Shown here in pieces: positions 1-64,000 of a stretch of 64,000 bases of DNA. Origin of the DNA: a virus (taxonomy: Duplodnaviria > Caudoviricetes); IMG/VR virus record IMGVR_UViG_2767802105_000001, positions 17,248-81,247 of that record. One strand, written 5' to 3'. The translations under genes and the position numbers were made by a program. Below the pieces are notes generated by a model, which was not told the DNA's origin, made no database searches, and saw only the letters and a list, made by a program, of their open reading frames with translations. Every line of letters begins with the position of its first letter. The first letter of the stretch is position 1.

Positions 1-275
1 CGACCCACCACGAACCCCAACCGTGGCCCGTAGGTAGCCCGGTACTGGTCCGGCGTCCACGCCCGACCCGTACTGAGGAACACGGGGTCCACGCGGGCGC
101 CGCCCGTCGTCTCGTCGTCGGCGACCAGCACCCAGCCCACCAGCACTCCCCCGCCCGGCACATCGGTCACGTCAGTGCCGGGTGGTGCAGTCACGTCGAC
201 GCGCAGCCCGTCCACGGCGGGCAGCGTCCCGAGAATGCTGCCCGGCCCGTTCGTCTTCTCCGTCATGATCGGCAT
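1..275 (-). CDS. Hypothetical protein downstream of tail spike (truncated by window edge)
   Basis: ATG at 275 just after the upstream stop; MPIMTEKTNGPGSILGTLPAVDG... open to the edge. Confidence 0.6.
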   Translation of the reverse strand, partial: MPIMTEKTNGPGSILGTLPAVDGLRVDVTAPPGTDVTDVPGGGVLVGWVLVADDETTGGARVDPVFLSTGRAWTPDQYRATYGPRLGFVVG

Positions 276-276
276 G

Positions 277-1932
277 TCAGCTCGTCAGCATCGGCAGGAT
301 GACGCCCGCCATCGCGGCGAACCCGGCATCCGACAGGTGCACCCCGTCCGTGCCCGACGCGCCGGTTCCTGCCGATGTTCCCCAGTAGCCGAGGCTGTTC
401 CAGTACTGCCAGGAGTTGCGGCCGATGGCCCACCAGTCGACGAACGCGCACCCGAACGCCTCCGCCAACGCCCGCCCGCGGATCGCGTAGTCCTGGTACT
501 TGAAGTTCGTGACGTCGTGGGTGCCCAAGTGAGGCAAGGCGATCATGATGTCGCAGTCGCCGAGGGCAGCCCCCGTGTCCTTCACTGCCTTCAACCACTT
601 CGTGACGTTCGTCGCCCACGCGTCGCCGGTCGTGTTCGCCGCCGCATCGTTCGGGCCCGCCGTGTAGATCACCAGGTCGCCGGGGAAGTCGACGCCGCCG
701 TTCCACGTGGCGTTCAGGGCGGTGGTGGCGTTGTTGCCGTAGGTGTCGGACTTGGCTCCGGCCAAAGCGCAGTTGTGCACGATCACCCCGGACGTGTTCT
801 CGCCGGAGACGCCGCACACGGACAGGTACTGGCCGGTCGTGGCGGTGCCGACCTTGAGGACCACGGTGTGCGTCGTGTTGGACAGGCCGGTCACGGTGGT
901 GACCTGGATGGCGGCGGTGCCGGACGGCTGCGGCACGGACACGTCGGCGGCGCCGTCGATGGAGTACAGCATGGCGGGCCTCGTGCCCGAGCCGACCACC
1001 GTGTAGATCCGCACAGTCGTGCCGCGGGCCTTGAAGGTGAGCGTGTTCCCGGTGACGTCGCTGTAAATGTAGTTGGCGCCGGGCCCGTACTTGGAGCCGC
1101 CCTGCGTCCACGTGCCGGTCTGGGTGACGATCGCCCCGGCCGTGGTCCACGCCGCCAGGGCGGCAGCATCCCCCGCGGCGAGGATCGTCGACGACAGGGA
1201 CGTCTGCTGGAGTCCGCTACCGCCGTCCCCGTACAGGGCTTGCAGGCTGCTCGCGAGGACGCCCGGCCACGACTTGGTGCGCGGGTTGGAGGCGTAGAAG
1301 CCCTGCGTCGCCGACCCGCCGAGGGTGACGATGCGGGCCAGGCCCGACCCCGCGGCAGCAGCATCCCGCTTGGCCCGCCAGAAGGATCCCCAGCCCGACG
1401 GGGTGTAGATCCCGAGATCGCTGCGGCCGATCTTCAGGTTCTCGCGGGCCATCCGCATGTTCGACACGTCAGCGAGGTTGCTGGACTTCTGCATCGCCCC
1501 GACCGGCGAGTACAAGGCGTCCGCCGCCGTCTTCGTCAGCAGCGACCCCCCGCCCGATACGGTCAGGTTCCCGCCGACGGACACGTCCCCCGTCACGTCC
1601 AGCGTGCCCGACACGGTACCGCCGGCCTTGTCGAGCTTGCTGTCCAGGACAGAGCCGACGTCGACGGCGGTCATGGCGTACCGGTGCCCATACCCGAAGT
1701 CGATGTACAGCGACGTGACGCCGTCGGGCCCGTAGAAGGCGACAGCGCCGTCGGCGTCCGCGGTGAGCGTGGTGATGGGGCTGCCGGTGAGGTCGGTCAG
1801 GTCCGAGATCTGGGTGCCGCCCGTGACCGCGGTCCACACGGTGCCGGTCGCGCCGGGCCGCACGAGGAGCTGGTTGCCGACGCGCTCCATCGCGTAGTCG
1901 GAGGTGCTCCCGCCGAACAAGTGCCTGGCCAT
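277..1932 (-). CDS. Tail spike / receptor-binding protein with SGNH hydrolase domain
   Basis: Phage-type N-terminus (MARHLFGGSTSDY), SNLADV fibre motif, SGNH blocks GGS, GPND, DGVH; position after minor tail genes. Confidence 0.75.
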   Translation of the reverse strand: MARHLFGGSTSDYAMERVGNQLLVRPGATGTVWTAVTGGTQISDLTDLTGSPITTLTADADGAVAFYGPDGVTSLYIDFGYGHRYAMTAVDVGSVLDSKLDKAGGTVSGTLDVTGDVSVGGNLTVSGGGSLLTKTAADALYSPVGAMQKSSNLADVSNMRMARENLKIGRSDLGIYTPSGWGSFWRAKRDAAAAGSGLARIVTLGGSATQGFYASNPRTKSWPGVLASSLQALYGDGGSGLQQTSLSSTILAAGDAAALAAWTTAGAIVTQTGTWTQGGSKYGPGANYIYSDVTGNTLTFKARGTTVRIYTVVGSGTRPAMLYSIDGAADVSVPQPSGTAAIQVTTVTGLSNTTHTVVLKVGTATTGQYLSVCGVSGENTSGVIVHNCALAGAKSDTYGNNATTALNATWNGGVDFPGDLVIYTAGPNDAAANTTGDAWATNVTKWLKAVKDTGAALGDCDIMIALPHLGTHDVTNFKYQDYAIRGRALAEAFGCAFVDWWAIGRNSWQYWNSLGYWGTSAGTGASGTDGVHLSDAGFAAMAGVILPMLTS

Positions 1933-1951
1933 AGGTGTTCTCTCTTTCTGC

Positions 1952-2971
1952 TCAGGCGAGCCAGTAGGAGCCGTCGATCGTCAGGACGTCGCCGGTACGG
2001 ATGTTCATCGGAAAGTTGGTCAGCAGGTTCCGCATGTCGGGTTTCGACGTTGTTGCGGAGCCGTTGGATACGGGGTACTGGAGGCGGGCGATCCGGCCCG
2101 TCGAGATCGTCGGGTAGAGGACCGCGACACCGCCGGCTGAGCCCTCACCGTTCTCGGAGCCCAGGAGCCACGTGAACAGGGCGCGGTGTACCGATGAGGC
2201 GGGCAGGCCGGGCGGGAGGGACACTTCGATGGGGTCTTCGTAGGCGGGCGGGTTCCCGGTGGGCTGCAGTTGGATGCTGAGGTCGACGCGTCGGCCGAAT
2301 GCCTGGTAGCGGCCGTAGTTGAGGCTGCCGCTCCCCCAGTTGATGGTGGTTCGTCCGCCGTTCACGGTCCATACCGGGGTGTAGGTGGTGTCGTCGGCGC
2401 CTGCGGTTGCCATCCACCGCCACTGGGCGCCGTCCCCCGCGTAGAGCTTGCTGTCCTCGACGAGGAGCGCGTTCTTCTCCGGCGGTCGGCGCGCGCCGGG
2501 GATGCCGGGGACTGGGGGGCGGCTGGCGAGGTAGCGCTTGTCGATGACGTTGGCGGCGGTGACGACGGAGGATCCGGCGCCGACGGTGCACTGGGCGAGG
2601 GGGATCTCCCATACGCCGGTCTCGCTCTGCGTGAGGGTGGGGGCTGCGGTGCCGCCGGTCTTGTATTCGGCGGTGACCTTCTTCGCGGTCTGGTCGGCGC
2701 GGAGGATGACGTAGTCGACGCGTGCCGCGCCGCCCGCGTTGGCGGGCACAGGCAGGTTCTTGGGGGCGTCGAGGTGGTAGAAGAAGCCGTTGACCGTAGC
2801 CGGACCCGGGGCGACGGTGACGGTGGTGGTGCCCGAGCCTGTCACCTTCAGGGCGGTGCTGGAGGCGTCATCGGCGTGGACGCCGTCCAGGATGGCGCGG
2901 CGCACCATGCGGGACCACTGCAACTGGGTGGTGATCGGGGAGCCGGTGAACGGCGCAGAGAACTCAGCCAC
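1952..2971 (-). CDS. Minor tail protein
   Basis: 339 aa; RVDYVILR...WEIPLA motifs typical of actinophage minor tail proteins; synteny. Confidence 0.75.
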   Translation of the reverse strand: MAEFSAPFTGSPITTQLQWSRMVRRAILDGVHADDASSTALKVTGSGTTTVTVAPGPATVNGFFYHLDAPKNLPVPANAGGAARVDYVILRADQTAKKVTAEYKTGGTAAPTLTQSETGVWEIPLAQCTVGAGSSVVTAANVIDKRYLASRPPVPGIPGARRPPEKNALLVEDSKLYAGDGAQWRWMATAGADDTTYTPVWTVNGGRTTINWGSGSLNYGRYQAFGRRVDLSIQLQPTGNPPAYEDPIEVSLPPGLPASSVHRALFTWLLGSENGEGSAGGVAVLYPTISTGRIARLQYPVSNGSATTSKPDMRNLLTNFPMNIRTGDVLTIDGSYWLA

Positions 2972-2972
2972 G

Positions 2973-4148
2973 TCAGGCCACCTTCCTGGTTTTGAGGCGC
3001 CCGACGTCCGTCTTGACCTGGGCGATGTACTTGTAGATGCGGGCCACTGCGCTGTCGCCGGTGCTGTCGCCGCCGACGGTGGCCTTCACTGTGGAGCCGG
3101 TGGTGGAGCTGGTGAGGGTGACCTCGCGGACGGTGTCCGTGTACCAGGCGCCGCCGCGTAGCTGGGCGGAGACGGTGTCGCCGACGTTGTAGTCGCGGCC
3201 GTAGCGGAGCAGCGGCAGGTCGATCGGTGAGATCGACAGCGACCCCTTCCCGGCACCGTTGGTGAGGGCCTCTTCGCCGGCCTGGTCCATCTGCGCGGTC
3301 AGGTCGACGGAGGCGGTGTCGACGCTGGTCCGGTCGACGAACTGCTCGAGGACGAGGCCGGGGAAGAGGGGGTCGGCCCGGTCGTACACCTTGCAGACCC
3401 TCGGTGAGGTGCCGCCGCCTGCGACGACGATGGCGCGGGTGCAGGTCGGTGGGGTGGTGCTGTAGGAGGCGTCGGTGAGGTTGCCGAGCCCGAAGCTGAA
3501 GCGGGCCGTGCCGGAGCGGTCGGCGGGCTGGAACACCTGGAACTGCAGGCCGCTGCCGACCTGGACGACGCGGAAGCCGAGCCCCGCGGCCTCTGCGATG
3601 TCCTGAAGGACGGTGAGGAGGTTGTCGAACTGGTTGACCTCCCGGACCAGGGCGGGTCCGAGGACCGTATTCGGGGCGAGGGTGAGCAGCGGGTTGCGGC
3701 GGGAGGCGAGCGCGCCGGGGCCGGCGTTCAGGTTGACCAAGTTCCGCATGCCGGTCTCAACAGCTGCTACGTCGATCTTGTAGACGGAGGCGGATTGGGA
3801 GCCGATCGCCGCGGTTGGTGACGGCCAGCACGCGTACCGGGCGAGGATCTCGTCATCCGACACGGCGCCTACGGTGAGCTTTCCGCCGCCTGCGTCCGCC
3901 TCGGAGCGGGACCAGTCCACGGTCCGGATCGGGCCCGTGAGGATGGTCTCACCTCTTGGCGTTTTCGCGATCAGCCCGTTGCCTTCGACGAGCAGTGGCG
4001 CGCTCGGCGAGTCGGCGGCGATCTCCATGGTGATGGCGCCGATGGCGTTGTAGCGGGGCACAACCGTGAGCTGCGTGTAGTCGGCGACCTGCCCGATCCG
4101 CTGAAGCGTCGAGTTGCGGACGTAGACGCGGGGTGTGGTGGGTTCCAT
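2973..4148 (-). CDS. Minor tail protein (siphovirus Gp37-like, Tal position)
   Basis: 391 aa after Dit; C-terminal YGRDYNVGDTV motif. Confidence 0.8.
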   Translation of the reverse strand: MEPTTPRVYVRNSTLQRIGQVADYTQLTVVPRYNAIGAITMEIAADSPSAPLLVEGNGLIAKTPRGETILTGPIRTVDWSRSEADAGGGKLTVGAVSDDEILARYACWPSPTAAIGSQSASVYKIDVAAVETGMRNLVNLNAGPGALASRRNPLLTLAPNTVLGPALVREVNQFDNLLTVLQDIAEAAGLGFRVVQVGSGLQFQVFQPADRSGTARFSFGLGNLTDASYSTTPPTCTRAIVVAGGGTSPRVCKVYDRADPLFPGLVLEQFVDRTSVDTASVDLTAQMDQAGEEALTNGAGKGSLSISPIDLPLLRYGRDYNVGDTVSAQLRGGAWYTDTVREVTLTSSTTGSTVKATVGGDSTGDSAVARIYKYIAQVKTDVGRLKTRKVA

Positions 4149-4158
4149 GGCCAGCCCC

Positions 4159-5100
4159 CTAGGACGCCAGGTAGCGGGGCTGGTAGGTGAGGGTGACGCT
4201 CGTCGCCGACGTCGACCCGGCCACGACCAGGTTCAAGTCGTTCTCGCCTTCCTGCAGCGGCCACAGCTCGGACGCGTCAGACAGGTCGGGCCACAGGTTC
4301 GTCACGCCGTTGAGGAGTGCGGTCTGGCGGCGTTCGCGAGTGTCGATGACGATCGTGTCCGTGCCAGAGATCGTTCGGGTCAGCTTGATCTCCTGCCCGG
4401 TGGTGTCGTTGATCAGGGTGATGCTGGTGGCGGGCCCCTTGATCGTCCAGACGGGGTAGGCGACGTCGTCGCCGACGTTGTCCACGGTGACCTCACCGAG
4501 CACCTGCGAGTCCCCCACCTGCACAGGCAGAATCGGGAAGAACTCGGCACTGGAGCCGGCGGAAAAGCTGTGGGTGACCTCGGTGCCGGTCCAGTACGGG
4601 GAGGGCACGCCGAAGGTGAGGGCGTTGATGCACCAGCGTTCCCCCGCAGCATCGAGGGACTCGTCGCCTTCGAGGCCGCCGGTGTAGTAGGCGCCGATGC
4701 TGCGGGTGGCCCCGTCCGGCTCGGTGAGGGTGAGGGTGCCCACGCCGCGTTTCGGGTTCAGGCTGTTGATCAGCTTGCGGCGGCGTTCCTTGTAGGCCTG
4801 TCGGGAGTCGTTGGCCCAGAACGCGATCGGCAGGGTGATCGTCTTGCCCTGTGCGCGGACGTCCCGTACCTCGTAGCCGTCGATGCCCGGTGACTCGTCG
4901 GTGGCGACCTGGTAGTCGGGCATGTCCAAGCCCTTGGCGCCGGGCTGGAGCAGCCAGCCGCGCTCCCAGTCGGAGAAGACCGTCACCACGCCCCGCGGGT
5001 CGGTGAACGACACCTGCGGCATCTGGTTGATGAGCGCGGGCCACGGCGGGCCTTGCTGCTCCTCGGGCGGGATGGTGACGGAGGGTACGAGGATCGGCAT
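4159..5100 (-). CDS. Distal tail protein (Dit-like)
   Basis: 313 aa immediately after tape measure; NVGDDVAYPVWTIKGP and LQEGENDL motifs. Confidence 0.8.
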   Translation of the reverse strand: MPILVPSVTIPPEEQQGPPWPALINQMPQVSFTDPRGVVTVFSDWERGWLLQPGAKGLDMPDYQVATDESPGIDGYEVRDVRAQGKTITLPIAFWANDSRQAYKERRRKLINSLNPKRGVGTLTLTEPDGATRSIGAYYTGGLEGDESLDAAGERWCINALTFGVPSPYWTGTEVTHSFSAGSSAEFFPILPVQVGDSQVLGEVTVDNVGDDVAYPVWTIKGPATSITLINDTTGQEIKLTRTISGTDTIVIDTRERRQTALLNGVTNLWPDLSDASELWPLQEGENDLNLVVAGSTSATSVTLTYQPRYLAS

Positions 5101-8100
5101 CAGCCCATCACCACCGTTCGGTGCAGCATCTCGTCCATGGCCAGGGCGTCGTTGACGCTCTTGCGTGAGGCGACTTCGCGGACCAAGGCGTTGTAGTTGA
5201 GGACGCGGTCGCCGCCGTTGCGGATGGTCTGGCTGTTCTGTACGCGGGCTGTGGTCGCTGAGGCTGTGGCGCGGACGGCGTTGGCCATGCGCAGGGTGGC
5301 CGCCTCAGCGTCGGGGACGGACGCTGCGACGCCCTGGGCGAAGCCCTGCCCGGTGAACCGGCCGAGAGCGTGAAGCACCCGTGACGGCGACTTGATCTTC
5401 AGGGACTGTTTGATGCTCGCCTGAACGGATCGGGCGAGGATCTGCATCTGCAGTTCGATCAGCTTCTGGGTGGACTGCAGGCCGGTCAGGTAGCCCTTGC
5501 CGGAGGCTGTGCCCGCGTCGTACATGGCGTCCGCGGCGCCCAGGCCCAGGCTGGTGGCGGCCTTGGAGATCGCGGACTGGGCGGCGTTGATGTCCTTGAG
5601 CTCGGCTGGCGTGGCGTCGACCAGCGCCTGGGCGTAGGCCGCGCCCTGCTCCGGCCCGGCGGTAATGATCTGCTGGAGGAGGGTCTTGTTCAGGCCCCGC
5701 TCCCCCAGCAGTTTGATGTTCGCCCCGAATTTTTTGAGCTGGCCGAGGCGGACGTTCAGGCCGGCGAGGATGCCGCCCGCGTTGAAGGTGTTGCCGGCGC
5801 TGGGCAGGCCGGTCATGGAGGCGAAGGAGTTGGCGCCCTCGGTGGTGGTCTTCGCCAGTTCCTTCGCCGCCGTGATCTTGGCGGCGATCGCGTCACGCTG
5901 CTTGGACAGGGCCTGGAGTTTGGTGTTGGTCGTGGCGATCTGCTTGAGCAGCTTGTCGTCGAGGGTGGTCTTGACGCCCTTGAACGCGTTCTTGATCGCG
6001 GTGGCGACCTTGGTCATCGCCGTGTTGATGGCGGCGGCGGTGCCCGTCAACGCCTTCAGGAAGTCGCCGCCGACGGCTGCCGCGGTGGGCCCGGTGTCGA
6101 TCTTCTTGCCGCCGACCTTGATGATGCCGCCGGAGGTGTAGCCGCGGGGCAGGCCACGCCGGATGCCGACGACGCCGCCGCGGGCGTAGCCGCCGGGCCG
6201 GTTGTATGCCTTCGACAGGGAGCCGTAGCGGGCCAGGGCGTACCGCATGCTGGCGTAGATGTTGGCCATCGGGTCGACGCTGACGCCGTACATGAACGGG
6301 CCGGTCTTCTTGTACTTTCCGGCATAGGCGGCGAACGTGCCCCGGATGACCTGCATCAACCCGACGGACGGGTGCCCGGCCTTCCAGTTGGAGTCCCACC
6401 GGTTGACCGCCCGCGGGTCGCCTCCACTCTCCTGGTTCATGCGGCGCAGCGTCGTCGACACCAGCGACACGGACTGGCGGAGATCGCCGAGGGCCTGGCG
6501 GACGACGCCGGTCCAGCGCTGGACGCCGGAGCCGCCCTCGCCGCCGGTCAGGTACTTCATCGGGTCGACGGTTTTGCCGTTGACGCGGGCCTCGAGGTGA
6601 AGGTGCGGTCCGGTGACGTTTCCGGTGGCGCCGACAGAGCCGATGCGGGCACCCTGCTTGATGCCGTCACCGGCCCGGGCGACCATCGCCGACATGTGCG
6701 CGTACAGGGACTGCAGGCCGCCGCCGTGGGAGACGGTGACGTGCTTGCCGTAGGGGCCGCCGGACTGCACCTTCTGCACGGTGCCGTTGTCGACAGCGAC
6801 GACCTTCGTACCGGTCTTCGCGGGGAAGTCCAGGCCGGTGTGCCGGCCGGACGACCACATCGAGCCGCGCTGCCCGAACCGGGTGCCGTAGGGGGCGTTG
6901 ACGGGTTTGATCCAGGCACCGGACGCTTCGGGAACGTCCTTGCCGCGGATGTAGTCGATGGTCTTGTCGATGAGGTTGAGGGGTGCTCCCGCGATGGCGC
7001 CGGGCCAGCCGCTCTTGTTGCTCCCCAGGGCTTTGGTGATGCCGGACTTGACGGGCTTGAAGGCCTTCTCGGCGAGGGTGGCGAGGCCGCCGCGGACGGC
7101 GTCTTTGCCCTTGTTGAGGGCGTCGCCGACGTGGGAGGCGATGCTGGAGCCGATGGATTTGATGCCGCCGAGGATGCCGCCCTCGGCGAAGCCCATCTGT
7201 GCGCGGGCGACGGCGGGGTGGGTGCCTCGGATCGCGGCGGCGTTGAGGGCGTGGAGGCGGGCCCGCTCGTAGGGGTCGGCCATGACCTCCGACACGTACA
7301 CGCCTTCGCCGCGGCGCATGGGCACGAGTTGGTCGTCGCCGTCGCGCCATGTGGACCAGCCGGGGAGGATGCCGCCGCGGGCGAAGCCCTTCGGCATTGC
7401 CATCTTCTTCAGGTCCGGCACGCCGGGGATCTTCGCTGCGGTGGCGTTCCAGACGCCGACCACGCCACGGTTGTACACCGTCTCGATCCAGAATCGGATG
7501 GGCGTTTTCACCAGGTTTTGCAGGCCGGACCAGGCCTTGCCCAGGCCCTTGACTGCTTCCTTGAAGGCGCCGGTCAGGCCGCCCGCGAACTTGTCCCAGC
7601 CCTCCTGGACGAGTCTCCAGGCGCCGGAGGCGATGGACCGGACGCGGCCCCAGAATGACTCCCAGATCTCGACGGCGCCGTTCTTCAGTGCCCGGAATCC
7701 GGCGACGACACCGTTCTTGATGATGGTGACGATGTCGCGGAGCCAGTTCCACATCTTCTTGAACCAGCCGAGGGTGCCGTTGACGATGTCGGGGATGATC
7801 GAGTGGCCGAGCAGTTTGTCCCACAGCCAGTGGAAGCCCTCGAAGATCTTCTTGACGCCCTTGGTGAGGATGTCGACGAACCAGGTGATTCCGCCGATCA
7901 CCTTGTTCATGATCGGGACGAGGAAGCCGATGGCTGCGGCGAGCACCTTCGTGAACAGGCCCGCCAGCTTGACGATCAACGGCATCAGTGGAGTGATCAC
8001 CTGCATGGCCAGGGTGATCAGTGACAGGGCGAGCTGGGTGAGCGGCGGGATCAGCGGCAGCAGCGCCGGGAGGAGCTGCGCAAACATGGGTGCGAGCTGC

Positions 8101-10919
8101 GTGAACAGTTGCCCGAACAACTGGACTGCCGGGAGCAGGGCCATGATCACTGGGGTGAGGAACTGCACCACGCCAGTGATGACGGTGATCAGGTTTTCGC
8201 CGATCATCGCAATCAGCGGCATGATCGCCTTCAGGATCTCGGCAATCAGCAGTCCGATCGGCTGCAGCAAAGGCAGCAGCTTCACCGCCACATCGGCGAT
8301 GACACCGATAACCTCCCCAATGATCGGCATCAGCGCCTCAACCACCGGCATCAGAGCCCGGCCAAGCTCCTCGAAGACTCGCGCCAGGATCGGCCCTAGT
8401 TTCTCCGCCAACTGCTGGATCACCGGGGACATTGCGGCCAGCACCGGCAGGAACGCCTGAATCGCCGAGCCAAGCGCCCCCGCCAGCAGGCCGGCCACAG
8501 CGCTCAGCGCCGCGAAAATCTGAGTGAGGGCGGCCTGCACCTCGGGCAGCTCAATGACCCGGCGGATCTCTGCGAGTGCTGCACCGATGACACCGAAGAA
8601 GTCGCCACCTGCGGCGCCCGCGGCCTTAAAGATCCCGGCGAAGATCCCACCCAGGTCGGCGAGGACACCGCCGAACTGGACGGCGACATCAAGAGCCGTG
8701 GAGATGGCCTCCTCGAGGCGGCCATCCTTGAAGGCGTCACCCATCTTGGCCATGACGCGGTCCATGGCGCCGGCCAGGCCGCCGGTGATGCGGTCAAAGG
8801 CGGGCTGGGCGGCGACGCTCAGTTGGGCGAATCCGCTGGCGAGTTGGCCTGGAACGCGGGAGAGGTCTCCGAGGCTTACGCGGATGCCGTCGAAGACTTG
8901 GCCGAGCGTGCCCGTCCTCTCCAGGTTGGACACGGCGGAGAGCGCGTTCTGTGCCATCGTGTTCAGCTCGCCTGCCGCGCCAACAAGCCCGGCGCGGACG
9001 GTGGGCAGGATCTGCCCGCCGACGGCTTGGAGGCGGGAGCCGAGGTTGGCGAACAGGGCGTCCTGTACGTCGAGCTTCATCGCCCCCCAGGCAGGGGCCA
9101 TCGCCTGCAGGGTGCTGACGAAGGCTTGGGCGTTCGGCGACAGTTTCGCCATGGCGTCGGCGAGTGCCGATGTCTGCGTGGTCGCTGTGGTCTGTGCTTC
9201 GGCGACCTGCCGTGCCGCGTCGGCTACGGCCTGCTGGGCGTCTGCGATCTGCCGCTGCCCGTCCACCTGCGCCTTAGCAACACCGGCCTGGGCGTCGGCG
9301 AGGGACCGCTCCCGATCGGCGACCTGCTGGGTGGCGTCTGCGATCTGCTGCTTCGCGTCGACGACCGACTTCGAACCCTCCACGCCGGCCTTGTTCGCCG
9401 CGGCCGTGTCCTTCTCCAGGCGGGACAGGGACACCCGCTGTTCTTCCAGCGACTGAAGGGCGCGGTCGCGGGCCAGTTCGGCCTGCTGAATCTGGAGTTG
9501 CGTGGCGGTCGGGTCGGACCGGGTTTCCTGCAGGTCGAGTTCGGCCTGCTGTACGGCGAGGGTAGCCTCTTCCTCGGACAGGCGTCCGGCTTTGAGCTGC
9601 TGGTTGAGGTCTTGCAGGTCACGGATGGCCTGCTGCCGGACTGCGGTCAGGTCCAGTTGGGCGCGGCGGGCGTCGCGCTGGGCGCGGGTGAGGTCGCGTT
9701 CGGCGTCGGCGACCTGCCGCTGTGCCTGCTCGACCCGTTCGGCGGCTTGGGTTTGAGCGTCCTGGAGGGAGCGTTGTGCGCGGGCCAGGGAGCGCTGCGC
9801 GTTCTCGACTTGCCGGGTCGCGGAGGCAGCCTTCGAAGCCTCTGCGGCGACGGGCTGGAAGGCGGCTTTTATGGCGTCTCCGACGCCCTTGGTGCCGATC
9901 TTGATTGCTGCGAAGCCGCCGATGAGCAGGCCCAGGGCTGGTGCGGCGGTCGCCGCGAGCGGACCCATTTGGGCGATCACGGAGCCGAGCGAGACTAGCG
10001 TCGGAATGGCACCGAGGGCTGCGATACGAACCAGGCCGATGCTGCCCGCCAGCGACGTCAAACCGCCACCGGACCCCCCTGAGGTGCCGAGCGTTCCCAG
10101 GCTGCCGGTGAGGGCCGTCAGGCCGATGGAGCGGACACGCACGTTTACGGTCCGGTCTCGTGTCAGGACCGCTAGCCGGGCCGCTGCCGCCGCAGTGTCG
10201 GCGTCAGCGTTGATGGTGACGCTGCGCCTGGCCGTCAGCGCGGCGAGGCTCGCCGCCCCCACTCGGGTGTCAACATCCGCATCGATGCGGACTTGGCGGC
10301 GCTGGGTGAGGTTGCGGATCTCGTTGGCTGCGACCCGGGTGTCGACGGTGGCGCGAATGTTGACGACCCGGTCGGCGCACAGTTTGTCGAGCTGCCGCTT
10401 CGCCCGGTCGTGCGCGGCCTGCTGGATCTTCGGCAGGACGTCGACAGTGCGCTGCCCGAGAAGACCGTTGAGCTTGGCCTTGGCTGCCCCCTCGTCGACT
10501 TCGACGGACACCTTGACTTTGCGTGGCTTGGTGAGCTTGGTGAGCGCGCTGGTTGCGGCTTTGTCGTCGAGTTCCGCGGTGACCTTGACGGTGCGCTTGG
10601 CGGTGAGCCTGTCCAGCTTCGTCTTGGCAGCGCGGGTGTCCAGCCCGATGTCGAGCTTGATCTTTCGGGGGGCGGTGAGCTTGTCCAGTTTGGTCTTGGT
10701 GCCGGCCGTGTCGAGGTCGAGGCCGACCTTCACGGTTGGCTTCAGCTTCGAGACCGCGCCCCGCACCTTGCGGGTGATCGTGTCGGCGATGACGTCGCCG
10801 GCCTTGATGGCGCCAGGCCGGACGGCCTTGGGGAGGTCTTCCCGCATGGCGGTGCCGAAGCGGGACGTGTCGGGGATCAGTGAGACCCGGGTGCGTCCGA
10901 CGACTGTAGGCTCCGCCAT
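5100..10919 (-). CDS. Tape measure protein with M23 peptidase and lytic transglycosylase domains
   Basis: 1939 aa; coiled-coil and amphipathic repeats; HTGLDF...GPHLHLE (M23); QESGG...GLMQV (SLT); C-terminal IKSPSR. Confidence 0.95.
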   Translation of the reverse strand: MAEPTVVGRTRVSLIPDTSRFGTAMREDLPKAVRPGAIKAGDVIADTITRKVRGAVSKLKPTVKVGLDLDTAGTKTKLDKLTAPRKIKLDIGLDTRAAKTKLDRLTAKRTVKVTAELDDKAATSALTKLTKPRKVKVSVEVDEGAAKAKLNGLLGQRTVDVLPKIQQAAHDRAKRQLDKLCADRVVNIRATVDTRVAANEIRNLTQRRQVRIDADVDTRVGAASLAALTARRSVTINADADTAAAAARLAVLTRDRTVNVRVRSIGLTALTGSLGTLGTSGGSGGGLTSLAGSIGLVRIAALGAIPTLVSLGSVIAQMGPLAATAAPALGLLIGGFAAIKIGTKGVGDAIKAAFQPVAAEASKAASATRQVENAQRSLARAQRSLQDAQTQAAERVEQAQRQVADAERDLTRAQRDARRAQLDLTAVRQQAIRDLQDLNQQLKAGRLSEEEATLAVQQAELDLQETRSDPTATQLQIQQAELARDRALQSLEEQRVSLSRLEKDTAAANKAGVEGSKSVVDAKQQIADATQQVADRERSLADAQAGVAKAQVDGQRQIADAQQAVADAARQVAEAQTTATTQTSALADAMAKLSPNAQAFVSTLQAMAPAWGAMKLDVQDALFANLGSRLQAVGGQILPTVRAGLVGAAGELNTMAQNALSAVSNLERTGTLGQVFDGIRVSLGDLSRVPGQLASGFAQLSVAAQPAFDRITGGLAGAMDRVMAKMGDAFKDGRLEEAISTALDVAVQFGGVLADLGGIFAGIFKAAGAAGGDFFGVIGAALAEIRRVIELPEVQAALTQIFAALSAVAGLLAGALGSAIQAFLPVLAAMSPVIQQLAEKLGPILARVFEELGRALMPVVEALMPIIGEVIGVIADVAVKLLPLLQPIGLLIAEILKAIMPLIAMIGENLITVITGVVQFLTPVIMALLPAVQLFGQLFTQLAPMFAQLLPALLPLIPPLTQLALSLITLAMQVITPLMPLIVKLAGLFTKVLAAAIGFLVPIMNKVIGGITWFVDILTKGVKKIFEGFHWLWDKLLGHSIIPDIVNGTLGWFKKMWNWLRDIVTIIKNGVVAGFRALKNGAVEIWESFWGRVRSIASGAWRLVQEGWDKFAGGLTGAFKEAVKGLGKAWSGLQNLVKTPIRFWIETVYNRGVVGVWNATAAKIPGVPDLKKMAMPKGFARGGILPGWSTWRDGDDQLVPMRRGEGVYVSEVMADPYERARLHALNAAAIRGTHPAVARAQMGFAEGGILGGIKSIGSSIASHVGDALNKGKDAVRGGLATLAEKAFKPVKSGITKALGSNKSGWPGAIAGAPLNLIDKTIDYIRGKDVPEASGAWIKPVNAPYGTRFGQRGSMWSSGRHTGLDFPAKTGTKVVAVDNGTVQKVQSGGPYGKHVTVSHGGGLQSLYAHMSAMVARAGDGIKQGARIGSVGATGNVTGPHLHLEARVNGKTVDPMKYLTGGEGGSGVQRWTGVVRQALGDLRQSVSLVSTTLRRMNQESGGDPRAVNRWDSNWKAGHPSVGLMQVIRGTFAAYAGKYKKTGPFMYGVSVDPMANIYASMRYALARYGSLSKAYNRPGGYARGGVVGIRRGLPRGYTSGGIIKVGGKKIDTGPTAAAVGGDFLKALTGTAAAINTAMTKVATAIKNAFKGVKTTLDDKLLKQIATTNTKLQALSKQRDAIAAKITAAKELAKTTTEGANSFASMTGLPSAGNTFNAGGILAGLNVRLGQLKKFGANIKLLGERGLNKTLLQQIITAGPEQGAAYAQALVDATPAELKDINAAQSAISKAATSLGLGAADAMYDAGTASGKGYLTGLQSTQKLIELQMQILARSVQASIKQSLKIKSPSRVLHALGRFTGQGFAQGVAASVPDAEAATLRMANAVRATASATTARVQNSQTIRNGGDRVLNYNALVREVASRKSVNDALAMDEMLHRTVVMG

Positions 10920-10934
10920 GTCAGCCTCCCTCCC

Positions 10935-11438
10935 CTATCCGTGTGCTGCGTCGAGCTCGGCGAGCCGCGCCCGCCACTCTTCGATCTCTGCCTGGTCGTC
11001 CTCCCGGGCTTGTGCCGGGGAGAACCCGTCCAGGTACTGCTCGGCCCGCTGCCGGGCCTGCTCCTTGGCCGCGTCGTCTGCCTCGTGGGCCTCCAGTACG
11101 GGCGGCTGGATGGGCTCCATCTCCGGCGGCCGGCCTTTCAAGTGGGCGGACCAGAGGATCCGGATGAGCATGAGGAGGGCGTTGTACTGGGCTGCGGCGA
11201 GGAAGGTGGCGGAGTCCCAGCGGCGTCCTTCCGTGTCGCCTGCGATGGCGGCCTTGGTGGCGGATTCCTCGGGGAGGGCGACGACGAGGTCGCGTAGTTC
11301 GGCCCAGTTCATCGAGCCCTCCCCCCACGACATGGCCCAGAACTCCTCTAGGCGACGGCCTGGGTAGTACCGCTGGAGGTCGGCGCGGAGGCTCCCGGCG
11401 TGCTGTCGGAGGACGTCGAGGAGCCACTGCCTTCCCCC
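10935..11438 (-). CDS. Tail assembly chaperone, frameshifted (GT) C-terminal part
   Basis: -1 frame from slippery GGGGGAA reads GRQWLLDVLRQHAGSLRADLQRYY... into the 10935..11333 ORF. Confidence 0.85.
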   Translation of the reverse strand, partial: GGRQWLLDVLRQHAGSLRADLQRYYPGRRLEEFWAMSWGEGSMNWAELRDLVVALPEESATKAAIAGDTEGRRWDSATFLAAAQYNALLMLIRILWSAHLKGRPPEMEPIQPPVLEAHEADDAAKEQARQRAEQYLDGFSPAQAREDDQAEIEEWRARLAELDAAHG

Positions 11439-11761
11439 TCCGTCGTCCCGGCCTCGTCGGAGAGGTCTTCGACGATGGCCTTGAGTTCGCCGACGGTGAG
11501 CTTGCCGACGCGGACGAGCCGGTCGAAGGACTCGGGGGGTACGGCGACCTGGCGGAGGAGTCCGATGTTGGCGTCGCCGCCGTCCTTCTCGACGGCTTCG
11601 ATGACTTCGACGGGCCAGTCGTCCTGGGTGGGCAGGGTGCAGGTCTCGTCCTGGCCGTGCTCGTTCTCGAAGACGATGTCGACGAACTGGACCTTGGCTG
11701 CGGCGGCACGCTGGGCGCGCATCTGCTGGAGGCGGACGACCTTGCGGTTGGGCTTGGACAT
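11348..11761 (-). CDS. Tail assembly chaperone (G)
   Basis: MSKPNRK start with AAGGA RBS; between major tail and tape measure genes; contains slippery site. Confidence 0.85.
   Translation of the reverse strand: MSKPNRKVVRLQQMRAQRAAAAKVQFVDIVFENEHGQDETCTLPTQDDWPVEVIEAVEKDGGDANIGLLRQVAVPPESFDRLVRVGKLTVGELKAIVEDLSDEAGTTEGEGSGSSTSSDSTPGASAPTSSGTTQAVA
11432..11438 (-). other. Programmed -1 ribosomal frameshift site GGGGGAA
   Basis: G GGG GAA in frame 0; -1 frame open to 10935. Confidence 0.85.
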
Positions 11762-11852
11762 GGCTGGGGTTCCTTCTGGGCGGGGGCGTGCAGGTGGTCC
11801 GTCGTGCCGCCCCCGCCCAAGGGATTGAGCGCGACGGACCACCAGTCGGGGG

Positions 11853-12452
11853 TTACGGCGTTTCGGGGGCGGGCAGCACCACGTCGGTGATCATGTGCTG
11901 GACGGACTGGGCTCCGCCCGGCGCGGCGAGCGCGGTGAACGTCATGCCGAAGTTCGAAGACTCCTCGGAGGAGTGCTTGACGGCCTCGCGGTCGGACACG
12001 CCACAGCGGGCGATCATGATGCGGTGCCGCTTCCCCGACATGATCACGTCGAGGCCCAGGGCGATCTCCACCGTGTCGTTCACCGACCCTGACCCGAAGG
12101 AGATGAACTGCCGCTTCGCCGCAGGCGTGGTCACGGCCGCCGTCGACGTCATCGCCGCCAGCCGCACCTGGTAGTACAGGCTCAGGTTGTAGGCGTTCGT
12201 CTCCCGGAACACCAGCTTGAACGTCTGCGTCCTCTTACGGGCGAGGTCGACGACCGGGGCGTCCTCACCCCACGCGTCGAGCTGCGTCCGCTCCTCCTCC
12301 AGCGCCTCCTCCAGGCCGTCCGGGGTGATGAACCCCATGTCGGTGAAGTCGGCGCCCCACGGCTCCTCCGGCCCGGTCGGGAAGGTCGCCCCGACCTCGG
12401 CCCTGTACGCCTTGCCGGCTGTGCCGACGATGATGTTTGCTGCGTCGCCCAC
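11853..12452 (-). CDS. Major tail protein
   Basis: 199 aa; DMGFITPDGL...AWG motif of actinophage tail tube proteins. Confidence 0.9.
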   Translation of the reverse strand: MGDAANIIVGTAGKAYRAEVGATFPTGPEEPWGADFTDMGFITPDGLEEALEEERTQLDAWGEDAPVVDLARKRTQTFKLVFRETNAYNLSLYYQVRLAAMTSTAAVTTPAAKRQFISFGSGSVNDTVEIALGLDVIMSGKRHRIMIARCGVSDREAVKHSSEESSNFGMTFTALAAPGGAQSVQHMITDVVLPAPETP

Positions 12453-12462
12453 GGTGGGCCTC

Positions 12463-12894
12463 CTAGCTGGTCGATCGGGGTGGGCTGACGCTCATCCCCA
12501 GAGTCATCCCGACCCGCCAGAGGTCGGTGTTCGGGTCTTCGGGACGGTCCTGTGGGCCGGTCTCCTGGCTGACGCCGGTGACGATCCCGTCCGGGGTGGC
12601 CTGGCCGGGCAGCAGCTCCCACTCGGCGCACACGCGGCGGGCGAGCTGCATTGCCAGCGCGTCGGTGGCGGCGTAGCAGTCGACGGAGAACCGGGGGTTG
12701 TCCCGGCTGGCCGGGTCCGCCCAGCCGCGCATGTCGGCGACGCCGCCGATCCGCAGCACCCTGACGACAGGCAGTACCGCGGTGAGCGTCTTGCCCGCGG
12801 GCAGGACACCTGTGACGTGCACGCCATCCAGGGCGGCTGACAGCAGGTCGATGGCGACCTGCTTGCCGTCGGGGAGGACCAGCGGCGTCGCCAT
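12463..12894 (-). CDS. Tail terminator
   Basis: MATPLVLPD start; RIGG and VDCYA motifs; directly upstream of major tail gene. Confidence 0.75.
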   Translation of the reverse strand: MATPLVLPDGKQVAIDLLSAALDGVHVTGVLPAGKTLTAVLPVVRVLRIGGVADMRGWADPASRDNPRFSVDCYAATDALAMQLARRVCAEWELLPGQATPDGIVTGVSQETGPQDRPEDPNTDLWRVGMTLGMSVSPPRSTS

Positions 12895-12895
12895 G

Positions 12896-13219
12896 TCAGG
12901 CCTTGGATCCGGCGGTGGTCTTGGTCGCGTAGTCCTGCAGCTCCGTCTTGGTGGCCTTATCGGCGTCGGCCTGCTCCATGCCGAGGTGGACGGCGTAGGT
13001 GCGCCACTCGTCGACCTTCGCCCCATCGGCGGGCCGCGGGAGCGGGCCGGCCGCGGCGGTCGGGGTGGTGGACTCACCCGAGGGGACGGGTTCGCCGACC
13101 TGCTCGGCGAAACCCTTCCAGCGGTGCACCTCGTCCGCCGGGACTTCGATCACGTCTCCGGGCTTCTTGTCGCCCCGCCAGAACGTGAGCTTCATCTTCA
13201 CGACGTCGCCGTCAGCCAT
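12896..13219 (-). CDS. Hypothetical protein with HeH/Rho-N-like helical repeat
   Basis: GAAGGAG RBS; C-terminal WRTYAVHLGM...ATKTELQ motif. Confidence 0.7.
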   Translation of the reverse strand: MADGDVVKMKLTFWRGDKKPGDVIEVPADEVHRWKGFAEQVGEPVPSGESTTPTAAAGPLPRPADGAKVDEWRTYAVHLGMEQADADKATKTELQDYATKTTAGSKA

Positions 13220-13233
13220 GATCTTCTCCTTCA

Positions 13234-13572
13234 TCAGTGATCGCCGCCGGCAGCGTCAAGTGCGTGACCGAGCGTGTAGTGGGGGCGATGGATCGCACGG
13301 CCGTGGCGGTCCCGCTGCGTCGTGCCGTGCTCGACGTAGTAGGAGTGCGGGGCGTCTGCGTCGACGTGCCGGGTGCCGTCCTGGTCTGGCTGCTCGACGG
13401 CGTGGATGCTGTCGCGGAACTCGCCCGTGTAGACGGGCGCCGTGGCGATGGCCACGGCCTCGACGCGCTTCATGCGTCCCGTCAGGTCGTCCTGCACGGC
13501 ATCGTCGAGGGGCAGCTCGAACTCTATTGCCTCGGTGTCGATCTCTACGTCGATCTGGACTCGGGTGGCCAT
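13234..13572 (-). CDS. HK97 gp10-like neck protein
   Basis: APVYTGEFRDSI...YVEHGT motif; TGATG coupling. Confidence 0.8.
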   Translation of the reverse strand: MATRVQIDVEIDTEAIEFELPLDDAVQDDLTGRMKRVEAVAIATAPVYTGEFRDSIHAVEQPDQDGTRHVDADAPHSYYVEHGTTQRDRHGRAIHRPHYTLGHALDAAGGDH

Positions 13573-13913
13573 CAGCCCGCCACCTCCCGCAGGTTGACGA
13601 CCTGCCCGGCCAGCGGCCCGGCAGCCTGCGGGTCGGAGGGGACGCCGTCGACCTCCCACGTGCGGCCCTGCCAGGACACCCGCATCCACTCCGTCACCAC
13701 GATCGGTGCGCGCGCAGGAAGGTCCAGGCGGGCCGTCGTCACCGTCTGGTCGGAGGCGTTCCTCGTCTCCGACGTGCCGGTAAAGTCGACGGTGCAGCCG
13801 GAGACCGGCGTCGGGTCGGCGTGCTCCCAGTCCCGCACCTTGGCGTTGTAGGAGCCGTCGATCAGCGGGGCGTCCAGCACGGTGACCGTCTGGCGGCCGA
13901 TGTTGTACGGCAT
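13572..13913 (-). CDS. Head-tail stopper/closure protein
   Basis: 113 aa; GRTWEVDGVP motif; synteny. Confidence 0.75.
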   Translation of the reverse strand: MPYNIGRQTVTVLDAPLIDGSYNAKVRDWEHADPTPVSGCTVDFTGTSETRNASDQTVTTARLDLPARAPIVVTEWMRVSWQGRTWEVDGVPSDPQAAGPLAGQVVNLREVAG

Positions 13914-14293
13914 CAGCCCCACGTCCAGACGAAGCCATGGAACAAGCCGGACACCTTCAGCACGTCGGCCGCGGACTGCGTCAGCCGCTGGCCGCTACCG
14001 CTGCTGTCGCCGTCCCGCGGTGCGCGCCGCGTGAACGACCGCTGCCCGGTCGACATGGACTGCAGATCGTCCTGGGCGCCAGTCTCGTCGTCCCGGTCGA
14101 TCAGCCAGTGGACCTGCCGCACACAGGCCCGCGACAGGACTTCCAGCACCTCGGGGTCGTCGCGGTCGTATGCGAGGCCGTACAGCGCCCTGTCGATCGC
14201 CGTGGACGCCCGCTCCAACAGGCGCACAGCATTCTCCGGCGCAGGCTCTGGGGCGAGCCACGCCTCCAGGTCGCTGACGGTCGCATACGCCAT
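13913..14293 (-). CDS. Head-tail adaptor
   Basis: MAYATVSDL N-terminus; LLERASTAID. Confidence 0.8.
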   Translation of the reverse strand: MAYATVSDLEAWLAPEPAPENAVRLLERASTAIDRALYGLAYDRDDPEVLEVLSRACVRQVHWLIDRDDETGAQDDLQSMSTGQRSFTRRAPRDGDSSGSGQRLTQSAADVLKVSGLFHGFVWTWG

Positions 14294-14296
14294 GGA

Positions 14297-14974
14297 TCAG
14301 CCCTCCGACCCGCTGTTGGCGTCCTCGTGGACCTGCACCCAGTCCTGCAGCTCCTGCTTGGTCGCCGCGGTCGCCTCGTCCTCGGGCATGCCGAGGGACA
14401 CGGCGTAGGCACGCCAGTCGGCGACCTCGTCGGTGCTCTTCGGCCGGCTCACGTCGCTGCTGGAGTCGGTGCCCTCGGTGTCGACCGGCGGCTCGGTGCT
14501 CTCGACGGTGGCTACCTCGAGCGGTGCCGGCTCACCGTGGGCATCATTCGGGCGGCCGTCGACGGCGGCGTGATCGGGGCCTTCCACGCCTTCGCCTGCG
14601 TCACCGACGACGCCGGTGTCCACGTCTTCCACGGCCTCGACCCACTCGATGAGCTGGCTCTTGGTCATGGTGGACGCCTTGGTGGCGAGCAGACCGAGGG
14701 ACACCGCGTAGGTAGCCCACGTACCCGCGTGGTCATCCGGCTCAGGACGGTCCGGGGCCAACCGCACGTTCCGGCCGACTCGGGTGGCAGCGGGCGCGTC
14801 CGCACCGTGCTGAATGACCTGCGGCTGCACGCTGCGGTCCGGGTCGAACAGCGGCTCGCCGTCCTCGACGAGGCGGAGCTCGCCACGGTCGACCTGGGCA
14901 GCCATCTCCGGCGCCAAGGGCTCGTCCAGGTGCAACCGCATGCCGCCCGCGCCGACGTACTCGCGGGCCACCAT
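14297..14974 (-). CDS. Acidic hypothetical protein with two HeH/Rho-N-like repeats
   Basis: TGATG-coupled MVAREY start; WATYAVSLG...TKSQLI and WRAYAVSLGM...TKQELQ. Confidence 0.7.
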   Translation of the reverse strand: MVAREYVGAGGMRLHLDEPLAPEMAAQVDRGELRLVEDGEPLFDPDRSVQPQVIQHGADAPAATRVGRNVRLAPDRPEPDDHAGTWATYAVSLGLLATKASTMTKSQLIEWVEAVEDVDTGVVGDAGEGVEGPDHAAVDGRPNDAHGEPAPLEVATVESTEPPVDTEGTDSSSDVSRPKSTDEVADWRAYAVSLGMPEDEATAATKQELQDWVQVHEDANSGSEG

Positions 14975-15348
14975 CACAGGCTCCGGGCGAGCTTGAACGC
15001 GGTGATGGTGCCAGTGAAGCCGGACTCGAAGTCGATGTTGAGCTTGCCGCCGTGCTGCAGGTAGCGGGCCTCGGAGAAAGGGCCGATCCAGCGGGTGCCG
15101 GACGCTCCGACGGACACCTCGGTGTCGCCCTGGGTGCGCATCCATGCGGGCCCGTCCTTGCCACCTGCACGGACGGTGACCTTCTTGGCGGAGCCGGCCG
15201 AGTTGGCGACCCGCAGCATGGTGCGGGACGGGTCGGCAGAGTTGATGACGACACCGTTGGTGACGAGAGTCGCGTCGATGGCGGTGCCAGTCGGGTCGGC
15301 GACATCGGAGCCGCCGAGAGTGGTCGGGGTGAGAGCAGTGCGCGCCAC
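14974..15348 (-). CDS. Virion structural protein (possible capsid decoration)
   Basis: GTG start with AGGAGG RBS; beta-rich 124 aa right after capsid gene. Confidence 0.6.
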   Translation of the reverse strand: MARTALTPTTLGGSDVADPTGTAIDATLVTNGVVINSADPSRTMLRVANSAGSAKKVTVRAGGKDGPAWMRTQGDTEVSVGASGTRWIGPFSEARYLQHGGKLNIDFESGFTGTITAFKLARSL

Positions 15349-15396
15349 GATTCCTCCTGTAAGAGCGCGAACGAGAATCACGAAGAACGGGAGGGA

Positions 15397-16257
15397 TCAG
15401 GCCGAGGGGTCGACGTAGGCGACGGCGATGCCCTCGGGGCGCAGGAGCTTGGCGCCGTAGACGTGCAGGCCGCGGACGGCGTCGGCGATCGTCGACTCCA
15501 GGCGCAGCGCCTCGGTCTCGAGGATCTGATCCACGAAGGTGAGCGCGCCCGGGTAGCCGGCCTGGATGACCTGGGTGTCGCCGGACGGGTTCGGGGTGAC
15601 GTTCGACTCGAGGACGTCGAATCCGGCGGCGCGGCCGACGATGCCGTTGCGGAGGCCCTGCTCGCTGCCGGAGGCGTCGACGCGGACGAACCGGTCGTCC
15701 TGCAGCAGCGCGCCGGTGAACTCGGGGCTGACGACGACGTAGCGGTCCATGGCGGGGACGTTGGCCCGGTTCAGCTTGGTCCGCAGCGGGATCAGCACCT
15801 TGTCCCAGGCATCCTTGGGACTGGTGGTGATGTTGATCGGAGAGCCGGTGGAGCCGACGACGTTCGACGGGGCGACGCCGGTGTACAGGCTGGCGACGTA
15901 CCGGTCGGCCTGGGCGGCGAGCTTGCGTGCCGCACGCTGCGTGGTCTTGGCCATCGGATTGACGGCGACCTGGGCCTTGTCGACGTCGTCGAGCTTGAAC
16001 GCGAACGCGTCGCCCTGGTCGATGGGCAAGTCCAGGCCGGCGGTATCGATGTCCTCGTAGTTGATCGTGTCGCCGGACTTGTACGGGAAGATCGACGGGT
16101 CGCCGATGGTGACGATGCGGACCGACTGGCCCTGCGAGGTGATCTCGCCTTCGTAGTCGCGGTTGACGATCTGCGGCTGCGCGTAGACGAGGGCTTCATC
16201 CAGGCCCGTCAGGATCTGGGCGGACCAGATCTGGGGCTTGAACAGCGCGACGGACAT
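15397..16257 (-). CDS. Major capsid protein
   Basis: FKPQIWSA, NRDYEGEI, GLHVYGAKLLRPE motifs. Confidence 0.92.
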   Translation of the reverse strand: MSVALFKPQIWSAQILTGLDEALVYAQPQIVNRDYEGEITSQGQSVRIVTIGDPSIFPYKSGDTINYEDIDTAGLDLPIDQGDAFAFKLDDVDKAQVAVNPMAKTTQRAARKLAAQADRYVASLYTGVAPSNVVGSTGSPINITTSPKDAWDKVLIPLRTKLNRANVPAMDRYVVVSPEFTGALLQDDRFVRVDASGSEQGLRNGIVGRAAGFDVLESNVTPNPSGDTQVIQAGYPGALTFVDQILETEALRLESTIADAVRGLHVYGAKLLRPEGIAVAYVDPSA

Positions 16258-16267
16258 GGAGGCTTCC

Positions 16268-17071
16268 TTATCCGGCCTTACCGCTGAGGTAGCTGTCGAG
16301 CCGTCCTTCGGCGAGGGCCTTGGAGATCTGCGATGGGGTCATTCGGTCGACGTCCGCCTTGCTGAGCTGCCGCTTGCCGCCTGGCGCCCCGTCCATCGGT
16401 GCCCCGCCCGCGGGGGTGGGGTCCGGCCCCTTCGGCTCGCTGGGCGCCTTGGCCGCGAGCTTGGAGTTGCCGTCCACCGCTGTCTTCACGGCCTTGCCGA
16501 CCTGCTCGTCGAAGTCGGCCGCGGAAGGGTCGAGCTTGGCGATGGCCTTGGCGAAGGTGCGTGAGTCGAGGAGGGCGTCGGGGTCGCCGCCGTGCTTCCC
16601 GGCCGTCTTGTAGACGGCGAGCTCCACCTGCGTCTGGCGGGCGGCTTCGCGGGACGCCTTGGTCTCTCCGCGGGCCTCTTCCAGTTGCTGGGCGAGCTCT
16701 TCGGGGGTGGGCGGCTTCTCCTCGTCGGTCTCCAGCCCGAACGCCTTGGCCACCCGCTTCATGAGGGTGTCCTGGTCGTCCTTGGCCTTCTTCTCCAGGG
16801 CTTCGCGCTTGGCCTTCTCGGCTGCGACGTCGCCGCGGAGGTTTTCGACGAGGCGCTCGAACTTGGCGGGGTCGAATTCGCCCTCGAACTTGGGGGTCTT
16901 CCCCTTGGGCTCGTCGGCGGGCTTCGGCTCGGTGGGTTCGGGCTTGGCGGGTGTGGCGGGTGCGGTCGGCTCTGGCGGAGTCGGCGCGGGGGTGCCTTCG
17001 GACGGCTGCGGGTTGGCCGGCTGGCTGCTCGGTTCCGCGGGCGTGTTCTCGGGCTGGGCGGGGGTCGACAT
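16268..17071 (-). CDS. Capsid scaffolding protein
   Basis: Pro/Glu-rich N-terminus, coiled coil, DALLDSRTF; directly upstream of capsid gene. Confidence 0.85.
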   Translation of the reverse strand: MSTPAQPENTPAEPSSQPANPQPSEGTPAPTPPEPTAPATPAKPEPTEPKPADEPKGKTPKFEGEFDPAKFERLVENLRGDVAAEKAKREALEKKAKDDQDTLMKRVAKAFGLETDEEKPPTPEELAQQLEEARGETKASREAARQTQVELAVYKTAGKHGGDPDALLDSRTFAKAIAKLDPSAADFDEQVGKAVKTAVDGNSKLAAKAPSEPKGPDPTPAGGAPMDGAPGGKRQLSKADVDRMTPSQISKALAEGRLDSYLSGKAG

Positions 17072-17141
17072 CGGTGCCTCCTTGGGCGGCCGGTGCGGGT
17101 CGGCGATGCCTTGATCGCCTAAGCGTTGGCCATGATGTTAA

Positions 17142-17213
17142 CCCTGAACCTGCTCCAATGCTGCACAATCAAAGGCTAGAAGGCAAGATTCTCTTAGTTT
17201 CCAAGGTTCAGGG
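17142..17213. promoter_or_regulatory. Divergent late control region flanked by a 10-bp inverted repeat
   Basis: CCCTGAACCT (17142-17151) and AGGTTCAGGG (17204-17213) around an AT-rich spacer between divergent operons. Confidence 0.55.
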
Positions 17214-17221
17214 GGGGTGGC

Positions 17222-18082
17222 ATGGACAGTAGCCAGATCGCCAACCGGGCACAGCAGCACCCCGAACGGCTCCGCACCCTCGAGCAGCGGGCCGTCGCCG
17301 ACGCCACCCGCCCCCTCGCCCAAGCCCTCACCGACGCCCAAACCGAAGCCGTCACCCGGTGGGTCCGTGAAACCGCCAGCCGCCAAATCCCCGACCGGCT
17401 CGCCGACCTCATCGACTGGGTCCGCGACCTCATCCGCCGCGCCTTCTCAGGCCGCGCCCGCCAAGCCCAAGCCGCCGCCGAGACCGCCGCCTTCAACTCC
17501 GCCCAGCAGGCCGCCCGGCACGCCTCCCTGCTCGCCTCCGCCATCACAGGCCAGCCCACCCCGCCCACCACCCCCGACATCGGAGCCAACGCCCAGGCCG
17601 CCACAGCCGGCATCCCCGCCGCCGTACAGGAGGAGCAGACGCACGCCCTCGCGCTCCTCACCACCGCCAGCCTCACCGCCATGGGACTCGCCGGCCTCAA
17701 CTCCGCCTTCTCCCGAGCCCGGCGAGCCGTCGGCCGGATAGCGCGCGCCACCGCCGTCGCAGTCGGCAGTGCTGCCACCCATGCGGCCCGGCTCGTCGCC
17801 CGTGCTCTCGGCCCCGACATTCGCCTGCTGTGGGTGACCGAGCCCGGGGCCTGCGCCGCATGCCGCGCCTACGCGGGACTCCACATCCACCCCGGCGGCC
17901 AGTTCAAAGGCGGCCTCAGCCTCGACCCGCGGCGCACCGTGTTCGCCTCCGCGATCGCCGGACCGCCACGCCATCCACACTGCCGCTGTGCCCTGGTCCC
18001 CTGGTCGCCGAAGTGGCCGATCACCGGTACGCCCCTGCCCGCCCTCCTGCGCCAACGCGCCCGCACCGACTGGAGGCCCTGA
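17222..18082 (+). CDS. MuF-like minor head protein
   Basis: CAAC...GPPRHPHCRC motif. Confidence 0.8.
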   Translation: MDSSQIANRAQQHPERLRTLEQRAVADATRPLAQALTDAQTEAVTRWVRETASRQIPDRLADLIDWVRDLIRRAFSGRARQAQAAAETAAFNSAQQAARHASLLASAITGQPTPPTTPDIGANAQAATAGIPAAVQEEQTHALALLTTASLTAMGLAGLNSAFSRARRAVGRIARATAVAVGSAATHAARLVARALGPDIRLLWVTEPGACAACRAYAGLHIHPGGQFKGGLSLDPRRTVFASAIAGPPRHPHCRCALVPWSPKWPITGTPLPALLRQRARTDWRP

Positions 18083-18606
18083 TGCCCAGCGAAATCATGG
18101 GCGAGGACAAATGGCCCAAGCTCCGGGAGCTTCACGCCCTCGGCATGGGCCGTAACGAGATCAGCCGCGAGATGGGCATCACCAACTCGTGCGTGTCCCG
18201 CACCGCCGCCTACCTCGGTCTGACCTTCGACCGGTCGAAGATCCGGGCCGCATCCGAGGCGCGCGCCGCAGACCTCCGAGAGCGGCTGTCCCTCCTCGCC
18301 GAGAAGCTCATGGATGTCGCCGAGGACTCGCTGCGCCGCGTTCACGAGCCAACGATCGTCTACTCGTTCGGCGGCAAGAACAACGAGTACAACGAGCATG
18401 AGTTCCCCGAGGCGCCGCCGGCGGAGCGCGTCAAGTACATGACCGCGACAGCCATCGCCATCGACAAGATCGGAAAGCTCCTCCCGCCCGAATCCGGCAG
18501 CGGCGCCGACGACGCCAAGTCCATGCTCGGCAAGCTCGCCGAAGGCATCGCCGCCCTCGCCAACCAGGACAGCGAGACGCCCATCCAGAACGGCGGGGAC
18601 GAATGA
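18082..18606 (+). CDS. Terminase small subunit (N-terminal HTH)
   Basis: TGATG-coupled; GMGRNEISREMGITNSCVSR HTH; upstream of terL. Confidence 0.75.
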   Translation: MPSEIMGEDKWPKLRELHALGMGRNEISREMGITNSCVSRTAAYLGLTFDRSKIRAASEARAADLRERLSLLAEKLMDVAEDSLRRVHEPTIVYSFGGKNNEYNEHEFPEAPPAERVKYMTATAIAIDKIGKLLPPESGSGADDAKSMLGKLAEGIAALANQDSETPIQNGGDE

Positions 18607-18725
18607 CCAGTACTCCCCCAACAGCCGTGCAGATCGGTAGAATTGATCTCGACAATCACATAAGAGACCCCCGCGACGGGTGCAACCGTCCGGGGGCGTG
18701 GCCGACACTTCAGAGGAGTGCCGAC

Positions 18726-19697
18726 ATGACCCAGCGTACCGACTCGCCCGGATGCGCGGTGCAGGACTGCATCAAGGGCGGAAAGCTCACCCGTGGGCTT
18801 TGCGCGACTCACTACTACCGGCTCCGCGTACATGGAGACGTGCAGGCGCACATTCCGATCAAGACCCTGGGACAGCAAGTCGAATGCCAGGTCGAAGGCT
18901 GCGACCGCCGTAAGCCTCTACGCCGGGGCTACTGCTCAATGCACTACCAGCGGTGGCAGCATCACGGCGATCCGATGTGGGAGCCTCCGAAGCAGCCGTC
19001 CACCTGCATCGTCGACGATTGCGGGGCAAGCCCCACGGTCGGCAAGGGGCTGTGCCGCAAGCACTTCAAGCGACTCCACCGCACAGGCAGCACCGCTGAT
19101 CCTGTTAGGGAAGCCCGCACCCTCGGGCCGTGCAGCATCGATACCTGCTCGAATGTGGAAGACCGGCGCGGCCTCTGCAGCATGCACTACACGCGCTGGC
19201 GGAAGCATGGAGACGCCACCATCTTGCTTCGCTCCTGGAACTCTCAGGCCGGACTGACATGCAGTGAGAATGGCTGCGAGATCGCCGCGTCCACACAAGG
19301 ACTGTGCCGTCGCCACTGGGTGGCCGCGTATCACGCCAAGAACCGCTCAGCCCGGAACGCTCGGATGCGGGAGCACTACCTTGCCAACCGCGAGGAGTAC
19401 TACGCGAAGGCCAACCGGCGCCGTCAACGCATCGAAGCGAACATGGACGCCCTTGACCGAGCCCTTTCCGCCGACTACCGCCGCGCCATAGCGGCTGATG
19501 CGTGTGCGTACTGCGGCGGTCCGTCCTCTCAGGTCGACCATTACTTCCCCATCGCCAAGGGTGGAACAGATCACTGGTGGAATCTGCTCCGAGCCTGCGA
19601 GCCGTGCAATAAGTCGAAGGCGGCTCATTGCGGCACATGGTTCTTCTTGCTGCGGGGAGGCGGTCGTGAACCTGTCGACCTTGCCGATGTCGCGTAA
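18726..19697 (+). CDS. HNH endonuclease with five Cys/His repeats
   Basis: AGAGGAG RBS; five CxxxxC...GLCxxH repeats; CAYC...DHYFP...NLLRACEPCN HNH domain. Confidence 0.85.
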   Translation: MTQRTDSPGCAVQDCIKGGKLTRGLCATHYYRLRVHGDVQAHIPIKTLGQQVECQVEGCDRRKPLRRGYCSMHYQRWQHHGDPMWEPPKQPSTCIVDDCGASPTVGKGLCRKHFKRLHRTGSTADPVREARTLGPCSIDTCSNVEDRRGLCSMHYTRWRKHGDATILLRSWNSQAGLTCSENGCEIAASTQGLCRRHWVAAYHAKNRSARNARMREHYLANREEYYAKANRRRQRIEANMDALDRALSADYRRAIAADACAYCGGPSSQVDHYFPIAKGGTDHWWNLLRACEPCNKSKAAHCGTWFFLLRGGGREPVDLADVA

Positions 19698-20922
19698 GCA
19701 GCTACGGTCAATCGCGCAATCAGCACGGCATCGCATCTCGATCTGGTCGGGAGCCATCCGGTCAGGCAAAACGATCGCTTCACTGATTGCATTCTTGATC
19801 GCGCTGGCGGTGGCACCATCCACGGGGTTGGTGATCATCGCAGGCAGGTCGCTGCAAACGATCGAACGCAACTTGATCGATCCGCTCCAGGACACCGCCC
19901 TGTTTGGGCCGTTGGCGCACCACGTTGTGCACACCCGCGGATCCACCACGGCCGTCATTCTCGGGCGGACCGTCCACCTCGTGGGTGCCTCGGACGCCCG
20001 AGCCGAGGGCCGGCTGCGTGGCGCCAGCGTCTGCCTGGCCCTCGCGGACGAGATCACTCTGCTGCCGGAAGCGTTCTTCAAGCAGCTCCTCGGCCGACTC
20101 AGTGTGCCTGGGGCGCGGCTGCTCGGGACAACGAACCCGGACTCCAGTGGACACTGGCTAAAGCGGGACTTCATTGACCGCGCTCACGAACTCAACATCG
20201 GCCACTGGCACTTCACCCTCGACGATAACCCGTCCCTCACTGCCCAGTACGTCAACTCGATCAAGGCCGAATACGGGGAAGGGACGCTCTTCTTCAAAAG
20301 GTTCATCGACGGTTTGTGGATCGCCGCGGAGGGTGCGGTCTTCGACATGTGGGACGAGGAGCGGCACGTCGTCACCGCCCTGCCCCGCATGCACCGCTGG
20401 ATCGGCGTCGGCGTCGACTATGGGACTCAGAACCCATTCCACGCAACGCTGCTCGGGCTCGGCGAGGATCGCCGCCTGTACGTCGCCTCCGAGTGGCGCT
20501 ACGACGGTCGTCACCAGCGCAAGCAGCTCACGGACGCTGAATACTCCGAGCGTCTCCGCGGCTGGCTCGGCAACGTTCCTGGCATTGGCCCGGTCCGCCC
20601 GTCGTTTGTCACGGTCGACCCGTCCGCGGCCAGCTTCATAACGCAGTTGAAGCGGGACCGGCTCACCCCGACGCCGGCCCGTAACGATGTCCTCGACGGC
20701 ATCCGCACCCTGTCCACGCTGCTCGCCGCGGGGAAGCTGCTGGTGCACTCCTCCTGCCGTGGATTGATCAAGGAGATGCCGGGCTACGCCTGGGACGACA
20801 AGGCGGCGGAGAAGGGCGAGGACAAACCCATCAAGGTCAACGACCACGGCGTCGACGCCCTCCGCTACGGCATCTTCACCACCCGCCCCCTGTGGCAGCG
20901 CCAGCTCGCCCTCGCAGCCTAG
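19666..20922 (+). CDS. terL: Terminase large subunit (PBSX-type)
   Basis: Walker A GAIRSGKT, Walker B LALADE, TTNP, GVDYG, DHGVDALRY. Confidence 0.95.
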   Translation: MNLSTLPMSRKQLRSIAQSARHRISIWSGAIRSGKTIASLIAFLIALAVAPSTGLVIIAGRSLQTIERNLIDPLQDTALFGPLAHHVVHTRGSTTAVILGRTVHLVGASDARAEGRLRGASVCLALADEITLLPEAFFKQLLGRLSVPGARLLGTTNPDSSGHWLKRDFIDRAHELNIGHWHFTLDDNPSLTAQYVNSIKAEYGEGTLFFKRFIDGLWIAAEGAVFDMWDEERHVVTALPRMHRWIGVGVDYGTQNPFHATLLGLGEDRRLYVASEWRYDGRHQRKQLTDAEYSERLRGWLGNVPGIGPVRPSFVTVDPSAASFITQLKRDRLTPTPARNDVLDGIRTLSTLLAAGKLLVHSSCRGLIKEMPGYAWDDKAAEKGEDKPIKVNDHGVDALRYGIFTTRPLWQRQLALAA

Positions 20923-20934
20923 AAGGAGACCGTC

Positions 20935-22638
20935 ATGCCGCTGCCCCCGTCGGGAAACACCGCGTGGCCGCCGCCTGCCCTGGAGATTCCGCACGCCGAC
21001 ATGGACATGTGGCGTGCCTGGTACTCCGGCAACACCGACCATCTGGCCGCCGTGTATGGGGGGCCGACGAACTACCGCAGCAACGCCGTTGCCCGCCAGT
21101 TCTTCGAGGTCGACCAGCGGCATGCTGTCGGCGGCAGCGAGCTGCGCTCGTTCTGGGGGCAGGACGCCACCCCCGGCCAGCAGGCGGCGAAGCTGCACGT
21201 GCCGATCGCTGGGGACATTGCCGAGCTGTCGGCGAACCTGCTGTGGGCGGACGTTCCCACGGTGTCCGTGGACCTGGACTCCACGGACAAGGTGACGGCG
21301 CGGTCGACGCAGGCGCAGATCGGCCGCTACCTCGACGACCGCGGGCACGCCAAGCTGCGGGAGGCCGCTGAGCTGACTGCGGGCTTGTCGAATGTATACC
21401 TGAGGGTGGTGTGGGACACGACGCTGCGGCCCCGCCCGTGGACGGACGTGATCGCCCCGGAGGCGGTGGTGCCGACGTGGCGGTGGGGTGAGCTGGCGGA
21501 GGCCATCGTGTGGCGGGAGCTGGCCCCGCTCGTCGACGAGTCGAAGGTGTGGCGGCTGCTGGAGTTCCACACGCCGGGAGCGATCGAGTATGGCCTGTAT
21601 GAGGGCGGCACCAGCACGCTGGGGATGCGGGCGGACAGCCTGGCCGCGCACCCGGACACCGAGTACCTGGTGGCCCGCACGGACAGCCGGGGCCGGCAGT
21701 CGACGGGCATCGACCGGCTGCTGATCACGCATGTGCCGAATGTGCTGCCGAACCGGGTGTGGGACGGGGTGCCGAACACGGCGCCGCTCGGCCGGTCGGA
21801 CCTGTCGGGGGTGGAGCCGTTTATGGACGCCCTCGACGAAACGTGGACGTCGTGGATGCGTGATCTGCGGCTTGGTAAGGCCCGGTTGTTGATCCCGCAG
21901 TCGATGCTCGACACCGACGGCCCGGGCACTGGCGGCTCCTTCAATCTGGAGGAGGAGGTGCGGGTGGCGCTGAACATGCTGGATGAGGGGTCGGCGAAGG
22001 ATTCGATCACCGAAATCCAGTTCAAGATCCGTGTCGAGGAGCATGAGCGGACCGGGAAAGCCCTGCGCCGACAGATCCTCTCGAGCGCTGGCTACTCGGC
22101 GCAGTCTTTCGGTGAGGAGGGCACGGTCGCGACGACAGCGACGGAGGTGACAGCCCGCAAGGAAGAGTCGTTGACGACCCGCGGCACGAAGATCCTGTAC
22201 CAGCGTCCGGCGTTGCTGGACCATCTGACGACGATGATGATGGTCGATGTGCGGCACTGCGGCGCGAAGGGTGTCGATCCTGCGGCGGAGTTGACGGCGT
22301 CGTGGCCGCAGGCGGTACAGCCTGATCCGGAGGCCACTGCGCGCACTCTGCAACTGCTGGACACGGCGGGGGCAATCTCGACGTTCATGAAGGTGAAGAT
22401 GCGGTCGCCGGAGCTGGACGACACCGAGGTGATGGCCGAGGTGCGGCGGATCCGCGACGACAAGCAGTCCACGGCCCCGGCCGGCGACCCGTTCAACACG
22501 GGCAGTGGCGGCGGGCTGGAGGAGCCGAACGATGAGGCTGACAGTGACGGTACGGAGGCCGGCGCGGACGAGGGCCTGGACGAGACCGAGGACGAGGAAG
22601 GGGTGGGCGGGGGCTCGCATGGTCTGGCCGCGGCCTAG
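20935..22638 (+). CDS. Portal protein
   Basis: 567 aa after terL; LGRSD, IRVEEH, TATEV motifs; acidic tail. Confidence 0.9.
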   Translation: MPLPPSGNTAWPPPALEIPHADMDMWRAWYSGNTDHLAAVYGGPTNYRSNAVARQFFEVDQRHAVGGSELRSFWGQDATPGQQAAKLHVPIAGDIAELSANLLWADVPTVSVDLDSTDKVTARSTQAQIGRYLDDRGHAKLREAAELTAGLSNVYLRVVWDTTLRPRPWTDVIAPEAVVPTWRWGELAEAIVWRELAPLVDESKVWRLLEFHTPGAIEYGLYEGGTSTLGMRADSLAAHPDTEYLVARTDSRGRQSTGIDRLLITHVPNVLPNRVWDGVPNTAPLGRSDLSGVEPFMDALDETWTSWMRDLRLGKARLLIPQSMLDTDGPGTGGSFNLEEEVRVALNMLDEGSAKDSITEIQFKIRVEEHERTGKALRRQILSSAGYSAQSFGEEGTVATTATEVTARKEESLTTRGTKILYQRPALLDHLTTMMMVDVRHCGAKGVDPAAELTASWPQAVQPDPEATARTLQLLDTAGAISTFMKVKMRSPELDDTEVMAEVRRIRDDKQSTAPAGDPFNTGSGGGLEEPNDEADSDGTEAGADEGLDETEDEEGVGGGSHGLAAA

Positions 22639-22802
22639 CGGCGGCGGACGCCCTTACGTGCGGGGAGCCGACGGTAGCGGACGATCTTGCCGCCCTTCGT
22701 GGCGTGGGCTTTCTGGCGGGCGTAGCGACGCAGTCGCGGGTTCGCGAAGAAGTAGCGCCACTGGGCCTTGCTCTTGAAGCCGGTGTGCCTTCGTCCCGGC
22801 AT
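22635..22802 (-). CDS. Small highly basic protein (55 aa; not in ORF track)
   Basis: AAGGAGGTG RBS; MPGRRHTGFKSKAQWRYFFANPRLRRY...; stop overlaps portal stop at CTAG. Confidence 0.7.
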   Translation of the reverse strand: MPGRRHTGFKSKAQWRYFFANPRLRRYARQKAHATKGGKIVRYRRLPARKGVRRR

Positions 22803-22851
22803 GGGGTCACCTCCTTCCGGTGATCTCCCTACAGTCTGCCCACTGCACGTG

Positions 22852-22884
22852 TGAGGGCCCGCACTGGTCTGGTGCGGGCCCTCA
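22852..22884. terminator. Hairpin / probable terminator
   Basis: 13-bp stem TGAGGGCCCGCAC / GTGCGGGCCCTCA. Confidence 0.6.
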
Positions 22885-22893
22885 GCGGGGCGG

Positions 22894-23046
22894 TCACTTC
22901 TGGGTGGGCGACTGTCCGGCGCCTTCGCAAGGCGGGGAGGTCTTCCGGCCGCTGACAGCCTTCTCCAGGTGGAGAGGCAGCAGGCCCTTCTCCGTCAGCG
23001 TGTACTGGCGGCGACAGACCGGGCAGATGCCGAGCGTGGTCATCAT
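22894..23046 (-). CDS. Small CxxC protein (50 aa)
   Basis: GAGGA RBS; GICPVCRR...H...CEG. Confidence 0.55.
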   Translation of the reverse strand: MMTTLGICPVCRRQYTLTEKGLLPLHLEKAVSGRKTSPPCEGAGQSPTQK

Positions 23047-23053
23047 GGTGTCC

Positions 23054-23293
23054 TCACTTCTCGGTGGCACGGTTGGCGCGGATGACGGTGAGGCAGTCGG
23101 GGCACCAGCGCTCGCCCGGCTTGTCCAGGCGCAGTGGCACGTCCTGCTTCGGGCCTGGCGCGACGATGCCCTCCGTCTCGCTGCACGCGATGGGGTGCCA
23201 GTCGCACTGCCCGTCGCAGCGGCCGACGGACTTGTGCCAGACCAAGACGGTCGTGCCGCCCTCGGTCCGGACTCGCTCCTGTGTTGCCAGCAT
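23054..23293 (-). CDS. Small Cys-rich hypothetical protein
   Basis: GAGGAG RBS; CDGQC, WCPDC. Confidence 0.6.
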   Translation of the reverse strand: MLATQERVRTEGGTTVLVWHKSVGRCDGQCDWHPIACSETEGIVAPGPKQDVPLRLDKPGERWCPDCLTVIRANRATEK

Positions 23294-23460
23294 TTCGGTC
23301 TCCTCAGTTCTCGGTGGTGCGGTCAACGGGACGCATGGTCAGTCCTCGTCTCGGTCGAAGTGTGCGCGGTCGTAGCGGGCTGCTTGGGCGGGGGTTTCGT
23401 CCCACCAGTCGGCGGGAGGCCCCGGCTCGACCAGCGGCGGGTCGTCGGTGGGTGTGTCGG

Positions 23461-23760
23461 TCACGGCGTCATCTCCGCGAGCCTCCGCAGCATGGCGGTC
23501 TGGTCGCCGTGGCTGGTGAGGAACGCCCCGGTGGGCCCGTAGGCGGTGGTCCGGCTGGGCAGGTGCCGCTGCGTGTGCCCGTCGGCCGGGATGAGCAGCG
23601 AGCCCCGGAACGCGGCGTCGTCGGGCTGGCTGCCCTTGTACAGGCAGAGCCGCAGCATGCCGAGTTGGTCGACGCCGAGGACCAGGACGTGCCCGGCCGG
23701 GGTGGTGGAGTCGACGCCGGCCCAGCGGGCGTTCAGGTCAGCGAGCTTGATCGCGGTCAT
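23461..23760 (-). CDS. Hypothetical protein
   Basis: ATGA-coupled start MTAIKLADL, GGAG RBS. Confidence 0.6.
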   Translation of the reverse strand: MTAIKLADLNARWAGVDSTTPAGHVLVLGVDQLGMLRLCLYKGSQPDDAAFRGSLLIPADGHTQRHLPSRTTAYGPTGAFLTSHGDQTAMLRRLAEMTP

Positions 23761-23954
23761 GGCTGCGGCTCCTGGTCTCGGCGGCGGGCTTGCCGCTGGG
23801 CGCACCTGTGGTCGGGCAGAGTGACGAGGGTGGTGGTGTGCATGAGGTGCCCGCAGTCGTCGCAGCGAGCGAAGCCGGTGATCTGCCACAGTTCGTCAGC
23901 GTCCATGCCAGTCGGTTCGAGCTCCAGGAACGCGGACCGGTTCTTGGGGGTCAT
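23757..23954 (-). CDS. Hypothetical protein (CDDC motif)
   Basis: Coupled start MTPKNRS with AAGGAGG RBS. Confidence 0.55.
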   Translation of the reverse strand: MTPKNRSAFLELEPTGMDADELWQITGFARCDDCGHLMHTTTLVTLPDHRCAQRQARRRDQEPQP

Positions 23955-24121
23955 CAGACCTCCTTGGCGGCCTGCTCGGCGTTCTTCCGGTCTGCGATCT
24001 TCTGGGCGCCCCGGCGGGTGAAGGACGGGTAACGGCTGACCCCGGTGGTCGTGTCGAAGACGTAGTAGGCGCCGGGTCCGTGCTTCTCCACGACGAAGCG
24101 GGGCTGGGCGGGAGCGGTCAC
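23954..24121 (-). CDS. Hypothetical protein (55 aa)
   Basis: GTGA-coupled; fills the operon gap exactly. Confidence 0.55.
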   Translation of the reverse strand: MTAPAQPRFVVEKHGPGAYYVFDTTTGVSRYPSFTRRGAQKIADRKNAEQAAKEV

Positions 24122-24381
24122 GACGTCCTCCTGGGCGTCTCCTCGCGGGCGGCGATGAGCGCCTCGCGGTGGTTCTCCATGGCGGCGTCCCGGTCCGGTG
24201 CACGCTTCGACGAAGAGTCGATGACGTACCCGCCGAGGAGCATGCCCCGGTGCCGCTTGTCCGGGCTGTCGTCGAAGATGGCGGTGTCGTAGTAGTCGGC
24301 GGCGATCCGAACCGTGGAGACGGTGAGCTGCTTGTCTCCGGCGATGACGGGCCGCTGGGCGACGATCGTGGGAGCGCTCAT
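24118..24381 (-). CDS. Hypothetical protein
   Basis: AAGGAGGAG RBS; MSAPTIVAQ. Confidence 0.6.
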   Translation of the reverse strand: MSAPTIVAQRPVIAGDKQLTVSTVRIAADYYDTAIFDDSPDKRHRGMLLGGYVIDSSSKRAPDRDAAMENHREALIAAREETPRRTS

Positions 24382-24650
24382 CGCTCCTCCTTCGTGATCA
24401 GGGTTGGGATGTCGGCCCACCGCACGGCGAGCCCAGGATTGTGCGCGGCCAGCACCTTGTTGGCGGCCCGAAGGCGGCCTTCGAGGAGCTGCCGGGCTTC
24501 CGTGTACTGCGGGCCGCGGCAGGCGGCGTACAGGCGGGCCGCCTCCGCGGCCTCCGCCACCGCCGCCCGCACCCGGGCCGGAAGCAGGCGGCCGGCCAGC
24601 AGGGCCACCGCATCCGGCACCGGAACCGGCAAGGTCGGGCGGGCGATCAC
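24378..24650 (-). CDS. Hypothetical protein
   Basis: GTGA-coupled, 90 aa. Confidence 0.5.
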   Translation of the reverse strand: MIARPTLPVPVPDAVALLAGRLLPARVRAAVAEAAEAARLYAACRGPQYTEARQLLEGRLRAANKVLAAHNPGLAVRWADIPTLITKEER

Positions 24651-24868
24651 GACGGACCGTCGTCGAGGTCGCGTCCGTCCAGCCACGCCTCCAGGGTCGG
24701 GCTGCTGTCCTTGACGTGCTCCGCGGTGTCGTCGCCTGCGGCGTACTTCACCGCTTCCAGCACGAACTCGGCGACGTCCTTCTGGAACGCGTTCAGCAGG
24801 GTGTCAAGCTTGGCGGCGGTCTCGTCGTCGGTGGCGAACATGGCGTGGATGCTGGCGCGGGGGTCCAT
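24647..24868 (-). CDS. Hypothetical protein (in-frame upstream extension possible)
   Basis: AGGAG RBS before MDPRASIH. Confidence 0.55.
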   Translation of the reverse strand: MDPRASIHAMFATDDETAAKLDTLLNAFQKDVAEFVLEAVKYAAGDDTAEHVKDSSPTLEAWLDGRDLDDGPS

Positions 24869-25055
24869 GGGGCTCCTGTCGGTTGATGCCGGGCCGGTCG
24901 GCTCGGGCCGGGTGGTGATGGTGTCGAGGTCGGCTGCGGGGTCGGCGAGCGCCAGGCGTTCCGCGGCACGCCGGTTGCTGGCCTGGAAACGGGCCCAGCC
25001 GTGCCGGGCCGCGTTCCAGCGGGCGAGCGTTCGACGGACCTCGGCGGAGGCCACG

Positions 25056-25484
25056 TCAGCTCTCCCAGCCGCGGGCCACATCCAGGGCCCGACGGAGGGC
25101 GGACGCGAGCGGCATCCGCTGCCCCTCGGGGACGTGGACCTGTGGCTCGTCGTCAGCCTCCAGGTCCTCGGAGATGGTGAGCAGCATGCCGCCGCCCCCG
25201 AACGGGGTGAGCTGCGCCCACACGTCGTCCGTGTCGTAGGACCACATCCGGTTGCCGGTGAGCGCGTCGATCAGGGCGGGCATCTCCCGGCTGGGGATGC
25301 AGGCCTCGACGTCGAAGAACTGACCGATGGCGCCGATGCGGAGGATGACCTCGGCGAAGCCCGGGTCCTCTCGGAGGCCAGCGGGGACGACGGTCAGGGT
25401 GATCCCCCCGTCGTGGGTGGTGTAGGTCCAGGGCTGGGGGGTGAGGTCGGCGGTCACCGAAGCGATGGCGGTGTGGAAGTCCAC
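25056..25484 (-). CDS. Hypothetical protein
   Basis: AAGGAG RBS, GTG start, 142 aa. Confidence 0.65.
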   Translation of the reverse strand: MDFHTAIASVTADLTPQPWTYTTHDGGITLTVVPAGLREDPGFAEVILRIGAIGQFFDVEACIPSREMPALIDALTGNRMWSYDTDDVWAQLTPFGGGGMLLTISEDLEADDEPQVHVPEGQRMPLASALRRALDVARGWES

Positions 25485-25506
25485 GGGTTCTCCTTGTGCT
25501 TGCAGG

Positions 25507-25845
25507 TCAGGCAGCAAGTGCGAGGCGGGCGGCGGCGAGCTTGAACTCCAGCCGGCGGGGGCGGTAGGCGGCGGCGATCAGGGCGACGGCGGCGGGCGTG
25601 TACCGCTGGCAGTCCCGCATGTGCCGGCCGCGGTGGATGCGGCCCGGGGTGCCGACGACACCGAGGCGGGCGGCGACCTTGCGCAACGTGCTGACCATGC
25701 TGCGGGCGTCACGCGGGGTGAGGCCCTGGGCGATGGCGTGCGAGGCGAGGGTGCCGGTGCCACGGCGGGCGATGCGGGCGGCGGCGCGGGTGGTGCGGGC
25801 GCGGGCCTTCAACGTGGCGCGGCGGATGCGGTTCGAGCGGATCAT
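25507..25845 (-). CDS. Basic Arg/Ala-rich protein
   Basis: GGGGAG RBS; 112 aa ending LALAA. Confidence 0.65.
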   Translation of the reverse strand: MIRSNRIRRATLKARARTTRAAARIARRGTGTLASHAIAQGLTPRDARSMVSTLRKVAARLGVVGTPGRIHRGRHMRDCQRYTPAAVALIAAAYRPRRLEFKLAAARLALAA

Positions 25846-25867
25846 GCGGTCTCCCCCTTGGTGCGAC

Positions 25868-25989
25868 TGCCAACTTTCTTGGCACTTCGATAGTGACACG
25901 ACCACCACCCGGAGTGCAACATAGTTGGCATGACGAATCCCCGAATCGCTGCATACTCAGTTGGCAGCGCGCTGCCTACCGAGTTGGCA
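25868..25989. promoter_or_regulatory. Divergent operator array (AGTTGGCA / TGCCAACT)
   Basis: Copies at 25868 (inverted), 25923, 25959, 25982 between divergent genes. Confidence 0.6.
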
Positions 25990-26013
25990 GCCGCACGTGA
26001 GATCATCTGGGAC

Positions 26014-26250
26014 ATGACGCCACGCCCCGACCCGCAGACCGAGGCCGTTTGGCTTCGCAAGCTCGACCGCGCCACGACCGCCCACGAGAAGGCGCGCGCC
26101 ACGCTGGAGGAGCTGATCGCGGACGCCCGCACGGCTGGCGTCCCACTGATGACGATCGCTAAGCACACGCCGTACAGCCGCGAGTGGGCACGAAAGATCG
26201 CCGACCGCATCGACAAGGAGCGAGCCGCCAGGACGGAGGGGCAGGCATGA
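26014..26250 (+). CDS. Small HTH-like regulator
   Basis: ARTAGVPLMTIAKHTPYSREWARKIA helix-turn-helix pattern. Confidence 0.65.
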   Translation: MTPRPDPQTEAVWLRKLDRATTAHEKARATLEELIADARTAGVPLMTIAKHTPYSREWARKIADRIDKERAARTEGQA

Positions 26251-26783
26251 GGACTGTCGCCGAGGTCGACGCATTCACCGCCGCCGCTCACGCCGGGCAG
26301 GTGGACAAGATCGGCGTCCCGTACATCGAGCACGTCCGCGCCGTGGCCGCCGGGCTCGCCCCGTTCGGCGACGAGTTGGTGATGGCCGGGCTGCTGCACG
26401 ACGTCATCGAGGACACGGACGTGACCGCCGCCCAGCTGCTTGCCATGGGGGTCCCATTGCGGGTGGTCGGCATCGTCAAGGACGTCACCAACCAGCCTGG
26501 CGTGCCCTACGAGGAGAAGATCCGCCGGATCATCCGCAGCTGTGACGCCACCCTCGTGAAGATCGCCGACAACGCGCACAACAGCCACCCCGACCGTGCC
26601 GCCCTACTCCCCGAAGAGAAGCGGACGCGGCTCGCCGCGAAGTACCGGGCCGCACGTGACGTGCTGTGGGGCGCCGCCGATGACCGGGACATCGAAGCCA
26701 TCGTCACGATCGTCAACCCGGCACTGCTCGACGAACTCCGAGAGCGGCAGACAGACCAGGCCCAGGAGGCGCAGGATGGATGA
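26247..26783 (+). CDS. HD-domain protein, small alarmone hydrolase (SpoT/Mesh1-like)
   Basis: AHAGQ...PYIEH...LLHDVIEDT...VKIADNAHN motifs; no synthetase domain. Confidence 0.8.
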   Translation: MRTVAEVDAFTAAAHAGQVDKIGVPYIEHVRAVAAGLAPFGDELVMAGLLHDVIEDTDVTAAQLLAMGVPLRVVGIVKDVTNQPGVPYEEKIRRIIRSCDATLVKIADNAHNSHPDRAALLPEEKRTRLAAKYRAARDVLWGAADDRDIEAIVTIVNPALLDELRERQTDQAQEAQDG

Positions 26784-27180
26784 TCTGGTGCAGTGGCTGC
26801 GTGTGCAGCTCGACGAGGACGAGCGGACCGCTCGGGCGGCCACGGCTGGTCCGTGGGAGCAGAGCGGCATCGGCGAGTACGGGTGGGGCGTCAGCTTCAG
26901 CGCCCCGGGTGCGGGTGTGGAGGCCGCCGACAGCGACCAGGGTCGGGCGGACGCCGACCACATAGCCGCCTGGGATCCGGCGCGGGTGCTGCGCGAGATC
27001 GACGCCAAACGGCAGGTGATCGCTCTACATCGGGAGCTCGAAGACCCGCAGGAGATGCAGGACTACTGTGCGACCTGCGAGGTCACCGGGAAGTATCCGG
27101 AGTACCCGTGCAAGACGCTGCGCCTGCTCGCCCTGCCCTACGCGGACCGGCCCGGCTACCGCGACGAGTGGCGGCCGTGA
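26776..27180 (+). CDS. DUF6221-like phage protein
   Basis: DPARVLREIDAKR...LRLLALPYADRPGY motif. Confidence 0.75.
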   Translation: MDDLVQWLRVQLDEDERTARAATAGPWEQSGIGEYGWGVSFSAPGAGVEAADSDQGRADADHIAAWDPARVLREIDAKRQVIALHRELEDPQEMQDYCATCEVTGKYPEYPCKTLRLLALPYADRPGYRDEWRP

Positions 27181-27308
27181 CAGCCATCTACCTGCCGGAC
27201 TCGGGCACCCTCCCGCCGTGGGTGGGCATCGTGGTCGCCGTGGCGGTGGTGCCGCTGCTCGCCTACCGGGCGTACCGACTCTGGCGGGCGTGGCGGCGAC
27301 ACCGGTAG
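27177..27308 (+). CDS. Small membrane protein (43 aa)
   Basis: GTGA-coupled; one hydrophobic helix plus basic tail. Confidence 0.55.
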   Translation: MTAIYLPDSGTLPPWVGIVVAVAVVPLLAYRAYRLWRAWRRHR

Positions 27309-27370
27309 CCGCACACGACGAAGGCCCCGCCCGGATCGCTCCGGCGCGGGGCCTTCGTCGTGTGCGGCTA
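27306..27370. terminator. Bidirectional terminator hairpin
   Basis: 25-bp perfect stem 27306-27330 / 27346-27370 between convergent genes. Confidence 0.85.
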
Positions 27371-27862
27371 GCCGAGGCTGCTGGCGAACTCGCCACCCTC
27401 GGCTTCCTCCGCGGTGAGCTGGATCGTTCCGCGGTGGGACACCTCCACCTTGTAGAACTTCTCCCCCTTCGGAACGTCGGGTACGGAGACGTCGAAGATG
27501 CAGGAGCCGTAGCCGGCCTTCTCGCTGTCGCCGAGATGTCCGGTGGCGATGACGTCACCCTTGGCGCCGTAGACGGTGACGCTGGTGCCGTTGCTGATGT
27601 CGTCGTAGCCGCCGGTGCCCTCGCAGGTGTCCCCGACGACGAGGGCGTTCTCGGTGAGGGCGAAGGCCCCTTCAAGGGTGAAGGTGGCGGGCTTGCTGGG
27701 CCCGGTGTTGGCGGTGATCGCCCAGATGCCGCCGACGACTCCGGCACCGATGGCGAGACCGAGGAGTCCGGCAGCGATCGGGCTGATCTTCTTGGCGGGC
27801 GCCGTGGGCGGGGCGGCCGGCGGGGGCGGCGCATCGGGCATGGGCGGTGTGGGCTGGTTCAT
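27368..27862 (-). CDS. Membrane-anchored extracytoplasmic protein
   Basis: Pro-rich N-terminus, TM helix IAAGLLGLAIGAGVVGGIWAI, CEGTGGYDDI domain. Confidence 0.75.
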   Translation of the reverse strand: MNQPTPPMPDAPPPPAAPPTAPAKKISPIAAGLLGLAIGAGVVGGIWAITANTGPSKPATFTLEGAFALTENALVVGDTCEGTGGYDDISNGTSVTVYGAKGDVIATGHLGDSEKAGYGSCIFDVSVPDVPKGEKFYKVEVSHRGTIQLTAEEAEGGEFASSLG

Positions 27863-27996
27863 GATTCCCCCCAGGGAGTTGGTGCCTGACTGCATGATCT
27901 TCATTGCGGAGATGACGTGTAGATGAAGTGGCTGTTCCGTGACCCGAATCGGCGGATCGACCGCCGCCGGGGTGCCGGGCGGGGCAGACTGCTGTC

Positions 27997-28194
27997 ATGG
28001 CGATCCGGGTGAGCGTCCAGGCGGCGACGGAGGACGAGTGCGTCGAGGGCCTCGCCCGCCTGGTCGATGCGGGCTTCCAGCCGGTGATGATGCCCAGGCT
28101 CATGACGGACGACCGCTGGATGGCTCGGGCCGTCCCCACACCCACAGCGAAGGCCCCGGCCGCGGACGGTCGGGGCCCTGCCGTGCCTGGCTGA
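27997..28194 (+). CDS. Hypothetical protein
   Basis: 65 aa ORF, protein-like composition. Confidence 0.5.
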   Translation: MAIRVSVQAATEDECVEGLARLVDAGFQPVMMPRLMTDDRWMARAVPTPTAKAPAADGRGPAVPG

Positions 28195-28503
28195 TCAGCC
28201 GGCCATGTCCCGGTACTCGTCGGCCATGTCGCCGACACCCACCAGGCACAGAGCGGCACGCTCCAGCAGCACCTGCCGCCGCCGGGACGGCTCACTGCTG
28301 GCCTCCGCGATCAGCCGGGCCGCAGCCTTCAACTCCTGGTGGCCGACGATCCCGGCCACCTCCAGATACCCGGCCACCGCACCGAGCTGACCAATAAACG
28401 TGTCCGGGTCGGTGGCAGGGGTGGGCTCGTGGGCGAGGTAGGCGACAGCGACAGCGTGCTGCCGGATGAGACCGTCGACGGTGACCGTGGCGGCGGGCAT
28501 CAA
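28195..28503 (-). CDS. Hypothetical protein
   Basis: Coupled to upstream gene; 102 aa. Confidence 0.55.
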   Translation of the reverse strand: MMPAATVTVDGLIRQHAVAVAYLAHEPTPATDPDTFIGQLGAVAGYLEVAGIVGHQELKAAARLIAEASSEPSRRRQVLLERAALCLVGVGDMADEYRDMAG

Positions 28504-28724
28504 AGACCCCGCCGTGCGGCCTTCTTGAACCGCTTCGGGAGCTGCTGCTCGGCGTCGATGACGGCCTGGTTGAGACGCTGGTACTCGCGGGTTTCGTGGG
28601 TGATTCCGGCGGCGGCTTCACGGGCGGTGTTCTCGGCGAGCGCCGCCTTGGCCCGCTGATAGGCGGCGACGCGCAGGTTCTCGTCAGCGTACACGTCGAG
28701 CTCGTTGCGGCTGGGCTTGGACAT
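28500..28724 (-). CDS. Hypothetical protein
   Basis: AAGGAG RBS; 74 aa. Confidence 0.65.
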   Translation of the reverse strand: MSKPSRNELDVYADENLRVAAYQRAKAALAENTAREAAAGITHETREYQRLNQAVIDAEQQLPKRFKKAARRGL

Positions 28725-28744
28725 GCAGGTCTCCTTGGTGGTGG

Positions 28745-28948
28745 CTAGCGGCGGGGGTACTTGTGGCCGCGGGGCGGATAGTTGCCTGCTGCTGCGGCAG
28801 CCTTGTCGGTGACGAGGCCTTCCAGGACGACGTCCTGGAAGGCCTCACTGAGGCTGCTGTCGGGCGCCCGGTCGAAAGCCTGGTCGGCGGCATCGAGGAG
28901 GGCGCGGGTCCGGCGGTCGTCGTCACGGGGCGTTTCACGGCGCGGCAT
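28745..28948 (-). CDS. Hypothetical protein
   Basis: AGGAG RBS; MPRRETPRDD. Confidence 0.6.
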   Translation of the reverse strand: MPRRETPRDDDRRTRALLDAADQAFDRAPDSSLSEAFQDVVLEGLVTDKAAAAAGNYPPRGHKYPRR

Positions 28949-28956
28949 GGTTTCTC

Positions 28957-29478
28957 CTACTGGTGGCTGGTGTGGGCGTGGCGGGTGGCGCGGTCGAACG
29001 CGGCGAGGACGGGCCCGACGCTGGCCTGCTGGGCGTTCCACGACGGGATCGTCTCGGCATCAGCGAACTGCTGCTGGATGGCGTCGAGGACGGCGACGCA
29101 CGCGTCGTGGGCGAGGTCGCGGTCACCGCGGGCTTCGAGCCGGATCGCCTGGATGGGGCAGACGGCGCCCGACTCGTCGAAGACGGCGTCCCGGCACCAG
29201 CCCGCGGTCTCGATCCGGGCGCGGGCGCGGTGCAGCAGGTCCGCGAGCGGCGTCCGGTTCGGGCTGGGCGTGGAGGCCGGCTTGAGCGGCGGCGGCACGA
29301 TCTCCGCGATGTGCGGGACCGGGTCGGCGCCCGGCAGGTGCCTGGTGCGGGCGGCGAACTCGTCCGCAGCCCGGTCGAGCATCACGTTCATACCGGCCTC
29401 AGCCAGCGCCAGGCGGGCGTCCAGGTCGAGAACGGGCGGGGCGTGCGGGCTTGCGGGCGCACGGGTGGCCGTGAGCAT
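28957..29478 (-). CDS. DUF6197-like protein
   Basis: GWCR...GAVCPIQAI...IPSWN motif. Confidence 0.65.
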   Translation of the reverse strand: MLTATRAPASPHAPPVLDLDARLALAEAGMNVMLDRAADEFAARTRHLPGADPVPHIAEIVPPPLKPASTPSPNRTPLADLLHRARARIETAGWCRDAVFDESGAVCPIQAIRLEARGDRDLAHDACVAVLDAIQQQFADAETIPSWNAQQASVGPVLAAFDRATRHAHTSHQ

Positions 29479-29568
29479 GATGGGGTTCTCCTCGTCGATC
29501 TTCGGGTGGGCGTGGGGACCGGGGCGCCCCTGTGGCTGCCAGGCTGTGAAGGGGCGCCCCGGGCGGAG

Positions 29569-29730
29569 CTACTTGCCGCCGTGGGCGGTGTTGGCCATGA
29601 CGCGGCTCATGGCGACGAGGTCTGCGTCGTCGCCGTTGAGGATCTCTGCAGTGATCGTGTTGATCTCGTCGTCGTCGCCGCGCTTCCACGCATTGGCGAA
29701 GCGACGAACAGGCTCGGACTGGGCTGACAT
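29569..29730 (-). CDS. Hypothetical protein (53 aa)
   Basis: AAGGAG RBS; MSAQSEPVRRF. Confidence 0.55.
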   Translation of the reverse strand: MSAQSEPVRRFANAWKRGDDDEINTITAEILNGDDADLVAMSRVMANTAHGGK

Positions 29731-29753
29731 GGGATCTCCTTCGGTTGGGGTGG

Positions 29754-30167
29754 TCAGACGCGCCAGATGCCGGGGCGTCGCCGGGTCTTCGGGTTCGACG
29801 CCTGCCGGGCCTGCTTCTCCAGGCCACGCAGCTCCGCCTCGTCGAGCACGCCCTCGTAGTCGCCGTTACCGAGCGGGCCGGCGACCTGAGGGGCCGGGTC
29901 GCCGAGGAAGCGGACACCGCGGGGCGGCTCGGTGTAGACCGTGCCGCAGCTGCTCAGCAGGCTGGTCGGCGAGTAGTGGCCGGTGGTCCAGTTGGCACTC
30001 CCCCAGGAACGGCCTGTGAAGGTGTGCTTGTTGTAGACGCGTTCGCTGCCGAGGCCCCAGTCGCGGCCTTCGGCGACCGTGTACACGGTGGTGCCCTTGC
30101 CGCGCCGGTCCAGGTAGCGGGTGAGGTCCCGGGCGCCCTTCTTCGTGGGCTCGAACTTCTCAGACAT
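29754..30167 (-). CDS. Hypothetical protein
   Basis: AAGGAG RBS; 137 aa. Confidence 0.7.
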   Translation of the reverse strand: MSEKFEPTKKGARDLTRYLDRRGKGTTVYTVAEGRDWGLGSERVYNKHTFTGRSWGSANWTTGHYSPTSLLSSCGTVYTEPPRGVRFLGDPAPQVAGPLGNGDYEGVLDEAELRGLEKQARQASNPKTRRRPGIWRV

Positions 30168-30212
30168 GCGGTGATCTCCTTGTTAGATCTTGGGGTTGAT
30201 TTGCGTGTTATG

Positions 30213-30389
30213 GGCGGTCTGTCAGGTGGTCGGCGCCCGGTCTGCCTACTGTTTGCGGCGGTTTGTCACCCGGTCGAGGTCGCGGGCACCCGGTCGGCCG
30301 ACCAGGTCGAACCTGGTGGCGACCGGGCCGTATACCGGGGCATAACGTGTCGAGACCACCCCGCGACCGGGCCTCGACCGGGCGGTTTG
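30213..30389. repeat. Candidate clt (cis-acting locus of transfer) 8-bp repeats
   Basis: CCCGGTCG at 30269 and 30289; CGACCGGG at 30320, 30364, 30375; one-mismatch variants at 30236, 30299, 30302; immediately 3' of traB. Confidence 0.55.
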
Positions 30390-30391
30390 CC

Positions 30392-32449
30392 CTACTTGTC
30401 GAGCGCCTCTGTGAGCTGCTCGAGGGTGTAGCCGTTCGGGTTGGTCATCCCATCGATCGGGCCGAGCTTGCGGGTCCCGCCGGCCTCTGCCTCACGAAGG
30501 CGGGTCTGCAGGGCTGACTCGGTCAGCCCCTCGTAAGCGACCGGCCTGCGCGCCAGCAGCAGCTCCAGAAGCCGCACCGTCCGGGCTCGATCCACCCCGG
30601 CCTCCCTGAGGGCCGCGATGCAGTCGGCCAGCAGCACCTTGTTCGAAGGGGCCGCTTGCTCCGCCGTGCCGTACTCGGCCGCGAAACCGGTGAGAGTGCC
30701 GGCCTCCTTGCGGAGCTGGCGGCCACGCATGCAGATCTCGCGGAACTCGGGGATCGTCATGAAGTCGGTCTTCAGCGTGACGTGTCCTTCTTCGCCACCC
30801 TGGTCGAGGACGACGACGCCCTTCTGGGCGTCAAGCAGCATGTGAGGCGCTGCGCCGGCGGCGACTGCGTCGTCACCGAGGACCATGCGGGAGCTGCTCG
30901 CACCCTTGACACGGAAGCAGGCGCGCTTGCGGCACACCTCGCGCAGCAGCGTCGGCACGCTAGTGGCGTCCGGGCGCTGGGTGATGAACAGGCCCATGCC
31001 GCCCACGTACCGGGAGACGCGCACGAACCGGGCCATCGTCTCGACCAGGACTTCCTTGCCGTTGCGTCCGCGGTCCTTGCTCTCCGGGTCGTCGTCCGTC
31101 TTGATCTTCATCATGGCGGCGGCGTCCAGGAGTTCCTGCAGCTCGTCGACGATCAGCAGGGTCAGGCCGCGCTTCCACTCCTTGGCCAGCTCAGGGGTGA
31201 GCTTGCCCTCGGGGCAGCGCTCCGGGTTCTCCTCGGACAGCTGCTCCAAGCGCTCACCGATCTGCTGCATGTCGGCGATCAGTCCGTTCAGCAGGTCGAG
31301 GAAGGCGAGGATCTTGCCGGGGGTGTTCCCGGCGACGTAGGAGTGAGCGAACTGCTTGGTGCCGACCCAGTCGGGCCCGGCCTTGCCTGTGGCGACGTGG
31401 ACGGTCATGTGAGGGTCGAGGGCCGCGGCGGCAGCTACGAGACGGGCCAGGAAGCTCTTGCCGTAGTCGGGCAGGCCTCCCAGCAGGATGGAGCACCACA
31501 CCAGTTCCAGGGCGTGCCGGGCTCCGCGGGCGTCGATGCCCAACGGCACCCCGTACTGCCAGAAGTCCAGACGGTCCGCTGTCAGCAGCGGAGACGGGAC
31601 CTTCTTGTCACCGTAGGGGTTGGCTTCGCTCGCCACCCACAGCACGACCTGCCCCTCATGGCCGTCCTCGGATGTGTCGGCACGCATCTCGATCTGGGAC
31701 TTCTTCACCCGCATCGACGAGGCGAGCTCTTCAGCGCGCGAGGTCGCGGCGGACGCCTTCATGCCGCGGGGCAGCTCGATTGTGGCTGTCCAGCCGGGGC
31801 CAGCCGGCTGGATGATGCCGACGACGTGCGTCTCGTCGCGCTGAGCTTCGGTGATGACCCCAGCCTTGACCAGGGCGGTGACGAGGTCGGATTCCCCGCG
31901 GATCTGGGCTGCGTCCCGCGGGGCGGCCGGGTTTTGCGGCAAGTCGGTGTCGGGCTGCTTGCGGTCGCGGCCGTGGAAGGCGCCGATACCCCACGCGCCG
32001 AGCCCGGCGAGGAGGTCGAGCCACAGGCTGCCGGTGGCTGCGCCGAAGGTGACGCCACCGGCAACGGCACCGGCCACGCCCGCGGTCTTGCCGGTGTAGT
32101 TGAGGCGGTGCCGCTTGTACTCGGCGCGGAGTTCGGCCCTCCGCTCCTTGAGTCGGGCTTCCTGCATGACGTCGCCGTCGGCTTCGCGGATGGCCCGGTT
32201 GGTGGAGGCGATCATCTGCGGGTAGTCGTCGTGGAACCGGTCGATCCAGCGGCGGCCGAGCTGCCGGTAGCCGCGGACGGTGTGCGGCAGCAGGACAACC
32301 CGGGCGACCTTGTTGGTGGTGTCGGCGACGGCGCGGGCGGACTCGGTCCACTTCTTGCGGTCGGCCGGCGCGTCTTTGAAGACGGGTGTCTCGGCGGGCG
32401 GCGGAACGAGGGCGAGTGTGGGCCGCTCGTCGTACAGCGGGGTGGCCAT
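30392..32449 (-). CDS. traB: TraB-like FtsK/SpoIIIE conjugative DNA translocase
   Basis: 685 aa; N-terminal TM pair, Walker A GGLPDYGKS, Walker B LIVDELQE, TQRP, MVLGD, C-terminal wHTH-like domain. Confidence 0.85.
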   Translation of the reverse strand: MATPLYDERPTLALVPPPAETPVFKDAPADRKKWTESARAVADTTNKVARVVLLPHTVRGYRQLGRRWIDRFHDDYPQMIASTNRAIREADGDVMQEARLKERRAELRAEYKRHRLNYTGKTAGVAGAVAGGVTFGAATGSLWLDLLAGLGAWGIGAFHGRDRKQPDTDLPQNPAAPRDAAQIRGESDLVTALVKAGVITEAQRDETHVVGIIQPAGPGWTATIELPRGMKASAATSRAEELASSMRVKKSQIEMRADTSEDGHEGQVVLWVASEANPYGDKKVPSPLLTADRLDFWQYGVPLGIDARGARHALELVWCSILLGGLPDYGKSFLARLVAAAAALDPHMTVHVATGKAGPDWVGTKQFAHSYVAGNTPGKILAFLDLLNGLIADMQQIGERLEQLSEENPERCPEGKLTPELAKEWKRGLTLLIVDELQELLDAAAMMKIKTDDDPESKDRGRNGKEVLVETMARFVRVSRYVGGMGLFITQRPDATSVPTLLREVCRKRACFRVKGASSSRMVLGDDAVAAGAAPHMLLDAQKGVVVLDQGGEEGHVTLKTDFMTIPEFREICMRGRQLRKEAGTLTGFAAEYGTAEQAAPSNKVLLADCIAALREAGVDRARTVRLLELLLARRPVAYEGLTESALQTRLREAEAGGTRKLGPIDGMTNPNGYTLEQLTEALDK

Positions 32450-32457
32450 GATGCTCC

Positions 32458-33570
32458 TCAGTGGTGGTGGCCGTTGGCGGCGGGGATTCGGCGGGGGGTG
32501 CCGCCTCGCTCGAGGGCTGCTTCGGTCTTGGCGATGGGGTGGAACGGGACCGCGTCGCCCTTGCTCCGGCGGTGCAGCGGAGGGGTCTTGCGGCCACCCT
32601 TCTGTGCCGCCTTCTGGGGCCTCTCAGGGGTGGGGGGTAGATCGGACGCGACCTGCGAAGATCCAGGCCGGTAGATGAGCGGTGAGGGGGATGGGTGGAG
32701 GCGTTCCAGGAGACGTCCGCGAGTACTCACCGGGGAGCCGTTCGCCTCGTCCATGGCGGTCGTCAGAGACTGCCTCGACGCGAGCTGCTGGGCGTGCAGT
32801 GCGGGCGTCATTCCGGGCGTCGCGGTGCCGTAGAAGATCTCCCACGCGGCGGCGAACGCGGCCTCGAACTTGAGGGTCCCGAACGGTGCTGCCGACACGA
32901 GACGCTCGGCCAGGCGGACGACGTCCTTGTGGTCCTTCCAGCGCTTCCTCTCGTGCTTCGCGCGGGCCTTGTCGTCGCTGCGCCGCTTCCGCTCCGCCGC
33001 GTCGACCGTCAGCGTCGTCACCCACTGCCTCACTTCGAAGAACAGCGGGCCGAGGAGGGTGACGGCGGCAAGCCCCCAGCCGACTGCCGGGGCCGTGTGC
33101 CGCCCGTAGTCGTAGTTGATCCACGCGGCGAACCCCGCAGCGGTCAGGGCCAGCCCGCGGAGCAGCCACCGCACCCAGGCGGGGAGCTTCCGTTCGTCGG
33201 CGTAGGCGACGCCGGCGTTCATCACCCAGGCCGCGCCTTCCAGGGCGAACGGCAGGGGCAGCAGCATCACGGAGATCGTGACGAAGTGCATGACCTGCGC
33301 GGGCAGGGATGCGAGCGCGGAAGCGGCGACCAGGGCGAGGGTTCCCTTGCGGTACACGTTGCCCGGGGTGAGGGTCTTCTCCCGGCGGGCGGCGCGGGCC
33401 TGACGGCGACTCGCCTTGTCCCGGCGACGCTGCGCTTCCTCTTCGCGGCGCTCCTTCTTCGCCTCGCGGGCTTCCTCACGGCGCAGCTTGGACTCGAACT
33501 CGCGGTCCTCGCGCCGCTGCTGCGCGTCGGCCGCCTTGTCGGCGCGGCGCTCCTCGAACCAGCTGCTCAC
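32458..33570 (-). CDS. SpdB2-like multi-pass membrane spread protein
   Basis: Charged coiled-coil N-terminus, four TM helices, basic Pro-rich C-terminus; directly upstream of traB. Confidence 0.65.
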   Translation of the reverse strand: MSSWFEERRADKAADAQQRREDREFESKLRREEAREAKKERREEEAQRRRDKASRRQARAARREKTLTPGNVYRKGTLALVAASALASLPAQVMHFVTISVMLLPLPFALEGAAWVMNAGVAYADERKLPAWVRWLLRGLALTAAGFAAWINYDYGRHTAPAVGWGLAAVTLLGPLFFEVRQWVTTLTVDAAERKRRSDDKARAKHERKRWKDHKDVVRLAERLVSAAPFGTLKFEAAFAAAWEIFYGTATPGMTPALHAQQLASRQSLTTAMDEANGSPVSTRGRLLERLHPSPSPLIYRPGSSQVASDLPPTPERPQKAAQKGGRKTPPLHRRSKGDAVPFHPIAKTEAALERGGTPRRIPAANGHHH

Positions 33571-33592
33571 GGTGATCGATTCCTTCCGGGTG

Positions 33593-33793
33593 TCAGAGGG
33601 TGGCGTGCGTGCGGGCCGGACAGTGGCGGAGCCAGGTGATGACGGCGGCCAGCAGCCACGCCGAGGTGGGGACGGCGCCGAGGATCGCGCCGAACCCGGC
33701 GAACGTGGCCGTGACCGGGGCGATGGCGGCGGGCCACAGGCCGACGGTCAGCAGGTACAGGGCGAGCAGCACCCAGGCGATGATGCGGAGCAT
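33593..33793 (-). CDS. Small hydrophobic Spd-like protein
   Basis: 66 aa, two hydrophobic segments, within tra operon. Confidence 0.6.
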   Translation of the reverse strand: MLRIIAWVLLALYLLTVGLWPAAIAPVTATFAGFGAILGAVPTSAWLLAAVITWLRHCPARTHATL

Positions 33794-33895
33794 GGCGACC
33801 TCTCTCGGGGGTCGGTGCGGACGGTGGGGGTTCGGTTGGCGCCCTGGCCTGCTTTGAGGCGGTAGACCCGTGATCGGTCGGCCGGGGCTGGCGGA

Positions 33896-34273
33896 TCAGC
33901 GGTCGACGACCGGCCTTTCCAGGTCGCGGTGTACGACGGAGGCGGTGACGTTCTCGTCGGCGAGGGCCGTCCGGATCGCCTCGGCCACTACCGCGGCCCG
34001 GTGTCGGCCGCCAGCACAGCCGACCGCCACGTTCACGGCCCGGCCGCCCGGCCCGTTGAGGTAGGCCACGACCGCATCAGAGATCGCCTCCACCAGCGCA
34101 GGGATGCCGGGCGTACCGAGGACCGCCTGGCGGACCTCGCTGTCGTGGGCGGTCATGTGGCGCAGCACCGGGGAGACATGCGGGTCCCGGAAGTGGCGGC
34201 GCAGGTCGAGGGTCAGGTGCGCGGCGGGCGGGGCGCCGTGCAGGTAGCCGAAGCTGGTGATCGTGGCGGTCAT
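33896..34273 (-). CDS. RapZ C-terminal domain-only protein
   Basis: ITSFGYLHG...DLR...DP...VGCAGGRHRA motif. Confidence 0.8.
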   Translation of the reverse strand: MTATITSFGYLHGAPPAAHLTLDLRRHFRDPHVSPVLRHMTAHDSEVRQAVLGTPGIPALVEAISDAVVAYLNGPGGRAVNVAVGCAGGRHRAAVVAEAIRTALADENVTASVVHRDLERPVVDR

Positions 34274-34467
34274 CGGCGGCCGGCCTTCCAGCCAGAGCCC
34301 TGCGTCCAGCCGCGGCGCCGGGCCTCGGTGATCATGCCGTTCAGGTCCTCGTGGAGGGCGGCCTCCCGCTTGTGGTCACCGGAGTCCGCGGCTTCCTTCG
34401 CGGCGGTGGCGGCGAGGTCCATGCTCTGCTGGAGGTCGGCGTCGCTCGCCTTGGTGTACCAGGCCAT
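34270..34467 (-). CDS. Hypothetical protein
   Basis: GAGGAG RBS; 65 aa. Confidence 0.6.
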   Translation of the reverse strand: MAWYTKASDADLQQSMDLAATAAKEAADSGDHKREAALHEDLNGMITEARRRGWTQGSGWKAGRR

Positions 34468-34605
34468 CAGGGTTCTCCTCTTGATCGATTGGTTGACGGG
34501 GGTGCAGCGCCCCGGTCTGCGTTTGCGGCATAGGCCCGTGATCGGCCAAGCCGGGGCTGGGGTGCCGGGACGCGGTGGGGGTTCCGCGCCCCGGCGGTGG
34601 GCGGG

Positions 34606-34845
34606 TCAGGCGGCGGCGGGGTAGTCGAAGCCGTCGAGCTCGGCGACCAGGTCGGCGTCCATCCCGGCCGCGTAGTCGCGCACGGCGGCCATGCGGGCCG
34701 GGTCACCGGAGCGGCGGGCGTCGGCGTACTCGGCGAACAGGTCGGCGATCGACAGGGTCAGCGCGTCGGCGACGGTCGTGATCGTGCGGGCCTTCAGGCC
34801 GATCTCGGTGCGGCCCAGGTCGGCGGAGAACAGGTACGGAGACAT
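34606..34845 (-). CDS. Hypothetical protein
   Basis: AAAGGG RBS; 79 aa. Confidence 0.6.
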   Translation of the reverse strand: MSPYLFSADLGRTEIGLKARTITTVADALTLSIADLFAEYADARRSGDPARMAAVRDYAAGMDADLVAELDGFDYPAAA

Positions 34846-35024
34846 GGCGGTGCCCTTTCGGGTGCAAGAAGTGGATGGGGATGGGGTGGGGTGGAGGGCC
34901 GCGGCCGGCGGGACGGGGGGTTGACACCGCCGGCCGCGGCGGCATGGGGCGGGCAGTCAGCCCTGGGGGTGGGGGCGCGGCGGCCGAGTCGGCAAGGGCT
35001 CCTTCGCCCGCTCGTGCTCGGCCA

Positions 35025-35189
35025 TCACGCGGCCTGGTGCAGGTGGCGGCAGCGGTCCCGCCAGTCCAGGTGGACCGGGCACGTCACCCGCTGCTCGGCC
35101 GGGACCTCCCGGGCCGTCTCCTGGTACAGGCGCCGCAGCAGATCGTCGGAAGCGTCCGCGCGGATCGCGGCAACCGTCGAGTTCGCCAT
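35025..35189 (-). CDS. Small Cys/His protein (54 aa)
   Basis: TGATG-coupled; TCPVH...CRHLH. Confidence 0.5.
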   Translation of the reverse strand: MANSTVAAIRADASDDLLRRLYQETAREVPAEQRVTCPVHLDWRDRCRHLHQAA

Positions 35190-35641
35190 CACACGCCGCC
35201 GACCAGGTCGAGGCGACCGGCGCGCTTCAGCTCGAAGTACAGGTCGGCCCGCTCGTCCTGCACGCCGTGCAGCTCCCGCCAGTCCGCCGGCGTCATGTAG
35301 TGCGAGTCCCGCACCGTCAGCCGGTCGATCACCGTCGACAGGGCACGGAACCGGGCGGCCTTCGCGTACATGGCGTCGACCAGGTCGAGCCTGCCCGCCT
35401 CGGCGAGGACGGTACGGGCGGCGGCCATGACGTCCTCGGCGTCGGCCAGCGACCGCGCGTCCAGGTCCGACATGCGCCCGGACTCGGCGAGCCCGGCGAG
35501 CTGCGCGGCGTGCACGGCCGCCGTCTCGTACTCGGCAACCGCCCGCACGACCGGGAAGTGCGGCAGGGCGCGGGCCAGCGCGGCGGCGGCCTCCGGCGGC
35601 AACGGGGCGGTGGACGGGGCGGGGATGGTGGTCGACATCAC
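35189..35641 (-). CDS. Hypothetical protein with internal duplication
   Basis: AGRLDLV occurs twice. Confidence 0.6.
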   Translation of the reverse strand: MMSTTIPAPSTAPLPPEAAAALARALPHFPVVRAVAEYETAAVHAAQLAGLAESGRMSDLDARSLADAEDVMAAARTVLAEAGRLDLVDAMYAKAARFRALSTVIDRLTVRDSHYMTPADWRELHGVQDERADLYFELKRAGRLDLVGGV

Positions 35642-35838
35642 GCGGCCTCCTTGGCGGCAGTCGGTGCGTCCGTCGAATTCAGGACGGACTCCGGGATGCG
35701 GAGGGCGCCGGTCGCGCCATCCCCGGGCGTGTAGGGCCGGCCGTTCCTGTAGGCCGGGAGATCTCCCTGGTGGATCCAGCGGTAGACGGTCGCGGGGTGC
35801 ACTCGGAAGTGCGTCGCGACGTCCCGAACTCGCAGCAT
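35638..35838 (-). CDS. Excisionase-like HTH protein
   Basis: MLRVRDVATHFRVHPATVYRWI...LRIP. Confidence 0.8.
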   Translation of the reverse strand: MLRVRDVATHFRVHPATVYRWIHQGDLPAYRNGRPYTPGDGATGALRIPESVLNSTDAPTAAKEAA

Positions 35839-35856
35839 TGCGCCTCCGATCGAGTG

Positions 35857-35950
35857 CTTCGCATCTATCAGCAGACGTTAATAGCTTACGTATCTAGGTA
35901 GCAAGCCTCGCGGCATGGATCTGGCCAGAGATGACCCGACAGGCGTAAGC
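35857..35950. promoter_or_regulatory. Divergent promoter region with candidate GntR operators
   Basis: GCTTCGCATCT (35857), GCTTACGTATCT (35885), inverted GCGTAAGC (35943); GCTTACGCAT again at 37348. Confidence 0.45.
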
Positions 35951-36012
35951 ATCAAGGGATTAAGGTGGGGAGGTCAGCAGCCACAGACCCAACCGGAGAG
36001 GAGGCGCCAGAG

Positions 36013-36543
36013 ATGGCCGATAAGCAGCGGCAGTCGGACTCGCTCACCTACGTCGCACCACAGGAGAACGGGCAAGCCGACGCCTGGACCCAGGAAGCCG
36101 GACGACGAGGCGGCCAGCAGCTCGTCGAGGTCGCGGAAGTCACTCCGCCCGAGCCGGTAGCCACGGCACTACGCCTCTCCCCCGGAGAGTCGGCCATCGT
36201 CCGACGCCGGGCAATCTCACTGGACGGGGACGTGATCGAGCTCGCCGACTCGTACTACCCGCCCGCCGTTGCCCGCGGTACCGCCCTCGCCGAGAAGCGG
36301 AAGATCAAGGGTGGCGCCCCGACCCTGCTGGCAGAGCTCGGCTACCAGGCGCGCCATGTCACCGAAGACCTGGAGTTCCGGGCCGCCGACGCTGCCGAAC
36401 TCGAGGCGCTCTCCCTCCCCAAGGGGGCCAGCGTGCTCAGCCTGCTACGCACCACCATCACCGACGACGGGAGTCCCTTCGAAGTGCAGCACATGGTCAT
36501 GAAGGCGCCTCGCCGCCTCCACTACGAGATCGAGGTCGACTGA
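36013..36543 (+). CDS. UTRA domain-only protein
   Basis: GAGGAGG RBS; ELADSYYP...GGAPTLL UTRA motifs; no HTH. Confidence 0.8.
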   Translation: MADKQRQSDSLTYVAPQENGQADAWTQEAGRRGGQQLVEVAEVTPPEPVATALRLSPGESAIVRRRAISLDGDVIELADSYYPPAVARGTALAEKRKIKGGAPTLLAELGYQARHVTEDLEFRAADAAELEALSLPKGASVLSLLRTTITDDGSPFEVQHMVMKAPRRLHYEIEVD

Positions 36544-36544
36544 C

Positions 36545-37309
36545 ATGCCCGAGCCGCACGAGGACAAGCGCCCCCTCGCCGAGCGCATCGCCGCAGAGAT
36601 CAGAAAGCTGATCATGTCCGGCGACTGGGAGCCCGGTAAGCAGGTCCCGACCAACGAGGCCCTCCGAACCCAGTACGAGACGTCCAACGTCACCATTCAG
36701 CGCGCCTTGCAGATCCTCAAGGACGAGAAGTTCCTCGAGGGCAAGACCGGCATCGGCGTCTTCGTCCGAGGCGAACGAGCCCAGACGATCAGCCCCGCGC
36801 ACTACATCGCCCCAGCCGAACCGGGTCAGCCGTACCGCTGGCTGACTGAGGCCACCGGCCGTCAACAGCGCGGCAAGTACCGGATGCTCGCAGTCCAGGA
36901 GGTTGTCCCGCCGTCCGAGGTCGCGCGGGCACTGCGCCTCACGGATGGCGAGACTGCGATGCTGCGCTCTCGCATCGGCTTCCTCGACGACCAGCCGGCC
37001 GAACTGGTGCATTCGTACTACCCGATCGAGCTGGCGCGGGACACACGGCTCGGCGACCGGCGCCTCATCCCCGGGGGCTCGCCTGCCCTGCTGGAGGAGA
37101 TGGGCTACCCGACACGGTCGCAGGACGACGCGGTCGCCGCCCGGCCGGCGACAACGGAAGAGTACGAGGCCCTGGAGATCCCGCGCGACGTGCCGGTGAT
37201 CGAGGTCTTCCGCATCGTCTACAGCGACGATGAGAAGCCGATCGAGGTCACGCTCCTGACGAAGCCGGCCCACCGATTCAAGATGGGCTACCGCATCGAG
37301 ATTTCCTGA
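36545..37309 (+). CDS. GntR/HutC-family repressor (KorSA/TraR-like)
   Basis: GntR HTH (PGKQVPT...GIGVFV) plus UTRA domain; divergent from tra operon. Confidence 0.88.
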   Translation: MPEPHEDKRPLAERIAAEIRKLIMSGDWEPGKQVPTNEALRTQYETSNVTIQRALQILKDEKFLEGKTGIGVFVRGERAQTISPAHYIAPAEPGQPYRWLTEATGRQQRGKYRMLAVQEVVPPSEVARALRLTDGETAMLRSRIGFLDDQPAELVHSYYPIELARDTRLGDRRLIPGGSPALLEEMGYPTRSQDDAVAARPATTEEYEALEIPRDVPVIEVFRIVYSDDEKPIEVTLLTKPAHRFKMGYRIEIS

Positions 37310-37449
37310 CGCAGCATCATCTTCCGCCCCCGGCCCGCAAGCTGGGGGCTTACGCATGCCTGCGTCAGACAGCTTGATACCAAGACGAATAAGCTTTACG
37401 GTCGACTGCGTTGAGGGTGGCTCACGCCACACGCTCAGTTAGGAGCGGT

Positions 37450-37899
37450 ATGCCTGCATTGCCATCGCGTACAGCCGTCTACCGGCTATTCGACGCCGAC
37501 GGAACCCTGCTCTACGTCGGGATGACCTACGCCCCAGAGCGGAGATTCCGAGACCACCGAGCCAAGCGGACATGGTGGTCCCAGGTGGACGGCATCTCGA
37601 TCGAATGGTTCACCACCCGCTACAGGGCCTCTCTGGCGGAGGCTAAGGCACTCAGGACCGAGCATCCCGTTCACAGCGTCCACCAAGCGGCGCCCTGGCG
37701 GGAGCAGCAGCGAGTTGACGCACTCGCGGTCTCCCCCGAGGCGCGACGCAACCGCTCGATCGGACTCACGGCCCACGCTGCCAGGGCGCGCTCCCTCTCG
37801 GCGCTCTGCAGGCAGGGGGTCCCGTACCGGGAAGCCCTGCGGCAAGCGCAGCTCATCCGGGAGCAGTACCTCGCGACCCACCCGTTCCACCGCCCGTAA
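37450..37899 (+). CDS. GIY-YIG nuclease family protein
   Basis: AVYRLFDADGTLLYVGMT...RFRDH...AE. Confidence 0.8.
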   Translation: MPALPSRTAVYRLFDADGTLLYVGMTYAPERRFRDHRAKRTWWSQVDGISIEWFTTRYRASLAEAKALRTEHPVHSVHQAAPWREQQRVDALAVSPEARRNRSIGLTAHAARARSLSALCRQGVPYREALRQAQLIREQYLATHPFHRP

Positions 37900-38306
37900 C
37901 GCGAACAGCCGGGCGCTCGCTTGGGTGCGGTTTTCAGTCGTTCGATCGGCATAGCTCGCGCCCGAGTTGCCTGCTGTGTCCGATCGGATGGTCCGTTGAA
38001 TGACGAGCCGTGTGCACCTAGTTTGTCGGTTGCCTCTAGGAAACCGCGCAGGTCCCAAGCCCGTGACTTTGCACAAAAGTCCTGGCCAGGCAAGCTTTAT
38101 GTGTCACGCCGGAAGCGATCTGGCTCGTCTGGCGTAGTCCAGGTAGGCCAGCCAGAAGTGATCGCAAACGTTGTGTCTCATCCGTGCCGGTCGGCTAGCT
38201 TCCTGAAGCACGAACGGCCGGGTGCATTGCCCGCACCCGGCCGTAGTTCGAACAGCGGTTGCAGCCGCTGATCACCAACCCGCTCCTAGCAGAGAGAAGG
38301 TCTACG

Positions 38307-38771
38307 ATGACCTTAGTACATCGCAAAACGCGAACTGGCAACAGCACCCCCGTCTCGGCTCCTCGCACCTGGTCGTTCATCGACCGGAAGACGGGCGAAA
38401 CCGTCGAGTACACGTGCATGCAGGGCTGCACCCTGGATCACTCGCACGAGATGGGCCGGCCCGTCTTCCGCGAGGACGTGTGGTGCTGGTTCTGGGACCA
38501 GCCGCTAACCCTCCCGGTGAATGAGAACGGCAGCCCGGAGGAGTTCCGGGTCCTGTCCACCGTGGTCAAGGTGGAGCCATGGGCGCCGCAGGTGGCGCAC
38601 CGCCTGCCGTTCGCGGTAATCGAGCTGGTGGATGACCACTTCATCGACGGCCTGGACCCGGACGGCCTGGAGACGGTGATCAGCACCCTGTCGGAGCGGC
38701 TGGAGCAGATGCGGGCGACGCACCGCCGGCTGGTCGAGGCGCGGAAGGCGTACCGGGAGCGGGCCGTCTGA
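38307..38771 (+). CDS. DUF6907-like protein; TTA codon at position 3
   Basis: AGAAGG RBS; CMQGCTLDH motif; ATG ACC TTA. Confidence 0.65.
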   Translation: MTLVHRKTRTGNSTPVSAPRTWSFIDRKTGETVEYTCMQGCTLDHSHEMGRPVFREDVWCWFWDQPLTLPVNENGSPEEFRVLSTVVKVEPWAPQVAHRLPFAVIELVDDHFIDGLDPDGLETVISTLSERLEQMRATHRRLVEARKAYRERAV

Positions 38772-38825
38772 CCGCTGCGCCACCCTGGCAGTTTGACGAG
38801 GGCCCAGCGGAACGTTGGGGTCTCG

Positions 38826-39146
38826 TCAAGCGGTTTGGGCGATTGAGTCTGTAATGGCATCGCTAATCGCTGCTTTGATGCGCGCGATTTCGGCATCCTC
38901 CAGAAGTACGGCTTCCTGCGGGGCCCACATGGTCAGCGAGGTCGGGGCGATACCTCGGGCTTCGTTGTCGCCGACTTTTCGCACCCACCCCTCCCAGGCG
39001 GGCAACTCGACGACGAAATGGGTCGCCAAAAGGTCCGGCTTCCATACTTGGATGACTCTGGCCTGCACCTCTCCTGCACCTTCAGGAAGCAGGAGAGTGG
39101 CCGTGGGATACGGGAGGGGCATGTCGTACACGTCGTCCATGCGCAC
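38826..39146 (-). CDS. Hypothetical protein
   Basis: 106 aa, lower GC. Confidence 0.5.
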   Translation of the reverse strand: MRMDDVYDMPLPYPTATLLLPEGAGEVQARVIQVWKPDLLATHFVVELPAWEGWVRKVGDNEARGIAPTSLTMWAPQEAVLLEDAEIARIKAAISDAITDSIAQTA

Positions 39147-39443
39147 TACCTACTTGAGCGGCCACCTCAGCAGGGGGAGGCGCTCCGACGCTCAGCCATA
39201 CGTGTTACCAGGTGGCGAACGCGTAGACGCCTGGCTCCCTCAGGTGCAGTCGGTGACCATGTGTTCACACTAGCGTTCGACTCGTCACGTCTCGTCCAGC
39301 ACTTCACCCCCGGTCTTCCGACCGTCAGTGGCGCCCGATAGCGTGCTCTGACCGGGGGATGTGCCTGTCTGCCCGTAGGCCTGTCGAGTCGCGGCTGGGG
39401 GCGGCTCGTCTACGTTGGAGGGGCAGGCACTAGAGGGGACACC

Positions 39444-39896
39444 ATGGCGAGCGTGCAGGACGTGGCGGCGTACATCTTGACCAAGGATGGACCTATGTCC
39501 GCGATGAAGCTACAGAAGCTCTGCTACTTCGCTTACGGCTACCACATGGCGTGGGAGGACCGGCAGTTGTTCCCAGAACGATTCGAGGCGTGGGCAAACG
39601 GGCCTGTCGTCTGGGAGCTGTACGACCAGCACCGCGGCCGGTACCGGTTGGCGAAGGCGGACATCCAAGGTGACGCTGCGGCACTGGATGACGGCGAGCG
39701 GGACTCCGTGAACGTGGTCCTCGAGAACTTCCGCGCCTACGATGCGCACGAACTGTCTGCGATGACGCACCAGCCGGGCCCATGGCTAGAGGCCCGGAAG
39801 CGAGCCGGCGTCACCGACTTGCAGCGCAGCAACGAGGAACTACGTGACGAGGAGATCGCCGATTTCTTCGGCGCGCTTGTGGGTCGCGAGGACTGA
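39444..39896 (+). CDS. Panacea (DUF4065/SocA-like) antitoxin
   Basis: MKLQKLCYFA...FEAWANGPV...LSAMTH..GPW. Confidence 0.88.
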   Translation: MASVQDVAAYILTKDGPMSAMKLQKLCYFAYGYHMAWEDRQLFPERFEAWANGPVVWELYDQHRGRYRLAKADIQGDAAALDDGERDSVNVVLENFRAYDAHELSAMTHQPGPWLEARKRAGVTDLQRSNEELRDEEIADFFGALVGRED

Positions 39897-39900
39897 TCAC

Positions 39901-40368
39901 GTGGCCAAGGGGGGCAAGGGGAAGAAGCTGCAGGTTCCGTCCGCCACGGTCTCGGAGGGGAAGCGGACGGGAAATCCTTCGTCGCTTCTGCCAGCCGCGG
40001 CGACGTCTTCCGAACGTCTCTGCTGGCGCTTCACCCACGTCGACCACGATGGTCGGTGGGGCTTTGACAGCATGGAATCGTCGGTTCTCTGCGAGGTGCT
40101 GCGCAAGCTCGCCGACTGTGAGTCGATGACTGTTGGCGAACTGCGGAAGAGCTGGCGGTTGTTCAAGGAGTACGACTTGCCAGGCGGCCTATGCAGGGAA
40201 GCACTCGACCGGCTGACGGCACTCCGCCGAGACGACATGACGAAGATCCATCGCCTTGAATTCACCGGGCTGCAACGTCTCTACGGCTTCCTGGACGGGA
40301 ACGTCTTTCACATCGTCTGGTGGGATCCGCGCCATGAGGTCTACCCGTCGAAGCTCAAGAACACCTAA
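39901..40368 (+). CDS. Putative toxin partner of Panacea antitoxin
   Basis: GTG start 4 nt after antitoxin; RLYG...FHIVWWDPRHEVYP, RelE-like C-terminal pattern. Confidence 0.65.
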   Translation: MAKGGKGKKLQVPSATVSEGKRTGNPSSLLPAAATSSERLCWRFTHVDHDGRWGFDSMESSVLCEVLRKLADCESMTVGELRKSWRLFKEYDLPGGLCREALDRLTALRRDDMTKIHRLEFTGLQRLYGFLDGNVFHIVWWDPRHEVYPSKLKNT

Positions 40369-40371
40369 TAG

Positions 40372-40395
40372 AGGCCCCGGCTGATGCCGGGGCCT
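40372..40395. terminator. Bidirectional terminator
   Basis: 10-bp stem AGGCCCCGGC / GCCGGGGCCT between convergent genes. Confidence 0.7.
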
Positions 40396-40402
40396 GAGCG
40401 CC

Positions 40403-41065
40403 TCAGCGCGCGGTTTCGTAGGTGACGGTTTCGTTGGGGCACTGGTCGGCGAGGGCCTGGAGCGCGGTCTGTTCGGCGGGGTCGATGGCCATCCGCCACC
40501 GGCCCTTCACGACCACCCAGTAGGTGAAGTATTCGCACCGGTTGGCTTCGGACGGCGGCAGCCAGGTGGCCGGGTCCTGGTCGGCTTTGCTTCGGTTGCT
40601 GCGGGCGGTGACGGCGATGAGGGAGCGGGGGTCGCCGAGGTCGTTGGCGTAGGCCTCGCGTTCGGCGGCGGTCCAGTCGCCGGCGCCGGAGTCGTGGGCT
40701 TCGGCGAGGGGTACGCGGTGGTCGATGTCGCTGCCGCGGGCGCCATGGATGTAGGTGTCGTCGTAGGGGCTGTACCAGACGCCGCCGACCAGGGTGCACC
40801 GGCCGGTGATCTCTGGGGCTTCGACGGCTTCCTCGAGGAGGACTTCCGCCCTCGTGTTGCAGCCGTCTTTGTCGGCGTCGATCCAGTGTTTGAATTCGCT
40901 GCGCTGGTAGCCGTCGCGGGTTTCGGCTTTGACGGGGAGGCTGTCGAGGAGGCTGCGGACGGGCAGGGTGTGACTGGTGCCGGGGCCGTCGGGTGCGGCG
41001 TGGGCGGGGCTGATGAGGGTGGCGAGGGCCGCTCCGGTGGCGGCGAGGGTGGCGAGGATACGCAC
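40403..41065 (-). CDS. Secreted HNH-type nuclease (DUF1524-like)
   Basis: Sec signal ending AHA; DIDHRVPLAEA...SNRSKADQDP. Confidence 0.85.
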   Translation of the reverse strand: MRILATLAATGAALATLISPAHAAPDGPGTSHTLPVRSLLDSLPVKAETRDGYQRSEFKHWIDADKDGCNTRAEVLLEEAVEAPEITGRCTLVGGVWYSPYDDTYIHGARGSDIDHRVPLAEAHDSGAGDWTAAEREAYANDLGDPRSLIAVTARSNRSKADQDPATWLPPSEANRCEYFTYWVVVKGRWRMAIDPAEQTALQALADQCPNETVTYETAR

Positions 41066-41260
41066 GGGGCGCCCTTTCGAAGACGTGGCAGGTCACGATC
41101 TTCGTAGCGGCGTGGGAGTGATGAGGGCGACCGATCCGGCGGTACGTCACCCGCGGGTGGGGAAAGTCAGACAAACGCCGCCGACGCCAGAGGCAGCGGG
41201 CGGCGTGGGAGCAGTCGCACGTCTACCTCGCCTACACGGGGACGTTCTGACACGACGAAA

Positions 41261-41293
41261 GCCCCGCCACCTCCAACACGGATGGGCGGGGCT
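41261..41293 (-). terminator. Terminator ending the early operon
   Basis: GCCCCGCC / GGCGGGGC stem followed by TTTC on minus strand. Confidence 0.6.
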
Positions 41294-41336
41294 GCGAATC
41301 TTCTAACCGACCGGGCGCCTGCTCCGGCTGGCCCGG

Positions 41337-41630
41337 CTAGCGGGAGCGGGTGGTTGGCAGATTCACGCTGCGGTCCTCAGGGTGCGGGTAGTACATCGTC
41401 GTCTCTCCGGCTTGGGGGTGGTCCCGGAAGAGGGCGTGGTCGAGTTCCGCCCGCGCCTGGTTGAGCGCCTTCTCGGCGGCCCTGAGCTTCCGGTAGGGCT
41501 CGCCCTCCACTCCGCTTCTCGGGTAGGCATTGGCGAGTTGGGTGACGCGGTGAACGAGTTCGTTGTGGATGGCGGCGAGGGTGCGACCCAGTTCTTCGTG
41601 TTCTTCGAGGGTCAGTCTGGGCTTGGTCAC
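41337..41630 (-). CDS. Hypothetical protein
   Basis: AGGAG RBS, GTG start, 97 aa. Confidence 0.6.
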   Translation of the reverse strand: MTKPRLTLEEHEELGRTLAAIHNELVHRVTQLANAYPRSGVEGEPYRKLRAAEKALNQARAELDHALFRDHPQAGETTMYYPHPEDRSVNLPTTRSR

Positions 41631-41732
41631 TGGGTCTCCTGCATTCCGATGGATGCCGATCTTGTTGATGTGACGGTACGAGCAGGATGGCCGTCTCGTC
41701 CGAACGTTGCACTCATTCAAGTGAGAGCTGGC

Positions 41733-42080
41733 CTATGCGGCTTCTTTCCTCTGCTGCCGCCGCCCGGCCCGGTAGGCGCGCTCCCCTTCGGGGCAGCCTT
41801 GCATGCAGGCCCACGGGTCTTCGCCGCGGCGGACGTGGGCGGCGAATCCGGCGTGGTCGCCGTGTCGTTCACGGCGGAGGATCCCGGCAAGGTGGGCGAG
41901 ATGGACGGCGTGGGCAGACGAAGCGGCCCCGAGCTTGAGCAGGATCTGCTTGTTGATCGAGCCGACGCCGCCGAGGGTGATACCCAGATCGGTGCCGATC
42001 TGTGCCCACGACTGGCCGTCGGCTATCCGCTTGAGCACGTCCAACTGGCGCGCGGTCAGTGCCCGCATTGGTCGGGTCAC
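41733..42080 (-). CDS. LuxR-type HTH regulator (candidate late activator)
   Basis: LTARQLDVLKRIADGQSWAQIG...KLGA. Confidence 0.8.
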   Translation of the reverse strand: MTRPMRALTARQLDVLKRIADGQSWAQIGTDLGITLGGVGSINKQILLKLGAASSAHAVHLAHLAGILRRERHGDHAGFAAHVRRGEDPWACMQGCPEGERAYRAGRRQQRKEAA

Positions 42081-42277
42081 GGCTGCCTCCTGGCCTGGCT
42101 GGGCGGGGTGAGGCGTCCTTCGCGGATGGCTTTCTGCCGAAGGGCGTCTTCGATGACGGCGGCGGGGATCATGCCGGGGAAGCAGTCGGCGAGGAGTCGC
42201 TCGGCGGTGGCGTTGATGTACTTGCGGCGGGTGGACGGCTTCGGCGGTAGGTGCTCGGCCGGCTTCGCTGCGGTCAT
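42077..42277 (-). CDS. Hypothetical protein
   Basis: GAAAGG RBS; 66 aa. Confidence 0.55.
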   Translation of the reverse strand: MTAAKPAEHLPPKPSTRRKYINATAERLLADCFPGMIPAAVIEDALRQKAIREGRLTPPSQARRQP

Positions 42278-42329
42278 GGTGCTGGCCTTTCTCGGGCCGC
42301 CGCCCCGGGTGTGGGGCGGCGGCGGTGGT

Positions 42330-42590
42330 TCACGGTCGGGTGATGTGGAGGCGGCGCCTGCCGCCGCCGGGCTGCTGGTCGGGGATCACGCAGTAGCCGG
42401 CGGCCTGGAGTTCGAGCCGGTACTTCTCGAGGCCGTCGGCTTCGCCGGGGCCGTCGTGGAAGACGTTGACCTGTCGCCGGCCGGACTGCTCGGCGCGCCA
42501 GCCGGGCAGCCAGTCGTCGCCGGTCCATTCGGACGGCGGGTAGGGCTCGAGGATGCGGGCGACAGCGGCGGCCCTGATCACGCCGGGCAT
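42330..42590 (-). CDS. Hypothetical protein
   Basis: TGATG-coupled; 86 aa. Confidence 0.6.
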   Translation of the reverse strand: MPGVIRAAAVARILEPYPPSEWTGDDWLPGWRAEQSGRRQVNVFHDGPGEADGLEKYRLELQAAGYCVIPDQQPGGGRRRLHITRP

Positions 42591-42916
42591 CAGGCGGCCT
42601 TGGGGGTGCGCGACCGGGAGGCGATCTTCGCCAGCTTCGTGTTCAGGTGGGAGGCCGGGTCGTCCACCACCGAAGCCAGAGCGACCGCAGCGGTGACGAT
42701 CACGTCGCAGAGTTCGTCAGCGACGTCCCCACGGTCGTGGGTGACGCCCTTCCGCGGGTTCTGCCCCTGGACGCCGATCCATGCCTGGGCAACTTCGCCG
42801 GCTTCCTCCGTGAGCTTCAGCATCCGCAGGGTGATCTCCTGCTGGCTGCGGCCGTTCTCGGAGTCGAGCCAGGCGACGAGCCCCTGGATGGTGGCCCACT
42901 GCTCGTTGCTGATCAT
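42590..42916 (-). CDS. MazG-like nucleotide pyrophosphohydrolase
   Basis: KLTEEAGEVA...GQNPRKG...DELCDV; AAAGGA RBS (in-frame extension to 43093 possible). Confidence 0.85.
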   Translation of the reverse strand: MISNEQWATIQGLVAWLDSENGRSQQEITLRMLKLTEEAGEVAQAWIGVQGQNPRKGVTHDRGDVADELCDVIVTAAVALASVVDDPASHLNTKLAKIASRSRTPKAA

Positions 42917-43089
42917 GGGGTTCCTTTCGGTGAGGTGGTTGGTGGCGAGCGGTATGTCGGTGATGGTGTGGAGTTGCACGGCGGTGAGGCCTTGGCCGCG
43001 GAGGTCGCGGAGCCGGGGATCGTCCGGGGTGGTGTCGTCGAGCTCTGGGTCCGTCCACAGCGGGTCGCAGAACGGGGGCGGGTCGGCGG

Positions 43090-43500
43090 TCATCGCGGGG
43101 CCTGGAAGGTCCACCAGCCGTCGTAGCCGGGCGGTATGGCCGGGTAGTTGGCGAGCATCGGCCGGAGGATGCCGAGGTGCTGCTCCATGACGGCGGGCTC
43201 CTGGGCTCCCCAGTAGCGTTCGCCGTCCCAGCGGCCAGCGCAGTCGCCGCCGTACCGGCCGTCGTCGTGCTGTTCGAGGAACTGGCGGCCGTCGGCGGGC
43301 TCGGGGTACTGGAGGTCCCACAGGTCGCCGATGCAGGCGACGGTGACGCCGCGGCGGCGACGGAACCAGACGGCTTCGATACGACCGTCGAAGTAGTACT
43401 CGTTGCGGCCTTGCGGGGTTTCGGTCCGGCTGCCGCGGAGCGTGCCGAGGTCGACGGCGTAGGGCTTGCGGCTGATGAGGAATCGGGCTTCGCGGATCAC
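43090..43500 (-). CDS. Hypothetical protein
   Basis: AGGAG RBS; aromatic-rich 136 aa. Confidence 0.65.
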   Translation of the reverse strand: MIREARFLISRKPYAVDLGTLRGSRTETPQGRNEYYFDGRIEAVWFRRRRGVTVACIGDLWDLQYPEPADGRQFLEQHDDGRYGGDCAGRWDGERYWGAQEPAVMEQHLGILRPMLANYPAIPPGYDGWWTFQAPR

Positions 43501-43640
43501 GGGCTACTCCTGATGATCGAAAGCTCTGTGCGCCTCTGTGAGGCTCTGGGGAGGGTTCTGGCATCGCGAGGGGCCGCCGGGCGGGTGCGGGGCGCTACAG
43601 CGGGCGTGCAGCACCCCGCACGGCAGTCACAGGGGCCGGG

Positions 43641-44588
43641 CTACGACTGCGCCCCGTCCTGCCGCGTCCCGGCGGCGGGCTGCTCGACGGTGTAGGTCGT
43701 GGTCGCGCGGACCAGGCGGCGCTGGGTGGGCGTGCCGTCCTTCCACTTCGGGCCGATCTTGACGGTGTGGGCAAGGTGGTTCACGGCGCGATCGCGGACG
43801 GCGTACCGGGTTCCGGGCACCCACTCATCGGCGACGGGGTCGTACAGCTCGGCAGCCCAGGTGTGTTCGGCGGGGTGTGCCTCGGTGGCTGCCGTCTCGT
43901 CGGCCACACGACGCAGCTCGGCCTCCGCCTGCCCGGCCCGCAGGATCTCCGCACCGAGCTGACGCTGCACTTCGTCGACCTGCCGCTCCAGGACGATGAC
44001 CCGCTCGGACTGTTCCAGCACCCGCTTGCCGCGCCGCTTGCACTCGACGCCGACCTCGTCACGCATCTTCTGGGTGTGGTCCAGCTTCTTCTGCACCTTG
44101 GCCAGCTCGCAGCGCGGGCAGACGGGCTGTCCGTCCCGCATCGGCACGTCCATGTCGTCGCGGCCGTGCCAGTGGAAGCCGCACGCCTCGTGGCTGTAGT
44201 TCGGGTCCAGCGGCGGCTCGGCGCTCGTGTCGGTGGCGTGGCCGACGGGCGCGGGCAGCACGGCCAGCACCGCGTCGGCGCCCTCGGCGGCGTCCCACTG
44301 CGGGTGGCCGAGGTCCATCAGGGCGTCGGCGATGCGGTCGCGGAGCGCGGCCTGGTCGGCGGACGGCAACGGCACGACCGGGGTGGCCCCGCGCGCCGGG
44401 TCGATCAGGTCAGCAGTGGCCAAGACGTGCTTCCCAGCGGCCGTGTCGACGCCCCACACGGCGGCGTCCCTCCGCTGCACGGCGGCCAGCTCCTGCGCGT
44501 GCAGGCACAGGGCGCCGTCGATCACATCCTCAGGCAGGCCGTGCCGGTACAGCAGGGCGCGGGCGGTCTCGGTGGTCTGGTTGGTCAT
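43641..44588 (-). CDS. Mosaic phage hypothetical protein (CxxC, coiled coil)
   Basis: GGAGG RBS; 315 aa. Confidence 0.7.
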   Translation of the reverse strand: MTNQTTETARALLYRHGLPEDVIDGALCLHAQELAAVQRRDAAVWGVDTAAGKHVLATADLIDPARGATPVVPLPSADQAALRDRIADALMDLGHPQWDAAEGADAVLAVLPAPVGHATDTSAEPPLDPNYSHEACGFHWHGRDDMDVPMRDGQPVCPRCELAKVQKKLDHTQKMRDEVGVECKRRGKRVLEQSERVIVLERQVDEVQRQLGAEILRAGQAEAELRRVADETAATEAHPAEHTWAAELYDPVADEWVPGTRYAVRDRAVNHLAHTVKIGPKWKDGTPTQRRLVRATTTYTVEQPAAGTRQDGAQS

Positions 44589-44667
44589 CGGGTTCCTCCA
44601 GGACAGGACGGGATGGAAAGATCGGGGCCAGGCCCAGGGCGATAGGCGCGCCCCGGGCTGCTGGCGT

Positions 44668-45635
44668 TCACGCCGCGAGGGCGGGTGTGGCGTGGGCTGC
44701 GGCCATCAGCAGCCGGTGGCCGGCGGCGGTCTGCTGCGGGATGACGCCATTCCCGGCGATCCGCAGCAGCTCGGTGCGCGGTATCCCGGGCACGTCGGTG
44801 ATCCAGCCAGCCGGCCAGCCCATCAAGAACTCGTAGGCCTCGGGGCTGACGCGCAGGTTGCCGCGCGCGTCCGGGGCCACCGGGGACGGCACCGGCCGTC
44901 CGGTGATGTCGGCCCAGCGGCGGACCGCCGGACCGTAGTCCCCCCCCCGAGCTCCGGCGAGTTCCAGTTCTCATCAAGGCGGACGGCGACACCGGGCAGG
45001 TAGTACACGCCCTTGCCGTCGCGCTGGTTGGGGCCCCCGTTCGGGCCGTCGGTGGCCTTCGGCGTGGGCAGCATCGGCAGCGGCGGGTACAGGGCCGCCG
45101 GGGCCGGGACTTCGATGGTGCCGCCGCTGCCAGGGACGGCGTAGCCGATCCAGCGGGGCCGGGTGTGCGGGGCACCAACCGCCGACGCTTTGGTGATCGT
45201 CCAGTACAGGTCGTAGCCCAGCTCGTTCAAGTTCGCCGCCACCGTCGGCAGCCCACGGCGCTTCAACGCGGCCACGTTCTCCAGGAACACCCGCGCCGGC
45301 CGGATCACCGATACGGCCTGGGCCACGTACCGCCACAGCCCCGACCGGGGATCGTCCAAGCCGAGGCGGTGGCCGTTGTTGCTGATGCCCTGGCACGGCC
45401 AGCCCACGATCAGCGTGTCCACGCCCGAGAACTGCTGGGCGGCCTCCCGGTAGTTGATCGCGTCGATGCCTCCCAGGTTCATGGCGCCCGGGAAGCGGGC
45501 GGCCATCACGGCGGAGGCGTGCGGGTTGTTCTCGGCGTAGGCGACCGTGCGGATGCCGGTCTCGGCGCGGACGGCTTCCTCGAGCTGGCCGGAGCCGGAG
45601 CACAGGCCGATCGCTGTCGACGGGGTTGCGGTCAA
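44668..45635 (-). CDS. C5-cytosine methyltransferase split by a frameshift at a G9 tract
   Basis: TTG start with GGAGG RBS; motifs CSGSG, GWPCQ, ENV, PHTRPR in frame 0; LMGWP...GNGV in -1 frame after 44940-44948. Confidence 0.8.
44940..44948 (-). repeat. G9 homopolymer tract
   Basis: Nine C on + strand at the exact frame switch. Confidence 0.9.
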
Positions 45636-45754
45636 GGGTTCCTCCAGGTTGGGCCGCGTGTGCGGCGGGGGTTTCGACACCACCGGTCCCCGTGGCCGGC
45701 GGTAGGCTGCGGGCCAGACCCCGGCGTGGTTCGAGCACGCCGGGGTCGCCGCGT

Positions 45755-46027
45755 TCACGGGGTGGGGTGGGTCGCCGCGAGGCAGGCGGCGACGATCACG
45801 ACGGTCGGGGTACCGCTCGGGAACTCGATGACGGTTCCGTTCGGGCATTCGAGGCCGGAGTCGTCGGACTCGTTGGTCAGCGCCCACAGCGCGCCGGACG
45901 GGTGCCGGAGCACTGTACGGGTCTCGTCGCACGTCCAACCCGCCGCTTGGAGGGCTTCGGTGACGTCGAGTCGGCCGTACCACTCGCCGGGCTCGGGCGG
46001 GCTGATGATCAGATGCAGGTCGGACAT
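45755..46027 (-). CDS. Hypothetical protein
   Basis: AAGGAG RBS; MSDLHLIISPP. Confidence 0.65.
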   Translation of the reverse strand: MSDLHLIISPPEPGEWYGRLDVTEALQAAGWTCDETRTVLRHPSGALWALTNESDDSGLECPNGTVIEFPSGTPTVVIVAACLAATHPTP

Positions 46028-46050
46028 TGCTTCTCCTTCGGGTTGGCTGG

Positions 46051-46248
46051 TCACAGCGACCAGAGGCTGGGCTGCATGGGCTGGAGCGGCAGTTCGGTCT
46101 GCCCCTCGCAGTGGACGGCCGCGGGTTCGGCCACCCGGGCAGGCGCCGGACGGGCCGGGGCCGGGTTGAGGCGGCGGAAACACACCGGGCCCAGGCCCGA
46201 CGGCGACGGGCGACGCAGACGGCGGCCACACGCCGCGCGGCGGGACAT
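46051..46248 (-). CDS. DUF6011-like small protein
   Basis: CGRRL...GLGPVC motif. Confidence 0.6.
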   Translation of the reverse strand: MSRRAACGRRLRRPSPSGLGPVCFRRLNPAPARPAPARVAEPAAVHCEGQTELPLQPMQPSLWSL

Positions 46249-47297
46249 CAGGCGGCCTCGGCGATCTGACCGCTGGACAGCGGCAGTCCGAACGCGGCGG
46301 CAATGACGTGCTCGGCCAGCAGGCAGGGCACGGCGTTGCCGATCTGTTCGAACTGCTTGGTGCGGCTCCCCCGGAACGGGTGATCGGCGGGGAAAGACTG
46401 GAGGATCGCCGCGTCCTGGACGGACAGGCGGATGGTGTCCCGTCGTCCGCCGCGGTAGGCGGGCAGGTTGTCGGCGTCGACGATGCGGGTGCAGTCGATC
46501 CAGCGTCCGGCGTCGCGTTCGCCGTAGAGGGTGGCGCGGGCACCGGAGCCGCCGACGCAGGAGGGATCGGGCCCGCCGGCTGCGGTGCCGACGGCGACGG
46601 TGAGGGCGGGCCGGGCGGTCATGCCCCAGCCGATCGCGTCCGCCATGCTGATCCACGGCTTCAGCCCGAACACTTCCTGCACCTCGGTGACGCCCTTGCG
46701 GTACCGGTGGTGAGTCGGCTGCGGCAGCCGGGCCTCCCCGTCCAGGCTGGCGGCGAGGAAGGCGCGCACCCGGGTCTGCGGGACGCCGTACTCCTCCGAA
46801 GACAGTCGGCCGGTCGCCACGCTGTAGCCCTCGACGCGCAGGAGTTCACCGAGCGCCTCCCAGACGGGCAGCACCGTCGGCACCTGCTCCAGGAGGATCG
46901 TCCGGTACGGGCGGCCGGCGTCCATCGCTTCCAGCGCCCACCGCAGCGGCTCCAGGACCAGGCCGGTCCGCTCGTCGTCGAAGCCAGCGAGGGCCTCCCC
47001 GATGCCCTGGCGTTCGGCCAGACGCTGCGCCAGCTCGAGGACGGTGTCCAGGGCGGCCCGGCCGCGGCCCTTGCCGCCGACAGAGAACGGCTGGCACGGC
47101 GGCGAGCCGATCATGTCGGTGGCGTCGGGGAAGTCGGCGGGCCCGTAGGCGCGGACGTCACCCTCCACCGTGCGGAGTCCGGCGGCACGCCGGGTCTCGC
47201 ATGCGGCGTGATCGCGTTCTATGCCGGTCACATCGAGGCCGAGACGGGTGGCGCCGACATCCCAGCCGCCGGGGCCGGCAAACAAGTCGACGATCAT
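46248..47297 (-). CDS. C5-cytosine methyltransferase
   Basis: DLFAGPGG, GSPPCQ, EQV, PQTRVR, LQSFP, IGNAVP. Confidence 0.92.
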   Translation of the reverse strand: MIVDLFAGPGGWDVGATRLGLDVTGIERDHAACETRRAAGLRTVEGDVRAYGPADFPDATDMIGSPPCQPFSVGGKGRGRAALDTVLELAQRLAERQGIGEALAGFDDERTGLVLEPLRWALEAMDAGRPYRTILLEQVPTVLPVWEALGELLRVEGYSVATGRLSSEEYGVPQTRVRAFLAASLDGEARLPQPTHHRYRKGVTEVQEVFGLKPWISMADAIGWGMTARPALTVAVGTAAGGPDPSCVGGSGARATLYGERDAGRWIDCTRIVDADNLPAYRGGRRDTIRLSVQDAAILQSFPADHPFRGSRTKQFEQIGNAVPCLLAEHVIAAAFGLPLSSGQIAEAA

Positions 47298-48733
47298 GCG
47301 GCTGCCTCCGTGCTGTAGGTGAGGGCTCGGCGATGCAGGTCACGGAGGGCGTAGGCGGCCTGCTGCCAGACGACGCCGTTGCCGAGGGCTCGGAGCATGG
47401 CGGGCCGGGTGAGGCCGGGCGTGTCCGTCACCCAGCCGTCGGGGAGGCCCATCAGCCATTCGGTGAAGACGGGGCTCAGACGTCCCAGAGCGTCGGTTGG
47501 CCAGGGGGCTCGTCGTCCAAGGACTCGTTCCCAGCGGCGGATGGCGGGTTCGTAATCGCCCCAGTCAAGGTCGGGTTCCTCCGGCCGAAGGTCGAGGACG
47601 TCCGTTCGGCATCCGACGCGGTCGGCGTCGGAAGGAGCTGCGCCGCAAGGCTGGGCAGCATCAGGTCGCCCTTGCTGCCGCGCTGATTGGGGCCGCCCTT
47701 CGTGCCGTCCGTCGCCCTCGGCGTCGGCATCAGCTTCACGGCTATCGCGAGCGGTGTGCCCTGCCCGTTCCCGTTGATCCCCTTCGCCAGGTTCCGCTGC
47801 CGCCTGGCCTCCCATGACTCCAGCGACTCCCCGTCGTTCGGATTCGACGCTGTCGGAGTCGGCAGCAGGTTCACCACGACCTCGTTCAGCGGTCGGGAGT
47901 TGCGGTCCATCAGGTTCGACTCCCCCGACTTCCAGTCCCGGGCCGCCGGCGTCGGCAGCAGCGAGATCGCCGTCCGCAGGTCCGGGCCGCCCGTCCCGTG
48001 CTGCCCGATCCCGTTCGTGTCCGAGGTTCGCGGTGTCGGCAGAAGCTTCCGTGTCTCGTCCCGCAGTCCCCAGCCCGCCGACGATCCGCGGTCCGTCCCC
48101 CCGTCCGAGGCGACCGGGGTCGAGAGCAGCCGGCCAGGCGCGGATGATGATGCGGCGGCGGCGGTGGGGGGCGCCGACTTCGTCCGCGCCGTAGCGGCCC
48201 CATTCCGCATCGAACCCGAGGCTGGCCAGGTCCCCAAGAACGGCTCCGCATGCCCGCAGTACAGGCTCAGCGTGTCCGTCTCCCACGCAGTACGGGCAGG
48301 GTTCCATGTCGCTGGCAGCCGGCGCCGAGAGGAGCCCTTCGACATTTTCGATCACCACGAGTTTCGGTTGGAGGATGGAGATGGCGTGGGCCATGTGGTT
48401 CCACAGGCCGGAGCGGGAGTCGGGGTTGAGGCCGACGCGGCGGCCGGCGGAGGAGACGTCTTGGCAGGGGAAGCCGCCGGTGAGGATGTCGACCGGCCCG
48501 TGCTCGTCGAGGACGCCCTGCCAGTCGATCTTTGTTATGTCGCCGAGGTTCGGGACATCGGGCCAGTGACGGGCGAGGATCTTCGCCGCGTACTGGTTCT
48601 TGTCCTCCTTGCCGTTCTTGTCCGGCGGCTCGTACTGCGAGTGCCAGACCACGTCGGCGTCGTAGACGTCCATCACGGCCAGGTCCAGGGCACCGGTGCC
48701 GGTGAACAGGGAGCCGATACGCAGCGGGCTCAT
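47294..48733 (-). CDS. C5-cytosine methyltransferase with long low-complexity insert
   Basis: LFTGTG, GFPCQ, ENV, GAPHRRRR, LMGLP, LGNGVV. Confidence 0.9.
   Translation of the reverse strand: MSPLRIGSLFTGTGALDLAVMDVYDADVVWHSQYEPPDKNGKEDKNQYAAKILARHWPDVPNLGDITKIDWQGVLDEHGPVDILTGGFPCQDVSSAGRRVGLNPDSRSGLWNHMAHAISILQPKLVVIENVEGLLSAPAASDMEPCPYCVGDGHAEPVLRACGAVLGDLASLGFDAEWGRYGADEVGAPHRRRRIIIRAWPAALDPGRLGRGDGPRIVGGLGTAGRDTEASADTANLGHERDRAARDGRPGPADGDLAAADAGGPGLEVGGVEPDGPQLPTAERGRGEPAADSDSVESERRGVAGVMGGQAAAEPGEGDQRERAGHTARDSREADADAEGDGRHEGRPQSARQQGRPDAAQPCGAAPSDADRVGCRTDVLDLRPEEPDLDWGDYEPAIRRWERVLGRRAPWPTDALGRLSPVFTEWLMGLPDGWVTDTPGLTRPAMLRALGNGVVWQQAAYALRDLHRRALTYSTEAAA
47476..48345 (-). CDS. Nested alternative-frame protein with six LLPTPxAxD repeats
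   Basis: 289-aa ORF wholly inside the methyltransferase; one repeat matches an in-frame segment of the 44668-45635 enzyme. Confidence 0.65.
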   Translation of the reverse strand: MSKGSSRRRLPATWNPARTAWETDTLSLYCGHAEPFLGTWPASGSMRNGAATARTKSAPPTAAAASSSAPGRLLSTPVASDGGTDRGSSAGWGLRDETRKLLPTPRTSDTNGIGQHGTGGPDLRTAISLLPTPAARDWKSGESNLMDRNSRPLNEVVVNLLPTPTASNPNDGESLESWEARRQRNLAKGINGNGQGTPLAIAVKLMPTPRATDGTKGGPNQRGSKGDLMLPSLAAQLLPTPTASDAERTSSTFGRRNPTLTGAITNPPSAAGNESLDDEPPGQPTLWDV

Positions 48734-49020
48734 GCGGCGGTTCCTTCCTGGGGCCGGTGGGTGGTGTGGGTGTTGGGGTTGCCGCCGCAGCGGGCGCAGG
48801 TGCAGGCGTCCGGGGGCGGCGTCGGGCCCGTGGCGGCGGTGCCCAACGGCCAGCCGCCGGTGTGGGCGATGCGGTAGCCGGCCGCCGGGACCGCGGTCAG
48901 GGCGGGCTTGGGCTTGGCGGCCTTGGCGGGGGCGCGGCCGACGAGGGACAGCAAGTAGTCCTTGAGGTCGCCCTGCTCGCGGAGGGCGGCGATGTCTTCA
49001 GCGCTCAGTTCGGTGGCCAT
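48730..49020 (-). CDS. Hypothetical protein (CTCARC)
   Basis: GGAGG RBS; MATELSAED. Confidence 0.65.
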   Translation of the reverse strand: MATELSAEDIAALREQGDLKDYLLSLVGRAPAKAAKPKPALTAVPAAGYRIAHTGGWPLGTAATGPTPPPDACTCARCGGNPNTHTTHRPQEGTAA

Positions 49021-49022
49021 CT

Positions 49023-50387
49023 CTAGCCCTCCGCCATGTCCACGAACCGGGCGTAGTGGCCCTGGAAAGCAACGGTGATCGTCCCCATCGGCCCACCCCG
49101 GTGCTTGCCGACGATCACGTCGGCCTCTCCCGCTCGAGGGCTCTCCCGCTCGTACACGTCGGGCCGGTGCAGCAGGATGACGATGTCCGCGTCCTGCTCG
49201 ATCGCGCCGGACTCGCGCAGATCCGACACCATCGGCACCTTGTCCTGGCGCTGCTCGGGCCCGCGGTTGAGCTGAGCAAGCACGATGATCGTGATGCCGA
49301 ACTCCTTCGCCATCACCTTGAGGTTGCGGGAGATCATCGACACGGCGACCTGCCGGGACTCGGCCGGCGGCGCCTGCATCAGCTGCAGGTAGTCGACGAT
49401 CACGACCTTCAGGCCGAAGGTGCGGACGAGGTTGCGGATCGCCGCACGCAGGCTGGGCAGCGTCAGGTACGCGTTGTCGTCGATCTTCAGCGGGGCGGCA
49501 GCCAGTTCGGGGAGCCTCGCCGCCGCCCGAGCGACAGCGGTGTCGTCGACGATGCCCTGCTTCACGTGATGCAGGGCGATCTTCATTTCGCCGCACAGGA
49601 TCGACGTCGCCAACTCCTCGTCGCTCATCTCGAGCGACCAGATCGCCGTCGGAACCTCATGCTTGATCGCAGCAGCGCGGGCGAAACCGGCCGCGAGCGT
49701 CGTCTTGCCCATCGCCGGGCGGGCCGCGACCACCACCAACTGGCCGGGAGCCCAGCCGCCCGAGAGCAGCGCGTCCAGGTCCATGAAGCCGGTCGGTACC
49801 CGGTCCTCGGTCGACGGCTTCGTCGTCGCCCGGTCGATCACGTCCGGGAGCAGCGCGCCCAGGTCGACCATGTTCGACTGGCCCGCGGGCTTCGCCAGGT
49901 TGTCGATCTCCGCCTGGATCGCCGACAGGTCCGTGTCCGGGTCGAACGCCGGGTTGCTGAACCGGACGTGCATGTTCGCGCTCAACGCCCGGCCGCGGGC
50001 GGCGATCGCCCCGCGGGTGACTTCGGCAGCCCAGTGCGCGGCAGCACCCGGGTTCGCCGCCATGTACAGGTCGCCGAGCTCGTTCTCCGTGAACGGCCGG
50101 GTGATCATGCGGCCGTCGGCGTGCCACACCTGCAGCTTCCGGGCCACGGCCTGCCAGCGGATCGCGGACGCGGGCAGCGTCGACGCCAACTCCTCGACCG
50201 CAAACCAGATCATGCGGTACCGCTCGTCGCCGATGTCCGCCGGGTCGAAGCCCTGGCTGGCCATGTCGTCGACGCACGCCGGGTCGGCCATGGCGGTGGC
50301 GGCGAGGATCCGCTCGGCCTCCACGTTGCCGGCCGGGTTCAGGGAGGCGGCCTCGTCCGGGCCCCACACGTCGATGTCGGTGCTCAC
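49023..50387 (-). CDS. dnaB: Replicative DNA helicase
   Basis: AARPAMGKT, VDYLQL, AQLNR, LRESGAIEQDAD, KHRGG. Confidence 0.95.
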   Translation of the reverse strand: MSTDIDVWGPDEAASLNPAGNVEAERILAATAMADPACVDDMASQGFDPADIGDERYRMIWFAVEELASTLPASAIRWQAVARKLQVWHADGRMITRPFTENELGDLYMAANPGAAAHWAAEVTRGAIAARGRALSANMHVRFSNPAFDPDTDLSAIQAEIDNLAKPAGQSNMVDLGALLPDVIDRATTKPSTEDRVPTGFMDLDALLSGGWAPGQLVVVAARPAMGKTTLAAGFARAAAIKHEVPTAIWSLEMSDEELATSILCGEMKIALHHVKQGIVDDTAVARAAARLPELAAAPLKIDDNAYLTLPSLRAAIRNLVRTFGLKVVIVDYLQLMQAPPAESRQVAVSMISRNLKVMAKEFGITIIVLAQLNRGPEQRQDKVPMVSDLRESGAIEQDADIVILLHRPDVYERESPRAGEADVIVGKHRGGPMGTITVAFQGHYARFVDMAEG

Positions 50388-51004
50388 GCGGCGGCCCCCT
50401 GGCGGCGGTCGCGGCCCTCGAGGAGCACGATGCTGTTGCCGCACATCTCCGCAAGCCGCGACGCGACCCGCGGCCCCGTTACCTCCGACAGCTGGTTCGG
50501 CAGCACATCGCACGTGATGATCACCGGGCGGCGGCGGATGTACCGCTCGTCGAAAATCTCGAACAGCCGCTCCTGCGTCCACGTCGACGGACGGGCCGCG
50601 GCCAGGTCGTCGATGAACAGCAGATCGACCTTCTGCAGCTTCTGCGACAGCGCACGCCCCTCCCCCTCGGGGGCGTCCGGGCGAAGAGCGTCGAACAGGG
50701 CCGTCGACCGGAACGTCTTGATGACTGGGGAGCCCTGCCACGGCTGGCCCGGCCCGTACTGGGCCTCCAGCCAGCGGCGGCACGTCTTCCACGCCGTGTG
50801 CGTCTTACCGACCCCGATCGCGCCCGTCAGGAACAGGGACCGGCCGCCCCAGCCGGCAATCCAGTCCTGCACCTGGGCGGGCAGGTCGATCGGGCGGCGG
50901 TAGATCTCCGGGGTTTCGTCGTCGAACCGGTTCAGCGCCACCGAAGTGCGCTCCAGGAGGAACGACTCGCGGGGGCTGAGCTCGTCAGGCGATTCGGAGG
51001 ACAT
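50384..51004 (-). CDS. DnaC/IstB-like helicase loader
   Basis: GAIGVGKT, LFIDDL, RVASRL, GRDRR. Confidence 0.9.
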   Translation of the reverse strand: MSSESPDELSPRESFLLERTSVALNRFDDETPEIYRRPIDLPAQVQDWIAGWGGRSLFLTGAIGVGKTHTAWKTCRRWLEAQYGPGQPWQGSPVIKTFRSTALFDALRPDAPEGEGRALSQKLQKVDLLFIDDLAAARPSTWTQERLFEIFDERYIRRRPVIITCDVLPNQLSEVTGPRVASRLAEMCGNSIVLLEGRDRRQGAAA

Positions 51005-51878
51005 TCTTCTTCTCCTCTGCGGTCATGGAAGTGGTGTCGTGCGGGGCGGTCTGCGGGCCCTGCGGAGTGCGCTTGGCGCGTTCTGCCGCGGCTTGGCGAC
51101 GGAGCGTCGGGTACTTGTCGCGGAGCTTGGACGGGCTGAGGATGTGCGCCTGCCAGAAGTCGTTGGCGTGGGCCCAGTCGATGGCGGCGACGGCTTGGTC
51201 CGGGGTGATGCCGTCGATGTCCAGCAGGCGCCGAGTGTCAGTGCGCCACTTGGCGGTGATCCGGGGGCGCTTGTCGCCGCCGGCCTCGATGACGGCGGCA
51301 AGGTGCTGGCAGACCTGCTCGACGTCTTCGCGAAGGGCATCGGCCGAGGACTTCGCAGAAGTTCGAGAAGTCTTTTGTTCTTCTTCTGTCTCTGTCTCTG
51401 TCTCTGGTTCGGTTTTGCTTCCCGATTGCTTCACCAAATCCGAAGCACTTGCTTCACTGTTTGCTTCGGCGGTTGAAGCTGCTCGGCGGGACTCTCCGGA
51501 GCGCTTGCCACCCCTCTGACCTGCTGCTGCGCGCTTCGCCCGAAGGTCGGCGACCTCGGATGCGGAGCGCTGGTGGTCGAGGTAGTCGTGGATGACGTAG
51601 CTGTCCGGGCCGGCCTGGGGGCACTTGGGGCAGTCGTGTTCGCCGTCGTGCCACAAGCCGACGCGAACCAGTGCCGAAGCATTTGCTTCAGGGTTGCTTC
51701 CGTCGGTCAGCCGGCGGACAAGGCGCTTGGAGATGACGCCGTCGGTGAGTTGCCGTGAGGCGTAGGCGAGTCCGCAGATGTAGAGCCAGCCAGCCTCCCC
51801 GCCCGCTTCGATGATCTTCGGGTGGTCCGGCAGACCGTCGTGCACCTTGACGTAGGTGCGCTTGTCCTTCTCGGCCAT
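50985..51878 (-). CDS. Phage replication initiator
   Basis: DHPKI...LTDG...IHDYLDHQ N-domain; ETETE linker; FWQAHILSPSKLRDKY C-domain. Confidence 0.85.
   Translation of the reverse strand: MAEKDKRTYVKVHDGLPDHPKIIEAGGEAGWLYICGLAYASRQLTDGVISKRLVRRLTDGSNPEANASALVRVGLWHDGEHDCPKCPQAGPDSYVIHDYLDHQRSASEVADLRAKRAAAGQRGGKRSGESRRAASTAEANSEASASDLVKQSGSKTEPETETETEEEQKTSRTSAKSSADALREDVEQVCQHLAAVIEAGGDKRPRITAKWRTDTRRLLDIDGITPDQAVAAIDWAHANDFWQAHILSPSKLRDKYPTLRRQAAAERAKRTPQGPQTAPHDTTSMTAEEKKNVLRIA
51415..51700. repeat. Candidate origin iterons inside the initiator gene
   Basis: TTGCTTC at 51415, 51426, 51449, 51461, 51683, 51694; palindromes GAAGCAnTTGCTTC at 51442 and 51676. Confidence 0.6.
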
Positions 51879-52031
51879 GGGACTTCTTTCCTCTGGGGTG
51901 AATTGGCATCTGGGCGCGCGGAACCAGGGCCTCTAGGGCGGCTTGTCACTGCCGCCCCGTTCGTAGCCATCATAGCTAAGAACGCTAAGTCGCGGTGTTG
52001 TGCAGAGTGACAAATCCGCTACGCTGATGCC

Positions 52032-52241
52032 ATGACCGCGACCCGCACCGAACACCGCGCGAAGATCGCCGAAGCGCGCAACGTCCTCGGCGAGGTCATC
52101 TCGCGCGCCCGCTACGCCGGAGAGACCACGGTGCTGATCAACCGCGGCAAGGAGGCGGCCGTGATCGTCCCCTTTGACTTCTACGAGCGAGCACTTGCAG
52201 CGCTTGACGAGCGCGCCGTGCCGGCCGAGTCCGACGACTGA
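52032..52241 (+). CDS. Phd/YefM-family antitoxin, orphan
   Basis: IAEARNVLGEVI...TVLINRGKEAAVIVP. Confidence 0.85.
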   Translation: MTATRTEHRAKIAEARNVLGEVISRARYAGETTVLINRGKEAAVIVPFDFYERALAALDERAVPAESDD

Positions 52242-52265
52242 CACCCCTCCTCCTCTCGTCCTCCG

Positions 52266-52290
52266 GGCCCCGCTTCTGCGGGGCCTTTGT
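52266..52290 (+). terminator. Intrinsic terminator
   Basis: GGCCCCGC-TTCT-GCGGGGCC-TTTGT. Confidence 0.7.
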
Positions 52291-52298
52291 CGTGTGGG

Positions 52299-52499
52299 CT
52301 AGGCGTCTGAGTGCTGGTTCGCGTCGTGCTGCCGCATGGCGGTCTTCACTTCGTCCGGTGGCGGGAAAAGCCGGTCGAAGATTCGTATGGGACTTGCGTC
52401 GGGGTATGCCTCGCGGCATCGGAGGCAGATCAACGCTGTTGTTACGACGCCGTTCGTGTGGCCTCCGACGTAGCGGTAGCGCTCAGGAGTGCCCGTCAT
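52299..52499 (-). CDS. Hypothetical protein (CLRC)
   Basis: ATGA-coupled; 66 aa. Confidence 0.5.
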   Translation of the reverse strand: MTGTPERYRYVGGHTNGVVTTALICLRCREAYPDASPIRIFDRLFPPPDEVKTAMRQHDANQHSDA

Positions 52500-52798
52500 C
52501 GGCCGGCCTTCTTCCGGCTTTTGGGGTGCAGGGCGACGGGCTGCCACCCGTTGTTGCGCCAGGCGGCGACGGTGTAGCGGTCGGTACGGACACGCCGGCC
52601 GATGGCGGTGAGGTCGTAGCCGCGGTCGTGGAGGAGCCGGGCCGTGTACAGCTGCTCGGCCGGGGTGAGGGTGACGGGCTGCCCGTTGAGGGCGTGCTCG
52701 ACGGCGATGAGGTCGATGTCGCCTGCCTCGTCGTAGGTGTGGGTGGTGGAGGCGTGGAGGTAGGGGCTGCGGTCGGCTCCGATGCGGGTGGCGATCAT
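52496..52798 (-). CDS. HTH DNA-binding protein
   Basis: IDLIAVE...LTPAEQ...TAIGRRVRTDRYTV. Confidence 0.65.
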   Translation of the reverse strand: MIATRIGADRSPYLHASTTHTYDEAGDIDLIAVEHALNGQPVTLTPAEQLYTARLLHDRGYDLTAIGRRVRTDRYTVAAWRNNGWQPVALHPKSRKKAGR

Positions 52799-53646
52799 GC
52801 GGCCACCTGCTCGGGTCGCTGGGCCAGGGCCCGGTACAGGTGGTCTTTGGTGATGCCGAGCCTGTGTGCGGCCTGAGCTGCCGTGTACCGCTGTTCGGTC
52901 ATGAGCCAGCGGGCGTCTTCGGCGATGGCGGTGTACCGGTCGACGGTCTCGCCGAGGTCGGGGGTGGCGGCGGGGCTGTCGATGTAGTCGTCGTCCCAGG
53001 CGCCGGGCGGCGGCCAGCCGTTCGCGGCGGCGAGCTGTTTGGCCTGTCCGACGTATCGAGGTGCGACACCGCGGCTGGCCGGGTCGACGTTCCACAGCCG
53101 GTCGTACAGGTCTCGGACCCGGCGGGCGGTGTCGGCGGCAACGACGTCTTGCCGGACGTGATCCCAGATGATCCGGTGGTGGCGGACGCCCATCTCCTCG
53201 CCGAGGCGGAGCTGCGGCCAGCCGTTGGCGATGAGGGCTTGGAGCCGGCGGCGGGTGCCGGTGCCGTCGATGCGGGCACTGGGTGCGACGTGGTCGAGGC
53301 TGGGCTTGACGGCGAGGATCTTGTCGGCGGTCGTGGTACGGACTCGCTTGGTGGGGCCGCGGCCCTCGTGCGGGGAGCCGTAGAGGATGCGGGAGACGCC
53401 GCCGTTGGAGACGCCGGACAGTCGGCAGACGCGCTGCCAGCCGATGCTGTAGGTGGAGAGCATGCGGATGTGCTGGCGGACGGGTTCGGCGTCGACGAAG
53501 GGCTGCCAGCGGCCGTATGCGACGAGCCGGTTGCGGTTGCGGTCGTAGTCGGCGGACCGCTTCAGGCAGTCGGGGCGGCGGCAGCGGTACTCCTTGACGC
53601 AGGTGAGGGTGCGGTGGTGGGGGGCCTGGCGGGCGGCGGTGGTCAC
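52795..53646 (-). CDS. Multi-HTH DNA-binding phage protein
   Basis: CRRPDC, VDAEPVRQH, GTRRRLQAL, PPGAWDD, C-terminal HTH. Confidence 0.75.
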   Translation of the reverse strand: MTTAARQAPHHRTLTCVKEYRCRRPDCLKRSADYDRNRNRLVAYGRWQPFVDAEPVRQHIRMLSTYSIGWQRVCRLSGVSNGGVSRILYGSPHEGRGPTKRVRTTTADKILAVKPSLDHVAPSARIDGTGTRRRLQALIANGWPQLRLGEEMGVRHHRIIWDHVRQDVVAADTARRVRDLYDRLWNVDPASRGVAPRYVGQAKQLAAANGWPPPGAWDDDYIDSPAATPDLGETVDRYTAIAEDARWLMTEQRYTAAQAAHRLGITKDHLYRALAQRPEQVAA

Positions 53647-53864
53647 GGCTTCTCCTCTCGGATGGGCGTCTGGTTGGCGTGGTCTTCGATGCGCTGCAGG
53701 TCGAGGTGGAGGCGGACGCGGTGGGCGGCGTGGCGGAGGGCGCGGATGGTCCGGCAGGCGGCCCATAGGCTGGCGGCCACGGCGAGGCCGGGCCCGTAGA
53801 CACCGGCCTGGGTGTCGACCCACAGGTAGGTGTTGATGGCGGTGTCGAGCTGGTCGGCGGTCAC
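53643..53864 (-). CDS. Hypothetical protein
   Basis: GTGA-coupled; 73 aa. Confidence 0.55.
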   Translation of the reverse strand: MTADQLDTAINTYLWVDTQAGVYGPGLAVAASLWAACRTIRALRHAAHRVRLHLDLQRIEDHANQTPIREEKP

Positions 53865-54241
53865 GCGGCGGCCCTCCTGGCGGCGGCCAGGCGGGCCGCG
53901 CGACGCTGGGCGGCTATGCGCCGGCCCTTGTGGGTGAGGGTCCAGACGCCGATGCGGTGCCCGTGGGTGCGGGTCTGGGTGGAGGGCACGGTGCGGCCGG
54001 TGTGCTGGATGATCCCGCCGGTGCGCAGCGAGTTGATGGCGGCGCCGAGGAAGCCGTGCCCGAGCTCGGGCAGCACGTCCCGGAGGTCGTTGCAGGAGAA
54101 GTCGTCGTGGCGCTGGCCGAAGTGGAAGACGGCCTGCTCGACGAGGAACTGGTCCCAGGAGGACTGGTCGGCGATCTCCTCGAGAAGGAAGTCCTTCTCG
54201 ACGGAAGCGAGTCGTTCAGCGGGGGTGAGCTTGCGGGCCAT
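53861..54241 (-). CDS. Winged-helix-like hypothetical protein
   Basis: GGGAG RBS; MARKLTPAE. Confidence 0.6.
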   Translation of the reverse strand: MARKLTPAERLASVEKDFLLEEIADQSSWDQFLVEQAVFHFGQRHDDFSCNDLRDVLPELGHGFLGAAINSLRTGGIIQHTGRTVPSTQTRTHGHRIGVWTLTHKGRRIAAQRRAARLAAARRAAA

Positions 54242-54350
54242 AGTCGGCTCCCTCGGTGTGTGGTGTGCTGGTGGCCGGGTCGGCCGCATTACGGGTGCGG
54301 CCGACCCGACACTTGGGTTATGGGGCGTGAGGGCCCGGATGTTTGGTTGG

Positions 54351-55175
54351 CTAGTCGACGAGTTCGCCTTCGACGGGCTCGCTGTCGTCTGCGGGGTCGG
54401 CTTCGTCGAGGGCGGTGGGCTGCGGCATCGCCGGGGTGCCGGCGGTGGGGGGTGCGGTCAGTTCGCCGGCGACTTCGGCCTGGGCGCGGAGCTGCTCGCG
54501 CATGTACTCGGCGGAGGTCGGCACCCACTTCGCGAGCTGCCGGACCGCGGACTTGAGCCACATGGCTTCTTCGTCGGTGTTCCAGGGGCTGTACTCGGAG
54601 TCCTTGGAGTCGGACTTGGCGCGGATCTCCATGACGCGCCGGTGGTTGAGGACGACGACCTTGGAGACGGCGCCGTCCTTCATGACGGCGTAGGCGTACA
54701 CGCCGACGAGGGGGCCGCGGTCGTTGCCGAACCAGTCGATCTCGTGGACGGGCCGGTCGTCGCGGCCGGGCACGTAGCGGAAGGTGTCGCGCTGGCGGAC
54801 AGCCTCGACGATGACGGTGGAAACGGCGCCGGCCCGGTAGATGAGTTCGACGATGCCCTGGTAGCCGACGATCCCCTTGATGATCAGCTTGTAGCCGTGG
54901 GCCTTGCTCTTGCGGGGAGTGAGGTAGAACTGCTCAGTGCCCGGCTCCAGGCCGAGGCGGGCGGCGGTCTTCAGCTCCCGCAGGAAGACGCCTACGTCGT
55001 TGCGTGCGGCCTGCTCGAGGTCCTTGTTGCCGCGGATGGCGCCGACGGCGAGGCGGATCCACTGGTCGGCGTTGACGTGGGAGGGCACGAGGGCCGCGTA
55101 TTCGTCGCGGTAGACCTCGATTTGGGCGGCGGGTCCGTTGTCGCGGGTGGCGATGGCGTTGCTGATCTGGTTCAT
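54351..55175 (-). CDS. recT: RecT-family single-strand annealing protein
   Basis: LGLEP...GYQG...RAG...MWLKSAVRQLAKWVP. Confidence 0.9.
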   Translation of the reverse strand: MNQISNAIATRDNGPAAQIEVYRDEYAALVPSHVNADQWIRLAVGAIRGNKDLEQAARNDVGVFLRELKTAARLGLEPGTEQFYLTPRKSKAHGYKLIIKGIVGYQGIVELIYRAGAVSTVIVEAVRQRDTFRYVPGRDDRPVHEIDWFGNDRGPLVGVYAYAVMKDGAVSKVVVLNHRRVMEIRAKSDSKDSEYSPWNTDEEAMWLKSAVRQLAKWVPTSAEYMREQLRAQAEVAGELTAPPTAGTPAMPQPTALDEADPADDSEPVEGELVD

Positions 55176-56128
55176 CAGGCGGCTTCCTTCTGCTTGTAGG
55201 GGTTGAGGGACTTGGTGGTGCCGTCGGGCTTGGGGATGCGGTAGGCGACGCGGCGGCCGTCGCAGACGGCGCGGCGGCCGGTGCCGATCAGGTCGAGGAC
55301 GACGGACTTGGCGGCGGTGAGCTCCGCGGCGGCGGCCTTGGCTTCGGCCTGCGCGTTCTCGTAGCGGGCGGCGGCTTCGGCGGCGATCTCGATGTCGACG
55401 TCGTCGAAGCCGTCGGGCTGGACGCGGATGGTCTTGTACGTGTCGTCGGCGCTGTCGATCGGCGGGCGAACGCCGTCGCGGACCTCGTCGAGGAACTGTT
55501 CGGCGGCGTCGCGGAGGGTCTTCGCTTCGGCCTCGTCGTACTCGATGACGTACTCGCGGTAGTCGTGGCCGGAGATCAGTACGCCGAAGTCGGTGCGGCG
55601 GACGCCGAGAACGTCCATCTGCCACATGACCTGGCAGCGGTACCAGATCGGCACCCCGTCTTCGGCGCCGTCCGGGCCCCACTCGTCACCCATCGGCGAC
55701 GTTTTGATCTCCAGCAGTCCGGTGGGCTGGCCAGGAAGGTCGAACTCGCCGGCGGGCTGCGGGTAGATGAGCCGGTCCGGGGTGGCGCGCTGCCACTCCC
55801 GCTCCCGGTGCTTCCACGTGCCGGCGGGGGCGGCGATGAGTCCCGGGTGTTCGTCCTGCCACTTCGCGGCGACCGGGTCCTCGAGGCGGTTGCCCCATTC
55901 GATGGCGGGGGTCATCTCGAAGGGGGCGGCGCGCAGTCCGGCCTTCTTGTGCCAGAGGGTGAAGCGGCTCATCCACGGGGAGAGGCCGACGACGGCGGCG
56001 ATCTCGGTGGCGGTGATGGTGAGCCCGGCGCGGGCGGCGTCCCAGTCCGGTGTGCCGGGGGTGAGGTGGCCCAGCAGTACCCCCTCCGGGGCGGTAGGCG
56101 GGTGATCTGTGGTGCTTTCGGTGCTCAT
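55175..56128 (-). CDS. YqaJ-like (RecE/lambda-exo) exonuclease
   Basis: ITATEIAA, WGNRLE, ATPDR, LEIKT, CQVMWQM. Confidence 0.9.
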   Translation of the reverse strand: MSTESTTDHPPTAPEGVLLGHLTPGTPDWDAARAGLTITATEIAAVVGLSPWMSRFTLWHKKAGLRAAPFEMTPAIEWGNRLEDPVAAKWQDEHPGLIAAPAGTWKHREREWQRATPDRLIYPQPAGEFDLPGQPTGLLEIKTSPMGDEWGPDGAEDGVPIWYRCQVMWQMDVLGVRRTDFGVLISGHDYREYVIEYDEAEAKTLRDAAEQFLDEVRDGVRPPIDSADDTYKTIRVQPDGFDDVDIEIAAEAAARYENAQAEAKAAAAELTAAKSVVLDLIGTGRRAVCDGRRVAYRIPKPDGTTKSLNPYKQKEAA

Positions 56129-56252
56129 GTGACCCTCTCTTGGGTGTGCGAGGTGGTGGCCGGGCGCCCCGGGAGGGGGAGGTCCGGGGCGCCCGGCCTG
56201 GGATGCCGCGGAGCGTGGGGGTCGCTACAGCGGCGGGTATGGGGTTGTGGGG

Positions 56253-57380
56253 CTACTTGAGGCGGACGGGCATGCACACGGCCCGGTAGTGGCTGGTGGC
56301 GGCGCTGTCGTTGTCGACGGGCTGGATGAGCACCGGCTTGTTGGGGGTGGTGAACCAGATCTGCACGGCGCCGGTGATGGGGGCGAGGAGTGAGCCGAGG
56401 AAGCCGGGCCGGTAGCCGGCCGTGAACCCGTCCAGGTCGACGGACTCCACGTCGATGCGGGATGCGCCCTTGGAGCCCTCCGCCCCGCCCGCCACGGTGA
56501 CCTGGTCGCGCCCGAAGGTGAGGGTGATCGCCTGCTCGGGCTTGTCGTTGACGAGGGCCGCCCGCTGCACCGCCTCCAGCAGTTCGGCAGCGTCGCCGCG
56601 CATCCAGCCGACGGCCTTGCCCGGGTCGGGGAAGAAGCCTTCGACGTTCGGGAAGGGGGCGCCGACGGTGCGGCTGGCGACGGTCAGCGTGCCGCTGGCC
56701 AGGCAGGCGACGGTGACGTCGTTGGTGAAGGAGACCCGGACCGGGCCGCCGGCCAACTGCTTGACGGTGGCGGCCAGGTGGGCGGCGGGGACGAGCAGGG
56801 ATCCGTCGGTCTCCTCGTCCGGGGTCCACGGGATGCGGTGCCGGACGATCCGGTACCTGTCCGACGCGGACACGGTGAGGTGATCGCCGTCGGCTGCGAC
56901 ATGCACCCCGCGGAAGCCTTCCAGGTTGCCGACGGCCTCCTTGTCGGGCATCGAGGCCTGCGCGGCGTGCACCACGGCGGCGGCCAGCACGTCCCCGTCC
57001 ACGGTGCCCGCGGCGGCCGGGGCTTCGGGCAGGGCCGGGTAGTCGCGGCGGTCCATGGTGGGCAGGGTGAAGGTGGTGCCGGGCGCCGACACGGTCAGCT
57101 CCCGCTCGTCCACCACCACGTCCACTGGCCCTGCAGGCATGGCGGCGGTGACGTCGGCGAGCAGCCGTCCCGAGACGAGCGCATGCCCGGTCTCGAGGAC
57201 GTCGGCGGCCAACGTGGCGCGGGTGGCGGTCTCGTAGTCGAACCCGGACAGGGTCACCGAGTCGCCGTCGGTCTCGAGCAGCAGGCCGCCCAAGACGGGC
57301 TGCAGCGGATTGTTGGGGAGCCTGCGGTGCGCGGCCCGTGCCGCTGCCGCCAACTGCTTCTGGTCGATGCGGATCTTCAT
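56253..57380 (-). CDS. dnaN: Phage DNA polymerase III beta sliding clamp
   Basis: 375 aa; PVLGGLLL, GFDYE, VSGRLL, DYPALP, ASDRYR, MPVRL. Confidence 0.9.
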   Translation of the reverse strand: MKIRIDQKQLAAAARAAHRRLPNNPLQPVLGGLLLETDGDSVTLSGFDYETATRATLAADVLETGHALVSGRLLADVTAAMPAGPVDVVVDERELTVSAPGTTFTLPTMDRRDYPALPEAPAAAGTVDGDVLAAAVVHAAQASMPDKEAVGNLEGFRGVHVAADGDHLTVSASDRYRIVRHRIPWTPDEETDGSLLVPAAHLAATVKQLAGGPVRVSFTNDVTVACLASGTLTVASRTVGAPFPNVEGFFPDPGKAVGWMRGDAAELLEAVQRAALVNDKPEQAITLTFGRDQVTVAGGAEGSKGASRIDVESVDLDGFTAGYRPGFLGSLLAPITGAVQIWFTTPNKPVLIQPVDNDSAATSHYRAVCMPVRLK

Positions 57381-57508
57381 CAGGCGGCCTGCGCCGTCTC
57401 GACGGCCGACTCGGTCTCGACGGTGTCGTCGTCGGTGTCGCGGGGCTCCGGCTGCGCGTAGCCCTCGGTCTGCAGGGCGGACAGCGGGAACAGGGTGTCC
57501 TGGACCAT
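57380..57508 (-). CDS. 42-aa acidic peptide with QDTLF clamp-binding-like motif (not in ORF track)
   Basis: AGAAGGA RBS; TGATG overlap with dnaN start. Confidence 0.65.
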   Translation of the reverse strand: MVQDTLFPLSALQTEGYAQPEPRDTDDDTVETESAVETAQAA

Positions 57509-57625
57509 GGGAGTTCTTCCTTCTGTGGGATGCTGGTCGCGGATCCCCGGGCGATTGGTGCGCTCGGGGGTTCTTGCTGTGGTGCGCCGCCCGCGCCGGC
57601 CGGTGTCTTCCGGCGGGGCGGCGGG

Positions 57626-58081
57626 TCAGGCGGCCGGGTAGGTCGGCCAGGGCTGGGGCAGGTCGATGAGTGCGATCTCCTGCGTCTCGTCGTTGCTGGT
57701 GTCGCGGTGCGGCACCGGGGAGACGTAGGGCAGGACGACGACCGGCGAGTAGGGGCGGACGAGGTCGGTGGGGACTTCGCGGATGCGGGGCCGGGCGTTG
57801 ACGACGGCGCGGCGGAGGCGTTCCTGTTCGGCCTTGGCGCGGATCGTGGTCCGGCGGAGTTCCTCGTTGGCCGCCTTGACCGCCTTGTTCTCGGCGCGGA
57901 GTTCGGCGATGACCATGGCGTCCTGGCATCCGCGGATCAGCGCCGTGTGCAGCTGCTGCTCGCGTTCCTCGACGGCCCCGGTGAGGATGGTGTTGTCGTT
58001 CTCGACGCGGCGGGTGTGGGCGCGGAGGGCCTGGTACGGCTGGCTGTGCCTGCCGCCGGCTATGACGGTGAGGGTGCTCAC
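57626..58081 (-). CDS. Coiled-coil hypothetical protein
   Basis: GAGGAG RBS; 151 aa. Confidence 0.65.
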   Translation of the reverse strand: MSTLTVIAGGRHSQPYQALRAHTRRVENDNTILTGAVEEREQQLHTALIRGCQDAMVIAELRAENKAVKAANEELRRTTIRAKAEQERLRRAVVNARPRIREVPTDLVRPYSPVVVLPYVSPVPHRDTSNDETQEIALIDLPQPWPTYPAA

Positions 58082-58179
58082 TGGTCTCCTCGGTGCTCGA
58101 AGTAGTTGGCGATGTGCTCGCCGAACAGGAGAAGGAAGACGGTTCCGGCGCAGAGCAGGCCGTTGACGATCCAGATCAC
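58078..58179 (-). CDS. Small membrane peptide (33 aa)
   Basis: GTGA-coupled at both ends; hydrophobic. Confidence 0.45.
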   Translation of the reverse strand: MIWIVNGLLCAGTVFLLLFGEHIANYFEHRGDQ

Positions 58180-58475
58180 GGCCCCTCCAGTGCGGTCTTC
58201 TCGGCCTTGGTGGCGGCCAGTTGGCGTTCGAGACTGGCGATGCGCCGGTTGAGGCGAACGATGGCGGCCCGCGTCTCCCGGTCGTTGGCCGGCTCCTTGC
58301 TGGCTGCGGCGGTGAGGCGCGCGTCGAACGCGGCGTAGTCCTCGTAGAGGCCGTCGTCGACGGACTTCCGGTAGTCGGGGTCGACCTTGCGGGGCAGTCC
58401 GAGGGCTTTGGTGAGGCCGGGGATGATGACGGGGTCGGCGTCGCCGGGCATCGGCGGCAGATGCAGGGTCGTCAT
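58176..58475 (-). CDS. Hypothetical protein
   Basis: Coupled; 99 aa. Confidence 0.6.
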   Translation of the reverse strand: MTTLHLPPMPGDADPVIIPGLTKALGLPRKVDPDYRKSVDDGLYEDYAAFDARLTAAASKEPANDRETRAAIVRLNRRIASLERQLAATKAEKTALEGP

Positions 58476-58663
58476 GCGGCCGCCTCCTGTTCGCGTCGGC
58501 GCAGCCAGTTGAAGCAGATGTGGACGTGCTCGATCCGCTCGACGTACTCCCGGGTGGTCCAGGGCTTCAGGCCGCGGCCTCGGCGGGCCATCTCGTCGTC
58601 GACGCGGGCGATGGCGTCCTGTTCCAGGTCGGCCAGCGGCCGGGGCTCGATCACGGTCGCCAT
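58472..58663 (-). CDS. Hypothetical protein
   Basis: 63 aa, operonic. Confidence 0.6.
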   Translation of the reverse strand: MATVIEPRPLADLEQDAIARVDDEMARRGRGLKPWTTREYVERIEHVHICFNWLRRREQEAAA

Positions 58664-58664
58664 G

Positions 58665-58973
58665 TCAGGCCACCGCCGCGAGCAGCAGGTTGGGGCTGTA
58701 TCCGACGAGTCGGACCCGCGCGTCGGCGACCTCCGCGGAGGCGGACAGCACCATCGTGGTGTCGCCGCTCTGCAGGTTCCGGCGGACGGCGGCCGGGTCG
58801 ATACCGAGGGCCTCGCGCCACGCCTCGAACGCTGCGAGGTCCCCGTGGATGGAGAACTCCAGGACCCCCGGGTAGTGCGGGGAGACGCTCACGTTCGGGG
58901 CCGGCAGGTTGGGGTGGTCGGTGGCCAGCAGTCGTAGGAGGGCCAGCGGGCGGGACAGGTCAGCGAGGATCAC
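58665..58973 (-). CDS. Hypothetical protein
   Basis: GGAGG RBS, GTG start; FEAWREALG. Confidence 0.6.
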   Translation of the reverse strand: MILADLSRPLALLRLLATDHPNLPAPNVSVSPHYPGVLEFSIHGDLAAFEAWREALGIDPAAVRRNLQSGDTTMVLSASAEVADARVRLVGYSPNLLLAAVA

Positions 58974-59188
58974 GACGCCTCCACGGGGTGGTTGTCGGGC
59001 AGCGGCTCGATGCCGCGAATGTCGAGGGGGCCGCGGCAGCCGTCGACGTGGACGACGGCGAGGCCGTGCTGGAAGTCGACGGCGCGGGTGCGGGTGCGGG
59101 TGATCCGCGGCGGGTCCTGGCGGGTGTTCGGGAACACCCGGACCGGAGTACCGACTCCGTACAGGGCGTTGAACGTCTCGGCGTCCAT
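58970..59188 (-). CDS. Hypothetical protein (paralog of neighbour's N-domain)
   Basis: MDAETFNALYGVGTPVRVFP...TRTRT. Confidence 0.65.
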   Translation of the reverse strand: MDAETFNALYGVGTPVRVFPNTRQDPPRITRTRTRAVDFQHGLAVVHVDGCRGPLDIRGIEPLPDNHPVEAS

Positions 59189-59913
59189 CAGGCACCGTCC
59201 TTGGGCGGCTCGACACCGTCGTACTCGTGGCGCCACTGGTTGATGCCGACGACGGTGGGCCGGTGCCACTCGTCGTGCTCCGAGCGCCAGCCCATGGCGA
59301 GTTGCTCACCGGTGACGGGGTGGTTGATGACGGCGACGCACAGGAAGTCGTGGCCGTCGAGGTGGGTGTAGCCGTGGCCCGGTTGAAAGAAGTCGGTGCG
59401 GAGGTTGTTCGGGCGGACCGCGCCACGCTGGACCTTCGATGCAAGCCGGGCGATCACGTCGCCGTGCTCGTCCTCACGGGACCGCTTCAGCAGCCACGCC
59501 ACGAACTGCGTGTCCCGCTCGGTACGCACCTCGGCGGTCAGCTCGTCGAGGAGCTGGTTCGTCCGGGCCTTCGCCTCCTCGTCAGTCCCCGACGGGACGG
59601 ACCACCACAGCAGGCCGGCGACCTTCTCGCGAGCCGTCTTCGGCGAGCTCGTCGGCTCGGGCGTCTGGGCGGCGGTCTCGGTCTTCCGCGCCTCCTCCCA
59701 CACGTCCTCCGCGACGGGGTTGACGTGGGTGAGGGAGATGTAGGCGCCCTCCCCCTCCACCCAGACCACCGGGTCACCGGACGCGGACAGTTGGGCTTCG
59801 GTGCGGGTGCGGGTCACGAGGCGGATGCCCGCACCGTCCTCCGGACGGACGCCCGGGTAGGCGAACACCAAAGTGCCGACCGGGTAGCGGGCGTTCCACT
59901 GCTCGGCGTTCAT
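59188..59913 (-). CDS. Mosaic hypothetical protein
   Basis: MNAEQWNARYPVGTLVFAYP...TRTRT; C-terminal DFFQPG module. Confidence 0.7.
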   Translation of the reverse strand: MNAEQWNARYPVGTLVFAYPGVRPEDGAGIRLVTRTRTEAQLSASGDPVVWVEGEGAYISLTHVNPVAEDVWEEARKTETAAQTPEPTSSPKTAREKVAGLLWWSVPSGTDEEAKARTNQLLDELTAEVRTERDTQFVAWLLKRSREDEHGDVIARLASKVQRGAVRPNNLRTDFFQPGHGYTHLDGHDFLCVAVINHPVTGEQLAMGWRSEHDEWHRPTVVGINQWRHEYDGVEPPKDGA

Positions 59914-60530
59914 CGGGCACCGCCCTTCGCCTCGGCCTCGATGAAGGGCAGGACGGTGGTGCGGAACCAGGCGCTGGCCTCGAAGCCGCCGGACGCCAGA
60001 TCGATCAGCCGGGAGTAGCCGGTGTGGACCTCTCCCGTGAACTCGTTCTCCCACTCCCACCGGACGCCCATCGGGTCCAGCCACTGGCCGAGCTTCGCGA
60101 CGTACTCGGCGTGCAGGTCGCCGCAGCCGTAGCCGCGGTCGTCGCGGTACCCGTAGGCGGTGTCGAACGAGACAGTCAGCCAGCAGGCGCGACGGTGGTA
60201 CTTGCCGTCGCACGGGCCCCACTCGGCAACGAAGCCAGCGTTCCCGGGAAGGTTGCAGTCCTCGTCGTGCTCGGCGGCCTGTTCGGGGGTGCGCAGCGGG
60301 GTCTCGGGCCGGTAGTGCAGCATGAGCCAGGCGGGAAGGCCCTGCCCCGGGCTGTTGCTGATCGTCCACGGGTTCGTGGGCTCGACGAAGGACTCGCCCT
60401 TGCGCCAGGTCTTGTCCTGCTCGTCGGAAAAGGTGTGCTGGTCGGTGGCGTCGAGCAGGCCGCGGCAGAACCGGAACGTCTCCTGCGGGTCGACCTCGTC
60501 GAGGATGAAGATGCGGGTGTCGAGAGTCAT
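59910..60530 (-). CDS. Hypothetical protein
   Basis: 206 aa aromatic-rich globular ORF. Confidence 0.7.
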   Translation of the reverse strand: MTLDTRIFILDEVDPQETFRFCRGLLDATDQHTFSDEQDKTWRKGESFVEPTNPWTISNSPGQGLPAWLMLHYRPETPLRTPEQAAEHDEDCNLPGNAGFVAEWGPCDGKYHRRACWLTVSFDTAYGYRDDRGYGCGDLHAEYVAKLGQWLDPMGVRWEWENEFTGEVHTGYSRLIDLASGGFEASAWFRTTVLPFIEAEAKGGAR

Positions 60531-60656
60531 CGGACACCGCCGAAGGTCTGAGAAGATCGAGGCACGTGAAGCCCCTTTCGTTGCGTCCTCTGGATGGGGT
60601 GGAGCGTGAGGTCGTCGCGGGCTTAGCGGGTCGCGGCGGCCTCTTTGCGTTGCCGG

Positions 60657-60950
60657 TCAGGCGGCGGCGCGGGCGGGCCTCGGCTTGGTGGAGGCGCGGC
60701 GGAGGCGCGAGATCTTGGCGCGGTCGGCCGGCACCTCGCACAGGGAGCGGATCTCCCGGATGTGGTCCTCGTTGAGCCACTTGGCGCGGCCCATGCGGGT
60801 GTGGGGGAAGCCGTGCTTGTTGATGCCGTCGAGCAGCCACCGCTCACCGACGCCGAGGGCGCGGGCGGCTTCCTTCGGCTTGACGTAGCCGTCGCGGCGC
60901 ATCATCGACTCGACGTCGAGCGTGGTGATTTGGGGGGTGGACATGTTCAC
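60657..60950 (-). CDS. Excisionase-like HTH protein
   Basis: YVKPKEAARALGVGERWL...PHTRMGR. Confidence 0.75.
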   Translation of the reverse strand: MNMSTPQITTLDVESMMRRDGYVKPKEAARALGVGERWLLDGINKHGFPHTRMGRAKWLNEDHIREIRSLCEVPADRAKISRLRRASTKPRPARAAA

Positions 60951-61189
60951 CTTCCTTCGGGGGGTATGTGGGGTGGACAGAGTTGGGCGTCTGTCGCGTT
61001 GAGGGCTGTGCGGAGCCGGGTGTAGCGCTTGGGCCCCATCCGCTTCCGGATGCCTGTTTCCAGCCGCTGGAGGTAGCTGCGGGAGATGCCGGCCTTGTCG
61101 GCGGCTTCCTGGACTGTGAGGCCTTGGTCCATCCGCCGCTTACGCAGGGACGGCCCGTGCACCTGGTAGGTGGCTGGGGGTCTTTCCAT
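60947..61189 (-). CDS. Cro-like XRE regulator
   Basis: GLTVQEAADKAGISRSYLQRLETG. Confidence 0.88.
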   Translation of the reverse strand: MERPPATYQVHGPSLRKRRMDQGLTVQEAADKAGISRSYLQRLETGIRKRMGPKRYTRLRTALNATDAQLCPPHIPPEGR

Positions 61190-61198
61190 GAAGAGAAT

Positions 61199-61344
61199 CT
61201 ACGTGTTTCTACGAGCTTCCGCTACCGCTACCTCGTAGTAACATGCGTGAACTCGTAGATACGCGCAGCTACGTGATCGTTTCGATGGGTAGCCGGGTTG
61301 CGATTCAGGACAGAAACGCAGGTGTTCCTAGCTGTTCCTACGTG
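61199..61344. promoter_or_regulatory. Immunity operators (CTACGWG / CTCGTAG)
   Basis: Copies at 61199, 61209, 61269, 61338 and inverted at 61232, 61252 between divergent XRE genes. Confidence 0.7.
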
Positions 61345-61364
61345 GTCCTGCGATGATGTGGCCC

Positions 61365-61808
61365 ATGGCACCCCGACATGACGAAGATGCACTTCAGAGG
61401 CTCGCAAGCCTGATCATTAAGCGCCGGTCCGAACTCGACCTGAACAAGGCCGACGTCGCCCGCCGAGCTGGACTGCAGGTCAACACCTACAGCAAGGCCG
61501 AAGCCGGCCTGCCAGTACGGGAGACGACCTACGCGAAGATCGAGCCCATCCTGGAGTGGGCGGCAGGCAGCTGCCTCGACATCCTGAGCGGCGCCGCCGC
61601 AGCGACCCTCGTCGAACCCGCCACACCCGCGGCCGTGTTCTCGCCCGTCCGGGCGGAGGATCTTGCCGAGGATGTCGGGGACGTCGTGCAGGATGCTGCG
61701 GTTGCGATCAGTAACACGATGACGGCCGCCGAGATCCGGGAGCTGAAGCGGCAGGTAGTGGAGAAGGTGCTGGACCGCTGGGAAAAGCGCGGAATTGACC
61801 GCGATTGA
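61365..61808 (+). CDS. CI-like XRE repressor
   Basis: LNKADVARRAGLQVNTYSKAEAG HTH; divergent from cro-like gene. Confidence 0.85.
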   Translation: MAPRHDEDALQRLASLIIKRRSELDLNKADVARRAGLQVNTYSKAEAGLPVRETTYAKIEPILEWAAGSCLDILSGAAAATLVEPATPAAVFSPVRAEDLAEDVGDVVQDAAVAISNTMTAAEIRELKRQVVEKVLDRWEKRGIDRD

Positions 61809-61956
61809 TCACCCTGCCCGTACAACCTTTTCTGTTTACCGTTTCGTTACCTAGTTAACCGTCGTCACTTAGGGCGAACCCGGTCACAACCGTTCGTCAG
61901 CATGGCAGCATCACCTAGTACTTGGGAGGTTCCCTCTCACCCGAAAGGGGGAGCCA

Positions 61957-62154
61957 ATGCACGAACTGCTCATGGCTGACCTGGGGCCCGGCTTCTACGG
62001 CTTCCAAGGTCGAATAGCTGGGAGAATCGTGTGTGTTGCGACGCCCCAGGTCGAACACGATGCACAAGCACGACGCACCGTGCGCGACCTGATCAAGCGT
62101 CAAGGAGGCGACTGCGCCTCGTGCAAGGCCTGCATCATCGGCCAGCACACGTAG
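61957..62154 (+). CDS. Small Cys-containing protein
   Basis: AAGGGGGAG RBS; CASCKAC. Confidence 0.6.
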   Translation: MHELLMADLGPGFYGFQGRIAGRIVCVATPQVEHDAQARRTVRDLIKRQGGDCASCKACIIGQHT

Positions 62155-62225
62155 CGCAGCCGCAGCGGCGGGGCCGGCGGCAGGGGTGCAGCCGGCCACC
62201 CGCACCAGCACCCAAGGGGCGGACC

Positions 62226-63635
62226 ATGGCCTACACCGAGTGGCGCGGGAACACCTGCAGAGTCGTCTGGAACACGCGGAAGAAAAACAACCGCGGCAAA
62301 TGGATCTACGACCAGAAGGGTGGCTTCACCGACGAGATCGAGGCCAAGAACTACGGCCTCGACCGGGAAGCCGAGATTCGCAACGACGACTACATCTCCC
62401 GCCGGGACGGCGCCACCACCGTCGGCGAGTACGCCAAGACCTGGGTCGACACCCTCGACGTCGGCCACCTGCGGGACAAGGCCATCCGGTCCATGCTGCG
62501 GCTGTACATCGTGCCGCGGTGGGGCGAGACCGCCGTCGCCGACGTCCAGCCCTCCACCTACAGGGCGTGGAAGAAACAGCTCAAAGCGCTGCCCAATGTG
62601 GGCGACAAGTACGGGGAAGAGATCCTCACTGTCTTCTCCATGCTCATGGACGACGCCGTCGACGACGGGCTCCGCAAGACTTCCCCCGTGCAGACGGGGC
62701 GCAAGCAGCGCCGCGGCCGGTACAAGAAGAAGCCGCGCGAGCGGAAGCGCGAGATGCGTATCGAGGACGTGCACCAGCTCGCCTGCAACGCGCTCGACTT
62801 CTGGGGCCTGGACGGCTTCGTCTTCGTGTGGACGATGGCGTGCACCGGCATGCGGCCCGCCGAGCTGTATGCCCTGCGCCGCGTCTACTCCCACCCGGCC
62901 TGGCCGGCTACCGATCCCCTGGACGACCCGGAGGAGACCGACCGCGAGGAGCGGCACGCCGACGACCTGGAGCGGTATGGGCCCGACCTGATGCCCGCGG
63001 TCAGGGTGCAGTGGCAGCACCAGCGGGAGAAGGGCGTGCTGAAGCTGTTCCCGCCGAAGTACGAGAGCAGGCGGACGCTGGTGGTGCCGCCGTTCCTGGC
63101 GGAGCTGCTGGAGCTGCTCCTCGACAGCCACGACGGCGAGTACGTGTTCCGGTCGATCGCGGGCGGTCTGCTGGCGAACGCGAACTTCGCCTACCACTAC
63201 TGGCGACCGATCGCTGACGGCCGGCCCGCCTCGGAGGAGTTCGAGAGGATCCGGCTCGGGCAGCCCCAGAAGGTCACCTCACGCCGGCCTGTTCCTGCGC
63301 TGCCCAAGACCGCCTACGCCGGCAAGCGGCTGTACCTGCTGCGGCACGGTCACAAGGAGTGGATCGACGAGGCTGGCGGTGTGCACTCCCGGATTGCGGT
63401 GGAGACGCGGATGGGGCACGAGGTGGCGGGGGTTGAGGGTCTGTACGCGAACGTGACAACGGCGATGGAGCAGCGGATGATGGATTCGCTGCAGAAGCGT
63501 TTCGAGCGCTTCGTGCGGGCGACGGAGTGGGAGAAGTCGCCAGGTTCTCCCAGTCGTCTCCCAGAGGGCCTTGCCGAGTGGTGGAAACGGCAGGTCACAG
63601 CGGCCGAGGCTGCTGATCCATGTACTGGTTCATGA
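62226..63635 (+). CDS. int: Tyrosine integrase
   Basis: TGMRPAEL, PPKYE, LLRHGH, RMGH, GLY catalytic motifs. Confidence 0.92.
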   Translation: MAYTEWRGNTCRVVWNTRKKNNRGKWIYDQKGGFTDEIEAKNYGLDREAEIRNDDYISRRDGATTVGEYAKTWVDTLDVGHLRDKAIRSMLRLYIVPRWGETAVADVQPSTYRAWKKQLKALPNVGDKYGEEILTVFSMLMDDAVDDGLRKTSPVQTGRKQRRGRYKKKPRERKREMRIEDVHQLACNALDFWGLDGFVFVWTMACTGMRPAELYALRRVYSHPAWPATDPLDDPEETDREERHADDLERYGPDLMPAVRVQWQHQREKGVLKLFPPKYESRRTLVVPPFLAELLELLLDSHDGEYVFRSIAGGLLANANFAYHYWRPIADGRPASEEFERIRLGQPQKVTSRRPVPALPKTAYAGKRLYLLRHGHKEWIDEAGGVHSRIAVETRMGHEVAGVEGLYANVTTAMEQRMMDSLQKRFERFVRATEWEKSPGSPSRLPEGLAEWWKRQVTAAEAADPCTGS

Positions 63636-63757
63636 AGTTCATCTCGACCAAGAGCTTCATGCCGTTCGTCTGGTACCGCATCGCCCTCGGCGTCGTCATC
63701 ATCGCGCTGGTCGCGGCCGGTGTCCTCAGCCCGCACGCGGCGGAGTCCGCCGGCTGA
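63626..63757 (+). pseudogene. uppP: Displaced 3' end of host undecaprenyl-diphosphate phosphatase; marks the att junction
   Basis: WFMKFISTKSFMPFVWYRIALGVVIIALVAAGVLSPHAAESAG* has the UppP/BacA C-terminal F..YR motif and no upstream part. Confidence 0.8.
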
Positions 63758-63820
63758 CCGCGACGGATCGTGTAGCCGTCCGGTAGCGCAGCGTCAGTGC
63801 TTGCCCCTAGGCTGGTCCGC

Positions 63821-64000
63821 ATGTCCCCCGATGACGTGACCCCTGGTTCCGTGCGGTCCGCCGCGGAACTGAACGATCAGATCCGCGCGCTGTGGCGGCG
63901 CACGGGCGGGACCCTGTCCGCCCAGGAGCGCGTGGAGTACGAGTTGCTGGTGGTCGAGTGGGCGACCGCGATCCGCGGCGAGGTCATCGAGGCGGCCTGA
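63821..64000 (+). CDS. Host small hypothetical protein
   Basis: VRSAAELNDQIRALW...EYELLVVEWA. Confidence 0.65.
   Translation: MSPDDVTPGSVRSAAELNDQIRALWRRTGGTLSAQERVEYELLVVEWATAIRGEVIEAA

Follow-up and report, generated by a model that had tools for sequence, protein, structure and literature searches.

A gene on the minus strand of the window (the whole stretch of 64,000 nucleotides of viral DNA analysed here) probably encodes two polypeptides from one stretch of mRNA, which together would make up a single C5 DNA methyltransferase. The longer product, α, is read in frame A. The proposed second product, β, is read in frame B, and its ORF (47476..48345) lies wholly within the α ORF (47294..48733) in the +1 frame. 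Comparison of relatives shows that both frames are maintained, that frame B is under purifying selection and has conserved starts, and that the modules it encodes recombine. From these comparisons we infer that both products are made and bind each other; the modules would read DNA sequence, with several modules giving several specificities. The features of the gene are as follows.

47294..48733, minus strand: frame A ORF of 479 aa, α of a C5 DNA methyltransferase, with motifs I-VIII, a putative read-through tether and motifs IX-X
47476..48345, minus strand: frame B ORF of 289 aa, the proposed β, +1 relative to frame A
48346..48733, minus strand: part coding in A only, with motifs I-V and the approach to ENV; GC at A position 3 is 0.83-1.00
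48350..48358, minus strand: GTGGTGATC, a Shine-Dalgarno-like run in the V-V-I codons, 4 nt before the ATG and containing a frame-B TGA
48343..48345, minus strand: frame B start codon (ATG), within ENV (GAA AAT GTC)
48181..48312, minus strand: W domain of β (B aa 12-55), AxWNPxRxxWET ... TWPxSGxxRxG, overprinted on the ENV-to-motif VIII region of α
48152..48169, minus strand: motif VIII (PHRRRR), the last strongly A-selected element ahead of the array
47570..48136, minus strand: frame A read-through of the array (α aa 200-388), a stop-free putative tether rich in G, A, R, D, E and P
48046..48129, minus strand: unit 1, LLSTPVASD..., DGGTDRG type, frame B
47962..48045, minus strand: unit 2, LLPTPRTSDTNG... 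type, frame B
47869..47961, minus strand: unit 3, LLPTPAARDWKSG... type, frame B
47734..47868, minus strand: unit 4, LLPTPTASNPNDGE...WEARR type, frame B
47638..47733, minus strand: unit 5, LMPTPRATDGTKGGPNQ type, frame B; the most widespread unit
47557..47637, minus strand: unit 6, LLPTPTASDAER...NPTL type, frame B
47476..47556, minus strand: end of the B ORF, coinciding with A-selected C-terminal sequence (three-frame translation)
47297..47569, minus strand: C-terminal part of α in frame A, with the WGxYxPAIRRWE helix, motif IX (FTEWLMG) and motif X (GNGV)

The preliminary description of this DNA had reported a 289-aa ORF nested on the same strand in a 479-aa enzyme, with six LL(P/S)TP units in the nested frame. 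The observation is confirmed: both ORFs are present, the nested one is in the +1 frame, and six units were counted at B residues 73, 101, 129, 160, 205 and 237 (starting at window nucleotides 48129, 48045, 47961, 47868, 47733 and 47637). GC at A position 3 is 0.93-1.00 at both gene ends and falls to 0.40-0.70 across A residues ~200-400, where GC at A position 1, equivalent to B position 3, is 0.87-1.00. The GC-rich codon position moves from A3 to A1 (= B3) over this stretch and then back. By these codon-position signals, the middle of the gene evolved as frame-B coding sequence.

Frame-specific codon conservation, put forward at the outset as a check on the nested gene, revealed purifying selection in each frame where that frame is meaningful. 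Differences between the array and that of the relative L007 number 35, 9 and 6 at B positions 3, 1 and 2, respectively (per 183 sites each); in the N- and C-terminal parts they fall mainly at A position 3. Differences from relatives in the A-only part (48346..48733) are also concentrated at A position 3, and the C-terminal part (47297..47569) has an A position 3 GC of 0.93. Examined column by column, selection on the units is confined to frame B, the opening half of the β N-terminal domain is likewise B-selected, and both frames constrain TWPxSGxxRxG.

The survey of relatives comprised 167 sequences (166 loci and the window region), in which 158 pairs of N- and C-terminal parts could be classified; clusters were defined at 80% identity (n=106). 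The loci were gathered with the β protein as the query, so forms without a β frame are under-sampled in these counts, and the tree of relatives is a quick and poorly resolved one. All units are in +1 with frame A open in 103 of the 158 pairs (61 of 106 clusters). Another 28 pairs have units in +1 first and then in A, again with frame A open; 22 of 106 clusters show this order. The window layout combined with an interrupted frame A was found in none of the 158 classified pairs. Stop codons in homologs, which the preliminary description had raised as evidence against a nested gene if they were common, are not: frame A runs through the B-coded array without a stop in 61/61 clusters, over spans of 58-309 codons, and frame B is uninterrupted in 83/84 clusters, the exception being L036, with a stop inside B. 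For a single cluster, the mean probability of a stop-free frame A is 0.39 when synonymous codons are shuffled in B (product ~1e-41); with pooled codon usage it is 0.22 (product 1e-46). Only 2 of the 61 clusters have an open third frame.

The remaining interruptions are few. Frame B is cut after 151 aa in L011/L094, and frame A is interrupted in L056 and L149, two clusters with other frame patterns. In the split forms, where motifs IX-X are in frame B, frame A carries 1-10 stops in 13/13 pairs. Nearly all members gathered have the nested frame, which is not patchy; when the 10 clusters first scored as having all units in A were inspected by eye, only 2 were without B-frame units. Streptomyces phages Raleigh and Darolandstone have the window layout, with only the long ORF annotated. 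L115 has one more frame change, located at a G run, and was rejected for that reason as a case of an in-frame, non-overlapping β handle; a similar handle copy in L119 was rejected for want of a significant HMM hit. On this comparative evidence, the second frame is not chance, not a sequencing error and not a pseudogene.

The frame B start is also conserved. The nested ATG (48345-48343) straddles the AAT and GTC codons of ENV (48349-48341), and it had been described as formed from GAA AAT GTC, rare codon choices. This is confirmed by codon usage in the family's N-terminal parts that code in A only, where AAT makes up 6% of Asn codons (12/214) and GAA 29% of Glu codons (113/394). The Asn of ENV is AAT in 18/18 clusters of the ENV-ATG class (by definition), in 3/37 of the GTG(+22) class and in 0/51 elsewhere. 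A frame-B TGA at 48354-48352 lies 9 nt upstream of the nested ATG, within the GTGGTGATC run, which would be complementary to the 3' end of 16S rRNA. According to a listing read by eye, most of the 18 clusters of this class have GGTGGTGATC, or something close to it, ahead of the ATG. Across the family, 74 of 106 clusters start frame B independently, using one of three arrangements of rare codons: an ATG inside ENV (18), a GTG 22 nt past ENV (37) or an ATG 68/74 nt before ENV (19). The other 32 clusters have none of the three. The Arg following ENV is AGA or AGG in 30/33 of the GTG class, compared to 1/28 of the ATG(+4) and unclassified groups, and these codons create a GAGAGGA-type run 8-10 nt before the GTG. 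In the family background, AGA and AGG together account for 9% of Arg codons, and AGT for 4% of Ser codons.

We propose that β initiates at its own ATG inside ENV and that its N-terminal domain, overprinted on the ENV-to-motif VIII region of α, is a handle that docks β onto α. The first half of the W domain has low B amino-acid entropy and wobble at B position 3. Within TWPxSGxxRxG, synonymous A position 3 is frozen, with an entropy of 0-0.25 at 5 of the 11 codons compared to ~1.1-1.9 at neighbouring conserved codons. All 148 hits of a W domain HMM are in the +1 frame. The predicted structure of the W domain consists of two small hairpins (best 10-residue block pLDDT 79). β alone is predicted to be mostly coil or disordered (mean pLDDT 56), a prediction that lends no structural support to the proposed docking role of the N-terminal domain. 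The B stop falls within the L-S-P codons of α, and in most relatives it is located 88-130 nt beyond the start of the C-terminal match; the tail of the B ORF (47476..47556) is probably an unselected shadow.

In database searches, β residues 10-114 match phrog_1008 positions 72-174 (E 1.3e-28) and α residues 335-475 match positions 204-326 (E 4.6e-33). The phrog_1008 profile is thus divided between both frames of the window gene, which does not have the single-chain build of that family (handle, LLPTP units and motifs IX-X). At least 3360 relatives of β were found at E ≤ 1e-5 among the 8000 candidates scored, and among the best 120 those that have a name are mostly 'hypothetical protein', none with a Pfam domain; 19,714 representative proteins match the β profile at E ≤ 1e-3. 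β matched no family in Pfam and NCBIfam, no PDB sequence at E ≤ 10, and in the ESM Atlas only 'hypothetical protein' clusters. An HNH or LAGLIDADG homing insert was considered for β and rejected, with no Pfam, NCBIfam or PDB-sequence match and with the nested frame in nearly all relatives.

The gene is that of a prophage DNA cytosine methyltransferase. α residues 5-199 match Pfam PF00145 (E 7.4e-25, score 88.5 against a cut-off of 22), and α also matches phrog_363 and phrog_116 (E ~8e-54). Motif I is FTGTG at aa 10 (FxGxG, AdoMet binding), motif IV is PCQ with the catalytic cysteine at aa 89, motif VI is ENV at aa 129, and motif VIII is PHRRRR at aa 189, with H replacing the Q of QxRxR. Motifs IX (FTEWLMG, aa 423) and X (GNGV, aa 451) follow motif VIII in the usual order and are strongly conserved. 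The C-terminal part of α matches phrog_363, phrog_116 and phrog_1008, with no match in Pfam.

Between the two conserved parts of α, the catalytic frame over the array had been called low-complexity filler, and its composition bears this out: aa 200-388 are 76% G/A/R/D/E/P and 11% hydrophobic, compared to 49% and 32% in the rest of α. A amino-acid entropy over the units is 1.3-3.5, and this stretch has no sequence conservation. In the proposed enzyme, α would consist of the core (motifs I-VIII) linked to motifs IX-X by ~190 residues of read-through. Since these residues are merely frame A across DNA that is meaningful in B, they may act as a disordered tether; a 190-residue unselected tether within an enzyme is unusual. 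In an AF2 prediction of the single-chain relative L018, block-mean pLDDT is 83-98 over the core (residues 1-170), 95-98 over residues 341-410, which are homologous to the C-terminal part of α, and 33-58 over the unit array (174-329). This pattern suggests that the core is able to fold with a loose insert at the array position. The predicted L018 core matches M.HhaI (E 6e-14, 169-173 columns, 28% identity), a fold test on this relative.

Single-chain relatives have their variable region in cis, between motifs VIII and IX; in the window gene, the six LLPTP-type modules of β would supply it in trans. They are arranged in tandem at the recognition-domain position, between VIII and IX but in another frame, and the end of unit 6 overlaps the first A-selected codons (W-G) of the C-terminal part. 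The type of unit 5 occurs in 77 copies across 103 typed genes and is the sole unit of the neighbouring single-unit methyltransferase. As had been noted, repeat 5 (LMPTPRATDGTKGGPNQR) matches a sequence in frame in the variable region of that enzyme (MLPTPKATDGPNGGPNQR); by hand count, 13 of 18 residues are identical. Units were typed with hand-made motif classes, which replaced a single-linkage clustering that lumped 319 of 396 units in one group; the classes left 135 of the 396 untyped. There are 77 distinct unit-type strings among the 103 genes, and close relatives show mosaic divergence, both of which uphold the earlier suggestion of a shufflable array. Given their place at the recognition position, the units may be viewed as candidate specificity repeats, and the array as possibly multispecific.

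The distribution of these parts differs among relatives. In the split forms of phages KBurrousTX, Ovechkin and Samy, α ends after motif VIII, and β consists of the handle, the units and motifs IX-X; this fusion of units to motifs IX-X is the phrog_1008 family. L018 and L119, which are single chains, carry these unit types in frame, and nothing else lies between their motifs VIII and IX. The window's neighbouring methyltransferase is disrupted at a G run of 9 bases; 4/4 inspected relatives of it are intact single chains with the same unit types between VIII and IX. In the proteobacterial relatives L085 and L077, α contains motifs I-VIII plus motif X, and the nested β holds motif IX; a comparison of one proteobacterial β with plasmids gave 1 weak hit. 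Judged by their layouts, the split, fused and proteobacterial forms show that a part can move from one polypeptide to the other.

Several other explanations bear on the same data. The meaningful segments follow one another as A-B-A, exactly as in a single-chain enzyme, and at each junction selection changes over between A and B within 2-3 codons, as it would if two programmed frameshifts (+1 after motif VIII, -1 before motif IX) rebuilt the canonical order in a single polypeptide. We consider this improbable. Frameshifting gives no reason for frame A to be open over 58-309 codons in 61/61 clusters, or for conserved B starts that are accompanied by purine-rich runs and lie 60-95 codons upstream of unit 1. 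An in-phase canonical -1 slippery heptamer is present near the B-to-A junction in 1/61 clusters, the would-be +1 site has no following frame-A stop, and the junction is placed differently in the array among lineages (patterns 10, 100, 1100 and 1110000). The openness of A could also be a by-product of composition, with only B and the ends of A mattering and motifs IX-X either made from an internal start or dispensable. A position 1 is B position 3 and is rarely T, and A is open in ~0.2-0.4 of shuffled genes. Against that expectation stand the 61/61 open clusters, the frame-A stops in 13/13 classified pairs with IX-X in B, and the strong conservation of motifs IX-X, and this explanation appears unlikely.

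β could instead be real but not a subunit, being an unrelated overprinted gene or a selfish insert, with α acting alone or not working. Out-of-frame ORFs with an open host frame are known in actinophage methylases, according to the accessible part of one report (PMC11855218), and β has no Pfam or NCBIfam match and is predicted to be disordered alone. It is nevertheless unlikely that β is foreign to the enzyme: its unit types are the sole VIII-IX sequence in L018, L119 and the relatives of the neighbouring enzyme, the units are fused in frame to motifs IX-X in the split forms (phrog_1008), the nested frame is found in nearly every member gathered, and no nuclease motif was found in β. An assembly error or a decaying pseudogene, with two compensating indels in a single-frame gene, is brought to mind by the neighbouring methyltransferase, with its broken G run and four intact relatives out of four inspected. 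Such an origin is highly improbable for the nested frame, which is seen again and again in phages and genomes sequenced independently (83 clusters), shows purifying selection in each frame where it is meaningful, and has no homopolymer at either junction in the window. The two-subunit, dual-coded enzyme suggested in the preliminary description is strongly supported by comparison, through the open frames, selection in B, the conserved B starts, and the split and fused forms.

A broader picture can be offered tentatively. The gene may belong to a large phage and prophage C5 family with a three-layer code, in which some stretches are selected in A only, some in B only with A reading through, and some in both. 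The array might be a set of separate target-recognition cassettes that aim the core at several sequences, and the handle might be a de novo product of overprinting on motifs VI-VIII. If true, phages could re-aim their methyltransferase by cassette swaps, leaving the core untouched.

Bacteria and phages rarely have long overlapping genes on the same strand, and most such cases are disputed. A 289-codon nested gene with selection in both frames across about a hundred lineages is among the better comparative cases. There are also consequences for annotation: phage records show either the long ORF alone, with a middle third that makes no sense as annotated, or two unexplained 'methyltransferases'. 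If the modules are recognition elements, the gene would represent a natural re-targetable methylation system, and the family would mark phage-host restriction arms races in Actinomycetota.

A literature search for a nested LLPTP ORF, with supplements outside its scope, found nothing relevant. The closest known case is M.EcoHK31I, a heterodimeric C5 enzyme of E. coli. As described in the available part of the source, it needs two chains, with β nested in another frame of α; α contains motifs I-VIII, the recognition domain and motif X, and β contains motif IX (PMC2836561). A nested β is common to both systems, and the M.EcoHK31I division is matched exactly by the proteobacterial relatives L085 and L077, compared by layout only. 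Unlike M.EcoHK31I as that source presents it, the window gene keeps motif IX in α and places the region at the recognition position in β. The β of the window family is a recombining array of 1-8 modules with an overprinted N-terminal domain. If the proposed reading is true, M.EcoHK31I would no longer be an oddity but the earliest described example of a widespread design, with ~19,700 representative proteins matching the β profile.

Enzymes of the M.AquI type are split C5 methyltransferases encoded by two genes. The actinophage split pairs (KBurrousTX gp79/gp80, Ovechkin gp69/gp70 and Samy 49/50) have the core I-VIII on one chain and the rest on an overlapping second gene. They are true relatives of the window gene and have the same β start sites. 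Their β runs through motifs IX-X, whereas the window gene has IX-X back in the α frame; its β is thus wholly nested, and α must read through.

Out-of-frame coding in actinophage methylases has also been described for the 'ShiLan domain', as hidden out-of-frame HNH inserts (PMC11855218, PMC9957025). In the accessible portions of these papers, such inserts resemble the window gene in being an out-of-frame ORF, with the host frame forming a stop-free, poorly structured loop. Compared by description, they are patchy, homing and nuclease-coding, whereas the nested frame of the window gene is constant and codes for the variable region.

The modules have a parallel in Bacillus phages. The multispecific C5 methyltransferases of SPR, phi3T, rho11s and H2 have tandem modules in the same chain and frame as the core, and each module has been shown by experiment to confer a target. 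The window gene is like these enzymes in carrying short tandem modules at the recognition-domain position of a phage enzyme, a likeness by description only, and it differs from them in having the modules in another frame and on another chain.

The window, part of an 81-kb provirus record, carries a tandem of three minus-strand C5 methyltransferase genes, which lie downstream of genes for replication. The third of these is open in two frames, A and B, and its sequence suggests that it probably encodes two chains, alpha and beta. The relevant features are listed below.

Features of the tandem methyltransferase genes (window coordinates)
47294..48733, minus strand: frame A ORF (alpha), third tandem methyltransferase, 479 aa; motifs I, IV, VI and VIII in the first 200 residues, IX and X in the last 90
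47476..48345, minus strand: frame B ORF (beta), 289 aa, inside the frame A ORF in the +1 frame
B residues 73, 101, 129, 160, 205 and 237: six LL(P/S)TP units of frame B
46248..47297, minus strand: next methyltransferase gene, an ordinary C5 enzyme, 349 aa
44690..45653, minus strand: first tandem methyltransferase, single-unit single-chain type; nine-G run at 44940..44948 (C9 on the plus strand)

The preliminary description had reported a 479-aa enzyme with a nested 289-aa ORF, six units and an ATG in motif VI (ENV), and all of these elements were found in the window. The frame-B ATG is spelled across AAT|GTC in ENV, and 9 nt upstream of it frame B has a stop codon. A 244-aa database protein call (P0001) starts from an internal Met and is identical to the nested frame at 47476..48345; ORFs of this kind are annotated as ‘hypothetical protein’ in several Streptomyces genomes. 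In the ATGA at 47294..47297, the alpha stop and the start codon of the methyltransferase gene that follows overlap, which suggests that translation of the tandem genes may be coupled.

The A-B-A layout is a trait of the family, not an error. A search with the frame-B protein supplied 80 genomic loci and 80 loci on viral contigs. These 160, six phage loci and the window region were scored for the frames of the N-terminal core, each unit and the C-terminal part. Eleven sequences were excluded (8 without a C-terminal match, 3 without an N-terminal one), because of short matches, contig ends or, in two proteobacterial loci, divergence. Among the 158 classifiable N/C pairs, 103 combine an open frame A with all units in +1 and the C-terminus in A; in 28 frame A is likewise open and the units begin in +1 and later switch to A; 12 have all parts scored in A; 13 are split forms, with the C-terminus in the unit frame and 1-10 stops in A; and 2 (L056, L149) show other patterns with frame A interrupted. 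At 80% nucleotide identity there are 106 clusters: 61 all-+1, 22 +1-then-A, 10 all-A and 13 others. On inspection by eye, 8 of the 10 all-A clusters proved to have one or two frame-B units at the start of the array, missed by the scoring pattern, which leaves L018 and L119 as the only true single chains. The A-B-A pattern, including the ATG in ENV, is also found in Streptomyces phages Raleigh and Darolandstone, which are annotated with the long ORF only.

Some loci depart locally from these layouts. The only broken nested frames seen are L011 (same sequence as L094; 2501-2956), where a stop cuts frame B after 151 aa and later units stay in that frame, and L036, with one stop between two units. 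In the IMG/VR contig L115 (2300-2700), the insert between ENV and motif VII contains a G run at which the frame changes once more, splitting the core over two frames, probably through error or recent mutation. Two split forms, L004 (phage Ovechkin; 1480-1560) and L153, place the GGPNQ-type unit after the end of alpha and before the remainder of beta, in a third frame (pattern 2111111), with a stop at its end directly before a unit in the next frame.

GC by codon position indicates that frame A is coding at both ends of the window gene, where A3 is 0.93-1.00. Between A residues ~200 and ~400, high GC shifts to A1, equivalent to B3 (0.87-1.00), and A3 falls to 0.40-0.70. Substitutions were compared with relative L007, whose unit order is the same as that of the window gene. 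Their arrays differ at B3/B1/B2 in 35/9/6 per 183 sites each; A3 differences number 34 versus 15 and 17 at the other positions in the N-terminal part, and 18 versus 12 and 7 in the C-terminal part. The frame-A reading of the array is 76% G/A/R/D/E/P. Together, these data argue that the array evolved as a frame-B protein and that frame A there is a by-reading.

The N-terminal part of beta is a genuine domain, and an overprinted one. When 48 clusters are aligned by codon threading, its first half (AxWNPxRxxWET) has low amino-acid entropy in frame B, wobble at B3 and a variable frame A. Frame A is conserved between motifs VII and VIII, where variation lies at A3. TWPxSGxxRxG is an exception: A3 hardly varies there, with entropy 0-0.25 at 5 of 11 codons, which puts both frames under constraint simultaneously. 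In the LLPTP units selection is seen in frame B only. An HMM of the domain gave 148 hits, all in the +1 frame, with no separate in-frame copy among them.

Three beta start designs together account for 74 of the 106 clusters: an ATG inside ENV (18 clusters, window included), with GGTGGTGATC, from the V-V-I codons, upstream; a GTG 22 nt after ENV (37 clusters); and an ATG 68 or 74 nt before ENV (19 clusters), with GGAAAGGA-type runs upstream. For the GTG class, AGA/AGG encodes the Arg that follows ENV in 30 of 33, versus 1 of 28 in the ENV-ATG and unclassified groups, and the Ser supplying the GTG is AGT. This usage is far from the family background (AGA+AGG 9%, AGT 4%) and argues that rare codons are recruited to form a purine-rich run and start codon for the other frame. 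Many database proteins start at profile position 7-8 or 1; gene callers often choose these beta starts.

Parts of the enzyme are distributed differently between the chains of relatives. In phrog_1008, a phage ‘second methyltransferase gene’ family, positions 72-174 match frame B and 204-326 match frame A. In KBurrousTX, Ovechkin and Samy, alpha ends after motif VIII and beta comprises the units through motifs IX-X. In prophi91-4 and 21 further clusters, beta terminates within the array and the remaining units are in alpha. Of 6 relatives fetched for the neighbouring single-unit enzyme, the first of the tandem genes, the 4 inspected are plain single chains whose one unit, of GGPNQ type, sits between motifs VIII and IX. 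The place of the units in split, single-chain and nested relatives argues that, by position, they are the variable ‘target-recognition’ region, which would work in cis or in trans. The split form is scattered in a quick, weakly resolved N-terminal-core tree (7 changes for 8 rows, at least 3 forced by supported branches). The modules also recombine: using hand-made motif classes, 77 distinct unit-type strings occur among 103 genes (135 of 396 units untyped), and the window gene is identical to relative L092 at nt 400-600 and 32-39% different in the array, the reverse of its pattern with L007.

In the predicted model of beta alone (mean pLDDT 56), the N-terminal domain has two small hairpins and the units are coil. 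In the natural single chain L018, block-mean pLDDT is 83-98 for the core (1-170), which matches M.HhaI (E 6e-14), 95-98 for residues 341-410 and 33-58 for the array (174-329). A core modelled this well around a low-pLDDT array is predicted to tolerate a loose insert at the site of the window alpha’s tether, the frame-A read-through of the array.

Frame A is stop-free over 58-309 codons in all 61 all-units-in-B clusters. Synonymous shuffling within frame B gave a mean probability of a stop-free frame A of 0.39 (product 1e-41 over the 61 clusters), and codons drawn from the family’s own usage gave 0.22 (1e-46). Of the 61, 2 have an open third frame. Frame B runs without interruption from motif VII through its final unit in 83 of 84 clusters. 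Openness by chance fails the shuffling test and is quite unlikely; selection keeps frame A open over the array. An unrelated or selfish nested gene is just as unlikely, being contradicted by units in frame in single-chain and split relatives. Double frameshifting, which would make one chain, is about as unlikely: slippery sites are lacking (1 of 61 clusters), and it explains neither the open frame A, the conserved starts nor the interchangeable layouts. Error or decay is the least probable, since the layout recurs across relatives. The reading as two chains accounts for the open frame A, the conserved beta starts and the interchangeable layouts.

In the first tandem gene, the nine-G run shifts the motif IX-X part into the -1 frame. 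Its relatives are intact and without the G run in 4 inspected of 6 fetched. Candidate explanations for the shift are mutation, a switch prone to slippage and an error of assembly.

A literature search limited to the main articles found no published description of this nested frame. For actinophage methylases, HNH inserts lying out of frame and recombination within the gene are on record (PMC11855218, PMC9957025). Loci of Acidovorax and Paracidovorax place WPTP units and motif IX on beta and motif X on alpha.

Proteobacterial relatives with WPTP-type units and motif IX nested, motif X outer; outer frame stays open
L085, 2050-3410
L077, 2050-3150

The Acidovorax/Paracidovorax division is the one described for M.EcoHK31I in PMC2836561.
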